From Schizochytrium sp. TIO01 (lineage: Eukaryota; Protista; Bigyra: Labyrinthulomycetes): DNA of 64,000 nt. The stretch covers positions 844,747 to 908,746 of the forward strand of contig SMSO01000037.1 of assembly GCA_004764695.1 (NCBI GenBank), written 5' to 3'. The translations under genes and the position numbers were made by a program. The notes below the pieces were generated by a model. It was given only the letters and a program-made list of their open reading frames with translations, had not been told where the DNA came from and ran no database searches. Shown in pieces: positions 1 to 64,000 of this stretch (position 1 is its first letter; every line of letters starts with the position of its first letter).

Positions 1-2268
1 GTTGATTTGTACAAATACCCTTGCATTGACTCTATTGCGGGACGCAAGACCTACCGAGGACATTCTGGTGATGTGCGCAATGCAAGGTTTACTTGTGATG
101 ACGCATATGCCATTACGGTAGGTGGATCCGATCGCTGCATTATGCAATGGAGGTTGGATCTCGGGGATGACGAGGTTGCTGTTGCTGCTGGCGAGTCGGG
201 CAGAGATAGTGATATTGTCCACGAGGCGAAGGGGGCCGGGCCCGACGGAATTAAAGGTAGCGGCGAAGGCGAGTTTGTTGCCGTTCGGCCTTGGCTTAGT
301 GCTGTTGTTCCGCCGACAGGAGCTCCATCAGCCTCTGAACATGGCGAGGATGCGCCTGCTGGAGTCCAAGTAGAGTTGGATTTCATCTATGGACATCGTT
401 CTCATGACGTTCGAAACAACTTACGATACAACTGCAATGGCCAGGTCGTTTACTTCGGCGCAGCAGTAGGCATTGTGTACAACAAAGCTTTGCATTCGCA
501 AAGTTTTTACTTGGGGCATGACGGGCGCCCGATCATATCACTCTCTATGCATCCAACGGGGAAGTTTGTTGCAACCGGTGAGGGCAGCTGTAGCAATCGC
601 CGGCGTCCGGGGAGTGCAGTTCGTGTTCACATTTGGAATGCAATGACTGGATCTTCAATTATGAAGCTTCCAGCGTTGCATTCAACAGCAGCTTCCCAGC
701 TTTGCTTCAGTGCAGACGGATCTCGACTCGTCTCCGTTGGTGAAGATGAGAACCACACGATAATGGTATGGCGATCTGACTCTGGTACTTGGATTGACAC
801 TAAGTTGCAGGCAAAAGCTATGGGCGGACAGCAAAAGGTCCTTTTTGCGTTGTTTTACGGGTCTGCTGAGCTTGCAACAGGTGGTGTAAACCACATTACA
901 TTTTGGAAATTGAACGGTGGTGTGCTAACTCCACGCAGAGGTATCTTTGGTCGAAAAGGTAAGATTCAGCCTTTGCTATGTGCTGCAACCCTCGAAGGGG
1001 TTGGAGCCTCAGCAAAGATTGCAACTGGTGCCGTCACGGGTCATTTGTATGTATGGTCTGATGGAGAGGTCATCAAGTCGGTCAAGGCGCACGATCGATC
1101 TGTCAATGCAATTCATGCATGCAAACTTGGCCTAGTAACAGGCAGCAAGGATGGTGTTGTAAAATTATGGGATTCGAAGCTCTCCCCAATTCGAACATTT
1201 GATATGAGCGAGGCAATCCCGACGCCTCATCGTCCCCCGGTGAGATCTGTATGTTGGGATTCGGTTCGGGGCACTGTTTTGGTTGGCACCCAAGGAAGCG
1301 AAATATATGAATTGACGACAGCCAATCTATCTGTAGCTCTCCTGTCCCAAGGACACGCTATGGACGAGCTACATGGTTTAGCTCCTAGTCCGATCGATCC
1401 TAATCTGTTCGTGACTGCTGGCGATGATCAAACAGTGCGACTATGGGACGCTTCAAAGCACCGAATGATCTCGGAGCGCAATGTGGGATGTATGACTCGG
1501 GCTGTGTGCTGGTCACCAGATGGAGCAACACTTGGTGTTGGCTTGGGGGGTACAGTGGGTCGGGGCCGTCAGAAGAAGGATGGTGTAGTGATGGTTCTGC
1601 GTGGGTCCGGAGCCCTAGACCTTCTTCATGAGACCCGTGACTCTAAAGAGTGGATTGCCGATGCTAAATATTCACCAGATGGCGAAACTCTTGCAGTAGC
1701 ATCCTACGACAATAAAATCTACCTCTACGATGTGAACAAAAACTACGAGTTGAGGGCGAAGTGCGAAGGCCACAACTCTTTTGTTCTTCACATTGACTTT
1801 AGTGAAGACTCTGAATATCTTCGTTCCAATTGTGGCGGGTACGACCTTCTTTTTCACAAAGTAGAAGATGGAGCCGTTGTTAACTCTCCCTCGATGCTTA
1901 AAGATATCAAATGGGCAACCACGACGTGTTGCTTATGCTGGTCTGTGCAAGGTATCTGGCCTGAGGTTACCGATTCAACGATGTACAATGCGTGCGATGC
2001 CGCCCCTGACGTAAAGCTTGTTGCCACCACTGATGATCGAGGCAACCTAAAGCTTTTCGAGTACCCGGCAATTACAAAGGGTGCTCATTCACTTTCTTAC
2101 CGAGCACATGTTTCGCAAGTTATGAACACTAAGTTCAACAAGAACCGCGAATACATTTTTACAGCAGGCGGCCCGGATCGCGTTCTGTGTCAATGGAAAG
2201 TGAAGCGGGTGAAAACGCAAGATAGTGCAGCTAATGACGCGATTCAAGTAGAAGAAGCAAAAGAATAG
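1..2268 (+). CDS. Echinoderm microtubule-associated protein-like (EML5/EML6-type) WD40/HELP protein, 5'-truncated by the window edge
   Basis: The frame is open from base 1 (VDLYKYPC...). It has a HELP-type motif (ELDFIYGHRSHDVRNNLRY), many WD40 repeats and EML-typical C-terminal motifs (HIDFSEDSEYLRSNCG, VQGIWP, LFEYP, AGGPDRVLCQW). The start of the ORF looks like the end of a preceding TAPE domain, implying a multi-TAPE EML. Confidence 0.9.
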   Translation, partial: VDLYKYPCIDSIAGRKTYRGHSGDVRNARFTCDDAYAITVGGSDRCIMQWRLDLGDDEVAVAAGESGRDSDIVHEAKGAGPDGIKGSGEGEFVAVRPWLSAVVPPTGAPSASEHGEDAPAGVQVELDFIYGHRSHDVRNNLRYNCNGQVVYFGAAVGIVYNKALHSQSFYLGHDGRPIISLSMHPTGKFVATGEGSCSNRRRPGSAVRVHIWNAMTGSSIMKLPALHSTAASQLCFSADGSRLVSVGEDENHTIMVWRSDSGTWIDTKLQAKAMGGQQKVLFALFYGSAELATGGVNHITFWKLNGGVLTPRRGIFGRKGKIQPLLCAATLEGVGASAKIATGAVTGHLYVWSDGEVIKSVKAHDRSVNAIHACKLGLVTGSKDGVVKLWDSKLSPIRTFDMSEAIPTPHRPPVRSVCWDSVRGTVLVGTQGSEIYELTTANLSVALLSQGHAMDELHGLAPSPIDPNLFVTAGDDQTVRLWDASKHRMISERNVGCMTRAVCWSPDGATLGVGLGGTVGRGRQKKDGVVMVLRGSGALDLLHETRDSKEWIADAKYSPDGETLAVASYDNKIYLYDVNKNYELRAKCEGHNSFVLHIDFSEDSEYLRSNCGGYDLLFHKVEDGAVVNSPSMLKDIKWATTTCCLCWSVQGIWPEVTDSTMYNACDAAPDVKLVATTDDRGNLKLFEYPAITKGAHSLSYRAHVSQVMNTKFNKNREYIFTAGGPDRVLCQWKVKRVKTQDSAANDAIQVEEAKE

Positions 2269-2464
2269 TACTAATGATGTTTCCATACATGTTTGTTTCT
2301 ACATGGAAAATTAAACAAAGCAAGAAATATATTTCTTTTCATACAATTCCATTTTCCCATATTATGTATTTGCTAAGCAAGTGCGATGCTACATAGAAAT
2401 TTCAGCAATCCGTATTGAGGCGACATAAAAGTAAAGATTGCATTTGTGCAAGAGTTGAATTATG

Positions 2465-2929
2465 TTAAAGATAGTCGTCATTAGACCTTCCGAGCTTCAG
2501 CACAAAAGCTGAGGAAAAAATTAAAATGCACTGGAACATGATGGCAATGCCAGGGTAGGTTGAGTCCGGTATGACGCCACCAATTCCCTTCTGGTTAACA
2601 TACACATTGTGCAATACCCAGATTGAAGTAATTATACAAAAGGCGCCTAGGGCAAGAGCAAAGCCAAGGAGGGCTCTTGTTTGATAACGCACCATGATTC
2701 CTCCATGGTGGCTATATTCATCCGCAGAGAGGGCACTCCAATCCATGAAGGACAGTATAATGAAACTCAAGGTAGTTCCGACACCCAAAAGGTATAATTG
2801 TGCTTTTACGTTGAGTGGATCATGTTCATAGCCGTTTTGTGCGACAGCGTCGATGAAGATCCACCATCCGAGACTAAAGAGAATGCCTGATCCCCAGCTG
2901 AAGATGCGCAACCTTTGACGGTCATCCAT
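2465..2929 (-). CDS. Vps68/TMEM50 (UPF0220) family small multi-pass membrane protein
   Basis: SGILFSLGWWIFIDA motif, four hydrophobic segments and C-terminal YPGIAIMFQCILIFSSAFVLKLGR. The ATG at 2929 gives 154 aa. It is preceded by an acceptor-like TTTTATACAG (2941-2950), so an upstream exon is possible and the true start is uncertain. Confidence 0.8.
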   Translation of the reverse strand: MDDRQRLRIFSWGSGILFSLGWWIFIDAVAQNGYEHDPLNVKAQLYLLGVGTTLSFIILSFMDWSALSADEYSHHGGIMVRYQTRALLGFALALGAFCIITSIWVLHNVYVNQKGIGGVIPDSTYPGIAIMFQCILIFSSAFVLKLGRSNDDYL

Positions 2930-4360
2930 ATATTCGAGATCTGTATAAAAGGTTCCAACGTGTATATGAAGTCCGGCGAGTGGGAATAAGACGGGGAATG
3001 TTAGTAATCGTAGAAGGATAAATAAGATCAATTCCATCAAGAATTGAAAGTCAACAATAATTCAATTTGTCATGATCTGTGAGTACACCCATGCCTTTAA
3101 TACCATCTCCGTTCTGGACAGGCTCAAGCTATCGCCTTTCCAAGAAGATTGCTCTCGCTTCAGAGAGCAGCACATCTTTTCGGCCGTCCAAGTGCGCTCG
3201 TTTAGCTACCTTGTAGGACTGCTTCATGAGAACAGATCTGGACGGCTAGCTTGGCAACCGTTGCTTTGAGCCTACCCCGTCTTATCAAGCAAAGGAAGAG
3301 TAAAGGGGAATTCTTAGCACGTACCTTCGCGGCAACCCATCTTGGCATTCAACCACGCAGCTTCAGAGACCCAGAGCTATTGAGCGTTGCAGGGCTCTCT
3401 GTTAGAGCTTTGAGGATTTTTGCAACAACAAAGAAGATAAACCATTTATTAGCATAATGGTTACTACCCTCACTAGTGATAATTTATTCTAGCATTAGGA
3501 GCTACATAGGTGGTACTAGTAGTTGCGATTCTTATAAACTCAAGTGAAGCTGCAATGCATAATGGTAGATTCCCCATGAAGTCCAAACGGAAATAGAAAC
3601 TTGGTCATCGACAACAGTTGATGTTTTTGGATTCAGGTAGTCATTCTTACCTCAAGGTCTCAGGTCTATGTTTTTAAAGATATTGAAAGACAGAAAATAC
3701 TAACTATTTAGTTTGGCTATTATTACTGATGCTTAACGGGACTTTTCAGAGCAACTAAAATGCTGATTGCAATGCAAGACGCAAGAGTCAATGCCAGCAT
3801 TGCTAAGCTGTAATTAAATTATATATACAGCAGGTGATAAGAACTCATGTGTCTTCACAATATTGCCTATGACATCACCGGAATTCACCCATAATGGGGA
3901 CATGGGCAGCAAATCGCATTAATGCTCCACGATGGAGAGAGACATACTTCAATCAGTACATACTGCGTCAGATTTGGAGAATAGGTAGCTATATAATAAT
4001 GTGAACTTATTTTTTAATTATATAAATGGCGGAAACGGAAATTTGCTGAAGCAACAAAATTAAGGTTTCTTGGTTTGCGAATTGAGAGTCAACAACTAGT
4101 CACCACTCTGGAAGATACTGACATAGTCAAACATACCTAGTATAGTTGATTATTCAACAGATCTTAGACTAGCTGAGAGAGAAAACGTAGACTTTCAAAA
4201 AGGCAAAACCTTAAAGAAAGGCAAACTTAAGCTTTTTGTGTGTCAACAAGTAAAACAGGATCTAATGTAGCGTTTTGGCTGGCTTGGACGCTTGTCTCGA
4301 AGGCAGTGCAGAACGGACGAGAGAGCTCAATAATAATACAATAAAGAAAAAGCGAGTATT

Positions 4361-5182
4361 TTACTGAGCTTTCTTGACCTTGGGGTCGGGGATTTTATCG
4401 ATCTTGGCGGGGGCCTTGTCTTCTTGAAGAGTACGAATAGTACCTACAAGCAAGTCAATGTACCAAGACCAATTAACGAGGACAAGAAGACCAACACAAA
4501 CAAAACCCATGTTCTCTGGTGTGAGCTCCAGAAAAGTTCGATGACGATATTCAAAGGCAAAAAGGTAAAAGGTCCAGGTGAACCAAGCCACGCGAACTGG
4601 GAAACATAGATTCAAGAGCACGCCACAAGGCTTGATGTACTTATTCATCGAGCCTTGCTCCATCTGTGCAACCTCAAAAAGGCAAACAACAGGGGTGCTG
4701 AACTCTGAGATCGAAAGGGCTACGCAATAAATTGGATGCAAACCTACAAAGAGGACTAGGATGAGACCGACAATGCAAGAAAAGTGATGAACCAAGTACC
4801 GAAAGTCTGTTTCTGCAAAGAAGAAGCGGATAACCACATCCTGCACCATGTAAGCGAGCATGAAAACACAGATTTGCTGGCCTTCATGAGCATGGTGCGC
4901 AAAAGCTTCCCATGGATTAGATACCAAGGTGGCATGAACTCCCTCGAGGGTACCTCCACTCATGTCCAAGACAAGCCACTGAAAAGAGAACAAGAACATC
5001 AGCAGTGAATACGCAGCGGCAAACGAATTACTGCTCCGCAGTCTCTTTTCACCATTTTCTTGATCCACAAACTTGCACACAAAGCCACACGTCGCAACCA
5101 GAATCGTTACAAGCACCATCCACCACACTCGTGGCAAGGGCTTCAGCATTTCTGCTGCATCGACAGTGGTGGCGCTCACCAT
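4361..5182 (-). CDS. TLC (TRAM/LAG1/CLN8) domain membrane protein
   Basis: 273-aa ORF with several TM helices and TLC-type motifs (YMVQD, YLVHH, SEFSTP, FPVRV, NWSWY). Confidence 0.8.
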   Translation of the reverse strand: MVSATTVDAAEMLKPLPRVWWMVLVTILVATCGFVCKFVDQENGEKRLRSSNSFAAAYSLLMFLFSFQWLVLDMSGGTLEGVHATLVSNPWEAFAHHAHEGQQICVFMLAYMVQDVVIRFFFAETDFRYLVHHFSCIVGLILVLFVGLHPIYCVALSISEFSTPVVCLFEVAQMEQGSMNKYIKPCGVLLNLCFPVRVAWFTWTFYLFAFEYRHRTFLELTPENMGFVCVGLLVLVNWSWYIDLLVGTIRTLQEDKAPAKIDKIPDPKVKKAQ

Positions 5183-6984
5183 CCTGCCGTGTATTTATTT
5201 GACTTTCACCCACCACCAAGTCAGCGAGTCTGTCGTGCACAAAGTGTCTTACGCTTTGCTCTTATTATCGCCTCCCAAATTCGTGAATGCTCGATCCCCA
5301 ATCGGCCAATCAACGATCGACGATTGATGATGATCAATCCATCGATGTCAATAAGTACTGCAATTTCAATGTGCCATTCGATCGATCCGTCAAACAAGGG
5401 ATAGTAGTACCTACTAGTACCTACTATTGTTAAAAAGCCAAAAGAAAAACTTTTTTTCTTTCTTTAAATTGAAATTAACGAATTAAAAACTACCTAGCTC
5501 TCCCTACTCAGTACGTCTGAAGATAAAGAAACAAAACCAAAAGGCTCTGCGCCTCGCCTTCTTTAATTTAACTTTACTCTTAGCAGGGCCTACAGTCAGG
5601 TAGGAAGTTTACTCCAAAGAGGTCAAGTCAAAGCATAGGTATGCATCGCGCTGACTATGCTATCTATGGATGCAGTATACCAATTCCTTTTTCTTGAAAG
5701 CAATCTATGTCATGCAAGACGTTCTTTCTGTAGGCCTAGGCTCCACATCATAGCAGCTAAAAACGCCTCTGCCGGGTGAGCTCTTCTCAGTTTACTCGTT
5801 CAGCTTGGGCTTTGCAAGTTTCACCTAAGCCATCAGCACTTATGCGATTTCTGAGACCATCATGGATTCGAAGAATTTCAACAACAACTAGAAGTAGAAG
5901 AAGAAGATTCGGATTCGTGTGGTCAAAAGCGACGTCATCCAGCTTACGCAGTTCGTGATAGAAGGCACCTACTCTAAACAGTAGCAGGGGCCGGGCACGT
6001 TCTCAGAGTGTTTTTCTGGCTACCTCTGGCGTTAGAAAGGGCTAGCCAATGCTTAGTGCCTCCTACCCACTACAATAAACGGAGAGGTCATGTTACATGT
6101 ATTTTATAATAAAAAATTAATTCAACACTACTAATTAGTTATTGGCGCTCTTTAGAGCGATCGAGCACAACTTTAAAGAACAACCAACCACACTGGAGTT
6201 GACAATGCTCGGAACTGAGGACTTTCTGGAGACATGCAAATCGCTCAAAGAGAGGTATCGCAAAGGCTTCGCAGTCAGGGCTCTGTGGATGAGGTCGAGT
6301 GTGGGAATGCATGCATGCATTTCATGCATGCTACTCGTTGGTAGTAGGATGTGGTAATTAGAGCTAGCTCACGCATCTTTAGACAGATAATGAATGGCAT
6401 GACGTTTAAGAATCGTTTGCCCTGAGCAAAACCCTGCTTAGGTAGGTAGGTAGGCACCTACGATGCATACTCCCTCGCCAAGGCAAAGCCAAAAGATCGA
6501 GCATCGTGGAGTTCCACACGGTTATAGGGATTGTTTGTTTTGACGACCACTTTGGACACGAACTACGCTTATGATAGAAGAGGAAGAAAGACAAAGAAGA
6601 AGAACATGAAACAAGAGCACGCTACCTAGTAGTAAGGCTTGCTTTCGTAGTGCTCGAAGGGAATTCACCCAATACTGAGAGTGCACAGGTACAATGTAAA
6701 TCTGAGACGGACGTTGCAGGGAAGGTTGATAATTCTTAGCTCCCACGGGTATGTATATTCACCGTCCTAAATCGCCAGGATGACGGAAACAATAATCTCA
6801 AAATTCATGCAGAGACAAAGAGCGCATGCGCTTGATTTGACATGGCGTTGACATTGGAATTGGGGTCAGCAATGATAGCCTAGATTGTACGATTCTCGGT
6901 CTGGATGTACGAATAGTAAAAAGAGAAAAAGGAAACAGTAACAGGAAATAAGGAAGGAAAACAGGCAGGCAGGCAGATAGAACA

Positions 6985-7998
6985 TTAGAAGAGAGGCGAA
7001 AGCTTTATCTTTTCTGTAAACCAGAGCGGACGATCAGTAAAAATACAGTCTGGGTGGACCTGTTGTGCAAAGGCGTACGAATCATCATCATTGACGCCGA
7101 GCAGCCAGTTCTGATAGCCACGCTCCTTCATCGCTCGAAAGAGGCCAAGGTCAGTCTTCATATTGAAAAAAATTGTAGTGATGACTAGTTGCCAGTCCTC
7201 TCGTAAGGAACGCACGATTGGAACCCGGTTGACAAAGTCCAAGAGACCTTCAGGAGTTTCGCAAGGCATAGCGAATATGTCAAAATCAAATGGTACCAAC
7301 GACAAGAGCCCACAGTGATAAGCAAAGACACAGAGAATGGCATCTAGAACGCTCGGCACCCGCGGTACATGTTCGTCCACCTGGCGAAGCAGTTTATTTG
7401 TTGCGCGATGTAAAGAAAACCATACAACACGATTTTGATCAATTAGTTCACGCTTTTGCAAGATATCATGAACAGAATGCGCGAGTAATGGTGAATAAAT
7501 CTTGAACTCAATTAAGAATTTTGTGGTACAACCTGGCTCTGCAAAAAGATCAAGAACCTCTTCAAGGAGTGGAATGTCCTCGCTCTCGCCAGGGTGATCT
7601 TTGCCTTGGGGGAACCCCTCGGATGGCACCCGATGAACCTTTGGCAGATCTGCGTAGTCAAAGTCATGCACATGGCCATCTACGCCGCACATGCGCTGAA
7701 GACTTCCGTCATGAAGGACGACTACTTTACGGTCTTTAGTGAGCCAGACATCAAACTCAAGAGAATCGAGCACCGCTGCTGCACGTTTAAAGGCCGGAAT
7801 TGTATTTTCGGGTGCAGTTTCCCGCTCGCCTCGGTGTCCGCACGTCTTTCCAAAGGCAAATTGTCTTCGTTTGATATGTGGCAGGTCGGTCTGCTTCAGC
7901 TCCTCAAGATGACTTCGATGTGCAATGCGTGCAGCGAGCAGACTGACGAGGTATAGACAAGCAAGTCCCCCCAAAACTGCGAGAACCTCAAACACCAT
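6985..7998 (-). CDS. Glycerophosphodiester phosphodiesterase, GDE4/GDE7 (lysophospholipase D)-like, with N-terminal TM anchor
   Basis: GHRG..APENTIPAF, LEFDVWLTKD..VVLHD, IEFK and IFTDRP motifs, with a hydrophobic N-terminus. First ATG is at 7998. Confidence 0.9.
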   Translation of the reverse strand: MVFEVLAVLGGLACLYLVSLLAARIAHRSHLEELKQTDLPHIKRRQFAFGKTCGHRGERETAPENTIPAFKRAAAVLDSLEFDVWLTKDRKVVVLHDGSLQRMCGVDGHVHDFDYADLPKVHRVPSEGFPQGKDHPGESEDIPLLEEVLDLFAEPGCTTKFLIEFKIYSPLLAHSVHDILQKRELIDQNRVVWFSLHRATNKLLRQVDEHVPRVPSVLDAILCVFAYHCGLLSLVPFDFDIFAMPCETPEGLLDFVNRVPIVRSLREDWQLVITTIFFNMKTDLGLFRAMKERGYQNWLLGVNDDDSYAFAQQVHPDCIFTDRPLWFTEKIKLSPLF

Positions 7999-10381
7999 AT
8001 TCACCGCAGGTGATGTTCGGCAAGGTGCGTCTGACTAATCGTATAGATATCGTCGGATGCCAGCACTGGCACGAGGTGGATCTCAGTTTTGGGTTAGGAT
8101 CAAAGTTTGAGCTCAAAATAGTTGCGTCGTTGATCGTGGCCCAGGGAAGTATAAACCCCTATAGTTTTCAATAAGTAGGTCCTAACCCGTAGAAGGCTTA
8201 CTCTGAGCACTTCCTAAGTGCGCTGAGTAGTTGACTCTCCAGGTTCGCAAGAATCCTGGAAACTCGTAAATGCACAACCTGCCTTCAGAGCGGCTAAAGA
8301 GCAGTTTAAAACTGCAGGAGAGCTAGACTTATTTGCCCCCTTGGGTCCAGGTGTGATCAGAACTTTGTATTATGGCTCCAGAAATGATTGCATGCAAACC
8401 TCCTGCACGAGTTCTTTCTCCCTGATTCGATTCTGCTTTTGCTTGTTCTTATTATTTTCAAGACACAAGAACTATGAGGACGTGGCTACCCTATTGTTTA
8501 CGCTATTCGGGCCTTTAGTAGCCCGAGAAAGTTTGCCTTTCGCTGTTATGTTATAAAATAGTACTGTGACACCAAAAACACTTTGAAAATAGAGAGAACT
8601 ACTAAGGTAGCTGCTAAATAGGCCTATGGCCTTTATTGCTGCTCCCTCGTTTCGTTCTCGTTTCCAATCTACGAAAGAAGTGATAAAGGAGCTCCAAGTT
8701 CTGGGGTCAAGAATTGCGAAGATGCGCAGCTGCTGCAAAGGTGCACACATAGACAGCATACTGAAGCGACTCTCCCTTTTGGCGCCACCCACAAAGCTAC
8801 TGGGGAGACCTTACGAAGGTGTGGGAGTTTCCTGATATAACGCACTGATGGGTGCCTTTTCTCAACGAGAGCACATCAACTACAGAAGCAAGATTCATTG
8901 TAAGTCTGAGAAGGGGTTCCTAGTGGGTTGGTTGGCAATGCGGTTGATAAGATGGAGGTATGCTTCTGAGAAAACAGCTCCTGTCATGGCACTTGGAATC
9001 AAGGGCAAGCATGCCAGCCAGCTCTAGCTTCTAAAATGTGGCCGAGGTCAGCTGGATTGTGACATAGTAGGAGCCTGTGATGGTTCAAGAGCCTGCCGTT
9101 GGGAAGCTAGATACCTGCTCTTTGCGAAGAATTCGTTGCTGCGAAGGATGTGCAGAATTGATATAGAGAATATGACAGGTACTTTTACGTTGAGAAATAA
9201 CTTTGGATTCAATAGAAGCCGCGTGACATAACGATTGGTTTATTGAACGATTGGCTGATAATTCTTTGTGCAGATCTCGATCTTCAGCAAAAATCAAAAT
9301 ACAGTAAAACTAGCAGGTGTGGCTTGCCAGACACAACAAATAACCGAGGTGTCCTGCTGCTCATCAAACTTCAAATTATATATTTATCAAATTTACACGG
9401 TATAATGACGATCGATCGACCAGCCGGTGCTAAAAATCGGTACAAAAACAAATCGTCGGACATTTAGAATAGGTGAGAAGGTACCAATTCCAACATAAGC
9501 ACGCATCTCAATTCTTATGAGATGCCTTCTCTAATCCAGCATTACCTTTTTAGACAACTGCTTCAAATTGCCATTTTCTTCATTCAAGCTTAGCGTATCT
9601 TCATCCCGAGCTGCCTTGAGAACCTGCACCTACTTTTTGCCAAACTCTCCTAAATATGTCAACCTTGGCCAGCGAGATCAACATGGGGCATCTCTCTTCC
9701 CCTCAGTTCTGCCCTACGAAGAGACCCTTATGAGTATGGCAAGCACACTGACGAAGCACTTATAGAGCCATTGATTTTCTAGTACCTAGAATCCGAACTG
9801 GAACTCAGGTTACGCTTGATGGTAATGGTTTTATTTTTTAGTTTTGCTTTGTTTAATTTATTTAAACAAAAATAAGGTACTCCTAATAATGTTTTTCAAT
9901 GATACTGAGCAATTATGGTCTTTCTACGTAGGTAATAGGTAGGTAAGGTACTACTTAGGATAGACAACAAATATATATTCAGTTTGCTTGCAACAAATCT
10001 CGAAGTCCGTGTCCCAGTTTCTACTCCGAGCGGCAAGAAGCTCAAGCAGTCAGGAGCACAGCTCAAATAATCTGTACGTGCGTTGTCTTCTGGTAGCCAG
10101 CAATCAATCAACACACTGCCCTTGTCGCGTGTCCCGACGTGGCGCTTGCGAGAGAGTGAAGAAGTGAGGCCGGTTTGGCTTTTGTTGATATCAATTTCGG
10201 TCAGGCAAACTCGGTTTCTGGGCGTGCTCGCGGAGACCAAAACCTCTTAAGCTCTACCAAGACTTGGCGAACTTGAGGAATCTTGGCGGTATTAAACCTG
10301 AGCTCTGGAAATCTCTCGAAGAGTATTACTCTTGAACAACTTTCTGCAAGAAGGTTTGAAGTACTTTCTATATAAATAAAG

Positions 10382-11191
10382 ATGGGCCAAGAGCAATCAA
10401 GCACTCGCCGGCACCAGTATCCGTCAGGAAATGTGTATGAAGGCGGTTGGAAACGCAATAAGCGCAACGGAAAGGGTACCATGTGGTGGACCGATGGAAC
10501 AGAATACTCTGGAGATTGGGTGAACAACAAGCAGGAAGGCTATGGCACAATGAAGTTCAGGAATGGCAATGTCTACGAGGGCAACTTTTCTGACAACAAC
10601 TTTAGCGGCAACGGAACTCTCCGCACGAGCAACTCAGAAGTTATTTCCGGAAACTGGCATTTCCTAGGCCGCAATAACTCGAACTTGACTGGGCAACATA
10701 GCGTCATTGGCACATACCGCCTCAATGTTACTATCACAGATGTCTCCACGAACCAGACGCATGGATATAGCGGGGAGGCATCTGTACATTTGGATACAGG
10801 CCTTGTCGTGTTGCCCAATATGCCAAAGCCAGATATTGCACTTCTGCCGTACGCAGTAGCAGTCGCTGCTTATGAGGACGCAAGTCACCCCACTGCAACT
10901 GCCGAGCCATACTCGCAAGCTGATTCTTTCAACATGAATGCTCCGCAAGCTGCACCAGGCTACCCCACTGCTGCAGGCACTGGATATGCACAACCGCCGT
11001 CTTCCGGTCCGGGCAACGCTACCTTAGGTCAGCCTCTCCTTGCAGGTGAATCATATCAGGGAGCAGTCACAGCACCAGTTGCCGGATCGAACTCTGTTGC
11101 TTACGGTGTCAGTGAACCTGGCATGAACTTGAGCCGCCCAACGAACCAGCGAGGCAAGGTTGAGGTTTTCAATCCTCGCAATTATTTCTAA
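10382..11191 (+). CDS. MORN-repeat protein with putative N-myristoylation site and Pro/Ala/Tyr-rich tail
   Basis: Three to four MORN repeats (YEGGWKRNKRNGKG, YSGDWVNNKQEGYG, YEGNFSDNNFSGNG). The N-terminus MGQEQS fits MGxxxS. Confidence 0.85.
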   Translation: MGQEQSSTRRHQYPSGNVYEGGWKRNKRNGKGTMWWTDGTEYSGDWVNNKQEGYGTMKFRNGNVYEGNFSDNNFSGNGTLRTSNSEVISGNWHFLGRNNSNLTGQHSVIGTYRLNVTITDVSTNQTHGYSGEASVHLDTGLVVLPNMPKPDIALLPYAVAVAAYEDASHPTATAEPYSQADSFNMNAPQAAPGYPTAAGTGYAQPPSSGPGNATLGQPLLAGESYQGAVTAPVAGSNSVAYGVSEPGMNLSRPTNQRGKVEVFNPRNYF

Positions 11192-12179
11192 TACCCTGAT
11201 ATGCTTTTCTCTTTATTGCTTTGTTGCCTCAAGACCGTTTAATTTCCAACCCTACAAATAGATCTCTTATTTTAGTTTTTTTTTTTTTTTTAAGTTTTTT
11301 CAGAAAGGCTTTTTACACCCAGCCTTAGTTGTTACACTCTTCCGTCAAGTATCCCATTCTGATCTTTACAAATTAGATATATCAATCTCTTATCTCTAAT
11401 GCTGTTTACAATGGATGGTACTCAAGGGAATGATGTAAAATTCGAGAAAAGTTCTGCGATGTACTTTGATCCAATAATCTACTCGATCCCATATATTTAT
11501 GTTCAAATGAATTCCGTTGATGATGGGGAGACTAAAAGCTTAATTTGGTTGTTTTAAACCCCAACTCTTCCACACAAACGTTTTCTATATATGTATTTCC
11601 ACTCACATTGATTTTGTCTTATGAGACATTCTTTTCAAACAACAATTTTACAGTTGCTCTTGTTTGTTGAAGTGTGCGAACAAGTTCATTTCATACCCCG
11701 AGTCAGCCGTCCATCAATGAAAGGGTCATTTTAAAACAGCAATCATGAGCCCTAAACCAATTGCGCGATTTTCTGATAAAAGGTGAAACAAAGCGATAGG
11801 AAGTGCCAACTCTCACTGTGGTCATAAAATAATATCATCTGTCATTCGCAAAGAAAGATATCCTGTAATCCGTTCGGACAATTAGCCCAAATCATCTGGT
11901 CATTTCAATGATTTCATTTGAATGTACACCATCGAACCACCTCCTGTATAACTTGCATACATTAGTAGTGCCGACAATAGACTCAGCTTCTCTCGCAGTT
12001 GCCTTAAGTCAAATTTTGCAAGTAGACACCTATTAAAAAGCTGACAAGAGTCTCTAAACTATGATTACTGATAGCGTTGTAAAAAGAAAATAGAAGTTAA
12101 AATATAAGATTTAAAAATTAAAGATTAAAGATTAGCATCGAGTAGCTGTGGCAAGCAAACCTGGTTCGTTCTCAAGACC

Positions 12180-14993
12180 ATGCTTGGCATTGCTCTCGTG
12201 GTGGAGGACGTGACGAAGGGCCAAAAGGTTGCCTTCAGGTACCCTGGCCCTCGCCGCGTAGACCCATCAAGTCTTAGCCGGCCCGACGGCTCCCGACGGA
12301 GGTCCTCCGGGCACCAAAATCTCAATCCTGGCGATGCAGGCCAAGGCAAACCGCGGCGCAATTCGGTCTCCTCGTGGACAAGAGCGTCCAAAAACGATGG
12401 CACAGGACCACGTGGGCGGAAGGTTGGCCACGGAGGCGTTTATGCTCTTGACCGTGAGGCCGAGCATGACCTTCTTGCTTCGAACCGTCGCGATTCCAAG
12501 CGCAAGTCCACCGTCAGCAAGGATTTCTGGCGCCTGGAAACAGAGCTCTTCGCAAAACTGCTACGACCAACCCAAGCACAATGCGGCCGTATGCTTGAGC
12601 TTGTGATTGATAACCTTCGATTCCTCAGTTTCCCTGTGCAAGTGGACCGTCACCCGCACGCGGAGGCATCAAACAGAAACACCTCAAATTTGGATTCACA
12701 AGGCCCTGGGATTTCAGGAGGCAGCGGCGGTATTGATTCTGATGGAGCTGGCAAAGATTCATCTTCAGCAGCGGATGATGCTCATGAAGTGGCAATGTTC
12801 TCTCTCATATTTGTGCTTGACGCCGAGTCTGAAAAGATCTTGGAGCAATCTAGGTTCAAGCTTGCAGTGAAACCCGGCGCCAGAACCTATGGAGTTACCT
12901 ACCCAGGAAGCGCACAGTCTGTGGACATGTATCGGCGCGCGGCAATCAAGGTTGCACATGCAATGTTGTACGAGGAGCAACAGTGCAATTATATTAGTAC
13001 ACAGGTGCGGAAGATGATAAAAGCAGGAACTTTAAGTGTCAAAGATACAATTGATGAGATGCATGGTAATGCACTTGGGCTTGATGGCATGTCGGATGGA
13101 GACTCATCTGTGAACATACACAATGAAGTTCTTCGCTCACAAGGACTTACAGATATCAGCGAGGCCTCGTCGCAGCCCCATACCGCGTCACAGGGCGGTA
13201 GGTCCAACACAGAACATGTAAAAATGCGTCGCCGCAACCAGCACGATGTTCTACATCGACTCATACAAGCTGCGCTGGCACAGAGTCGTCTAGCACAGGA
13301 GCTGCGACAAATTTATGAAGGACTTTCTGAACATGGTATGGTCCATCTCACAATGAATGGGAAAGTAAATCTCACTCTCACATTGCAGCATCCTTTTCTT
13401 CATCCAGCTCAGGCCTTGCGTCCTTACCAAGCTGTACTCTTGCGGATTGACCAAGAAACAGAGGCCACGTCCCTGCTTAACGTTGATGCATCTGCACACA
13501 TCCAGCGCATCTGGAGGTACGCCCGTCGCCATGGCCCGCTTAAATCATTTGAGGAGATGGCACTCGACCTTGGTATCCCAATTGAGGAGATTTTCCGTGT
13601 TGCAGGTCACTTAGTGTATTGGCGCAGAGCGCGCGTTGTACACTCCGTGAATTTACGAAATGTTTACCGCGTAGCTCCTGGTGTAGACTTGGATCCATCG
13701 TCATCAATTCACTATGAATTCCAACGTCGCTTTGGCAATCCTGTTGTGATCCCAAAAAGTACATCTCGCCTTGTCGAGCATTCCTCGGAATCTGCATATG
13801 ATGAAATTGATGAAGTTGGCGAAAATGCAAAGGAGGTTCCCTTGGTCGTTTCACTAGCGCGTGTGCTTTCTTGCTTTTCTGGAACTCGAGAGAACAGCAA
13901 TGAGCCAGCACAAGTGAGTGATATTCAACGAAGTATTCTATCAAGCTTGGGTATTAGTCAAGAGTTATTTTTAGAGATGCTTGTTTGGCTGATGGAGCGG
14001 GGTCTCATTGCGGAGCTGCACCAATACCATTATTTCATTGCTCCTGCCCGTGGTGACTCAGGTGGCCCCAAAAAGGTCCGAGCAGGAGATACTCAGTCCA
14101 AGTTGGGCTCAACTCCAGCAGACATGGCTGCGGCAGCAGCACATGCTGCAGACCAAGCTGACTTCGCTGAGGCCGAGGCAGCGAAGACTCTTGCTTCTCA
14201 AACTACACAGTCTACACAAAGTCTGCAGAATATCCACGCTGAAGAAACAGTCTCTGCAATGTTGCTTCAGAATAAAACCGCTCAGTTGTGTATCGCCAAA
14301 AACTCAAATATTAGCCCATCCAGCCACACCAGCCCTGTACAACAAGTTCAATTTTTGCCGCACGTACCTCGTACATCTGCAATTACCTCTGCGGTGGACA
14401 ACCAGCTTCATTTTTCACAACAGCAACAACCTCAGCACACTGCCCACAGCGATACCCTACCAAATTCAGGAGCCCAATCACACACTCAAAGGCATGTAAC
14501 GTCTGATCCATCTTTGCGTAGCGATGTTCAAGGTGGCGCACCAAGTACTGAAACAGTATTACATGCGCCGACTCCAGAGAACCCAGATATTGATGTTGAA
14601 AGTCCTGCAGATGGCTTGAGCGCAGGCCGCGTCCTTCGGGAGACAGGCTATAGCCCAGCACTCCAACAACGAATCAATGAAGATGTTCAGGTGCTCGAAA
14701 CGAAGGATCTTAATTTGCAAAGTGAAACCTTGCATACTCAACATCTAGATGAGCAACAGAATCGCCGAGCTCAACACCGAGACATCTTGTTGCGAAATGA
14801 AGCTCTCTTTCTTGATGCTGTTGCAAGCGATACCGAGACATATCGCATTTTCCGCCGACTTGCGCCGTATTTACATGGTCGCCATCATTCTCGTGAAATT
14901 GTATGGCGGGAATGTATCACCTTTGAACAGCTCGAGGCAGTGCTATTGCAGTACAACGAATTTGTCGCTTCTTTCTGGGCACCATCACCTTGA
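12180..14993 (+). CDS. NPRL3: GATOR1 complex subunit NPRL3/Npr3
   Basis: N-terminal longin start (GIALVV...GQKVAFRYP), LRPYQAVLL, IFRVAGHLVYWRRARVV...NVY and C-terminal FRRLAPYLHGRHHSREIVWRE all match NPRL3 family blocks. Confidence 0.9.
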   Translation: MLGIALVVEDVTKGQKVAFRYPGPRRVDPSSLSRPDGSRRRSSGHQNLNPGDAGQGKPRRNSVSSWTRASKNDGTGPRGRKVGHGGVYALDREAEHDLLASNRRDSKRKSTVSKDFWRLETELFAKLLRPTQAQCGRMLELVIDNLRFLSFPVQVDRHPHAEASNRNTSNLDSQGPGISGGSGGIDSDGAGKDSSSAADDAHEVAMFSLIFVLDAESEKILEQSRFKLAVKPGARTYGVTYPGSAQSVDMYRRAAIKVAHAMLYEEQQCNYISTQVRKMIKAGTLSVKDTIDEMHGNALGLDGMSDGDSSVNIHNEVLRSQGLTDISEASSQPHTASQGGRSNTEHVKMRRRNQHDVLHRLIQAALAQSRLAQELRQIYEGLSEHGMVHLTMNGKVNLTLTLQHPFLHPAQALRPYQAVLLRIDQETEATSLLNVDASAHIQRIWRYARRHGPLKSFEEMALDLGIPIEEIFRVAGHLVYWRRARVVHSVNLRNVYRVAPGVDLDPSSSIHYEFQRRFGNPVVIPKSTSRLVEHSSESAYDEIDEVGENAKEVPLVVSLARVLSCFSGTRENSNEPAQVSDIQRSILSSLGISQELFLEMLVWLMERGLIAELHQYHYFIAPARGDSGGPKKVRAGDTQSKLGSTPADMAAAAAHAADQADFAEAEAAKTLASQTTQSTQSLQNIHAEETVSAMLLQNKTAQLCIAKNSNISPSSHTSPVQQVQFLPHVPRTSAITSAVDNQLHFSQQQQPQHTAHSDTLPNSGAQSHTQRHVTSDPSLRSDVQGGAPSTETVLHAPTPENPDIDVESPADGLSAGRVLRETGYSPALQQRINEDVQVLETKDLNLQSETLHTQHLDEQQNRRAQHRDILLRNEALFLDAVASDTETYRIFRRLAPYLHGRHHSREIVWRECITFEQLEAVLLQYNEFVASFWAPSP

Positions 14994-15781
14994 TTTTATT
15001 AGTTCTATATATACATTTCTCCTTTTTTTTTCGTCTTACTTCATCTCCTTCATTCATTTTTTTTTTTTTAATTACCTTGTAGTTCATGTTCGATTAGATA
15101 AACTTCACTTGCTCAGTTTGTTGAGAAGAAAACTCAGGGAAAATGGGAGACACCGACAATTGGATCAGCTTTCTACTTATATAGCATCTTTACTATTCAA
15201 ATTCTGCCTTGTACGCAAGCCTCTCTAATTTCTGCACTCGAGATTGTATACTGCATTTCTATTGAGTTCCCACAGAAGATTTATTAGAACCCAGAACTAA
15301 ACCTCCAATGAGAACTTGCAAAATCTTGTTTAAGAAGATCATTTATCAGCACAGTGATAATAATAAAAGGGTTATTATTTTCAAATTTAGTTCAGTTTTT
15401 AAAACTAATAGAGAAAAATGGTTGTTGTTATGGTTGTCGTTATTGTTCTTGTAAATACACAAAACACAGCGACAGATGAAGAAATAGATCTTGCAAGTAT
15501 ACATTCTGATGATAGGCACGGGCGAGGGAAATGCCAAAATGATGATAACATTGAGCCTTGGTTGCATATCATGCCACCATGGACAGATATTAATCATTGA
15601 TAGTTTGACGAAACCCTCCTCTTCAAAAGATTGATGTACCGTTTGCTGGACTACGCAATTTTCAGCTGTCCTTAACTTTTTTTCTTTTTCTTTTTGCTTT
15701 CATTTGTTTGCTTTAATTCTTCTTGTTTTATCTTTAAAGACTGAGGCTAACAATGTTGCTGAGCGCTTCAACTTCTTTTCT

Positions 15782-18700
15782 TTATGAGGATGCCGGTGCG
15801 GAAGTAGGGTTGGCCTCTACTTGCGTGCTATCTTCGCCCATGCTAGTTGCCTGAGTAGAATTACGATTCAATAATTCAGGCTGTACGGGATGATGGAACA
15901 CCTGGGAATTCCACATTACCACTGCAGAATCAGAAAATCCACCAGCACGAAGAATCTCCTCCTCAGATTTAGCAGAAAGTAAATTTTGCTCAAAAAGATT
16001 GCAGATGTCTGAAACAACTTGGATAGCACCATGCTCATCCTGCAAGATGGTTTCAACTAGGCCATTAGGGCCCTTGCCGCGAAGCTGTCGAAGCTGGTCA
16101 ACCACAATCAAAATGCGTAAAGCTGGCATGGTTGCGTCGCGTACACTAGTCTCGCTACCTTGACCAAGGCTGAACGCAGAGGACAAACTGCTGCGGCGTT
16201 GATTGCTTATCACACCTGATCCAGCTGCCAAATGACCTTGGGCAACATCTTTGCCATATGTTGCCACACTCTGCAAGAATGCAAGTCGAGACGTTTGCCA
16301 TTGTTCATCCTCCATTAAAAAGAGTGAGACTACAGTATTGAAGCAAAAGTCTGGCAGAAGAGTTTTGGACTCACTCATGTCCTGCGGCGAGCTGGCCGCA
16401 GGAACAGATCCAGTTACACCGCTGGATCCACTATATTCCACATGCATTTCTTGTTGCTCGTCGGATACTTTCCCAACGTCTGCTGTCTTTCCTGACTTCA
16501 CTACTTGGCTACTAGCTTCGAGGAAGTAACAAGCACAGAACTCGTTAAGAGTGTCTTCGAGCGAGGTTCGTTGCTTACTTGACCCTGTTGCTAGAAGATG
16601 GGCTGCCATTGAAACTAATGGCACAAGAAGCTTGAAGTTGCTGTCATGACCTCCGCCATTCGTGTCCATGCTGAGAGACTCGTCCCAGCAGAGGCGCAAT
16701 AACAGCGACCGAATATCAAGCAAGACAATACTTAGAGCGCAAGGGCAATTCGAAGATGTCAGGGACGGGATGATCCGGCGCTGCAGCTTTTCAAAATACT
16801 GCTCTACTAGAGAGTTGTACCGTTCTGTAGAAATAGTTGCCGGGCCTCGCAAAGGAATAAGCCCATTTGTTTTTACATTGGTATTCCGCAATTCTGCGCC
16901 CTCCCATTCAGAGCGTTTGGCCTTGTCATGGGACAAGTCTACGCGGACCGCCTCGGAATGGCACGAGAAGTGTACAGCATTGAATGAAGTAACTGAGCTA
17001 GTGCCAATCACGCGTCGCCTACTTGAGCTTCCCAATGATGGAGAAACCAGATTGCCCTTGGAGCGCGTCACAGATACATCAGATAACGAGTCCTCGGCGT
17101 TTGAAGAGTCGGCAAGCTTAAACTGCAAAATAGAGAAAACACCGGGAAGATGTTCTTGTATCTTTGCCATGTCCAAGGTCGACAAAGCGTCAGGTTGTTT
17201 CGACAATGACATGAGATACTCCTTTATACCCACAATTCCAGAAGCATTTCCGTCCACATTGACGTAATTAATGTTCGAATCTACATCAGTTGCTTTACTG
17301 AAAATGTAGATACCCATGGCTTCTGAAGGGCGGTTAGTGTACCCTTCTTTACAAATAACACAAGGATGCTCTTCGTTAACGAGCTCTTCCATTTCTTTCA
17401 TCCAATCAGGCATTGAATTAGTTTTAGACTTCTTGGGCTTCTTGGGCTTCTTGGACTTCTTCTCCTTTTTCTTTTTCTTCTTTTCTGGCTCCACAGTACC
17501 TTCTGCAGAGTTCGAAGAGCCAGCTCCAACATCTTCGTCTGGGTTTTGCTGAGAATTGGCTCTGGAACCATAGGCGTCCGACGGAGCTCTAGCTCCAGTA
17601 GTTACACCTTCAACCTCTCCAGAACCGTCACCATCTGAATCCACACCATCACGTTTTCGTTTACGGGAGGTCTCAGGCTCGGCAGTTGACAAGCTGGATA
17701 CTGCACCCCGAAGCATCTGTTGCATCATCAACTTGCGTTTTGCTGATGCGCGAGTAAGTTTTGCCTTGCGCCGCTCGTCACGCAGCCCAGCCAAAAACTC
17801 CTGCTGAGCGGTGTTATCCGTACTTGCAGCATTCATAAAAGCGTCGGCGTACTCTCCAATGAAGGGAACTTCCTTTGCGGGGATTGTTTCCATCTCAAAT
17901 GCAAGTTCAAGGAGACCTTGCTGACGGACTAACTGTTGGGTAGGCTCATGCGATAGCGCAAGTCCTGTCAAGAGACGGAGCGCAAGCAATACAGAGGGTG
18001 TACTAGCAAGCTTTACATATGCATCACGCATTGATTTCTTCTTCCTCTTCTTTTCTTTGCCTGAAGAGGAGGAAGATGCATTGCCTCCCTCGGACACTTG
18101 CGACCAAATCTTAACAACATGATTTACAAGGGATGGGGTAAACCCAGTCTCTAGTGCCATGTCACGTAGTAAGGTTGCGTTTTTGTCCTTACCCATAGCC
18201 ATGACAGACCAGTAAACTGTTTTAAGATCGTCCTGCATCGAAACAGCTTCGTCCAGAGATTTGTCTACGCGTTCAAGGTCTACCATGCGCTGGAAGCGAT
18301 CGACAAGGATTTGCATTTCCTCGCGGCGACCAAAGGTCAAGAAAGGCAGGAGACGACAAAGAGCTCTTCGGTTTCGAATTGTTGTTTGTCGACTTGGGTC
18401 ATCAAGATGTTCAAGCGAGACTAACAATTGGCTACGTCCAAATCCAACGGTATCTTCTTCGCTGCCGGGGACAGGGCTTGATGTTGAGGATGATGCAGGC
18501 ACGCCCATACCTAGCGAACCAGCATCTGTAGAACTTTGCTTATCATCAATTCGTTCAACAACAAGACGCTCGAGAATGACAACAACCTGTTCGGCCAGGT
18601 CGCCAGCACTTGGTTCTTGAAACGAAGCTCGTAGAACACCGAGAAGAATACGAATACCACGAAAACTAGGTGACGCCAGCAGAGCGCGATTAGTTGAGCA

Positions 18701-21700
18701 GTTGCAAGCCAGCCCAATCAGGTTCACCATGCCTGCAACACACTCACGAGCAATCTTCGAGCTTAACGAAAAGTGTTTGCAAGCTGCTGTTAGGATAGAG
18801 AGTAGAGCAGCTAAGCCTTCGGTCTGTAGCATTTTAGTTTTAGCATAGCGGACCTCGGGGTCTTCATCATCATCTGTATCATCTTCCAATTTCTCAACAA
18901 AATCTTCCGTTGCCTCGCCATCAATGCCCATAAGCCGGTAGGTAACCTCCATGGGCCGGCCTACGTCATCTTCTTCGCCTTCCCCCATCTCGTCATCGGA
19001 GTCATCAGAGTGGGGCCAATCAGCCTCATGCATGTGTTCTTCGTTTCCACCATGCTCACGGAGATGGGGAAGCCACACCTTTTGATACACGAGACGAATT
19101 GGAAGGTCAATATTGATGATTTTACCAGCCACAAGAAATTCCATAATGTCCATTGCGTTGGTAAAGTTCAAATCCTTTGCGATCTTCATACGTAAATCGC
19201 GCATAGTTGGTTCCGCTTTCGCCTTCGCTGAACCGGCTGCGGCGTTTGTGGAGTGCAGAACGTTAGATCCGCTTACAACATCGAGACCAAGGACGCTCTC
19301 TAGAAATCCTTCCATAGTTTGTGGTGATTTTCGTATGTTCCCACCACCAGCGCTACCTTCACCTTGGTTATCATCATCATCGTTAGGTACAGGAATTTCT
19401 TCGATATTAATAGGATTGCTATTCAGATTCGATGAAAAATAATCTTCCTGCGAACGCAAGCGATTCATGAGGAGAAAAAGATTTGGTAGCTGTTTCACTG
19501 GTTCTACAATTCCAGCGAGCTCACCAACAAGTCTAATTAAACGTTGTACTAGAGCATGTGTCTGGTCAGGATCACTAGTCATGCTCTCAAGGATAGACGC
19601 ATTACTAGATAGCAAGCGAGTTGCTGCAGCGAAAATGTCCTTGTCAAACTCACGTTCGTCAGTAACCATCGTCATGACAAGTTGCAGATTATTCCGTGTG
19701 TTTTGGATACTATCTACGTTTGAAATACAACGTAAGGAGCTCAAAGTTACTTCAGCCTCCACGATGTCATCCAAATAGAAGCGAGCGAGAACACGTTTCG
19801 CTGGAGTAGGCTTCACTGCAATAAGAAGAATATCAGCAGCAGCATCTACCCATGCCATTGCTTGGTCCAAGCCTGTTGTAACAACGCCAGAGTCTGCTGG
19901 GTGCTGCAACATGGTTTGCTCAAAAATGGCAACCTGACGACATTCGGAGCGAATGATTGCACATATGTTCTTAAGGAAACCTCGTCCTGCAGCTAGATTC
20001 AATGTAACACCAGATTTTGAATGCATCACACTTTTAAGTAAACCAAAGACATTTCGCACGTTGGCAGGGTACATTGTTTTCCGCTCCGTTGTCCATAACT
20101 TCATAATATAAGTAGAAAGTCCAACATAAAGCTCTGCAAGTTCCATCGGCTCCATACAGATAATATTATCTGCAAGAAGTCTCTCAATCGCATTTTGAAC
20201 GCAGACTTGCGAGCTTCGACTTGCAACCGTCCAAAGCCATTTCCATGAAGACCCTGAAAAAAAAGCCTCGCTGAAAAGTGACGTGGGAGCCTCATCGCGA
20301 ACTACAAATTTGGATAAGCTCGAATGATATTTCTTCACAAACAATGTCACCCTACGAGCAGCAATGTTTCTTGCGTCCACACAAGAGTGCTTCGTCTCAA
20401 GAGAACGCAACAAGCCGATTTCGGCACTTCCCTGTAGATCTTCAGTACTGATTGAGAGGTTCAATGTGCGAATAAACGGAGCAAATATTGCACGACCAAA
20501 GGCAGCATAGGTCCAGCTCGAGGTATCTGTTTCTACAATGAAATGGCATAGCATGAGCATGTACTCACTCCCCCCATCATCAGGATTCTTGCATAAGCTT
20601 CGTAATACTTCTACTAGACCTATGAGCCAGTTGCAATTGTTAAGTGATTCAGGATGGTTTAAGACTACCAGAATACGCTTTTGTAACTCGTCACGAGTAA
20701 ACTCCAGTGCATCATGATCAAGATGAGCAATGCCTTGAATCGCAGGTAGCGAGCCAGTACCATATGCTCGAAGCAACTTGGACAAAGGAACTGTTCCCGA
20801 ATGATCTCCGTTTACAGATTTCACATCATCCTTGTCGCCTGCTTTTACCTTCACCATATCCAAGTCAGGATTTTGTTGGTCGCTGTGACCCCCAGACCTA
20901 CCAACTTCATCGTGTTCCTTTCCTGAACTAGATTTTGATTTCTTCCGCGATTCCCAGATCGCATTTGCGACAGCGCTATCAAACTGTTCATCTTCCTCGG
21001 CATCAGAGTCTACGGCGAGGATTTCCATAGCATTTATGCCGTGTCCAGCGCTTAGAGCTGCAGAGATGTCTTCGTGGCCATTGTCGCCGTCATGTTCATC
21101 CTGGTGCTCCTCCATGGCATGATCTTCATCATTTTCATCTGCAACCTCCTCGTTGTCATGCTCGTCACCTTCTTCTTCGTCGTCGTCTTCCTCATCTTCA
21201 TCCTCTTCTCCACCATTGCCACTTTCTAAAACATGGATCATATTATTATCCTCGCCATCTTCACCATGTTCATCTATATTATCTCCAGCAGAGATTTCCG
21301 ATGTTAAATGTTTACCATCGTCACCAAGATGAACAGTATAGCGATTGCCTTCATCATCTTCATAAATCTCAACCATGCCTTCAGCGTTAGCTTCATCGTC
21401 CTCCTCGTCTTCATCAACATCATCTCCTTCAATCACTTGTTGATTTGAGTTGATGGTCTCATCTAGTTCCTCGCAAGACTCCAAAACGCTTGCAACACCA
21501 AAATTTAGACACTGCCGCAATAAAGACGCACGCATGGGTTGAGGTACATCGCCAAACAGCCAGGGGGACCGCTTCAAAGACGCGACCAGTCGAAATAGAC
21601 TGTCCATAAATTCCGTTGCGCATGATTGGCAGGTATACAAGACAGCGCCTGGCTCTTGACGGTGACGTTCAGAAAGCATTGAGTAGATATGATCTCTAAA

Positions 21701-24700
21701 CGAACTTAATGATGTTGATCGGTCCGATTTCACCTCACTGTCTGAGTTCGATAGCATTGCTCTTGCATTTCGGCGACTGTACAAAGCCAGTTGACGTCGA
21801 ATTTCGCCCAATGCAAGACGGGTAGTGAGAAGCTTCTGATATAGAGCTTGAGACGACATGGAGTATACCTCTGGCGCTGAAATGAAATGGCGATGCAGAT
21901 CTGCGCTCACGCCATTTGGCTCGGAGCAGATCCGGTCAAATAATGATTGAACTTTGACAATTGACAGATCTGAATTATCTTTGTTCTCTTTGGATTTTGC
22001 TCTTCGGAATGAAGTTTTCTTAGCAGCTCCTGAGGAATCCTTCTTTGAGGTTGATGAAGAGTGAACCAAGGTCTGAGGATCTTGCAGGCCAAGCTCCAAG
22101 AGCTGCAGCATCTCGCCTGATTGCAAGTTGTTCTGGAAAGTATCCCCTAGAGCGAGGCGTTTTGCTTCGAGGGCCTTGCTTAGGTTCGGGTCCCCATTTG
22201 TATTGTTGCTAGTATTGCAGCTACTAGTAGCACTGCCTTGGTGCTTTGACCACTCGAGGCCACGAGCACGGTGTCTTGAGAGACTAATAGTAGAGTTTTC
22301 ACCAAGTCCTCGATGATCACGCAGTAATCCAATTGACCTGAGGAAATCTATAGAAGCGGTCTTTGGCTGTCCTCCAACTTCTGCGTCTTGAAACTTATTC
22401 AGTACCCATCGGGAGCTCTTGCCCCCGCGACGCTGGTCAGTGCTTGACTTTGCAAGTTTTGAAGAACTTTCATCACTTGGCCGTGGGGCCGGGGCAGCTG
22501 AAATGACGGCCCCGCACAAATGGCGGCCTTGTTGTTCCCACCACATAATCCCATCGTCCTCGGAGGATGAGGTCTGCTCCAAGATGCTTTCTCGAAGTTT
22601 AACTGCTGTGTCTTCAAAGGAAGCAATACTGCGATTGGCACACTCTCGATCCACTTCCGACTGAATAGGAGGATAGTCTGTCGAGACGCGTGCTTCCAAC
22701 GTATAGTTAAACTTTGCGTATCGACAGTAACCACAGTCTACACACAAAAATGCGTTGCGGTCCTCCTGATTAATTCGGCGACATTGACGGCATTGAAACA
22801 CTACTTCACCACAAGTACAAACGCCATTCTTGTTTGTCACAACGCGGTTGCATCGAGGGCAGGTTTGCCGCTCGCTGCTCTGGCTGAATTCCAACTCACT
22901 TGTCGTATGATATCTAAAGAGAAGATTAAATGTTGACACGGGAACAGGCAATCGTGCAGTCAAGCGAAAAGATGATTCCTTTCCCATTTTGAAAGTTGCA
23001 ATTTCATGCCACTGATTCTCTTGTGATTGCAAGACAGCCAAGTCGGCAGATGGGTTGCTATTGCAGAATACAGAAACCTTATCTACTCCGCAACCGAAAA
23101 CGGAAGACTGAGTTTGTACTGAAACATGAATTGCATTCACAGAATACATGCAATCCATCCGAACAAGCATTGAGTTGGATGTAAAACTTGATTCACGACG
23201 TGATGGTTGAAGTGCGAGCGTTTTGAACTCACGTCGAGGCGCACGACAAGTATTGCACGTGTGAAGAGTGATGGCACTAGACGCAACTGGTGGAAGTGCA
23301 ACACTACGGAGGGAGTTCTCTGCGGAGATTTTATAAGCTGGACTAGAATGCGAAGGTGTATTCTCAGTGGCAGACTTATCTCTTCCCGTGGCTGCTAGGG
23401 ATGAGGTGTTGATTTTGATGGTAGTCCCGTTTTTCATTAAAGACGCAGTACGAGTACCACTTTGAGAATCGCGCTGACCATGCTGTCGTTTGTTTTCACA
23501 TGCATCGCCGTGTTTAGTTTCTGATTCGGATGGAGATGTCATTGTGCAACTAAGATTCACTAGGTTTCCGAGTTGAACATTCCGAATGTGAGCCTCATCC
23601 GAAAGAACTAAAGGACCAAGGACCGACATCAAATTGCTAACTTTCGAACCTAAAGCTCGACTCACCACTGGCTGAAAATCGGCCTCTTTCAGTTCCCCGC
23701 GAGACGACATGATACGGATCATGTGAACAAGTTCAATACCGAATTGGACACCAGTATCAAGTAAAGTATCAAAACGGGAAACCATATGAGCAACCATAGT
23801 AGCACGAACCTCGTCGCGTGTTGCAACCCATGCTTCTGCCTTAACATCCTCTGCGACGTCACGTTTAAGTGTCACATATATACGACGCCATAGTACAGCA
23901 GCTAACAGGCGAACATTCTCCGAAACATGCTCAAGCATGAATGAATCCACGAGTTTATTTAAGAAAGCAGGTTGCAACGTTAACATGCGTACGAGCATAC
24001 GCTGTGTTGTGGAGGAATTCTCCTTTGAATGCTTCGTTTCAGTCTGCACTGCACTAGGGATAGCCCGAATCAACATTTCGAAGATCAAAACTGCCGAGCC
24101 CGAGGTTACAGAGCTAAGCGATGAAAACAGGCATCTAAAGCTATCAGCTTCGGCCGTGTAACGTTGCCAATGCTCAATAGCTCCAGATATACTTATGTGC
24201 AGCTTCTGAATAACCATGGTGCTTTGCGCCATATCCTCGTATGAGGCATCCCCTGGCAAGAAGCCGGGCATCAACCCGCCTCGGAGAACATGATCTGAGG
24301 CCATTGTTGGCTGAATCTTGCGCAAGACATCCCGTAACACGCGCATATTAGCTTCAAAAATTGCCTTGTCGCGATGCCAACTTAAAGACGGGTTTTTCGA
24401 GCAAAGAACCGATAAAGAAGAGCTGCAAGGGTCACGGAGAAAGCTGAAGCGCTGATGACTTACTAGGGGGATGATACCATGGAGCACCAGGTTTTCCTCT
24501 ACATGAACAGAATCTGTGATACACACAGAGGCTAGAGCAGCAATTGATTGAAGTAGGGCCCGTGGAAGGCTGGTGCCCTTACCTAACCCATACACTCCTT
24601 GCTCTGGAAGCTTCATTCGTGCCAAGGCAAGGATTGGGTTCCAGAATGCTGATTCAGCTGATATTTGTTTTTCAGAATCGCCAATACTGACCTTATCATT

Positions 24701-27637
24701 GGAAGATAATGCTGTCTCATTCTTGACGCTGCTACCGCGTGGAAGCTCGTTGGATATTGAAAACGAATTTTGAAACTTATCTTCCGTGTTTGATCCGAGA
24801 ATCATGTCAAGACTTCCATCATCGATTTCCGGGCACAGCGACAGAATGCGCAGAGCCGATTGCGCAACAGAAGATTGAATCTGCTTAGCGTCTGCACTTA
24901 GACTAATTTTCCCTGCTGAGTAGAAGAACACAACGCACGCGAGACATGTCATGAAGAAATGAGCAACTCCATCATTTTGAAGAGCCGTAACTAAATCAGA
25001 TGCGGTATCAATGGACTCAGACAATGCGATCATTTCTTTGGACAAAAGACTCATGAACAGCTCCAACAGGCGAGACGAAGATGAATCCTTGTGCTCAGCT
25101 TCGGCTTTGGCATTTTTCAACTCTGATGACTCTTTTTGGGCCACAACCTCATCCGATTCGCCCGTCTTCTTCTTTCCCCGCTTCTCCTTCTTTTCCTTTG
25201 CTTTAGAACCAGACATGGCAGACTCCCGACGAATAAAGTCTGCAGCGAGTCTACCAATCATTAATAATGGAAGGAGGTCATGAAGGCTACTGGATGGGCC
25301 AGCCGCATCAAGAGCCTGCTCCATTACTTCTTGCGTAAACTGAACTGCAAAAGCCCCAACACGAGCAAGATCAAATTTTCCTGTTGCAACTAACTGCTCA
25401 CGAGTGCGGGCTGCAGAGAGCACTGCATCGACATCATTAAGAGGAAGTTCAGTTGGTGCAATCTCTGCAACTTGCTCTTGTCCAGTAACGATTTCAGATG
25501 TTCTCGCAGAGCGGGTGGTTGCAACTGACCCTTTTGCGTTTGATGGTTTGTTTTCCTCCTCGATTTTGCGAAACACGAGCCTGTGATCAGGATCATGTTG
25601 TGCAGAACCTGAGAGAAAGCAATCATTGCAAAGATCAAAATCTTCACAATCCTGGCACTCATATCGACAACCAGAGACAAGAACTTTTTGACAGCCGTCA
25701 CAACGATACACAACTACATTAGAACTTGAGTTGCCAGCACCATCACCTTCATCACCCTCATCCATGTAATCTTCATTATCCGTTGGTTTCGCTTGTGCCT
25801 CTCTACCCAAGCTCGTGTTTCGAGAAGACTTTGAAGTTCCTGAGATTGATGTGGATCCATGTGCGGCTCCTTTCTCACTAATGTGCCAGAAGTTGGTTTG
25901 CACAGTTTTGAGTGCTAGGGTGACGAATTGGGCAACCGCGGCATGGCTTTGAGTGGTCATAGTAATAATGATACCAACTGACTTATGTAATTGAAAAGCG
26001 GCAGCCTCCTTATCACTCTTCTCTAATTGCCAAAATAACACAGCAGTAGCGTTGTAAAGGCATTGTATGAGTGTACATACGCTTCGCTCGAGTTTCATTA
26101 TCGAGTCATCACGAAGTTGCGGGTAGGAGCGTAACAACAAGACACCTTGATTTCTGACTGCAATCGCAAGAGGCTTAAAAACAGTTTCGAAACGATCTGC
26201 CTTTAACAACCAATCTTGAAAAGCGATACCATAGCGACGACGGGCCAGTTCGACAATGTGGCAGATCCGCATAGCCTTGGTAAGACTGGTGTTCGCCAGA
26301 GAACGATCACCTAGTTCACGTTCAAGACTTTCAAGGCACCCCACGACAAGAGACTTGGTCGCATGAGTACTGTCTAATTCTGTGATTGAACCACGTAGTA
26401 TTCCTGAGTTCCCTTCCTTACTCTCAGCTCGGAACTTTTCTAGGAGTGCAATCTCTGCAAAATGCATTGACGATAGTCCTTGTTCTTGTGACAAAAGGTG
26501 AGCCGAACACTTCTCAGAGAGTTGAGATACAAGATCCTTCCTATCGACTTCACTTACTTCTGAAGACAATTTCGGCAGGTAGATAGCAGCATCTACGCTT
26601 TGCATCCAGATAGCATGGAGTTCGCTTGTAAGGCCTGTATCAACTTGGTCAAGACTAGGCGAAGTTGACAAGATATAGCTTGTTAGATCCCAAGCGGGGC
26701 GCATAAAGTCAAACCAAAGTTGTTCCTTAGTGGACATCGCATAGGCTTCACCTGCTACAATGCTCGGAGTGGTCGTTATTTTTGAATTGTCTTTAACAGA
26801 CTCATCAGAAAAGACCACATCAATGCTTCCTGAGATCTGCGCAAAAAGAGTCTCTAAGGGGGTCAAAGGAAGGTCATACCATAGAGGTTTATCACGCTTG
26901 GAAAGGGCAACAGGTCGTTTAAAAGGACCCACATAGAAGAATTCTGTGCCTGCATTTGCATGTGAACTTCCTGAGAGCGCTTGTTTGTTGTATCGATCGT
27001 GCTTCTTCTTGACGTCCAAGACCTCGGCAGAAGCGCCACCAGAAGGGCGTTTGTGCTTGCTTGAAACTCCAGTGGAGGTTCTATTATCCTTGCTACGTTT
27101 GCTGCTTGCCACAGGGGGTGAAGGACCAAGACAGACCCTCAAAGCCACGATTGCATGATCAGGATTTGCGAATTGAGCTGTAAGAACTAGAGGCTCCTCA
27201 ATGCTCTGTTTCCGTCCAGGGCTTGTATCCTGACGTTTGTTTAGAAAAGCACCAAGACGTTGCGCACTACCTACAGATTTCAGCATCGAACCGCCCCATG
27301 AAAAGCTGGAGGTCAGAGGATGCTCGGGAGACAGAAGCACGAGTTGTTCGTAAAGAAAGGAAGTTGGAACCTGGGTGGATTCTGTTTGCGCAACAGAAAG
27401 CTTCTCTCGCACGAGAGCATCATCGGTCTTAATCGATATGTGACTCTCCAGGCTCGACCGTCTACCTCGGCTGGACCGTTTGGACAACTTACTGGATTTC
27501 GAAGACTGGACTGTCTTTTCTGTGCTTAATCCACTTTCCCTAGCGGTTGCATTGGCCACGCTCTGAAGCTTATGGGTTCCATCGACCAAAACCTTTACTT
27601 TGCTCTCCAAATTTTTTGCGGCAAGCTCGGTACACAT
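15782..27637 (-). CDS. UBR4: UBR4/BIG (p600) E3 ligase, C-terminal portion (ZZ finger, Cys-rich region, armadillo, UBL, hemiRING)
   Basis: ZZ finger (YRCDGC...YECQDCEDFDLCNDC, ~25580-25710); CPRC...CGEVVFQCRQCRRIN...FLCVDCGYCRYAKF; QEDYF; MRDLRMKI..MEFLVAGKIINIDLPIRLVYQKVW; PMEVTYRLMGIDGEATEDFVE; hemiRING CVICKEGY...FNAVHFSCH...EWEGAELRN. Confidence 0.9.
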   Translation of the reverse strand: MCTELAAKNLESKVKVLVDGTHKLQSVANATARESGLSTEKTVQSSKSSKLSKRSSRGRRSSLESHISIKTDDALVREKLSVAQTESTQVPTSFLYEQLVLLSPEHPLTSSFSWGGSMLKSVGSAQRLGAFLNKRQDTSPGRKQSIEEPLVLTAQFANPDHAIVALRVCLGPSPPVASSKRSKDNRTSTGVSSKHKRPSGGASAEVLDVKKKHDRYNKQALSGSSHANAGTEFFYVGPFKRPVALSKRDKPLWYDLPLTPLETLFAQISGSIDVVFSDESVKDNSKITTTPSIVAGEAYAMSTKEQLWFDFMRPAWDLTSYILSTSPSLDQVDTGLTSELHAIWMQSVDAAIYLPKLSSEVSEVDRKDLVSQLSEKCSAHLLSQEQGLSSMHFAEIALLEKFRAESKEGNSGILRGSITELDSTHATKSLVVGCLESLERELGDRSLANTSLTKAMRICHIVELARRRYGIAFQDWLLKADRFETVFKPLAIAVRNQGVLLLRSYPQLRDDSIMKLERSVCTLIQCLYNATAVLFWQLEKSDKEAAAFQLHKSVGIIITMTTQSHAAVAQFVTLALKTVQTNFWHISEKGAAHGSTSISGTSKSSRNTSLGREAQAKPTDNEDYMDEGDEGDGAGNSSSNVVVYRCDGCQKVLVSGCRYECQDCEDFDLCNDCFLSGSAQHDPDHRLVFRKIEEENKPSNAKGSVATTRSARTSEIVTGQEQVAEIAPTELPLNDVDAVLSAARTREQLVATGKFDLARVGAFAVQFTQEVMEQALDAAGPSSSLHDLLPLLMIGRLAADFIRRESAMSGSKAKEKKEKRGKKKTGESDEVVAQKESSELKNAKAEAEHKDSSSSRLLELFMSLLSKEMIALSESIDTASDLVTALQNDGVAHFFMTCLACVVFFYSAGKISLSADAKQIQSSVAQSALRILSLCPEIDDGSLDMILGSNTEDKFQNSFSISNELPRGSSVKNETALSSNDKVSIGDSEKQISAESAFWNPILALARMKLPEQGVYGLGKGTSLPRALLQSIAALASVCITDSVHVEENLVLHGIIPLVSHQRFSFLRDPCSSSLSVLCSKNPSLSWHRDKAIFEANMRVLRDVLRKIQPTMASDHVLRGGLMPGFLPGDASYEDMAQSTMVIQKLHISISGAIEHWQRYTAEADSFRCLFSSLSSVTSGSAVLIFEMLIRAIPSAVQTETKHSKENSSTTQRMLVRMLTLQPAFLNKLVDSFMLEHVSENVRLLAAVLWRRIYVTLKRDVAEDVKAEAWVATRDEVRATMVAHMVSRFDTLLDTGVQFGIELVHMIRIMSSRGELKEADFQPVVSRALGSKVSNLMSVLGPLVLSDEAHIRNVQLGNLVNLSCTMTSPSESETKHGDACENKRQHGQRDSQSGTRTASLMKNGTTIKINTSSLAATGRDKSATENTPSHSSPAYKISAENSLRSVALPPVASSAITLHTCNTCRAPRREFKTLALQPSRRESSFTSNSMLVRMDCMYSVNAIHVSVQTQSSVFGCGVDKVSVFCNSNPSADLAVLQSQENQWHEIATFKMGKESSFRLTARLPVPVSTFNLLFRYHTTSELEFSQSSERQTCPRCNRVVTNKNGVCTCGEVVFQCRQCRRINQEDRNAFLCVDCGYCRYAKFNYTLEARVSTDYPPIQSEVDRECANRSIASFEDTAVKLRESILEQTSSSEDDGIMWWEQQGRHLCGAVISAAPAPRPSDESSSKLAKSSTDQRRGGKSSRWVLNKFQDAEVGGQPKTASIDFLRSIGLLRDHRGLGENSTISLSRHRARGLEWSKHQGSATSSCNTSNNTNGDPNLSKALEAKRLALGDTFQNNLQSGEMLQLLELGLQDPQTLVHSSSTSKKDSSGAAKKTSFRRAKSKENKDNSDLSIVKVQSLFDRICSEPNGVSADLHRHFISAPEVYSMSSQALYQKLLTTRLALGEIRRQLALYSRRNARAMLSNSDSEVKSDRSTSLSSFRDHIYSMLSERHRQEPGAVLYTCQSCATEFMDSLFRLVASLKRSPWLFGDVPQPMRASLLRQCLNFGVASVLESCEELDETINSNQQVIEGDDVDEDEEDDEANAEGMVEIYEDDEGNRYTVHLGDDGKHLTSEISAGDNIDEHGEDGEDNNMIHVLESGNGGEEDEDEEDDDEEEGDEHDNEEVADENDEDHAMEEHQDEHDGDNGHEDISAALSAGHGINAMEILAVDSDAEEDEQFDSAVANAIWESRKKSKSSSGKEHDEVGRSGGHSDQQNPDLDMVKVKAGDKDDVKSVNGDHSGTVPLSKLLRAYGTGSLPAIQGIAHLDHDALEFTRDELQKRILVVLNHPESLNNCNWLIGLVEVLRSLCKNPDDGGSEYMLMLCHFIVETDTSSWTYAAFGRAIFAPFIRTLNLSISTEDLQGSAEIGLLRSLETKHSCVDARNIAARRVTLFVKKYHSSLSKFVVRDEAPTSLFSEAFFSGSSWKWLWTVASRSSQVCVQNAIERLLADNIICMEPMELAELYVGLSTYIMKLWTTERKTMYPANVRNVFGLLKSVMHSKSGVTLNLAAGRGFLKNICAIIRSECRQVAIFEQTMLQHPADSGVVTTGLDQAMAWVDAAADILLIAVKPTPAKRVLARFYLDDIVEAEVTLSSLRCISNVDSIQNTRNNLQLVMTMVTDEREFDKDIFAAATRLLSSNASILESMTSDPDQTHALVQRLIRLVGELAGIVEPVKQLPNLFLLMNRLRSQEDYFSSNLNSNPINIEEIPVPNDDDDNQGEGSAGGGNIRKSPQTMEGFLESVLGLDVVSGSNVLHSTNAAAGSAKAKAEPTMRDLRMKIAKDLNFTNAMDIMEFLVAGKIINIDLPIRLVYQKVWLPHLREHGGNEEHMHEADWPHSDDSDDEMGEGEEDDVGRPMEVTYRLMGIDGEATEDFVEKLEDDTDDDEDPEVRYAKTKMLQTEGLAALLSILTAACKHFSLSSKIARECVAGMVNLIGLACNCSTNRALLASPSFRGIRILLGVLRASFQEPSAGDLAEQVVVILERLVVERIDDKQSSTDAGSLGMGVPASSSTSSPVPGSEEDTVGFGRSQLLVSLEHLDDPSRQTTIRNRRALCRLLPFLTFGRREEMQILVDRFQRMVDLERVDKSLDEAVSMQDDLKTVYWSVMAMGKDKNATLLRDMALETGFTPSLVNHVVKIWSQVSEGGNASSSSSGKEKKRKKKSMRDAYVKLASTPSVLLALRLLTGLALSHEPTQQLVRQQGLLELAFEMETIPAKEVPFIGEYADAFMNAASTDNTAQQEFLAGLRDERRKAKLTRASAKRKLMMQQMLRGAVSSLSTAEPETSRKRKRDGVDSDGDGSGEVEGVTTGARAPSDAYGSRANSQQNPDEDVGAGSSNSAEGTVEPEKKKKKKEKKSKKPKKPKKSKTNSMPDWMKEMEELVNEEHPCVICKEGYTNRPSEAMGIYIFSKATDVDSNINYVNVDGNASGIVGIKEYLMSLSKQPDALSTLDMAKIQEHLPGVFSILQFKLADSSNAEDSLSDVSVTRSKGNLVSPSLGSSSRRRVIGTSSVTSFNAVHFSCHSEAVRVDLSHDKAKRSEWEGAELRNTNVKTNGLIPLRGPATISTERYNSLVEQYFEKLQRRIIPSLTSSNCPCALSIVLLDIRSLLLRLCWDESLSMDTNGGGHDSNFKLLVPLVSMAAHLLATGSSKQRTSLEDTLNEFCACYFLEASSQVVKSGKTADVGKVSDEQQEMHVEYSGSSGVTGSVPAASSPQDMSESKTLLPDFCFNTVVSLFLMEDEQWQTSRLAFLQSVATYGKDVAQGHLAAGSGVISNQRRSSLSSAFSLGQGSETSVRDATMPALRILIVVDQLRQLRGKGPNGLVETILQDEHGAIQVVSDICNLFEQNLLSAKSEEEILRAGGFSDSAVVMWNSQVFHHPVQPELLNRNSTQATSMGEDSTQVEANPTSAPASS

Positions 27638-30600
27638 TTTGCCAAAGAGCCATCTTCATACAACACGAGAAGAACAGGGTTAGCTGCGGCTATGAAGGGT
27701 AGACACGAATCATTCAAAAGGCGATCTTCAGGATCTCTTCCGTACGCATAGAGGAGGTTTTTCACCGCAGGGACTGAACCAAAAAAAGAGGCAGATTGCC
27801 CAAACCTAAAATTCTCATAGCTGGAGCTCTTTGTCCAAACAGGGGGCCATACACACATATCTACAATATTCTTGGTGCGACTTTTATCTTCTGTAGAACC
27901 ATTCTGATTCTTATCACGTGCCAGTACACGACGCCTCAAACTTTCTAGAGGAGACACATTGTGACGGGTTCTACCATCGCCGATGCTTCCTTCATTGTCT
28001 TTTGCTGACGTGTACGTATGATTTACCACTAGATCAGATACAGAGTGAACCAGCAACGAGTTTTCAGATGATGGATTTTCCGTTACGACTACAACTCCAC
28101 TTGATGATGCCTGGCCACCTCGAGTAATACCAATTGACACCCACTGTCCATCATTCTGCGATGCCTTGTAAGATGTACCAGTGTTAAACCAATCAATCCA
28201 TTGAACTGCTGGGTTGGTTCGACTGGGGCCCTCAAGGGTGACAGGGGGAGTATTTGCTATAACATTACCAGCTGCACCAATGGAAATGTATCCGACAGAA
28301 CCATCCTGTAAGACTATAGTAAGAGTGTGCGCGCCGGATGCTTGAAGAGACGCTGGCGGAACATGCATTGAAACAATAGCTTGCCTATTCCAGCTGCACT
28401 CAATGTCGGCAGGCTCAAACTCAGAACTTGGGCTCGTTTGGTTCCGTTCAGGCAATCGAAAGTCTTGGGCCTTGAGGACACGTGATTGTGTAGAGACATA
28501 AACACGAACCTGGCGTTGGTCATTCGAGGAAGGCACGAGTGAGAACGTTTCGATTTGATCTCCAAACTCAAAAAACAGTGCTGGATACGTACAGTCTGCT
28601 GCATAATCAAACACTTTCATCCACAATGTTGATACAATAATTAGAAACTCCGGATACCCTGGGACCCAGGCAACACCCAAAATCTTGCCAACAATACCAG
28701 TCTGTAGTTCTACTTGTGTAAGTCCAAGCGCCAGTTCTAGTCTAATTTTGCTTTCAACATTTCCTCCAGCAGAAAGCTTTAACACAATGCAGTGGGATTC
28801 GCCGCAAACTGCAACGACATCATCCTCAAAGGGATTGAACTCAATTTGCCGTACCACGTAATTCAATGAAATTCGGTACGGAGCAAGCGCAGAATCTGGC
28901 ACACGAATCTCACTTGGGTTTGTAGAAGGGGTACGTCCATCTTGGTTTGTTATCCCATAATGACGGCCACTGTCATCACGCGATCCACTACAAAGAAGTG
29001 CGCCAGCATGTATGCAACGAATTCCTACACCTTCAGCAACAAAGACCTGGCCACGAGAGTTGGCAGCAATCAAACGGTCATGAGGTAGCACACGATTATT
29101 TCCCTGAGTTGCAGAACGTCCAGTCATTGCGAGGATAGCTGAGTTAGGGCCACGACCAATCGGCATCCTCTGAGCAGCTGAAAACGCAGCGAGCCCAGAA
29201 GAAATATCTGAGAAGCGACGGCGGATTTTGAAACAATCAACGGTAGTGCTTACTCGTCGCTCAAAAAATCCTGAAAACTTGCTTGATGATGTCTCCATCA
29301 CCTTGTGCTTTCGATGAATCCAGTTCAACGTGCCCACAATTGCAACATCGAAGCCGGATTGGCGAATAACATAGACTAGATCCTCATAGTTGGATAGATC
29401 AACATCCACCATCAGCTCTTTGAAGCAAGAGTCCACCATATCTCGCAGTACTACACTGTCTGCTCGCGAAGTTGTTTGAGAACCAAGAGTTCCGCCTTCC
29501 GGGCTGCGCGAGGAAGATGCTGCTTTAGCCTTGTCCGCACGCACAAAGCCAACATCATTTGAGACAGCGCGGGGTTTATGAGCTGAACATGAGTTTCCTG
29601 CACCACAATCGCAGAAGAATCGGGATCGCCGGGCGTAAATAATTTTATGGCCTCGATGACAAGTACGTGCACAAACTGTACAACAGCCTTTATCATCAAC
29701 CAAATTGCATGTAATGCAATGGTACCAGTGCTGTTCCTGGTAGCTTTCTCCTGTTGTCGAATATGTACAAAGCTGGCGTGATACGGTTTTGCCCTTTTTA
29801 CGTTTCGAAGAGGCAGCCATACGATCTGCATCTCGGAAGATGCGAGCTGCTTCTTGACGACCGCGCAGACGAGCTAGGACAGCACTTAAACGTTCGCTTG
29901 GAGTTTCTCGCAAAGAACCTGCATGGTTTAGTGCCAAGTTAACTCTTTGACTCGCAAAAGACGGGCTTTGTGGATGCTGACCACTACGGCTGTAATGCAA
30001 AAGGTCGCCAGCCGAAGCAAGAGCTTGGGCGTCAACATTGGTATCCATAATAGAAGAACTATGACGTTCGCTGGATACCTTATGAGTTGAGCTACGTTGA
30101 CCTTCTAGTGAGTGGGACGAGGATGAAGCATGTGATGAAGATGATGGCTTGTTCCCTTGAGTTTGTGAAGTTGATTCTGTTGCGTCCTTCATCTCTTGGT
30201 CCTTTTCATCATTATTGACTTCGGGTAGTACTTTAAACTGCCCATTGTCAGCACTGTCAATAGCATCCCCATCATCAATTTCATGATCCTCATCAATATC
30301 GAGAACCTCAACAGGGTCTTCGTCATCTTCATCTTCATCCTCGTCTTGATCTTCACACTCACCTTCATCTTCATCTTCTTCCACTTCTTCCGCTCCTTCC
30401 GCTTCTTCATCATTATCATTATCATTATCATTATCATTATCATCTTCTTCATTATCCTCTTCTTCTTCTCCCTCCACTTCTTCCTCTCCTACGCATAGCT
30501 CTCCTCTTTCAACTGCTCGGGCTCTTGCATCAGCAATAATAGCAGCTAGACCTTCGTCTCCGTCATCGCCATCATCATCATCATCATCGTCGTCATCGTC

Positions 30601-33600
30601 GTCGTCGTCGTCATCGTCGTCATCATCTTCGTCATCGCGTGTGTATTGTCGATGATAGAAATCGCGAAGACTTGGTGAGATACGGCGTACGCGTGTGTGG
30701 CCTGATCCATAATGACGTTGCACCTGCTGGAGGTCTTCAACGTTCAAATCGATATCGCTGGTATCCATAGATTGTTGCAGAAGCTCCGATATGAAACGAT
30801 CCCGACTACTACGTACACCTGAGTTTAACTGGACGTTGGCTGGATCTGGAGAGTCCCGCCTACTGCCACCTCCAGAACGCGGGGGCAGCCCACGACGGGC
30901 AGCACGAAGATCATCAATGTGTTGCATGAGACTTGAGTTTTGGCTTATCCACTGAGAGATCCCAGGGCCGCGTCGTGAACCACGATCACCGCGCCTTCTC
31001 GGAGTTGGGCGACCTGCAGCAGCAGAACTGCCAACTTCTGCTGTTGCTGCAGCAGCAAAGTCTCGCTTGTCATTTTGCTGTGAAGAAACAACTTTATCTG
31101 GAGTGTCACGATAAGCACTTTTAGAAGTTGATTTAGCTCGTCGTGCCCCTAACGCAAGTGACTCAGAAGCTCCGCTAAGAGCAATATTCACCAGTAAAAC
31201 GCATTTCTCCAGGTCCTGGGTTGAGTCAGAAGGAAAATTGCCACATTCGACGGCTCTCAATATGCTTGAACACAATCTTACAACGTCAACACTTGGGGCG
31301 GCGGGAATAAGGATTGTGATGAGTTCCTTAAATAGGTCCACATGCTCATAAAATTTGGGCGCCACTTCCAATGCAGCTTGAGCAAATGCCGTAGCATAGA
31401 GAGGAACGTCCATGGAAGACTCCAAGTTGAACAAAGGTACCAAATTGGAAAGTGAAACTGTGAAATGAGATTGCGACTCATCCAGAAGGTCCAAGAGCAC
31501 CACGGACGCTAGGTCCATGGGTAACGCTCTTCGCGTTTGCTGAACCTGATACGACCGCTCACACAGTACATTAGCTATGGCATGCACTACATTCCACAGC
31601 TTTCGTTTTAAAGCATCTAAACTAGAGGTTAGGACTGGATACAGGCGCAAAAGCTGATACAAGACAACCTCGCCCCGGAGTGAATGCCAGGCCTGCTTTG
31701 ACTGCGAAAGAGAAGCACTAAGCGCATCAAGCATTCCATTCAAGAGATCACATACTCCTTGAGCAACAAGCGTTGCACTCTCAGGATCTGCAAAAAACTC
31801 TCGAGCTTGAGAGATAAAGAGTGCTAGATCATCCCAACGTGCATTGGAGCGAATTTCATCAACGTTATGGAAAATTCCCAGGGCATGAAAAGCAGCGTCC
31901 AAGATAGGCTCAGTAGCACCTCTCGTGAAAATCTTGCCCAGAGCCTCTTGCAATGCACTTCTTTCGGATGTATTTACCTTTTGGAGGTCCATTGATGTGA
32001 CAAGCGCAATTAGGTTCGAGAGCGAAAGTTGTGTGAAACAGAGTGCCGAATTGAAGGATGACTCCATGATCGGTAATCCGCGCAATGTCAGATCTGTAAT
32101 AAATGCTGAACAAATAGTTTTGCACTCGGTTCTTGAAGTCATTATGGTGGGGGGGAAAGGACTAGCCCAGTCCATCTCTCTTAACAGTGTTAGACGAACC
32201 ATAAGAGTATCTGGGTCACAACCCCTTATAGTGGAAAGTAGGGCACATCGCTGCGAGAATTGAAGGACATTGAGGCGAAGAACCACTTCAAAAAGATTGC
32301 GGGACGTTCCTGATACACTGTTTTCTACGTCTTTTCGTAAAGAGTCTGAGATTGAATTTTCCAGCTTGGTTTGCCAGAATAACAAAAGATGTACAACAAC
32401 GTTGCTCGCCCTCGAAAACAAGTCGTCGGGAAGATGTGGAAGAAATGAAGCGAGTAGACGCACAAAGAAGTCACTAAAGATGGATAATTCCCGGGTTGAA
32501 AGGATCGAGTTTGTGGGTATTGTGGCCGCAATGTCAATAAACGATTCAATAGAAGCACATGTGTCCTGACATAGAGATCCACGAGATCCGAAAATATCTT
32601 GAGCACCTGATGAACAAGTGCTTTGAGCCATCAGCATAAGGTTTGTCACCTCCCCATCGCTTTCGGAGCCAAAGCGATCCAGTAATACATCCGTGTTGAC
32701 GCATTGGGTTAAACTCAGTGAGCTTAAGATGCGAAGACAAGCATGCTGAAGTTGTACACATTCAGCATTTTGCCTGATCTCCTGATGTCTCGAGAGGAAC
32801 TTTTGCTGGGACATCAAAGTTTGAGCAGCCTGTTCCGCAATTCTTTCAAGAACATCAACAGGAACCACAAGAGGGTGGAGCTTTGCAACTGGCAACGGAG
32901 TGCCCAAAGTCGGCAACATTTGTTGAACCTTGAACTCAGTCACGAACATGGCGAGACGGTGGACACGATCCTGATGAGCACGTAAGTACTCAGCCCCTTG
33001 GTGAGGGGATGATAAATTCAAGCGAGGTTCGAGAATATCACAAATGAGTCCTTCTGCAAGACTGAATAACCAGGCCTGATTTGCAACATCATCTTCAGGA
33101 GCCACCTTCAGAGTTTGCTCAAGTAGAAGGATCAGCTCGGACACCACCCTGGGTACTTCACGAGCAGTCTCGCGAACAATTTGTCCATATGTCGGGGCTT
33201 GTCTCAAAGGCTGTGGTGGGCTACTAACCGGGGTGGTGATTGCAAGGCGAGACAAAGGAACAAAAAGAAGTTCTACAAGTCTCGAGCCATCAGACTCAAT
33301 GCGAGTCTTAGAGGATTCGAATATGGCCTCAAGGAGGCTTGCCTTCCACTCTGAGTATATATGAGTGTACCTGTGCGAATCTTCCAAAGATCCAATAAGG
33401 TATGCAACCAGGGTTTGGAGCTCGGTATTTGAAAGGTGGTTGCGGACCACAGTCAGATAGAGCGGGTTACCCATCAAATCTTCTTCTGAAAAAGGGGTGT
33501 GTGTTGTTGCATTTTGTAAAGGTCTGGTTTGCCTGGTCTCGCTTGATGTGTTTATATGCCCACCAGTCTGGGTAAATCCTTGTCCGTATTGATGAAGACT

Positions 33601-35898
33601 CTGACGCTGTGAATAAAGAATCGGTAAATTCGCAAATGGAAGCAGTTGTGCAACATCGATGTGCAGTAGTTTCATCTTAGTAAAATCAGCACAAACTTCT
33701 GCAAGAAGAGACCGGGCACGCTCGGCAAGGATACACGACCATATTCTTTCACTCAGGTCCTGCAGCTGATTGTCTGCATTACCAGCTGCATCTTTGGCAT
33801 TTGTTGCCTGACCTAGGGATGTTTGGTTTTCAGTTCTTGAAGGTACCGTATGAGCTGAAGCGTGTGGTTTTCCAGTGCTAGCACTAGATAATGCAAAATC
33901 TAAGGGAACATGAGAGGAGTTATTGGGACCAGTCACGGAGGAGTTGGCTGAAGCCGAGGAGACTTTGAAAGATACGCCATGTTCACCAAGGTTCTCATTT
34001 GTTTTCCAGAGCTGTTGACGGCTCCCTTTCGGATCACAAGCCCAGCGAACCAACGCGCGTGTCCAAATTCCAATATCGAAATCTGGTGAGAATTCAATAG
34101 AGTTGGAACCAAGGGCCACCCCAAGCAAAAACACCATGCTACACTGCACCGACGGATGAACACTCTGGTCTTCAACAAGCCACTTGTGCGGAATTTCTTT
34201 GGTGAGAATGGAGAGAGCGAGGTGCGAAAATTGAGCAGGGCTCGGGCGACTCATTCCAATAAAGTTGGCAATAAGTTGTGGAGTAACAATCGTGAGTTGT
34301 TTTTGCAGTTGTAATGCTGACTTAATCTGATTGTTACCCTTTGTCTCGTCAGGGTTCTCCGTGGGCTGATCTGTAAATGTTGATGCCTGTCCTGATGTTT
34401 GGGGTGTTAATTCAGATTCCCCAACAGTTTTGCGAACCGCCGATGAGTGAACTGACAGTTTATGCTGGAGGAATTTTTCCTCGAAGAGACTCTGAAGGTG
34501 GAAAAGTTGAGATAAAACAGCAAAACTATGCCTCTGCATAGCACCATGCAAAGAGGCTGTGGTTTCTGGGTCTTCAATTGTTGACGCGTTGGAATCGTCA
34601 TTCGTAGAACCTTCCTGTTGATATTGGTGCTGGACTCGCTTATACGATCGCACTTTAGCATTGGCATGAGCTGTAGCGGTTGTCTTTGGTAAGTTCTTTT
34701 CCAGCGCACCTGTGAACATGATCACCCATAGCACGCGGAAGACACTAGCTAGCCAATTCGGACCCTGTTGCTCACCTGCAGTGGCTTCGGCAAATCCACG
34801 ATGGGCAGCTTCAATTTGCTCAAGTTCTGCAGTGAGACCTTCCTCCCGAAGCAGGTAGGCCTCCGAAATTGAGGACTGAAATAAGCGCAGATACTCAACT
34901 TGTTGCCATGCACTAGATACATCTGTTTCAAGCTGAATCGTAAATTGCCTTAATACATTGTCGCACCAGATTATCAAGGCCACTTGTTGCTCCATATTCA
35001 GTCTGACAGGATTCCGAGAAGAATCAAATTCGGAGTTACCTGTTGATCTTTCCTCCGCACGTCCTCCCGCGCTGGTCCATGTTGCTGAACTGTCAAAGTT
35101 TCCCTGCTTTGGGTGAGCATTTTCTTCACTAATGGATGAAGGACTGTTAACTAAGGTAGGCAAAGGACCACAATCAAGCACTTCCGCCGGAATCTGAAGG
35201 CAGTCCATGTTAGCACATTGTTTTGGCCATCGCGAAGCTACTCCAGCATTGCCTGCCGGCTGCTGGCTTTGATTTCTAGTTTCATTTTGTTGTTGCTCGT
35301 GCTGGCGCTGGAATGACGCCTGGTCTGGAAGACTAAGTCCAGCAAGCAAGCGCGAAATGATCTCAAGGCGGCCCTCCGCTTCCTGGGGATCTTGAATAGA
35401 AAGCAGTTCATGCACGAGAAGGGTTTTGATTGAAGAAATCATATCAGGTACAAGGTTGACCTCCTGCTGGGAAGTAAGAGTTGTCGTCATTGCTCTGTGT
35501 GCCAGTAAAGTAAGTGCTAATAAAAGGTCCTCAGATACAAGATCCACGGTAGCAAGCCGCCTAGCGAGCTCCTTGATGAAGTTTGAGTTTGCTAACACCT
35601 CATGATTGGGCGAGCGATCAAGTTTTTTAAGAGCATCTAAGATCTCTATTTCAGTGGCAGGTCCATTTTGATCGGTTTGGGATAGAGACTCATCATTCAT
35701 CTCAGATGCATTGTCACTGGCAAGATTCTGTTTGACAGGCGTCTGTGTTTGTTGTTGCTGTTGTTGTTGTGTTTGACTTGCAAATGATGAGGCCAGCGAG
35801 AATGCAATGTTCTCGAGTTCATCTGCATGCTGCTCAGTCATGGTAGATTTTCTGTTCAGCTCCTGCTGTGACAGGAGTTTGCCTTTACCTTGAGGCAT
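27595..35898 (-). CDS. UBR4: UBR4/BIG E3 ligase, N-terminal portion (acidic tract, UBR-box, beta-propeller region)
   Basis: UBR-box LCTYSTTGESYQEQHWYHCITC...GCCTVCARTCHRGH...SRFFCDCG (~29600-29775), and a propeller region ending in the conserved LLVLYEDGSL motif. First ATG is at 35898. It overlaps the downstream ORF in the -1 frame, so both ORFs are almost certainly one gene. Confidence 0.88.
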   Translation of the reverse strand: MPQGKGKLLSQQELNRKSTMTEQHADELENIAFSLASSFASQTQQQQQQQTQTPVKQNLASDNASEMNDESLSQTDQNGPATEIEILDALKKLDRSPNHEVLANSNFIKELARRLATVDLVSEDLLLALTLLAHRAMTTTLTSQQEVNLVPDMISSIKTLLVHELLSIQDPQEAEGRLEIISRLLAGLSLPDQASFQRQHEQQQNETRNQSQQPAGNAGVASRWPKQCANMDCLQIPAEVLDCGPLPTLVNSPSSISEENAHPKQGNFDSSATWTSAGGRAEERSTGNSEFDSSRNPVRLNMEQQVALIIWCDNVLRQFTIQLETDVSSAWQQVEYLRLFQSSISEAYLLREEGLTAELEQIEAAHRGFAEATAGEQQGPNWLASVFRVLWVIMFTGALEKNLPKTTATAHANAKVRSYKRVQHQYQQEGSTNDDSNASTIEDPETTASLHGAMQRHSFAVLSQLFHLQSLFEEKFLQHKLSVHSSAVRKTVGESELTPQTSGQASTFTDQPTENPDETKGNNQIKSALQLQKQLTIVTPQLIANFIGMSRPSPAQFSHLALSILTKEIPHKWLVEDQSVHPSVQCSMVFLLGVALGSNSIEFSPDFDIGIWTRALVRWACDPKGSRQQLWKTNENLGEHGVSFKVSSASANSSVTGPNNSSHVPLDFALSSASTGKPHASAHTVPSRTENQTSLGQATNAKDAAGNADNQLQDLSERIWSCILAERARSLLAEVCADFTKMKLLHIDVAQLLPFANLPILYSQRQSLHQYGQGFTQTGGHINTSSETRQTRPLQNATTHTPFSEEDLMGNPLYLTVVRNHLSNTELQTLVAYLIGSLEDSHRYTHIYSEWKASLLEAIFESSKTRIESDGSRLVELLFVPLSRLAITTPVSSPPQPLRQAPTYGQIVRETAREVPRVVSELILLLEQTLKVAPEDDVANQAWLFSLAEGLICDILEPRLNLSSPHQGAEYLRAHQDRVHRLAMFVTEFKVQQMLPTLGTPLPVAKLHPLVVPVDVLERIAEQAAQTLMSQQKFLSRHQEIRQNAECVQLQHACLRILSSLSLTQCVNTDVLLDRFGSESDGEVTNLMLMAQSTCSSGAQDIFGSRGSLCQDTCASIESFIDIAATIPTNSILSTRELSIFSDFFVRLLASFLPHLPDDLFSRASNVVVHLLLFWQTKLENSISDSLRKDVENSVSGTSRNLFEVVLRLNVLQFSQRCALLSTIRGCDPDTLMVRLTLLREMDWASPFPPTIMTSRTECKTICSAFITDLTLRGLPIMESSFNSALCFTQLSLSNLIALVTSMDLQKVNTSERSALQEALGKIFTRGATEPILDAAFHALGIFHNVDEIRSNARWDDLALFISQAREFFADPESATLVAQGVCDLLNGMLDALSASLSQSKQAWHSLRGEVVLYQLLRLYPVLTSSLDALKRKLWNVVHAIANVLCERSYQVQQTRRALPMDLASVVLLDLLDESQSHFTVSLSNLVPLFNLESSMDVPLYATAFAQAALEVAPKFYEHVDLFKELITILIPAAPSVDVVRLCSSILRAVECGNFPSDSTQDLEKCVLLVNIALSGASESLALGARRAKSTSKSAYRDTPDKVVSSQQNDKRDFAAAATAEVGSSAAAGRPTPRRRGDRGSRRGPGISQWISQNSSLMQHIDDLRAARRGLPPRSGGGSRRDSPDPANVQLNSGVRSSRDRFISELLQQSMDTSDIDLNVEDLQQVQRHYGSGHTRVRRISPSLRDFYHRQYTRDDEDDDDDDDDDDDDDDDDDDDGDDGDEGLAAIIADARARAVERGELCVGEEEVEGEEEEDNEEDDNDNDNDNDNDEEAEGAEEVEEDEDEGECEDQDEDEDEDDEDPVEVLDIDEDHEIDDGDAIDSADNGQFKVLPEVNNDEKDQEMKDATESTSQTQGNKPSSSSHASSSSHSLEGQRSSTHKVSSERHSSSIMDTNVDAQALASAGDLLHYSRSGQHPQSPSFASQRVNLALNHAGSLRETPSERLSAVLARLRGRQEAARIFRDADRMAASSKRKKGKTVSRQLCTYSTTGESYQEQHWYHCITCNLVDDKGCCTVCARTCHRGHKIIYARRSRFFCDCGAGNSCSAHKPRAVSNDVGFVRADKAKAASSSRSPEGGTLGSQTTSRADSVVLRDMVDSCFKELMVDVDLSNYEDLVYVIRQSGFDVAIVGTLNWIHRKHKVMETSSSKFSGFFERRVSTTVDCFKIRRRFSDISSGLAAFSAAQRMPIGRGPNSAILAMTGRSATQGNNRVLPHDRLIAANSRGQVFVAEGVGIRCIHAGALLCSGSRDDSGRHYGITNQDGRTPSTNPSEIRVPDSALAPYRISLNYVVRQIEFNPFEDDVVAVCGESHCIVLKLSAGGNVESKIRLELALGLTQVELQTGIVGKILGVAWVPGYPEFLIIVSTLWMKVFDYAADCTYPALFFEFGDQIETFSLVPSSNDQRQVRVYVSTQSRVLKAQDFRLPERNQTSPSSEFEPADIECSWNRQAIVSMHVPPASLQASGAHTLTIVLQDGSVGYISIGAAGNVIANTPPVTLEGPSRTNPAVQWIDWFNTGTSYKASQNDGQWVSIGITRGGQASSSGVVVVTENPSSENSLLVHSVSDLVVNHTYTSAKDNEGSIGDGRTRHNVSPLESLRRRVLARDKNQNGSTEDKSRTKNIVDMCVWPPVWTKSSSYENFRFGQSASFFGSVPAVKNLLYAYGRDPEDRLLNDSCLPFIAAANPVLLVLYEDGSLAKCVPSLPQKIWRAK
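30300..30635 (-). repeat. Coding low-complexity Asp/Glu tract (GAT/GAC runs and an (AATGAT)n Asn-Asp repeat) within UBR4
   Basis: Visible (TCA)/(TCG) and (ATCATT) runs on the + strand encoding poly-D/E. Confidence 0.9.
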
Positions 35899-36501
35899 TT
35901 TGAGAGCCCCAAAATTTCGCCCCCCCCCCTGGACTGATCCTGAGTCGTTTGAAATCTGTACAGCTGCGTTGAGCTCTGGCAAACCTCTTCGATCAATTTC
36001 CCGAAAGGATCTTAATCCTCAAGTCAATGGGAGTCAAGTCAGTTTCTAAACCGAATCGTCACAAGCAACGCACGAGTAAGATCTCTTGAATCTTAGATCC
36101 TACAACTTCTCGCAGCACCGTTCTCGTCGAAGCGAGTCTTCACTTCGCTCTTTCTTTATTTTTTTCAAGATCTCGGGCTCCGAGTTCGTACCGGATCTTA
36201 TCACCAATTTGCGGGTTCCAGTTTTAGAAGTTGAATTCGAGTTTGCAGCAGTGTTTCCAAAGCCGCCTTTTGCCACCTTCCGAGGCACCTTCTCGCTCGC
36301 TCTTCGAGGAATCCCTTCGCTCTCAGACGCAATAGCAGGCGTGGTTTGGCCTTTCGCCGCCACCCTGTCCCGCGAACCGCCCTGTGCCGACCGCGGCCTC
36401 CGCGGAAAGCCCCTCGCGTTCGCGAATCGCACGCAGCGCTCTCGGAGCACTCGCGCGACTTCGACTTTTGCTTGCTTGCTTGCTTCAATCGCTTCAAATC
36501 G

Positions 36502-36502
<1 letters not shown>

Positions 36503-36536
<34 letters not shown>
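36503..36536. repeat. (TCAA)8 microsatellite
   Basis: Read directly from the sequence. Confidence 0.95.
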
Positions 36537-36537
<1 letters not shown>

Positions 36538-37182
36538 ATCATTCATTCTCCTTTCTCACCAAGGAAAAGAAGCCTACTTGGAAACAAGAACATGCTACAC
36601 TCCAGAAACATTATACTCTATAGTACAGGACCTGCCTTCAAGTAGGAATAAGAATAACCCACTGTACGAACACAGGTCTCAGCACAGAATAAACAGAATG
36701 TTACGAGAAAGAGAGAGTGGCTGAGGCTGCCTACGCCAAACACTAGCCCAGCTCCACGCCCTCCTTCCTTAAGATTGAGCGTCGTCATGCCTACGAAGAC
36801 ATAGCCACTCTTAGCACTTCGAAGAAGAAGGCACCGGGGAATGGGATTTCATGCAGAGAGCGAAACTAACTCCACGGAAACCCTCATGGTGTTTACAGTC
36901 GGCGGGTTTGCCACAGCGGCATCCCCAGCTGAGGCGTCTTGCCCCTTGAGGCTTCCAAAACTGCCTGTCCAAGACGACTATCTCTGGCGCCTCCACGAGT
37001 GGCCCTGACGAGCGAGCGAGCTTTCGCAATAGACCGCTCTGTAAAGACTGCGCTGTTGGGACCAACCGCCGCTACTCACTCTCAGTGGCATCCGTAGGGA
37101 CCGCAGGGTGGCCATGCGCGTAACACCTGATACACGAGGAGCTGAGCAGCAGTCCATCAATCCTTCGAACCCAATCTCCTGA

Positions 37183-37280
37183 CCTATAAGGTTTGCAAAA
37201 CCTGCGTTTCCCCAATCGCGGGATAGCTTTTAGCCCGCGACTCAAAGGCAGTTCTCAAACCATGTCCTTGGATGGATACT
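37183..37280 (-). ncRNA. Putative Fanzor omega-RNA scaffold at the element right end
   Basis: Lies directly 3' of the Fanzor relic. Contains stem TCGCGGG (37240-37234) / CCCGCGA (37222-37216) and hairpin AGGTTT-TGC-AAACCT (37203-37189) before the terminal GG. Expression is not shown and the 5' limit is unknown. Confidence 0.5.
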
Positions 37281-37727
37281 AGTAGGTGGCGCAAAAGCCT
37301 GGTTCTGGCGGCGTGGATGTCACAATCGCTTGCGTGTTTGCGTTTTTTGGGGGCACTTGAAAACCTTGGATGTTCCGAGCATGTCGTGGATGGTACTTGC
37401 AACATTCATTCACGGCATGGTTTTGAAGTGCAAGTCTCTCGGCGAGTAACCAGTTTACATACACCATTGCCAAAGGGGGAAGCTCGGCTCTGCGGATGAG
37501 CCCTTGGCGAAAGCCATTGAATGACAGACACATCATTCGAGCTGCCTTGGTTTTGATCCACCTTGTTGTGCTCATCCCTTGGCGAAAGCCAACGAATGAC
37601 AGACACATCATTCGAGCTGCCTTGGTTTTGATCCACCTTGTTGTTAACTTGTTGAGGTTTCAAATTTAGGCAAGAGGATAACACGCTCGTTTTCTCAGAG
37701 CCACAGTGCAAGCTTGCGGTGAGTCTC
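37280..37727 (-). pseudogene. Fanzor (Fanzor2/IS607 TnpB-like) RNA-guided nuclease relic, C-terminal RuvC and zinc-finger half
   Basis: Manual translation across stops and frameshifts gives ETHRKLALWL*ENERVILLPKFETS; WIKTKAARMMCLSFxGFRQGLIRRAE; CKLVTRRETCTSKPC; LGTSKVFKCP; DCDIHAARTRLLRHL. These are colinear with the Fanzor/TnpB pattern HxKxAxWLxENYxVILLPxFETS..TARxMxxLSHxxFRQRL..ExYTSKxC..LGxSKVFxCP..DRDxNAARNILL. Confidence 0.85.
37501..37644. repeat. 75-bp tandem duplication inside the Fanzor relic
   Basis: 37501-37569 is nearly identical to 37576-37644 (CCCTTGGCGAAAGCC...GATCCACCTTGTTGT), with few substitutions. Confidence 0.95.
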
Positions 37728-37728
37728 A

Positions 37729-38030
37729 GTAGTCCAGCAGGACGCGCAAGCCAGGCCTTTTGACATTGGTCACTCTACCGATGTCTCTGTAGATGGTAGA
37801 GGCGTCTGGATAGGCACGCTGGAGGTAACCAATCTGGTATTTGAGATCCTCTTTTTGGAGACTAAGGCGTAGATGATGATGGTAAGGTCAGTGCTGTGGT
37901 TCTCGCGGCCGCCGGAACACACCGTAGTAGCTATTGGTGCGCTCAACGTCGTCACTTGCGTATATGCGATTGTCTTCGAAGAAGCTCCCGAAGGAGGGGC
38001 ACTTGCTGAGACGCCAAACTTCTGGTTGAA
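37729..38030 (-). pseudogene. tnpA: IS607 TnpA serine recombinase relic (N-terminal part)
   Basis: Manual translation gives a MerR-like HTH remnant (KFGVSASA...IAYT) and IIIYALVS (37880-37857; decayed YARVS catalytic-Ser motif). After a frameshift it continues QKEDLKYQIGYLQRAYPDASTIYRDIGRVTNVKRPGLRVLLDY, matching the IS607 pattern QKxDLxxQ...YP....DIGSGxNxKRxGLxxLL. Confidence 0.85.
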
Positions 38031-38053
38031 GTAGTTTGATAATTTGATTTGAT

Positions 38054-38153
38054 TTGAAGGTTTGAAATCATTTGAAAACTTGAATTGAATGTATGAAGTA
38101 GTTTGATAGTTTGCATTGAATGTATGAAATAAATTGAATTGAAGGTATGAAAT
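38054..38153. repeat. Four ~15-bp direct repeats (TTGAAKGTWTGAART) at the putative IS607 left end
   Basis: Copies start at 38054, 38085, 38116 and 38139. Confidence 0.85.
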
Positions 38154-38657
38154 AATTCGATACACCAAAAAGCTTAAACTCTCTTTTTTATTCATTATTT
38201 TATTTTTATTTTTTACACTAAAAATTAAAATTAGAATAGTAACAAAGTCCAGAGTTAAAATTGAAGTTCAAGAGATTGCCTCTTTAATACTGAGTTCTTT
38301 TATTCTTTTACTATTTAATTAATAATAATAATAAAAGAATAAAAAAGAAGGTTATTAGGTATATTTTCTCAGAGATCTGTATGAGGGGATTACGAATCCT
38401 AGGGTATCCAGTAGGAATCTTTCATGCCTATACATAGCTAAACACATACATATATGCTGCCTTGTAAATGGTCTATCTCTAAATAGCCTCTTTCTTCAAA
38501 TTTCTGCCTGCTTTCTTTCGCAGCCTAGACTCGTTCAGATTCTCTATTGCTGGGCTGGGGTGAAGTTCCCCGCTAGGTTTTCGCGCGCCTGTCCTCTGTT
38601 TCGGTTTTACCCGTCTTCACGTGTCCGTCTGATTCCCATTGGAGTCCTGCATTCGCC

Positions 38658-39206
38658 ATGACGTCTCGACTTCGCCAACCACACATCGTGCGGGAGCTTC
38701 AAGACGGCAAGGTCTCTCCACAAGGCTCTCCGCAGCAGCTTGGGGGCGGTGGTGTTTCGCCTAACGCTCGTCTCACACCACTTCATGGTGGTCTCTCTCG
38801 CCCCGCCTCTATTCCCGAGAGTGGCGGCGGTCTCATCGCACAGCTTAGCGGCGGCGGTCGCCTCGCTCGTGGGTTCAAGTTTCTCACGTGGGGAATGGCT
38901 CTCACGACCGCCGGTGGCGTAGCTTTCATGAGCCAGCCTGACCATGCGCTCATTGGAACGGACAACTGCTTTAGTCGTGTGCACAAGTGGGCACTCGTGC
39001 GCCGTGACCGTTTCTTCGGCATCGAAACACCCGCCGAGATCCTCGCAAACCCTTCAGCCAATCTCGACGGTCCTCTGCCCACTGGGAAGGATAAGAGGTC
39101 TTACGAGGCCGCTGCAAGGGACTTTGAGATCGCACGGCTTAAAGCAATGCTTGCAAGAGAGGATGAAGCCGTTCAAGCGATAGCAGCACAGCGCCAAGAG
39201 CAATAA
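38658..39206 (+). CDS. Hypothetical protein with one predicted TM segment and C-terminal helical region
   Basis: 182-aa ATG-initiated ORF in GC-rich, coding-like sequence, with hydrophobic FLTWGMALTTAGGVAFM. Family not recognised. Confidence 0.7.
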   Translation: MTSRLRQPHIVRELQDGKVSPQGSPQQLGGGGVSPNARLTPLHGGLSRPASIPESGGGLIAQLSGGGRLARGFKFLTWGMALTTAGGVAFMSQPDHALIGTDNCFSRVHKWALVRRDRFFGIETPAEILANPSANLDGPLPTGKDKRSYEAAARDFEIARLKAMLAREDEAVQAIAAQRQEQ

Positions 39207-40307
39207 AATGATGCTTCTCTTTCGAGAGGTTTGTGACGACTCCTGAGTTAGTCGCTGGCGATCGACACCTTTTGCGGAGTTTAGCGGTCTCTTGGAGAAG
39301 ACATACTCTCTAAAATCTCTACGGAGTTCTTGCTTCGGGCGCTCTCAGAAAAGGTTTAAAACTTTACAAACTAGCTAGAAAACGGGGTTGAGTAGGATTG
39401 TAAACAGGGTTCGCACCGTAAGGAGCGAATATGTCTTGATTATTGTGGGGATTCACAATGCGACGTGCGTGCGCTAGTTTCTTCATACCATCATCTTGCA
39501 GCGACATAAGACAGGTCCGGTGTGTTTGAGGCTGGGAAATCCTGGGTTATTGCAGACCTGTTGCTGGCGAGGAAGAAAGCGGAAATTTGCTATTTAACCC
39601 ATCATAATCAAATAGAAGCCGAAAGGCCCTGGGCAATGATTATCAGCGAGATTTCGAAATAGAATTCCTGTGTGCGACTAAAGCTGAACGAATGAACACC
39701 CGAACTCAATATATTACGTACATGCTTACACTCACTTATACATTAACCTAAGGACTGACGAAGATGAGAATACCAAGATTATATTCTAAATTCTTCTTCG
39801 TCTTCCCTGTCTGTCTTGAGCTTTGCGGGCCTCGACTACGCTTTCTCAGAAAGGGAGCTATATGGTGAAAGAGGCGTCCCAAGGCCAAAAAAGTAAATAA
39901 AATCATATCGAATAGAAAAGATTAAGAACACAAATTGTTAGTTATCAGTCTGTCCATGTACCCTGACTACCTCGTATGTACGGGATAGTCTTACCTCTAT
40001 CCTTTTCGAGCAAATTGTTATAAAGTTTGATTCCACTGTTGCTGATGGTTCCTCGTATCTCAGACGTAGGAATGATATGCAAACCCTAGTGAATATCCAA
40101 TAATGGCCCAGAGGCCTGCGGGCGCCAAGGCAACGCAAGCTGGAAAAAAAGTAAACAAGTTTAGAAACGTACGAGAATGGACAAGATCATAAAAACAACG
40201 TCAATAAGATCCTCTTTGTTTAATTACGTGTTGCTACATTCTTCAAGGTGATAAACAATCTTTTTACGTAGCGCGATCGAAAAGGTCTCGTTTGCTGGGT
40301 GTAGTCA

Positions 40308-41864
40308 TTACAGTTCTTCCATGGTGATATCAAAGGAGTCGTCAGACTCGAAGCCATCGTCCTCGCCGTCGTCCTCATCACCCTTGGCAGGAGCCTTAGG
40401 CGGCTTGACATCATCTTCATCATCGTCATCGCCGCCCTTCTTCTTGCCACCCTTCTTCTTGCCGCCCTTCTTGCCACCTTTGCCACCGGCCTGCTTCTGC
40501 AGATACTTCCACAAATCCTTGCGCTGGTTGTCTGCAGCACACATGCGTCTGACACGGGGGTCCTTGATCGGGTTGCCATCCATCTTAAACACGGTGATCT
40601 TCTTGAGCTGGGAGATTTCGGGCGGGATCTCCTCGATTTTGTTATTCTCTGCCATGATCTCCATGAGGCCAGGGAGCTGAGCGACCTCCTCGGGGAGGAC
40701 GACAATCTCGTTGTGGGAGACAATAAGGTCGTGAAGACGGGTAAGGTTGTCCCAGTCCAAGTCAAGGTTGGTGAGCTTGTTTTGGGAGAGGTTGAGGATC
40801 GTGAGAGCCTGAAGACCGTTCAAGGGAGAAACATCGGAGATCTTGTTAGATGAGGCATCCAGAACCTCGAGCGAAGTGCACTTGTTAAGAGACGCGGGGA
40901 GTGCCTCGAGCTGGTTGCGCGCTACCTCGAGCACCTTGAGGTGGCGAAGCTTGCCGATCTCCTCCGGCAGGGAGGTGAGAGCGTTGTCACTGAGAATAAG
41001 GGTCTGCAGCTTGCGCATGCGGGCAAGCATGCCTCCCTCAATACTGGTCAATACGTTGGGGGCAAGACGCAAGGCCAGGCGGTTCACAGTGCGCAGGTAC
41101 CAGAGTGCCGGGTCGATGGCTCCGGGAAGGTTGGCCTCCTCTTCGTCACGGACGACGCTGATCTCATGGACTGGACGCAAGGTCTCTACAGATTCAATGA
41201 CCTTGGAGACCTCCGGCCAGATAGGGGTAGGTCCTGGTGCTCCGTCGTCTTCGGTTTCCTCTCCGTCATCCTCGGCCTTTCCGCTGCCGTCGTTCTTGCG
41301 CTTGCCACGTCCCTCCTGTTCCTGAAGCATCTTCTTCTTGAGTTTGCTCCTCTCGCGGGAAGTCAGGCCGTCGCTAATAACATTTCCATCGTCATCCTCA
41401 ATGATCTCCTCCTCAGACTCTGCAGTCCACTCGTCGAACAATTTCAGAACATCGGCCTTCTGCTTCTTCTCCGCGTGGTCCCTCGCAGACATGCCATTAT
41501 CGTCCTTCAGCTCGAGTTTCGCATCTTTGAGCAGGAGGCTATACACAGCATCGGTTCTACCTGCAGCTGCTGCCATCATAAGGGCTGTACGCCCATTGTC
41601 GTCACGAATATCAATCCAACCTTTGCGTCTCAGCTCGCGGCGGCGCTCATAGTAGTCGAGAAGGGTATCGAGAGACTTGACCTTTCCGTTCAGGGCGGCA
41701 AGCATAATGCTGGTAAGGCCATCCTCGTTGCGGGTTTGCGCCTGCATACCGGTGTTCACGAGTCCCTCACGCACGTCGCGCTGCCGCTCCGTCAAGATGG
41801 CCGCCCAGAAGGCCGCCTTCTTCTGCTCGTACGTCATCTTATCTTTCTTGTGTGCCTTGCCCAT
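40308..41864 (-). CDS. Ankyrin-repeat plus leucine-rich-repeat protein (LRR resembles LRRC47)
   Basis: ANK repeats (GLTSIMLAALNG, GRTALMMAAAAG, GMSARDHA), about 8 LRRs (LQTLILSDNALTSLPEEIGKL...), a Lys/Gly-rich and acidic tail, and strong C/G-ending codon bias. Confidence 0.9.
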   Translation of the reverse strand: MGKAHKKDKMTYEQKKAAFWAAILTERQRDVREGLVNTGMQAQTRNEDGLTSIMLAALNGKVKSLDTLLDYYERRRELRRKGWIDIRDDNGRTALMMAAAAGRTDAVYSLLLKDAKLELKDDNGMSARDHAEKKQKADVLKLFDEWTAESEEEIIEDDDGNVISDGLTSRERSKLKKKMLQEQEGRGKRKNDGSGKAEDDGEETEDDGAPGPTPIWPEVSKVIESVETLRPVHEISVVRDEEEANLPGAIDPALWYLRTVNRLALRLAPNVLTSIEGGMLARMRKLQTLILSDNALTSLPEEIGKLRHLKVLEVARNQLEALPASLNKCTSLEVLDASSNKISDVSPLNGLQALTILNLSQNKLTNLDLDWDNLTRLHDLIVSHNEIVVLPEEVAQLPGLMEIMAENNKIEEIPPEISQLKKITVFKMDGNPIKDPRVRRMCAADNQRKDLWKYLQKQAGGKGGKKGGKKKGGKKKGGDDDDEDDVKPPKAPAKGDEDDGEDDGFESDDSFDITMEEL

Positions 41865-43542
41865 CTTGCCTGCTGATTGTGCGAGGCTGACGCCTGCTAC
41901 TCCTCTACTGCTGCCTCGCGGCCTTCCTTCCTCACTGGAAACCTATCCCGTTGAGTCCTTCCACCCAGCCTGGGCTATTCGTCGTCTATGCCGCGTCTGC
42001 GTCTACTGCTCAAAAGCCGCCCGCGGCAACCTCCTCGCGCTCAATAACTCGTGCGAATGGTCCTCTCGTAGCTAGTGGAAATCCTAGCAACGTGTAGGTA
42101 AAATAAAGATTATTGTAGAGATAAAATGGGTAAATCTTCAGCTTCCAATCTCGTCTTAGCTACACAGACAGTTAGGAGCTCATAGTCCACACTATACTAG
42201 TTGCTTAATCTCGACCTAGGTATGCATAGCACCAGCCTTAAATCAAATAGGCAAGTAGCATCTCACCACTTACGGGAACTTCAATCTCGTCAGATAGAGT
42301 ACATATCCACTCATCAAGAAAACTAGTAAGTTCATGAACAGAGCGAAATGAAACCTTTGAAGATTCCTTCTGTGCACAGAGACGTGCAGAACTCTTGTTA
42401 ATCAACATGTTGTAAGATTGCGAATGCTTGCTTGGTATAGAAAGGAGGTTATGAAGATGAGTCTGCGAAGAGTTGAATATTCCTTTGGCTTAGGTAATAG
42501 TTTTTGATCTAGCGCACGATATTGAGCGTGGTACAGAGAAAAGTAAAAAAATGTTACATTCATGTTCAACATGTAGCTCTGTTGATAACTGGAGGCGAGA
42601 TAACCAAAAAGAGGAAAACTATGATGATCTGACTGTTCATGTTCACAGTAAGTAAGAAACTGAAAAGCTACTAGTACTAGTTTGACCTTTTTTTTTTGTA
42701 TTAAAAAAAGGAAGAATAAGGCGAAGCTGGGAATGCAGTGACGAAGGAAACGTCTAGGTGTTACATGGAGATGATCTTCAGGATTCTCGCGTTCATGGTG
42801 CAGCGAGACATCGTCAATCGTCATGTGTGGAACCAGAGAACGAGCAAGTCTTTTGCATTTATTCGCTGGTTTGGTGAATCAGAATTTAGGAGGTTCTTCG
42901 AATTGACAAATGCTAGGTATGTATGCATGTATGTATAAATCTCCTTGTCGACGAGGCAGAGAATCTCTACTCTACAGTACTACCTACTACTCGCCTCCGG
43001 CAACACAAGTTTACCTAGTGTGGTCTCCCGCTGCATACGCATGTTTTGTTATTTTAATCAAGCGATCATAGCAGAAGAAAGCCACGTAGCATAGCATACA
43101 ATAGCATTCATTTGTTCGTCTGTTTGTGTGGGGGTGTTTGTTTGTTTGTTTGGAAACTGTCTATCTGTTGGTTCGTTTATTGTTTGTTGCCAACTTGAAG
43201 TGATTGTGCTTGCAGAAAAGCGAGTGATTGGTGGACCCACCTACTGACAACAATACTGACAACAACATTTAAAAATCAGGTTGGGCGGCGAGAGTGGGTC
43301 TATCATATTATTACCCAAAGATCTCACAGTCCGGCCAAGTGATCAATGATGGCCGAGGACCACCTGTGTGAAATACTAGTACAATCCCTCATACGTAAGA
43401 AAAAGTAACGAAAAGAGAATGAAACGGAGAAAGATTGGGAGGGAGCCTTTCCCATTCGGGGAGACTTCCCCACAAAAAAGATTCGAATTTGCAAGAGATC
43501 GATCATGATCACCCGAAACGCGAGTGCACTCGAGAAATTTAT

Positions 43543-44976
43543 TTATTCTCGGGCGCGCTTTCGGAGTTCCCTGAGTCTGCGCAGTGATTTGTTATCCTTA
43601 CGCATAAATGGGTGACTCTCGACCTGCGTGAGCGTGATTCGCTCCGAGGGGTCCTTGACAAGCATACGCTTAATTAAGTCCTTTGCATCATCAGAGACAC
43701 GAGACCATACCTTGCCGTCAAAACGAACCTCATCTCTTTGAGCAGCCCGCGCTACCTCAGCGTCAGATCTTCGACCTTCCAGATCGAACGGGTGAGTCCC
43801 ACTAAGAGCAACGTAGAGCACACACCCCAGGGACCATATATCGAGCGCCGAAGTAAGAGAGTTCGACTCTGTTTTGTTCTTGTTGTTGTATCCACTGCCG
43901 CTTTTAAGGAGTTCTGGGGCGCAGTAAGCAGCTGTTCCTGGCGCTGCGTCATCAGCCATGATAACAGTTGAGTCATCTTCATTGAGGGCCAACGCTGAGC
44001 CAAAGTCGCACACCTTGAGTTTGCCAGAGCGATCGATCAGGAGGTTCTCGGGTTTTAAGTCAGCGTGAACAAGACCGACTTCTTCATGGAGGAATCGCAG
44101 CGCACTGGTTGTCTGTTTGGCAAGGTCTACCACCGTGGACTCCATTAAGGGGCCATCCTCGACGATGCAATCGAAGAGCTCCTGGCCTGCGACGCGTTCA
44201 AAGAGAAGCATCGTGCTGTTTTGGAACGAGTGTTGCGCCTCGCCGGTACGAACCCAGTCAGCCATTTGGAAAACGAAGCTAGAGAGACTGCTTGCGAAAC
44301 TTTCCACCTCGTCAACCGTGGGCGGATTGATAACACGAATGAAGTGGACAATGTTTTCATGGCCTCCAGCGGCCTCGATTCGTTCAAGTGCATCAACTTC
44401 ACGGTCTGCCATGTGGCGGTATTTGTCCTGCAAAACCTTGACGGCTACATCTTGATGCGTCTCGAGGTCCTTGGCGGCTCGCACAACACCGAAAGTGCCG
44501 TGACCGAGCTCACCTTGGAATCTCAGAAGATGTTGTTGTTGCTGCTGCGAATGGTGAGAATGTTCGTCGTGGTTACTCAGCAAGTGGCCTGATGGCAGAG
44601 ATAGGGCAGGGTCTACGGTCTTGCACCTCGCGGCAGCGCCGAAGACGCAGAGCGCGAGAGCCACTGCTCCAAGGCTCACAGCGCTGTTGGCCCAACTGCT
44701 ATCACCCGAGCGGTCTTCGTAAAAGTGCTGCTGCTGCTGCTGCTGCTGCTGTTGTTGGTGGTGGTGATAGTACCCTTGACGCTCATTATTGCTGCGTATT
44801 GACTGCGGCGTGTGCAAGTTCTCCAGCCGAGAAGCCGCCCGCTTCGCAGCCACATGTGCGCGGCACGACCTCGAAAGAATCATCCTCGAACTACCGCGCA
44901 AGTCTCTTCGTCCCAAGACCGCGCGAGCTCGTTCTTGCAAAAGGTCTCTGCTGCCTGCAATAATTCCATTGCTCAT
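43543..44976 (-). CDS. CAMK-group Ser/Thr protein kinase with N-terminal extension (poly-Q, TM helix)
   Basis: GHGTFG, VAVK, HADLKPEN, DFG, GTAAYCAPE, DIWSLG and VSDDAKDLIKRML motifs are all intact. Confidence 0.92.
   Translation of the reverse strand: MSNGIIAGSRDLLQERARAVLGRRDLRGSSRMILSRSCRAHVAAKRAASRLENLHTPQSIRSNNERQGYYHHHQQQQQQQQQQHFYEDRSGDSSWANSAVSLGAVALALCVFGAAARCKTVDPALSLPSGHLLSNHDEHSHHSQQQQQHLLRFQGELGHGTFGVVRAAKDLETHQDVAVKVLQDKYRHMADREVDALERIEAAGGHENIVHFIRVINPPTVDEVESFASSLSSFVFQMADWVRTGEAQHSFQNSTMLLFERVAGQELFDCIVEDGPLMESTVVDLAKQTTSALRFLHEEVGLVHADLKPENLLIDRSGKLKVCDFGSALALNEDDSTVIMADDAAPGTAAYCAPELLKSGSGYNNKNKTESNSLTSALDIWSLGCVLYVALSGTHPFDLEGRRSDAEVARAAQRDEVRFDGKVWSRVSDDAKDLIKRMLVKDPSERITLTQVESHPFMRKDNKSLRRLRELRKRARE
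44728..44757 (-). repeat. (CAG/CAA)10 poly-Gln tract in the kinase N-terminus
   Basis: Read directly from the sequence. Confidence 0.9.
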
Positions 44977-46769
44977 TCGCTCCTCATATTACGAGCTTAC
45001 ATTCACTATATTACTTTTATTTTATTTATTTTATTTAAAATAAAATTAAAAGTTTTACTATCGCTGGTGACGCTGCTCTTTAAGTTCCTCGAGTCTTCTC
45101 ACTGATACCGCTATTTCTACCGGCCCGCCTAAGACTCCCAATACCCGCCCGCGCTTCCTTTCCAGAACCCTACTGCCTCCTACTCTAAACCTTAACACTT
45201 GTGGGCGGCGGCCTTTTGGTAGAAGTTCAGTGCGCTTCTGTGCTCTCTCTTTTTCTCTCTTTCTTTTTCCTGCTCAGCTAACCCAACAAATAGGACTGTT
45301 AAGTGATGCCATCTGTAAGACTTCTTCTTTTCAATTTAGATTAAAGAAGAAAGAATAAAGAAAATAAAGCAGAATGCTGAATAACAGATAAATTATGTTT
45401 ATGTCTACTAGTACTCTTCTAGTTTTGGGCCTATACTGTTCACGATTAATTAATTAATTATTTAAATTAATTTAAATTAATTAATCTGTTCCACAAACAG
45501 CATCAAACAAAACAAACAGAACAAACAAAACAAAACGCTGTCATCGGCAACGATTCTGAGGCCTCGAATTGCCCGGAGGCGATGCTCGAAGCTGCTCGAG
45601 GCCGCGCTCCTCCGTGGCCGAGCCTTCGCACTGCTCAACCCTGGGCCGCTTGCCTTGGCCTGCGTGCGCTTCTGCAATTCACAACCTCCAGCGCGCCGCA
45701 CGTACGTACAGTGGAACCGGTGGAACTGGAGTACCTTCGCAGTAGTTCTATGAATTCTATGAGCGCCAACTTTCGCAGGTTTCCAACGACTATGGTACCT
45801 CTACCTATCTTCCTAAGTGCGCCAATACAGGAACAGCCTATGTCCCAACTACGGCATACCCTAAGAGCGGACGGCTGTTTCCAACATTGAAGAGGGAGGT
45901 TTTTCGTTAAAAGCGGACACAGGGCATGCCACTTGTTGTCCCTCTCTGTCTTACGCGTTCCGTTACTAATTCCGCAGACTGCCTGGCGGTGACTGATTGG
46001 TTCTCCAGAGTTGGCAGTCCTACCAGTTTCCGCTACCTGCGCTAGCACCCGTGATGATGAGGGACCGGCGGCGCTTCCCTTTCGCTTTTCAGCGCCACTC
46101 GTATAGTTTCGGGTAGATGGGCCGTACAGTATCGCATCGTCAGCGTCGTCGTTAAAACAGAGAAGCGAATGAATTGGCAATGATCCGAATTGGCAATTCG
46201 AGACATGATCCAAAGGAAGAACCGGCGGCGATCGATGACGGCCAGTCGGCCTTCGAGGCCCTCCATCCTCCGCCTTTCCGGCACCCTCCAGCGCCCACGC
46301 AGTGCCTCCATCGCGACTCGACGCGGATCGCCAGCCACGACCCCATCCATAACTTCTGGCGCAAAGGATCATTCCTTCGCTCCCATTGCTATCTATCCTG
46401 AGCAGTGAAGAACCGCCCTTGTCCCGCCAGCCTAGGAGTTGCTAGGATATGCCTACTGCCGCACACTGCCTAACTAACTACTACCAATCCAGAGATTAGA
46501 TTCCCTCCTCGCACCCCTAGCAGGGGGTAGCGTTTACGGTAGACACAGCCCGACCCTCGCTGACTCCCTGCTACGAGTCGCGTGGGCGGTGACTCTTATT
46601 CTCATGCTGAGGCCTGCAGTGACGATGATGGAGTTAAAACAATTTATTGTTGTCACTTAAATTAAATTGATGAAGATAGAAATAAAAGTCTTGAAGGTCT
46701 GCAGAATCAAGTGGGAATAGTGCATACGTAACAGGCCGTAGCTAGTTTTAGATTTAGTTTCTTCAATCG

Positions 46770-46770
<1 letters not shown>

Positions 46771-46803
<33 letters not shown>
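46771..46803. repeat. (GAT)11 microsatellite
   Basis: Read directly from the sequence. Confidence 0.95.
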
Positions 46804-46804
<1 letters not shown>

Positions 46805-49800
46805 TATGAACTTTGAACCTGGAGAATGAAGAATCAATCATCACAGCACGAAAACGCGACTTGAGAGTTTATGATGGTGACGATGGCGATCAAGATGGCC
46901 TCCCTCACGGATCTTCGAAGATGAAGAACCAATCACGAAGACCGTGCAAGCCAGTTCCAGGCCAGAACCAGCCAGTCCTGCAAACAAAAGGACGCGGCGG
47001 ATTCTGAAGCGGCTACGCGAACCGCCGGAAACACGGAGTAGCAGGTAGGCAGGCAGGCAGGCACCAGCCAGCCAGCTGTCGCGAGGATGTGGGTGGTCCC
47101 GTGGCGGGGTTCTCGCCTGGGACCGTGACGCTTGTGGGATTGGGTGTAGGCCTGCATAGAAGGCTCTTATGTCATACTGGAGCATAGGCCAGGACCGTCT
47201 TGCTTGCGTTTCCATAATAGAGTGACGTGCGCGCGTGAGTGAGGTTCCGGGTCGAGTTCTCGAGTTCTTTGCCCTCAAGTTGGATGTTTCTGGGTTTTGT
47301 TGTTTGGGGGTGATGAACCTCAGAACAAGAGCAACACCAACATAAACAAGAACAGCTAAGTAGAGTAAAGTAAAGTATTAGAAGAGCAGCAACACCAACA
47401 CAAAGCAGAAGTAAAAACATTAAAAAGCAAAAACATTTAGTTTATCAAGACATAATATACTGGGGATCTCGGTATGGCGAGCCCTGCTTCGGAGAGCCTA
47501 TAGATCAATAATCAGCGCGAGGGACATAAATGCGAACAATGTTGTTCTTATTGTTGTTGTTGTTGTTGGCGAATATTCTACCTATACAACAGCATACAAT
47601 CGTTCAAGCAGCCCGATCTTTGCCTGCAAAGTCATTGTAGCACGAAAATCGCGATTGAATTAATGGGGGATCGAATCTGCTTATTCGTTGAAAGCTTGCA
47701 TGCATGAAATCGAACATTCCCAATCACGTCCCCGTGCCGAGTTAGTAAACAGCGAGGCAATGCGATTGTCGAAAGGTCCATTTATGCACATCACCATACT
47801 CAAAAACTTGAATTCTAGCAAATGCGGTATCGATGCCGCCTCGCATTTCTAACTTTCTACAAATCAGTCCTTTTTATCAACTAGGGGTGGTGTTGCATTT
47901 ACACCATAGCACTTCACGACACTTCAAACGGTTGTCCTGGGTAATCGAGCTAGATTAGTATTGATTTGCTTACCTTTAAACTCTACGTTGCAGGTGGAAC
48001 ACCACCCTAACATCAACGCCCCCAAGACAATGGAAACGCATGCGCAATACTACAGAATCAATATTATGTTCCAAGTTACAATATCGTGAAATCCGACGGA
48101 AACCCAAAACTGCAGCAATGTGAAAGCCTTCCAGTTTGATTAGAGATGTCTGAATGCTTGACCAAGTACTGCACCATCTAACATGACTATCTCATTGAGT
48201 CTTACCGCACTACGATAGTGAAAAAAGATATTTCTGCAGAATTCTGATGCACTCCAAGCGCCAGTACGATACTTTGATTCTAGTTAACCTCGATACAAAT
48301 AAAAGTGCAACCTTATCGAGCTTGGTTATCCGTGTACCGCAGAGAAGCCCTTGATAAAACTGAACAAAACTGAGCAAAATCAGACAAAAGAAGTCAATAC
48401 TGCATGCAGATGCAGTACACATGTTACACTTCATGTTGTGCGAATTAACATGCTTTATTTTTACTACAGCACGATAAGGTTCAAGCTAGAATTACGAGTG
48501 TCATGATGTAGGCACTAAAATCGATGATGCATAATGTTGCCAGAATGTTCAGATAGTGGCATAATACGTTTCATTTTTCTGACTTAAAAGCAACCAAACA
48601 AATTTACGTACCTATACTTTAACCACCGGCACGACTCTCATTGCGCCCCTTTTGCTACCATGGCAAACATTTCTTTGCGGGATCAATTTTGCCACCCCAG
48701 CAAGGCCAATCAGCTCCCTCAATATTGAATGTCCCTCTAGAGGTAGGTAGGTAGGTAACTAGCTAGAGCTAATTGCCGATAATAAGTACGGATCACTATC
48801 GTTCCCCATATTCCCGGTTTTGCGCCTTACTGCATTTACCCATTATATATTCACTAAATTAGCCCTTTAACCTCCCTTCTTATGAGCAGTACTATATCAA
48901 CTCCAAGAAACATTCTTAGTTATTTGCAGTATATCTATATAGGACTCGCTGCGCTGCAGCCGCCTCTGCCTTGTAGCCTAAGTCTGCGGCCATTAAGATG
49001 CTGACGAGCTTGAAAGAATAGGAAAAGGCAAGTGAAGATAGCAAGAAGCAACAAGCGCGACAAGTGCAGAATAGTTGGCCACAAGTGAAGCAAATGCAGC
49101 GAATGATCGAATAGTTCATTTGCTGCCACCATGGAATAAACTTATAATCAATCACTCACTCACTCACTCACTCGCTTTTCTTCCTTCATTCATTCACAGT
49201 ATCGCGAATGAGTGAATGAGTTAATTTAATGCTCTTCTGTTTTTGGCAGTGCGTACTATAGACTATATTGTTTGTTCTACTGTAATAAGTGAAAGTAATG
49301 GTGTTTATTCTTCTTTTGATTGCTTCTTTGTTGTCTTGTTTCATCTTCGTCTATCATCACTGCGTTTGCCGCGCTTCGATTGGCGCCCATTCGGGATTGA
49401 TCGCGCGGGACCTCGCACGGTCGGCAGTAGTAGAGCCCAGGGTCAGTAGCGTCGGAGTTGGACGCACGCAAACCCGCTCTTTGGGCGCGGAACAACGTAC
49501 GTGGGCTCAGAAGGCGACATCATGAGCTGCCATCCATGAGCGGCCTGGCAGCGTAGCTTATGGTTTGAAGGCGGGGAGAAGAGCGGAGAAGCCATGGGCG
49601 TAGGGAGGAGCCTTGCAGAGGCAGACTCAAACTCGTAGAGGTTCGGAGTTGAAATATGGACGACTGACGATAGATATACTTGATCAAACTATTGCTTCCT
49701 TACTTGTGCTGGGATATACATGTATTTTTGTGTAAATATGATGTCCATGCGAATCATCCTTCGGAATATCAATTCGTGCGGGCACAATACATTACGACGC

Positions 49801-50220
49801 GGCGTGGTACATATTTGTGGTCTGAAAACACTTTGTTCGTATGTGATCTTCATGGTTGGTTGACTCTTGCGTGGATGCGGTTATTCTATTTCTCGGGTTA
49901 TTTTTTTGGGCGACTCGCTGTGATTATGTGTGCGTGCAACGCGCTGGTCCGTCGTGATCACGATTGAATACATGGAAACTCTTCAAATTTTCTTCCTTGT
50001 GAATTCATGATCTTGCTGTGCAACTACTTGTGTTGAGTGGTGGATTTGATGTGCATGTGCGTATGTGCTCGTCCTACCTCTGCGGCTAATTATTGCGTTT
50101 GTAACGAATATGTGGAATACATGGGCTCTTTCCTTTACGGTGGATATTGATCAATGATTTGCGAATGCAGGTCAATTTAAGTTTCACTTTAGTCAGGTCA
50201 GACAACAAATACAGTATACC

Positions 50221-50829
50221 ATGTCTCTCGTTGGAGCTCTCCGCACCGCCTCCCGCGGCCTTGTGGCCCGCAAGATGGCCATGCCTGCTCAGCCCTCGTG
50301 GGCTGCTCAGACTGCCCGCACCTTCGCGGCAGGCCACAAGGTAGAGCCCACCTCCACCACCCCCCTTGTCCCCAAGCACAACTTCAAGCCTGGTGATGCC
50401 CCTCCCTCCGTTGAGGAGGCTGTTGTGACATTTACTCTCGTCAACGCCGACGGCGAGCGCACTGTGCTCTCTGGAGTTCTCGGCGAGACTGTTGCTGAGG
50501 TCGCTGCTCGCTACAACTACGACGAGCTTGCTGACAACACCGAGGCCCACCCGGTCCCCTCCACTCGCGTTGTGACCGACCTCTGGACTGAGGATATCTT
50601 CGGTGATGGCGTCATGAGCTACCAGACCCACGTCATGATCCCGCCCAAGTACCAGGCCCAGCTCCCGGAGATGACCAGCCAGGAGGACCAGTTGCTCAGC
50701 CTCATGGATCACCTCGGACGCGGCCCCCGCACCCCGGAGAGCCGCATTGCCTCTAACCTCATCCTCGAGAAGGGCATGGACGGCATTGTCATTTACGTTC
50801 CGGACCCATACCCTTGCAACGTCCCCTAA
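50221..50829 (+). CDS. Mitochondrial ferredoxin-fold protein lacking Fe-S cysteines; likely complex I ferredoxin-bridge subunit (C1-FDX/NDUFX)
   Basis: Arg/Ala-rich presequence and adrenodoxin-like blocks (VTFTLVNADGER...GVLGETVAEVA, THVMI...LPEMTSQEDQLL, PESRIASNLIL..GMDGIVIYVP). The C-terminus VPDPYPCNVP resembles that of plant C1-FDX. Strong codon bias. Confidence 0.75.
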   Translation: MSLVGALRTASRGLVARKMAMPAQPSWAAQTARTFAAGHKVEPTSTTPLVPKHNFKPGDAPPSVEEAVVTFTLVNADGERTVLSGVLGETVAEVAARYNYDELADNTEAHPVPSTRVVTDLWTEDIFGDGVMSYQTHVMIPPKYQAQLPEMTSQEDQLLSLMDHLGRGPRTPESRIASNLILEKGMDGIVIYVPDPYPCNVP

Positions 50830-52145
50830 ATGCTTTTTTACACAAGATTCCATCCCCAGAAATTTACCATTTTACCTTTCTATGTGAGTCATGCTCTATC
50901 TTAGTTCATATGCATTTCCTATCTTGCCCCAACTTGAAGTTACTCACAAATTTCTCAGCAATTTTATTATCGAATGATGGATACCTTGTGAGCTTTGGCC
51001 TCTTAAAAATACGAATTTGTGATAGATATTTGCGCTCATTGTCTTTTGCATAAAGTGCAATGACTCACGGGGCCATCTTGTAATGAATTCGCCATCTTTT
51101 TTTTAAAACCCGGATTTTTAATGGTTACCTGTGCTCATTGTCTAACATGAATTGCAATGACTCACGTTCTTGTGATGAATGCGCTGGCGTATCCAAATAG
51201 GAGGTATAATACCTTTTTCTTTAACTCGAAGAACCTCGCTATATACTTGAGACCTGTCGACAAAATGGTTTCAACTTGAGCTCTGGCACTATAATGACTC
51301 TCATCGCTCCGTTGAAAGGGCACCAGACATTACTATATATGTATAACTCTCCTTACTTAAATAAATCAAAGATCATTACGAGCAAAAGGACTTCTACCAC
51401 CCCACTTTCGATGTATTTGACGCTCTCCGAGTCTTTGAGATTGTATCCATTTTGCCTAATCTCTGTTTCATAGGGTTAATCGTTTTAGAAGTAAAATTTA
51501 CCCTTGCAGCTTCTTCCACGAATATTGAAGGACAAAGCAACTGGACGATGAACAATGAACCCTACTCCTTCATTATTTTTTTATTGCCAAAAGTAGAAAG
51601 GGAAGAGGATGAACTTCATATGAATTAAAACAATTAGTAGAAGCAGCCACAAAGGTTTCCACAATTTAATTTAATCTCTCGGAGGCTTCTTAAGTTGCCG
51701 TCATGATCGCTCGTTTCCACACGGCAAAGTAATTCCGATTTCGTCATTTAACTTTTACTAAACGTTTTAAAATTAATTAAAAAATAATATGAGAAATGAG
51801 GGTTCGACAAGCAATAAAATACACTAACAAAATACTTAATAGATATCTATATGAAACTGTAATAATACCACTTGTCTGCACTTCTTCGTCATCATTGAGA
51901 ACAAAGATCATCTCGATTCCGAGCGACGCTGAGGTATTTTAGGAATCAAGAACTATCCAACAGAGCCCAAACTACGCAAGTTTTGGGCGGTAGCTGCTGC
52001 TACACGGGCACCTGTTGCCCCGTATACTCGGTTAGCGCTGCCCATTCTTACTGGGCCTGCGCACTTGCTCTGAGTTGTGTTGCTTCTGCAGGGCTTTTGG
52101 GCTCGTTGAGGCGGAGGGAAGGACTCATTAAGCTTGAATTTGAGT

Positions 52146-55100
52146 ATGTCGCAAAGCACCAACGGTGATGGTGGCAATGGAGCCAAGAACAAATGGGTGC
52201 TGGTAAATCAAGTCAAATTGCTACTTTGGAAGAATTATGTTCTTAAAAAGCGACATTTGGTATCTACGCTCAGTGAAATCCTGCTTCCGATTGCATTTGT
52301 TTTGCTCGTGGTCTGGTTGCAGACATTAGACCCAGATAAGCAGCTTTCAGAGCAACATTATACTTGCCCGAGGAGAACTCCATTGAGTCCAACGGTGCTC
52401 TTCCCAGTTGACCCAGATGACCATGAAAACTTCGTTCTCGAGCTCAGCACGGAAGGCTTTGGACCGGGACTTATGACGGTGCCTCCACTAGCGTACTTGT
52501 CAATGATTGCAACTAAGATTGAACATGTTTTTGCATTAGTACCTGGTAACCCAAATGATCCTGAACAGCTAGCTTGGCTTGACCATTTTGAGGATCAGCT
52601 CGACAATTGGACGTCTGCTTTCGATGATGATGCATGGCAGTCTCTCTCAAACTTTTCCCGCCACAAGCTTGGATTTGGATTTTGCCGCTTTAAAAAACTC
52701 GTCAAACGCTTTGAATCTGCTGAAGCACTTGAAAAATATGTAAAGGGAGACTCATACGGCACAGCTGCTTGGCCACGGGGTCATATATGCCCTGATGATG
52801 AGTTCATGAAAAGCCCACGGCTCCACATGGCTCTCATCCTCGATAAGATCGGTACTGGTGACGATGATTGGGCGTACACCATCCAAACCAATTTCTCTGT
52901 TGTCCCTCTGACATACCCTAAGATTGGCCTCACAAGTCGAATCAACGTGGGCGTAAACGAACTGTACACTGACCAGTACATGATGTCTGGATTTCTCACC
53001 ATGCAACAGGCTGTAGACCGTGTTATCATCAACAAGCCAGTTGGAAGTGAAGAAGACATCAATGCCCTTGCACTGCAGCAGGTCTGTGACTCAATTGACC
53101 CTCTTCGCTCCTTGATTGAAAAGTACATCCCCTCAGAATTGCTTCATGATGCAAATTGCACGAAGCTCTTACGCTCGCTGCTTTCGATGCAAGACATAGA
53201 CCTGACCCCATTTACGGCTCCTGTGCGCTATGCTCCAAACAATCTACGCATCGCCGAGTTTCCTACACCAGCAATGATGGATCGCCCCTTTTATCGGAAA
53301 ATTAAAAACGTCTTTGGACTCGATTTGGTTTTGACCTTTCTGTGGCCAATATCTCGCCTCATTCGTGGTATTGTACACGAGAAGGAAACTCGATCCCGAG
53401 AAGGCATGCGGATGATGGGTTTACGATATTCCGCATTGTACTGGTCTTGGTTTTTGACTTACGGTTTGCTGTTTTTTGTCATTTCTGCAGCAATTACGGC
53501 TATCGCACATGTCCACTTGTTCTCAAGTAGTGATCCAATCCTCATCTTTGCTTACTTTTTCTTGTTTTGCATGAGCATTATCGCTTATTGCTTCATGGTG
53601 TCTGTGCTATTTAATCGTGCCAAAACAGCCTCAACGGCAGGCGTCGTTTTGTTTTTTGTTGGATTCTTCCCGTTTTTTGCAGTAAATAACAAGAATGCTA
53701 CAGCTTCAGCCAAGACGTTTGGTGCGCTTCTCTCTCCCACGGCTTTCGGTATCGGTGCTTCCACCATTGCAACATACGAAGCAGGTGGTCTCGGTGTGAG
53801 ATGGTCAAATGCCTTTGAAGCTCCGAATGAACAAGAAATCCCGTTCATGCAGATCCTTGGCACTATGGTGCTAGACCTTTTCATTTACCTTTTACTCACT
53901 TTCTACCTGGATCAGGTAATTCCTCAAGAATTCGGCGTAGCTCGTCCATGGAACTTTTTATGTACTCGCAGATTCTGGAGTGGTAGCTCACACAAGCCTC
54001 ATGTTGCAGTGGAAGATCTTGATCTCGAAAACGCCTCTGCACCAAGTGAATTCGTGGAGGATCTTGCAGGGGAACAAAAACGTCTTGAGTCCAGCGGTCG
54101 TTGTGTGAAACTTGATAAACTCACCAAAGTATATAACCCTTCAGGAGATGATCAAAAGGTTGCTGTTGACCAGCTCGATCTGACTATGCTTGAAGGGGAG
54201 ATTTTTGTTTTGCTGGGTCATAATGGTGCGGGCAAGACCACAACTATCAATCTACTAACGGGTCTTTTACCTCATACCGGGGGACGAGCCTCTGTTTTTG
54301 ATTGTGACATTGGTTCTGAAATGGACGAGATTCGACAAAAGCTAGGTGTTTGTCCCCAGCACGATGTGCTCTTTCCAGAACTGACTGTCGAGGAACACTT
54401 GCAGTTCTTTGCTTCTCTCAAACGCGTCAAAGATATTGGTGCTGCAGTTGATGCGCAAATTACACATGTTGGTCTTGACGAGAAGCGCCACGTTGCCGCT
54501 GCTAATCTTAGTGGCGGGCAAAAGCGGAAGCTTTCCGTAGCTATTGCACTTTTAGGAGATAGTAAATTTATTGTTGTCGATGAGCCTACGTCTGGCGTAG
54601 ACCCCTGGTCCCGACGTGCAATCTGGCAAGTTTTGCAGGAATCTCGTCAAGGCCGCGTGATTCTTCTCACTACTCACTTCATGGACGAGGCTGATATGTT
54701 AGGTGACCGAATTGCGATCATGGCTGATGGACGACTTCAATGCTGCGGAACGTCACTTTTCTTGAAGTCTAAGTATGGAATTGGTTACACACTCACATTC
54801 TCTACTTCCCCTGCCGATGCGGAGGACTCCGGTGCACGTAGTGTTCAGCAGGACAACGATCGAAAACGTCTTGGCAAGGCTATTCAAAAGCACATTCCTG
54901 ATGCTGAAGTTTATAGCAGTGTTGGGTCTGAAGTGGCTGTACGAGTCCCATTCAAAGCGTCCAAAAAATTCCCCGAACTTTTCGAAGATTTAGATTCTAG
55001 TCGAGAAGAACTTCGACTCGCATCGTATGGAGTCTCTGTGACAACTCTGGAGGAGGTTTTTCTCAAGGTCGCTTCGCAGAATTTTGAAAGCTCTGAAGGG

Positions 55101-58076
55101 TCTTCTCGCAGCAACGGCAATGTGCCTGCCCCATCCTCGAGTAGTATGATTGAAAACGGAGAGCATTCTGGTATGTCACATGGGACACAACAACAGCAAC
55201 AGGAGAACAGGTATCGCCGGATTTCTGTCGATGGCGATGATGCCGCTCATGACGGAGAGGACCTGGTTCAGGAAAATATTGGCTCTGGTGAAAAATTTGG
55301 ACGTCACTTCCGAGCACTTTTTCTCAAGAGATATCAGTACGCTAAGCGTGACAACAAGTCGCTGATTTGCAACACTTTCTTACCCATTGTTCTTCTTGTT
55401 ATGGGCCTTGCATTGCTCAAGGCCTTTCCCATGAAGACACCACCTGCGTTGGTATTGGACGTCGCTCAATTTAAGCAAGGATCTTCAAACATTGTTCCAT
55501 ACAATGCGACGAGCTATCGTGATGGTGACCTTCCTCTTGACTTTGGCGCTGATGTGCACCCCATCTCTGCCGCAATCAAGATGGATCGAAGCGGAACCTG
55601 CCCCGATGAGGAGGGTGGGGACATCCCTGATGGTGTTTCGTTAGCAGGTCTTTCGGATTGGGTTCTCGATCACCGTCACTCGTTTGATTCTTCCCTATAT
55701 GGGGCTGTGCATTTTGATCAAGCACGCGCAGACAAACCTATAGAGGTAACCCTGTTGGTTAATTCCACTGCGAAACACGGGCCTGCAGTATTTATGAATC
55801 TTATTGATCAGGCATTGGCTCGCCACATGTGGTCCTCGAGTAATGCCAAGATTCAGGTTACAAATCATCCGTTTCCATTCACCTCGAGATTTGTAGATCT
55901 TCTTGATAGTTTTTCTGCAGTGAGTGCAGCAATTAGCATCGTTATTGCGTTTTCTTTTGTGCCAGCCTCTGTTGCAATTTTTGTCGTCAAAGAGCGTGAA
56001 ATAAGCGCAAAACACCAGCAACTCATAAGTGGAGCGTCAACATTTGCGTACTGGCTCTCATCATACGTGTGGGATATGGTCATGTACCTTGTGCCTTGGT
56101 TTTTTTCGGTACTCGCTGTTTACGTGTTCAAGATTTCTGCTTTTGAAGGTGAAAACTTTGGGGCTGTGGCTGTTCTCTTCTTCTTGTACGGGTTAGCTGT
56201 TATGCCGTTCACCTATGTAGTCTCGTTTATGTTTGCTTCGCACTCGACGGCTCAAAATGTGGTTTTGCTTCTTAACTTTATCACCGGGCTTGTTCTCCTC
56301 ATTGCTTCGTTTGTAATGTCTTTCATTGATTCCACTCGTGATGTGAATCGCGTTCTCAAATATATTTTCCGCATGTTCCCTGGCTTTTGCCTCGGTAACG
56401 GATTGCTTGGACTCACAGTATCACATTCGGAAAAAGAATTTTTGCCAAGTGATTTTGCGAAGAGCTCTCCATTTGATTGGGATGTCACTGGCAAGGAAAT
56501 CGTTTATCTTCTTAGTTCATCGGTGTTTTATTTTAGTCTCACGATCTGCATTGACGTGGCATTAAGCTACCCGTGGGTGCGTGCAAATGTAAATGCTTGC
56601 CAACAAACCGTTGTGCGTATTGCTTCACAAGTCATTGACCCTGTTTATCGTGTTTTGTGCTGCTGTGGACTGTGCGCCCGCTCTCGTGGTGATAATTCTC
56701 GTGTTGAAGATTTGAGCACCACTAGCCCTATGTCAAGTCCCTTGCTTTCTGTATCTGATAATCGTCTTGATGTAGAAGATGAAGCGGAGGGCATAGAAGA
56801 TAAAGACGTAGCAGAAGAGCGGGACCGTGTAAACCGCGTGTATGATCAGTCCAACGATGTCATTCTGCTGAATCACCTCCGGAAACAGTACCCTGACGGC
56901 AAACTGGCTGTACGAGGTCTTAGTTTCGGAATCCCTGCAGGCGAGGTCTTTGGATTTCTGGGTTTGAATGGTGCTGGTAAAACAACAACCATGAAGATGC
57001 TCACAGGGGACATTTTACCCAGTAGTGGAACTGCTAAGCTTGTGGGTAAGGATGTTATTTATCAGCAAGGAGAATTGAGACGAATGATAGGCTACTGTCC
57101 GCAGTTTGATGCACTTTTAGAAAACCTAACGGTCCGCGAGCATCTAGAGCTATACGCACGCATTAAATGTATTCCAGAGGAGAATGTGGCACGCGTAGCA
57201 AAAACAAAGATGCGTCAACTTAACTTGGACGAGTTCAGTGAACGTACTGCAGGCAAGCTCTCTGGAGGCAATCGCCGCAAACTTAGTGTTGCTATTGCAA
57301 TGGTTGGTTCACCCCCTCTCATTTTTATCGACGAGGCATCAACTGGAATTGACGCCTACAATCGCAGGTTTTTGCTCGATGTCATAGCTGGTATTCCACT
57401 CGGAAGGCATGGAAGTCGTAAGGGTACTGTTGTACTGACATCCCATTCAATGGAAGAAGTTGAGTCATTGTGTTCTCAAGTGGGCATCATGGTAGGTGGA
57501 CAATTCTCCTGCTTTGGTTCTCTTCAGCATCTCAAGTCTCGATTTGGAAAGGGTCTCTTGGTGAATATCAAACTACGTGCACCCAGTAAAGATGAGCTGC
57601 AACAAAGCCGTGAAAAGATTAGCGCACTACTCGAGGATGAAAGTTTACCTCAGGATGCGCTTCAAAGCGCATGTGAACAATTGGGTCATGCAGACCTTGC
57701 TGCTCGCATTACTCCTTCTGATGAAACAGGCAGTTCAATTTGGTCAGCCTTAGAGCGTTCATCCAACGTTGATGTGATGTTCTTCTTAGATTGGTTCTTG
57801 GTCGAGGAGCTTCACCATGAACTTATGCAGTTTCTTCAGCAAGAGTTTACGAACGCTGAGTGTGTCGAGCGTCGTGGTCATCACTCTCGTTGGCGTCTTC
57901 AAACGGGCGAGAACAAATTGCAATTAGGCAAGGTTTTCAGTTCTTTGGAAGATGCAAAGGAGCAAACGGGAATCGTAGAATATGCTGTTTCAATGGCATC
58001 CCTCGAATCCATCTTTCTCTCGTTTGCTGCTCAGCAAGCTAGTTCGGAGCATGAGCAACACCAACACGAAAATTAG
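52146..58076 (+). CDS. ABCA-subfamily full-length ABC lipid transporter
   Basis: N-terminal QVKLLLWKN motif, two TMDs with exocytoplasmic loops, NBD1 (GHNGAGKTT/LSGGQKRK/VDEPTSG), NBD2 (GLNGAGKTT/LSGGNRRK/IDEASTG) and TTLEEVFL. First ATG is at 52146. Confidence 0.95.
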   Translation: MSQSTNGDGGNGAKNKWVLVNQVKLLLWKNYVLKKRHLVSTLSEILLPIAFVLLVVWLQTLDPDKQLSEQHYTCPRRTPLSPTVLFPVDPDDHENFVLELSTEGFGPGLMTVPPLAYLSMIATKIEHVFALVPGNPNDPEQLAWLDHFEDQLDNWTSAFDDDAWQSLSNFSRHKLGFGFCRFKKLVKRFESAEALEKYVKGDSYGTAAWPRGHICPDDEFMKSPRLHMALILDKIGTGDDDWAYTIQTNFSVVPLTYPKIGLTSRINVGVNELYTDQYMMSGFLTMQQAVDRVIINKPVGSEEDINALALQQVCDSIDPLRSLIEKYIPSELLHDANCTKLLRSLLSMQDIDLTPFTAPVRYAPNNLRIAEFPTPAMMDRPFYRKIKNVFGLDLVLTFLWPISRLIRGIVHEKETRSREGMRMMGLRYSALYWSWFLTYGLLFFVISAAITAIAHVHLFSSSDPILIFAYFFLFCMSIIAYCFMVSVLFNRAKTASTAGVVLFFVGFFPFFAVNNKNATASAKTFGALLSPTAFGIGASTIATYEAGGLGVRWSNAFEAPNEQEIPFMQILGTMVLDLFIYLLLTFYLDQVIPQEFGVARPWNFLCTRRFWSGSSHKPHVAVEDLDLENASAPSEFVEDLAGEQKRLESSGRCVKLDKLTKVYNPSGDDQKVAVDQLDLTMLEGEIFVLLGHNGAGKTTTINLLTGLLPHTGGRASVFDCDIGSEMDEIRQKLGVCPQHDVLFPELTVEEHLQFFASLKRVKDIGAAVDAQITHVGLDEKRHVAAANLSGGQKRKLSVAIALLGDSKFIVVDEPTSGVDPWSRRAIWQVLQESRQGRVILLTTHFMDEADMLGDRIAIMADGRLQCCGTSLFLKSKYGIGYTLTFSTSPADAEDSGARSVQQDNDRKRLGKAIQKHIPDAEVYSSVGSEVAVRVPFKASKKFPELFEDLDSSREELRLASYGVSVTTLEEVFLKVASQNFESSEGSSRSNGNVPAPSSSSMIENGEHSGMSHGTQQQQQENRYRRISVDGDDAAHDGEDLVQENIGSGEKFGRHFRALFLKRYQYAKRDNKSLICNTFLPIVLLVMGLALLKAFPMKTPPALVLDVAQFKQGSSNIVPYNATSYRDGDLPLDFGADVHPISAAIKMDRSGTCPDEEGGDIPDGVSLAGLSDWVLDHRHSFDSSLYGAVHFDQARADKPIEVTLLVNSTAKHGPAVFMNLIDQALARHMWSSSNAKIQVTNHPFPFTSRFVDLLDSFSAVSAAISIVIAFSFVPASVAIFVVKEREISAKHQQLISGASTFAYWLSSYVWDMVMYLVPWFFSVLAVYVFKISAFEGENFGAVAVLFFLYGLAVMPFTYVVSFMFASHSTAQNVVLLLNFITGLVLLIASFVMSFIDSTRDVNRVLKYIFRMFPGFCLGNGLLGLTVSHSEKEFLPSDFAKSSPFDWDVTGKEIVYLLSSSVFYFSLTICIDVALSYPWVRANVNACQQTVVRIASQVIDPVYRVLCCCGLCARSRGDNSRVEDLSTTSPMSSPLLSVSDNRLDVEDEAEGIEDKDVAEERDRVNRVYDQSNDVILLNHLRKQYPDGKLAVRGLSFGIPAGEVFGFLGLNGAGKTTTMKMLTGDILPSSGTAKLVGKDVIYQQGELRRMIGYCPQFDALLENLTVREHLELYARIKCIPEENVARVAKTKMRQLNLDEFSERTAGKLSGGNRRKLSVAIAMVGSPPLIFIDEASTGIDAYNRRFLLDVIAGIPLGRHGSRKGTVVLTSHSMEEVESLCSQVGIMVGGQFSCFGSLQHLKSRFGKGLLVNIKLRAPSKDELQQSREKISALLEDESLPQDALQSACEQLGHADLAARITPSDETGSSIWSALERSSNVDVMFFLDWFLVEELHHELMQFLQQEFTNAECVERRGHHSRWRLQTGENKLQLGKVFSSLEDAKEQTGIVEYAVSMASLESIFLSFAAQQASSEHEQHQHEN

Positions 58077-58512
58077 TTACTCTAGTCTGCCACTGCAAAT
58101 AGTATACTCTTTTAAGTAGTAACATAATTCCTTAGAAGTTTGATCGTATGATTGACGCCCAATTTTATACCTTTAAAAAATTAAAATTTAGAATCATGGT
58201 CCTACATGATGTCGTGTTTTTTACTTGGAACGATATTTGAATGAACTTTATCGTATGGTTTTTTGTTTTTGTTTTTGTTTTTAAGCAACAGCATTTCTAC
58301 GAACTTGAAGGCCTTCTTTGGCGGGAATTTTATGTCTCAGGTATCAGAGTAAAAAATAATAAAAATTATAGGGAGTCTCTGAGTGTTAAATTTAAATACA
58401 AAAAGAAAAAAAAAGAAAAAGAGAAAGAATTGCACAAGAAACAGTGACCAACCCAGCAGATCACCTCAAGTTGATTTCTACACGAATAAAGCTACGTTGA
58501 CGTTGACACAGC

Positions 58513-59709
58513 ATGCGGTGTTTAAAGCGACGTCCACAATATCTAGGGTGTGTGTTTCTCCTTTTGCTCTTTGCGACTTTAACAGGGACAAAAGGATTAG
58601 CAACAACAAGTTCATGTTCTTTGACGAAGTTAGGAGACAACGTCATTCAGCCTGCTGAGCAAAACGAAGAAGAGACAGGAAAAGAACCTCCTGACCGGGT
58701 TTGCACAGGAAACAATCCGCATGTTCATATCCGAAACGATGAAAATGTTCTTCCTGTTAACGGTGCACTTCTTATTGAATTAGATCGTTGGTTTCGTTCT
58801 ATTGATAGTCATAGTGGAATTGATATGGGAGCGGTAGAACTTTCGGTACAAGAGTGCTGTGGTCGGGGGATTCGTACAAAACGAGCTTTGTCTGCAGGGG
58901 ATCGATTTGCTCGAATTCCTTTACAAGCAATGGTGAATATTGAGCATGCTGTGGCTAAATTTGGGGAGGACGGTTATACAAGTGCTGAGCTTGACACCCT
59001 CACCGATCTCGAGCTTATGGCTGCATTAGTTTTACGCGAGCAAGGTTTTCTTCCTAAGGATACTTCATTTTGGGCCCCACTGTGGCATAGCTTTCCTATA
59101 AATGTGTCCTCTTCGGCTTTGTTTATGTGTGAGAAACAGCTCAACGCTGTCTCAATGAGCGTGCCACAATTTACCGCTGAAATCCGTAGCCTCCGGAATC
59201 ATTTGAGAAGTCGTTGGCAAAATTCCAGTCTGTTAAAACGCTTGGCCCCTCAGTTTCCACTCATGCTGACCGCTATTTTACTTGTACAGAGCCGCAGTTT
59301 TGGAGTTCGTATCAAAAGGCAGCAGGATGGACAGTGGCATTCAGCGTCTTGTCTAGTCCCGTTCGCAGACATGCTCAATACTGCAAGCAAAAATTTGTTG
59401 AATGCAGATTGCGCAACAGATAGGGAAAGCAGATTTTTTGAGTGCTTTGCTACTACAGATGTGTCAGCAGAATCCTTTTTGTTAGCCCCATACCATGGTC
59501 TCTCATCTCGCAGTTCATGGATCAACTATGGTTTTGTTCTTGACCCTGAAGCCTCGGAGAGTTCAGATCCTGTTAAGAGACAAGCGAGTCATTCTGGAGA
59601 TTCAAAGTCAGATCAAGGAAGCCATAGCCAGGCTAGGAACTCAAGGGCTGCAATGAATCTTTTGTACAATGCATATGAGTCATCTCTGTCTGTGTTGTGT
59701 GACGATTGA
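58513..59709 (+). CDS. SET-domain methyltransferase (Rubisco LSMT/SETD3/SETD6-like) with N-terminal hydrophobic signal
   Basis: GRGIRTKRALSAGD..ARIP, SFWAPLW..FP, VQSRSF, LVPFADMLN and Y...NYGF motifs. Confidence 0.85.
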   Translation: MRCLKRRPQYLGCVFLLLLFATLTGTKGLATTSSCSLTKLGDNVIQPAEQNEEETGKEPPDRVCTGNNPHVHIRNDENVLPVNGALLIELDRWFRSIDSHSGIDMGAVELSVQECCGRGIRTKRALSAGDRFARIPLQAMVNIEHAVAKFGEDGYTSAELDTLTDLELMAALVLREQGFLPKDTSFWAPLWHSFPINVSSSALFMCEKQLNAVSMSVPQFTAEIRSLRNHLRSRWQNSSLLKRLAPQFPLMLTAILLVQSRSFGVRIKRQQDGQWHSASCLVPFADMLNTASKNLLNADCATDRESRFFECFATTDVSAESFLLAPYHGLSSRSSWINYGFVLDPEASESSDPVKRQASHSGDSKSDQGSHSQARNSRAAMNLLYNAYESSLSVLCDD

Positions 59710-62700
59710 TAATCAAAATTCTATTATTTTTTCAATATGGTAGGTGCTTAATCGGTTGGAGGCTTAAGCAGCTATACCACGCGGTAGTTTGCTCATCAGA
59801 TTATGTACAACGACGAAAAATCACCCTGTATTTTACCTTCGAGTTGACTTTTACCAACCAGCTGTCTTCTAAAATCCAGTTGTCTTCTAAAATATGTACT
59901 TCGACTGTCGCCGTGTTGCAATATGAATGCGTGACACCAGTTCATTAGATACATCGTTGCGATGGTACTAATCTGTGCTAAACTAGGCAAACTGGAAGTG
60001 AGGAACGTCTAGGTGACAGTCGCGAGATGTCGTCCTTTTAGCTGATACATTGCAGAAACTAAAGTAGGAGAATGCACATTACCTTCTAAGATTGTGTTGC
60101 TGTGCAGAGAAGTATAAAAAAGGACTGGCTAGACTCTTTCCTTTCTCGGTGCAGTTCGTGCATGCAATGGGCTCTCACTGGTTTCTTTTTAGATTTAAAC
60201 GCGGTTTATGTCTCGCATAATTCTCGATTCCTGCCAAAGAATAAACTAGCAACTAATTTATTAATTTATATATAATTTTAATATAAGTTTTTAATGTAGC
60301 AGTAAGTTAGCAATAAAAACAGATCAAATGCGGAGCCTCTCCACCTAATGGGATGCAGGCGGAGTGCAACTACCCAAGCCTTCAGTTGCTTCCTCAGCCA
60401 AGCCGTCGCGAATCCATTCCTCGGCAGCGGAGCTCGTCCTTCGTGGAAGCGTGTTTGATTGATCCAAATTCCAATTTGTAGGTGCACCAGATGCAGGAAG
60501 AAGCAAAACAAAAAACTAGTTCCTGATATGATCATAAGAATGGAACGCATCAACGGCGCATTGTCGAGTATTTGATCTACAAACAGATCAGTACGCTTTA
60601 ATTTTGGTTCGCTCGACCATGGCATACAGGATTTCACGGACAGGAAGCATCGGACTTGCTGTTAGCGGTCCAGAAAAGAAAGTCGGCTCAGGCGATTCCT
60701 TCAAGTGCTAAAAACCAACAACACTCTCATTAGAAATGCATGCCGAAGTGCTCGTTCGCCTTCATAAACAATTGAAGTCCATGAGGCTAGTCATCGCGAG
60801 CATTCGCAAATTCATCGCGTTCGCAAAGCTGAGGGACACCATCAAAAGGAAGGTGGAGGTAGGTTAGGAGGAGGGAACAGTAGGAGGAGCACCGGCCGTC
60901 TAAATGTAAGTACTCAGGTTTGCAATTGCAATTACAACTGCAAGCGCAAGGGACCCATGAAGCAATGAAATTAACGGTATCCCTCCTGATCCTTGGGATC
61001 TTGCCTACTGACCTAGCTATCTATGCACCCAATGCAAGGAAAACAAGATCTTCGTCGCGACTCGAGAGGCGTCTGCCACGCCTTCCCAGAATTATAAAGC
61101 TTTCTGTTTTCCTCTTGAGTCTTCCTATTCCAAGGCGTTCTCTTAATTAAGTCTCTATCAGAGAATGAATGACTGTTCGAATGAATGAATGAATAACAGA
61201 GAAGAAAACACCACAAAAGTGTGCTTGCTCAGATCGGGCTCCTGTAGCTTTGATCGATTAAATCATCACTGCCAGCGCGAGTCATGCCGCCTTCCAGGCT
61301 AAACTTGCTTGCACTTCAAGTTGTGTCAAGTTATATGAATTACATTTCGATGTAAGCAAGGGCTCGGCACCCACTGCTGATGGCACTCCCTCACTCCCTC
61401 ACTCGCTCCTGAGTCCCCTAAATTCGTAGGCAGACGAATGAGACAGGAAGTTCACGTGCTGAAAATGCGAGGAGTTTAGTGAATTGAGCCATTCACGATC
61501 GTCCATGACTCCACGAGCAGCTTGATCGCCCGCTCCCTTAATTGCTTGATTGCAAAATGTTGCATAAACATGAAAATGGCCGAGCGAGCAAGCAGATTGA
61601 ATTGATCACTGCGCCAGGGATGATCTTCACGGTCTTCATCTCAGTGAAGAGCAAGTGGTTACCCAAGGTAGTTGTTGAATGCGTTCTCTAGACATGGCTT
61701 TCTCAGACAGCAGAGCTCACGTTACCGACAGAGAGAACAAAGCAATCATGACAAGTTAGGTGCTGTGCTTTACTAAAATTGAGCCCTTTTGTACGATTGA
61801 TTTCTTGCACATTAATCAGGTCGCGCGAAAGAGAATTTGGATGGCTCTCTGCAAGCTTCGGGCAATGTCTAAAGGAGAAAGCAGCCGCGAAAGTCTGCGC
61901 CCGCTCAATCGCCAACGCGATAGATTTTAGAGCCTTGAGGAACCCATTAAACACTCTATCATAGCTGAGTAACATCATAAAACAGCCGTCCCAGAGCTCC
62001 TGACAACGAGTGGCCATGGCAGCGCACAGACAGAGTCAGTCAATACTACCTAGCTATATCACATATTGAGGACTTGCGCGATTGCATTTCGCTTAACAGC
62101 TCTGGCACGAAGATGTTAAATACTAATGATCATCAAGCTCCGCACAATCATTCATTCATATCGTGGATTGTCATCGTCGTGCATAGATAGATATTCATAT
62201 TCCTTCAATCCAGACAGCCTTCAACTCGGTCTTCATGTTGGTCTGTTCGAAACGAAGCTTTCAGGTTGAGAATCCCAAGACTAATGATTTGAAGCTCGAC
62301 GATGTCATTGACGGCAGGAAAAGATATAGCGCACACCTCCTCTTAGAAATAACATCGTTAATCATAGGAACCGGTTTACCAAATCATTAACAGTTCAGGG
62401 TGCTCGCCAACCTATTAGGTAGGTTACTAAGGTGTGTTAAAAGTAATAAAAGTAATAAAATAATACAAGCATTTTATTTCTACTAACATACTAGTAGATA
62501 GCCCATTTCTATTTATTCAATTTCTTTCTTTACAAAAGTGCGTAGGGTCCCTTTTAATTGCTAAATTAAAAACAAAAAACAATGCCATAAAGTGGAGGCA
62601 GCAAAACTATTGAAAACACTCATTCTTGTCGCTAAAGACCTTGTTTTCAACGATGCGATCGTTCCATTGTGCGAGGGGAGAGGGTGGAGATCCCCCTGCG

Positions 62701-64000
62701 GGCCCGCGGCAGCGAGACCTGCTCTGCGATCGAGCCAACGGTCTGGGTGGTGGAGGCTTTATGCCTGGCAGAACCTTGAAGCAGGGGCTGAAAACTTTCA
62801 TTTTCACAGCCAGGCCAGGTACAAGAAGCAAATAGAGTTCTGGAAAGGTTCCATAATTGTTCTGCATCGCGTGCCGATGGTTTTCGATCTCAACCTCTGC
62901 ACATATACCTACTACAACTTCTGCACTTATTCACACGCTATTCTGTAGCTTCGCCAGATCAAGCGATACTGGACGAGAAAAAGGGACACAGCATCTGCCT
63001 GCGTGATACAAGTCGAAGCAGAGCTGTCAGGCTGGCAATCGATCCCTCCCTCGCACGCTTATTTCAGATAGACTTGAAAATTTTTACTTTTTACATTTTA
63101 TGAATCCTCGTCAAAATAAATTCATGTTTCTGGGGCTTACCAAACATTTCACCGCGGCATAGGTATCTAGTCTGTAGGCAGTGCAACTAGCCTCGAGTGC
63201 GAAGGAGCAAGTTTAATGAGATTGATGCTTTTAGGTGTATCACAGCTGTCATTCTGATCAGAGTATAACTTCAAGTTCTTGTAGACTCTACAAATGACGG
63301 GAGCTGTTGGTTGATTGGTAGAACCTATGCAGGTAGGTACCCTGTATGGTAGGAGCTCAAGCATTTGTTACATTAAGAATGATCCTGTTTAGCCAAGGAT
63401 GGAGCGGACCCGGACTCGATGTGGTTTCTGCCCAATACTTAGCTAGCTAGCTGAACGGGCCGCAGCCTCCTCTAATTCCAGAACATCGAGCAGCTTAACT
63501 TGAAGAAGATCAGCTACACATCTTATATTTTGCGAAACTGACGTGCGTTCGAGACTTTATTTTATTTTATTATTTTGCCATGGCCATGCGTTTATCTTAA
63601 GAGCACGTTCAAAACACTATCTATAGCCTCAAGAGTCTTTAGCAAGTGCTTGAGATACGTGCAAGTTGAACGGATTTAAGTATGTCCCTCTTCGTCAAAC
63701 TTTGAAAAAGTCAATGCAATGTGGTACAACATTACCCATCTACCTACCCCTCCATGCTTGTACCACATTTTTCTTGCCGACCAATGCATACTTCATATTC
63801 GACACGAGCAACACCATAGGCTAACTCACAGCCGCCCTTTAGAACACTGTGCTTGCTCGTCACCGCACTCTCGCGAGACATGCAGGCTCATCAGCTTGCC
63901 AAAACCCATTCTTTGATGCCACTTTCCCGAGCGATTTTATTAGTGCTGAGAGCTCGAAGGGCATGGAGCCCAAGAACTTGAGAAGACTGCTCTTCGCAAC

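Follow-up and report, generated by a model that had tools for sequence, protein, structure and literature searches.

IS607-Fanzor2 transposons of eukaryotes and giant viruses have already been described, and examples include ISvMimi of Acanthamoeba polyphaga mimivirus (L79/ApmFanzor2, PDB 9b0l), ACa-1 and ACa-2 of Acanthamoeba, and ISvNY2A_1 of a chlorella virus (PMC3627910; doi 10.1101/2023.08.09.552727; PMC10530073). The IS607 mechanism and its association with Fanzor2 are likewise documented (PMC3627910; doi 10.1101/2023.08.09.552727; PMC13565253). Transposition proceeds through a circular double-stranded intermediate, with insertion at a dinucleotide without duplication (PMC13565253; doi 10.1101/2023.08.09.552727), and this insertion takes place at or beside a GG dinucleotide (PMC13565253). 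The hallmarks of Fanzor2 proteins are a DPG motif in RuvC-I and a RuvC-II glutamate displaced to a position directly before the zinc finger (doi 10.1101/2023.08.09.552727; PMC13565253).

The locus described here lies in a stretch of 64,000 nucleotides (the window) from the protist Schizochytrium sp. TIO01, a host for which neither Fanzor nor IS607 has been reported in the searchable literature. It is highly probable that positions 37176-38052 of the window, on the minus strand, are a decayed, 5′-truncated copy of an old non-autonomous family of ~1 kb, derived from an IS607EU transposon with TnpA and Fanzor2. The elements of this genome share with IS607EU a MerR-HTH serine recombinase followed, on the same strand, by a TnpB-like nuclease, the lack of terminal inverted repeats and target duplication, a structured non-coding 3′ end, and a nuclease whose motifs are DPG, RD(D) in RuvC-III and a glutamate immediately N-terminal to the zinc finger. 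They differ in that the window copy is dead and truncated and belongs to a deletion derivative encoding neither protein, and in that the family ends in AG or TG, compared to the GG reported for IS607. Bacterial IS607 elements, such as that of Helicobacter pylori, also combine a serine-recombinase TnpA with an accessory TnpB. Here the element resides in a eukaryote, its junction dinucleotide differs from GG, and the proline in 'ILLPKF' together with the glutamate beside the zinc finger is a Fanzor / pro-Fanzor signature. This is no new kind of system, since eukaryotic IS607-Fanzor2 is already known.

The relic in the window

On the minus strand, remains of the N-terminus of a tnpA serine recombinase are followed, in the same orientation, by remains of the C-terminal RuvC and zinc-finger region of a TnpB/Fanzor protein, as an earlier, sequence-only reading had proposed. 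In the three minus-strand frames (37180-38040), a helix-turn-helix region, the catalytic 'IYA.VS..QKEDL' and 'DIG...N.KRPGL..LLD' can be recognised in the tnpA part, and 'HRKLALWL.EN.RVILLPKFETS', 'E.CTSK.C' and 'D.DIHAAR..LLR.L' in the Fanzor part. That reading had also called the stretch dead as a coding unit, which it is: every frame is broken by stops and frameshifts, no open frame accounts for the stretch, and its coding capacity is now nil. The relic is placed upstream of the UBR4 open frame, some 1.2 kb away, and has the following parts:

37176..37254, minus strand: right-end and 3′ non-coding module in degraded form (aligned against 19 copies of the short family and 16 full-length ones)
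37255..37728, minus strand: what is left of the C-terminal third of Fanzor2, beginning near residue 366 in an ORF of 492 residues and running up to the stop (tblastn, translations, 80% consensus match), spanning the RuvC-II region, shifted glutamate, zinc finger and RuvC-III ('D.DIHAAR')
37501..37644, no strand: private 75-bp tandem duplication inside the Fanzor remnant, 1.9 copies, 97% match (Tandem Repeats Finder), not present in other family members
37708..37735, minus strand: founding deletion junction, from recombinase codon ~135 ('LLD') to Fanzor '(T)EIHRKLALW', out of frame
37729..38052, minus strand: tnpA remnant with the MerR-like helix-turn-helix region and the first half of the catalytic domain (tblastn, consensus match, Pfam), including a degraded catalytic-serine motif 'IYALVS'; frameshifted and with stops
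38049..38155, no strand: local tandem repeats with periods of 31 and 23 bp, from consensus positions 169-201 (TRF)

The homology of the relic was established with the intact proteins of the same genome, because Pfam searches of its separate stop-free pieces gave only a marginal Resolvase match (E=0.099, one piece) and no match for the TnpB pieces. In tblastn searches of the whole window, the intact TnpA matches 37968-37723 (E=9e-17, 49% identity over 82 residues), and the intact Fanzor matches 37730-37653 (E=4e-8, 88% over 26 residues) and 37459-37283 (E=1e-3). Fanzor homologues of other organisms also find the window (5e-9 for P0013 and 3e-5 for P0002). Translated searches thus recover the remnants that had been proposed, while profile searches of the pieces scarcely do. 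A Pfam match to HTH_8 in the relic is spurious and caused by the 75-bp duplication.

The earlier reading had suggested a genome-wide DNA search as a route to intact copies and a consensus, and both are now available. The relic is similar to at least 40 other loci in the genome, at 66-82% identity, with its matches split (q29-385 and q396-870) because the 75-bp duplication interrupts them. A chance or low-complexity resemblance, with no transposon behind it, would agree with the marginal Pfam result for isolated pieces, but the two leading tblastn matches, the homologous loci and the recurrence of the deletion junction across the genome (see the next section) already refute it. Its probability is negligible, and the similarity to TnpA and Fanzor is far beyond chance.

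Alignment to the family consensus by blastn covers consensus positions 176-966 only. Because the match begins at 176, the relic is without the true left end of ~170 bp and the tnpA start codon, which were lost either by truncation at insertion or by later deletion. The tnpA-side match is 84% over 38052-37578, and additional consensus matches lie within the repeats at 38126-38094 and 38149-38129. These repeats, once taken for a repeat-bearing end, arose locally by tandem triplication of a segment of 23-31 bp from within the element and are not a left end of the family. On the other side, consensus positions 937-966 match 37211-37182 at 87%; the last clearly homologous base is 37182, and the final ~11 nt have diverged. 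The window copy therefore does not possess both transposon ends, as consensus positions 1-175 are missing and the right terminus is degraded. With 80-84% identity to the consensus, it is among the most diverged members of its family, and it is very probably no longer mobile.

The short non-autonomous family

The founding deletion removed ~1.19 kb and joined tnpA codon ~135 to Fanzor codon ~366, with breakpoints that are identical in 19 of 19 other copies examined. A 28-mer across the junction, allowing up to 3 mismatches, has 59 matches in the genome on many contigs, compared to 0 in a reversed control; the window copy of this 28-mer is at G000:C36:882454-882481. The family has at least ~59 dispersed copies. 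Since the junction recurs in this way, the deletion predates the insertion in the window, and the relic must have been inserted as a non-autonomous element. The earlier reading had implied instead that the relic began as a complete autonomous IS607-Fanzor2 element, which entered the DNA upstream of UBR4, decayed there and lost its middle through a local deletion. Such a course would explain the correct order and orientation of both protein remnants as well as the private rearrangements of the window copy, but with a deletion that is older than this insertion it is extremely improbable.

To obtain coordinates and distances, a majority consensus was derived from the copies of the short family, which is non-coding. 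This consensus loses the reading frame at the junction and differs from the parent by additional indels, one of them a 32-bp deletion. The K2P distance of the copies to this consensus is 0.12-0.25, with a mean of 0.18. The family encodes no protein. It retains the two transposon ends with the hairpin module of the 3′ non-coding region, and it still carries roughly 0.4 kb from tnpA and 0.45 kb from the Fanzor coding sequence, now dead ballast. Among bacterial IS200/IS605 elements, PATE/MITE-like derivatives are similarly protein-less; they have preserved their two ends, of which the right one bears the guide RNA, and autonomous relatives propagate them in trans. Compared to these, the present family derives from a serine-recombinase (IS607-type) element, resides in a eukaryote and retains tnpA and Fanzor ballast. 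No description of an amplified non-autonomous IS607EU family was found in the papers covered by a non-exhaustive search.

The short family goes back to one ancestral element that lost 1.19 kb between tnpA and Fanzor. The protein-less derivative, with its ends and hairpin module kept, then multiplied into dispersed copies, which later diverged by about 12-25% from their consensus. The structure and copy number of the family suggest that the recombinase of autonomous relatives moved its members in trans. This movement would be a serine-recombinase cut-and-paste reaction with a 2-bp crossover, passing via a circular double-stranded intermediate and involving neither terminal inverted repeats nor a target duplication. 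The window copy, for its part, lost its left end, gained two private tandem duplications and accumulated stops.

The hairpin module deserves separate consideration. Three conserved hairpins lie 3′ of the stop codon in the element family, and two of them (A and B) show G-C/G-U wobble and compensatory differences between element lineages. RNAalifold on 18 right-end sequences recovered hairpin C alone, at -0.5 kcal/mol, decayed copies being poor material for covariation. In intact copies, the 3′ non-coding module is presumed to be an omega-RNA scaffold, whose guide would be read from the flank, together with a recombinase-binding end. The relic retains hairpin A intact (arms 37240-37234 and 37222-37216) and part of hairpin C (about 37206-37194), while hairpin B is deleted. 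It might be supposed that the relic, or just its right-end hairpin module, has been co-opted, either as an orphan omega-RNA/guide locus served by the Fanzor of autonomous copies or as a cis-regulatory piece of the UBR4 promoter, and the intact hairpin A, the substitution pattern of hairpins A and B between lineages and the proximity of the UBR4 frame would suit this idea. The lost hairpin B, the diverged terminal nucleotides and the high divergence of the copy as a whole speak against co-option, which is very unlikely.

Young autonomous elements and their nuclease

The genome, of 64 Mb, also contains about 17-20 young autonomous elements of 2.2 kb, which are 94.5-100% identical to a reference copy. 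Intact copies elsewhere had been anticipated, and both reading frames are indeed open in 9 of the 11 complete young elements. The TnpA of one intact copy (L045:2870-3565) matches Pfam Resolvase at 5e-20 and, weakly, MerR/HTH_17 at 0.01-0.02. The tnpB-family gene lies downstream of tnpA on the same strand, an arrangement that the remnants in the relic still show. The intact Fanzor matches Cas12f1-like_TNB (1.5e-13) and HTH_OrfB_IS605 (1.4e-9) in Pfam.

The nuclease of the autonomous copies is of the Fanzor2 type, as the earlier reading had held, and ApmFanzor2 is its best match by both sequence and fold. A sequence search of solved structures placed mimivirus Fanzor2 L79 first (9b0l_P, E=3.7e-19). 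A fold search with an AlphaFold2 model gave 9b0l_P at E=3.3e-15, the ISDra2 TnpB 8h1j at 1e-11 and the Fanzor1 protein SpuFz, 8gkh, at only 1.7e-4, so that the protein is closer to Fanzor2 and IS607 TnpB than to Fanzor1. The RuvC-I motif 'ALDPGVRSF' aligns to 'GIDPGLRDF' of L79, the canonical RuvC-II glutamate position is occupied by P in 'ILLPKF' (G in L79), and the glutamate beside the zinc finger in 'QESYTSKTC' aligns to 'NEYLTTKTC' of L79. The DPG, proline and shifted-glutamate columns are invariant in Fanzor alignment A1; in the relic, traces of the nuclease motifs are limited to 'E.CTSK.C' and 'D.DIHAAR'. The protein is predicted to be an RNA-guided nuclease. The earlier expectation of candidate new programmable nucleases is fair for the intact copies, although these belong to a kind already described. 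A scan of viral contigs with the Fanzor alignment found no relatives. A scan of bacterial and archaeal genome contigs gave 5 matches only, which say little about true bacterial hosts because all are on MAG contigs of 0.6-2.1 kb.

In the autonomous elements, tnpA is overlapped along its entire length by the Fanzor frame, which lies at +1. Fanzor forms of 492 and 618 residues are considered, and L045:2994, in the +1 frame within tnpA, is a candidate translation start. For the overprinted N-terminus of Fanzor, amino-acid conservation is 0.242 (null 0.194), compared to 0.208 (null 0.182) in the +2-frame control; because it is only slightly above this control, openness of the frame is claimed and a conserved domain is not. 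The AlphaFold2 model is disordered at the overprinted N-terminus, with pLDDT below 50 at residues 1-88 and 105-152. The overprinting would allow both proteins to be produced from one mRNA by leaky scanning. An intact copy is present in Logan contigs, whose status as RNA is a guess and which indicate presence only, not transcription, strand or transcript ends. One contig, from run X5, joins position 4961 of L045 back to position 2850, which would fit an excised circle or equally a tandem arrangement.

The short and the autonomous elements can be joined in a single, tentative reading, possible but rather unlikely as a whole, in which the short family is a eukaryotic MITE-like OMEGA element served in trans and the overlapping frames of the autonomous elements are expressed via leaky scanning. 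TnpA from autonomous copies would move the short copies, and Fanzor2 would protect them through restorative homing. Service in trans by both proteins is conceivable because the recombinase-binding ends and the presumed omega-RNA module have been retained. The window copy would then be merely a fossil of that system.

The relic alone has no consequence and is ordinary in itself. The genome, by comparison, records a two-layer IS607-Fanzor2 history, in which an old expansion took a deletion derivative to at least 59 copies and a young autonomous family is apparently still coding. A protist that can be cultured and that has many nearly identical Fanzor2 elements of its own, together with non-autonomous satellites, would be convenient for studying the role of Fanzor2 in its own host, where homing, trans-service of protein-less copies and target-motif choice could be examined. 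It would also offer a further predicted Fanzor2 / omega-RNA pair for genome-editing screens.

Element termini and crossover dinucleotide

The young family has the termini flank-(C)AG/TATGAC...CTAAG/AG-flank, where a slash marks the junction, and the old short family has TG/TACCTATG...CTAAG/TG. The short-family termini are conserved and similar to those of the autonomous family. In the young family, the left junction is ...CAG/TATGAC in 5 of 8 cases and the right junction is ...CTAAGAG/ in 18 of 18, with A or T as the next base in 17 of 18. Most copies of the old family have TG at both ends, and its left junctions are TG in 6 of 11 and GG in 3 of 11. In the young family, 11 left and 18 right ends were compared; their flanks are unrelated, the two ends are not inverted copies of one another, and there is no target duplication. 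The junctions of the short family are alike in these respects.

The sole constant base across the junctions is the second, G. From the junction consensus, the crossover dinucleotide is inferred to be AG or TG, and a GG-crossover model was rejected for these families, whose termini carry AG (young) or TG (old). The ends terminating in GG that had been proposed for the relic do not hold up either. The GG at 38166/38165 lies within unrelated flanking DNA, and the GG at 37184/37183 belongs to an internal conserved 'ATAGGTT' motif, about 7-10 nt before the right terminus of the family.

Recombinase and nuclease remnants and their intact relatives

Translation of the three minus-strand frames reveals fragments of two proteins, in one orientation, within 37180-38040 of the window. 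Those of the recombinase include '..FGVSAS..', 'RIYASDDVER', 'IIIYALVS' and 'QKEDLKYQIGYLQRAYPDASTIYRDIG..NVKRPGLRVLLD', and those of the nuclease include 'THRKLALWL*ENERVILLPKFETS', 'KAARMMCLSFNGFRQGLIRRAE', 'ETCTSKPC' and 'DCDIHAARTRLLRHLL'. The sequence-only reading had reported an IS607 recombinase followed in the same orientation by a TnpB-family protein, with only short ORFs, and both points stand: no open stretch exceeds ~140 codons, and none spans the recombinase and nuclease motifs coherently. Pfam searches of the separate pieces were marginal (Resolvase, E=0.099), whereas the genome's own intact proteins find the relic by tblastn and match nowhere else in the window (TnpA, E=9e-17; Fanzor, E=4e-8 and 1e-3). 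Homologues of Fanzor from other organisms match the window as well (5e-9 and 3e-5). Because intact proteins of the same genome and foreign Fanzors both match, the remnants are real.

The intact copies predicted elsewhere in the genome were found. The assembly is eukaryotic (64 Mb, 37 contigs; the window is G000:C36:844747-908746), and its six-frame search gave 36 matches to Pfam Cas12f1-like_TNB, of which 17 lie in open frames 615-682 codons long. Another 29 matches, to Resolvase, lie ~1.3 kb upstream of paired Cas12f1-like_TNB matches on the same strand. Among these pairs is a young family of autonomous elements, for which locus L045 holds the reference copy:

L045:2754-4959, reference autonomous element, 2.2 kb

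Other autonomous copies are 94.5-100% identical to it, and both frames are open in 9 of the 11 complete copies examined. TnpA has 232 residues, with a Resolvase domain (5e-20) and a weak MerR-type HTH, while the TnpB-like protein matches Pfam TNB (1.5e-13) and HTH_OrfB_IS605 (1.4e-9). More diverged or partly broken full-length copies, at G000:C4:727106-728821, C35:2604847-2606536 and C6:720260-721974 of the same assembly, may be older autonomous lineages nearer the parent of the short family described below.

By sequence and predicted fold, the nuclease of the autonomous element is assigned to the Fanzor2 type, as had been proposed. Among solved structures, the closest to it in sequence is mimivirus L79 / ApmFanzor2 (9b0l; E=3.7e-19). 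An AlphaFold2 model (core pLDDT 70-92) also retrieves 9b0l first (E=3.3e-15) and ISDra2 TnpB second, with Fanzor1 far lower. In the alignment with L79 the DPG motif is present, the canonical RuvC-II position holds P rather than glutamate, and a glutamate lies immediately upstream of the zinc finger. A non-glutamate RuvC-II with the glutamate shifted next to the zinc finger is a Fanzor/pro-Fanzor signature (doi 10.1101/2023.08.09.552727; PMC13565253).

Contig pieces in four public runs from four organisms are 90-100% identical to the intact element over L045 2771-5010; that these contigs represent RNA is a guess. Summed k-mer depth between ~2934 and ~4883 of L045 exceeds that at the element ends by orders of magnitude. 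Transcripts or a high copy number could each account for this, and contigs do not discriminate between them. One contig of run X5 leads from L045 position 4961, immediately beyond the right end, back into the left part at 2850; the join may mark an excised circle or copies in head-to-tail tandem, and is a lead only. An MMETSP transcript with 91% identity is consistent with a marine protist.

A short family founded by one deletion

At the DNA level, the flagged stretch matches at least 40 further loci of the assembly at 66-82% identity, and in each the recombinase and nuclease parts are matched contiguously. Alignment of 19 fetched copies with a full-length element shows every one of them missing the same 1.19 kb, from ~572-580 to ~1764-1768 of L045:2700-5010. 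With up to 3 mismatches allowed, a 28-mer across the junction has 59 matches in the genome, spread over many contigs, compared with 0 for the reversed control. In the window copy the 28-mer lies at:

37708-37735, minus strand, founding deletion junction (28-mer search)

The two codons joined there, ~135 of the recombinase and ~366 of Fanzor, are not in frame with each other, and the family consensus carries further indels. The sequence-only reading implied a full-length element decaying in place, which a gap common to every fetched copy and a junction so often repeated do not bear out. Instead, the common gap, the 59 junction copies and the out-of-frame fusion mean that one protein-less deletion derivative founded the family and was then amplified. 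The short family is a classical non-autonomous element. Its copies differ from their own consensus by a K2P of 0.12-0.25 (mean 0.18), and this consensus is ~78-80% identical to the young family. A deletion of the same type (3216->4470) was seen on one contig from a sample that carries the label of another organism, and is a lead only.

Homology, common deletion, copy number, termini and decay are the observed part of the proposed mechanism. From established IS607 biology, TnpA from autonomous copies would have excised and inserted the short elements, presumably via a circular double-stranded intermediate and a 2-bp crossover. Fanzor2 may also have acted on the short elements by way of the right-end RNA that they retained.

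The flagged stretch itself is the fossil of an element type already known: descriptions of eukaryotic and giant-virus IS607-type elements with Fanzor2 date back to 2013 (PMC3627910), and their characterisation to 2023. Non-exhaustive literature searches found no paper linking IS607-Fanzor2 elements to Aurantiochytrium, and none describing a non-autonomous IS607EU family that had been amplified. Against the short-family consensus, the window copy aligns only from positions 176 to 966 (84% and 80% identity), and lacks the ~170-bp left end, including the tnpA start codon. It also carries two private rearrangements, and keeps part of the right-end module:

37501-37644, private 75-bp tandem duplication (tandem-repeat analysis)
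38049-38155, private tandem triplication of a 23-31-bp internal segment (tandem-repeat analysis and consensus matches)
37176-37254, minus strand, right-end module of the relic

In the right-end module hairpin A and most of hairpin C are kept, while hairpin B and the last ~11 nt are lost. The window copy is now very probably incapable of excision, insertion or Fanzor2 service.

Termini, hairpins and overlapping frames

The left boundary of the young family reads flank-(C)AG|TATGACAAAAACCG... and its right boundary ...TAAAATCTAAG|AG-flank; in the old, short family the two read TG|TACCTATGAAAACG... and ...TTCTAAG|TG. Neither family has inverted repeats or duplications at its junctions, as expected of a serine-recombinase element. 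A GG dinucleotide has been reported for IS607 (PMC13565253), whereas the dinucleotide common to both junctions here is AG (young) or TG (old). The GG-terminated, repeat-bearing ends first proposed for the relic therefore fall away: GG at 38166/38165 sits in unrelated flank, GG at 37184/37183 sits in a conserved internal motif, and the phased repeats are the private triplication. Among junctions of full-length copies (L024-L048), left flanks of the young family end in CAG in 5 of 8, and the first base of the right flank is A or T in 17 of 18, which suggests a CAG|W target and perhaps a TAM-like motif of 3 nt. Copy L025 has a right flank that starts with sequence resembling the left end of the short family (TACCTGTACCTATG...), so this copy may have inserted beside an older element end.

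Downstream of the Fanzor stop codon, all lineages carry three hairpins:

L045:4851-4959, three conserved hairpins, Fanzor stop to right terminus

Hairpin A shows C-G, U-G and U-A at one position among sub-lineages and G-C/G-U changes at others, hairpin B differs between young and old families by a compensatory A-U/G-C pair, and hairpin C is invariant. These changes fit RNA-level constraint, that is, a putative omega-RNA scaffold, and consensus folding on decayed copies is a weak test of the module. Judged from sequence, the hairpins are candidates for an omega-RNA scaffold and/or recombinase binding sites.

In intact elements no stop interrupts the Fanzor frame from upstream of the tnpA start down to its own stop codon (~661 codons), so the whole of tnpA is overprinted in the +1 frame:

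L045:2862-4850 (= G000:C32:2840861-2842849), overprinting open frame; also at L033-L048 and metagenome loci L049-L128

Among 38 non-redundant metagenomic relatives, tnpA contains 34 stops in the +1 frame against 121 expected (sd 7.8) and 406 in the +2 frame against 459, with expectations taken from synonymous-codon shuffling of tnpA. The first ATG past the tnpA start is in the +1 frame, opening an ORF of 460-684 codons, in 19 of 21 relatives. In the genome's own element it is L045:2994, which opens 618 codons and coincides with the ORF start of an MMETSP transcript. For this arrangement, a reasonable hypothesis is leaky scanning of a single mRNA. The overprinted extension is predicted to be disordered in the AlphaFold2 model, and its protein conservation is weak and not clearly above control. 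On overlapping IS607 ORFs, the literature search found only a mention of 'partial overlap' (PMC9956272).

The neighbouring gene

The relic lies ~1.2 kb upstream of a ~6,700-codon open frame on the minus strand:

15782-35982, minus strand, UBR4 homologue (Pfam E3_UbLigase_R4, 1.6e-128; also zf-UBR and ZZ domains)

This giant UBR4-type E3 ligase gene is read as two open frames, of 3,951 and 2,795 codons, that abut each other. Where they overlap, at 27595-27637, there may be a hidden short intron or frameshift.
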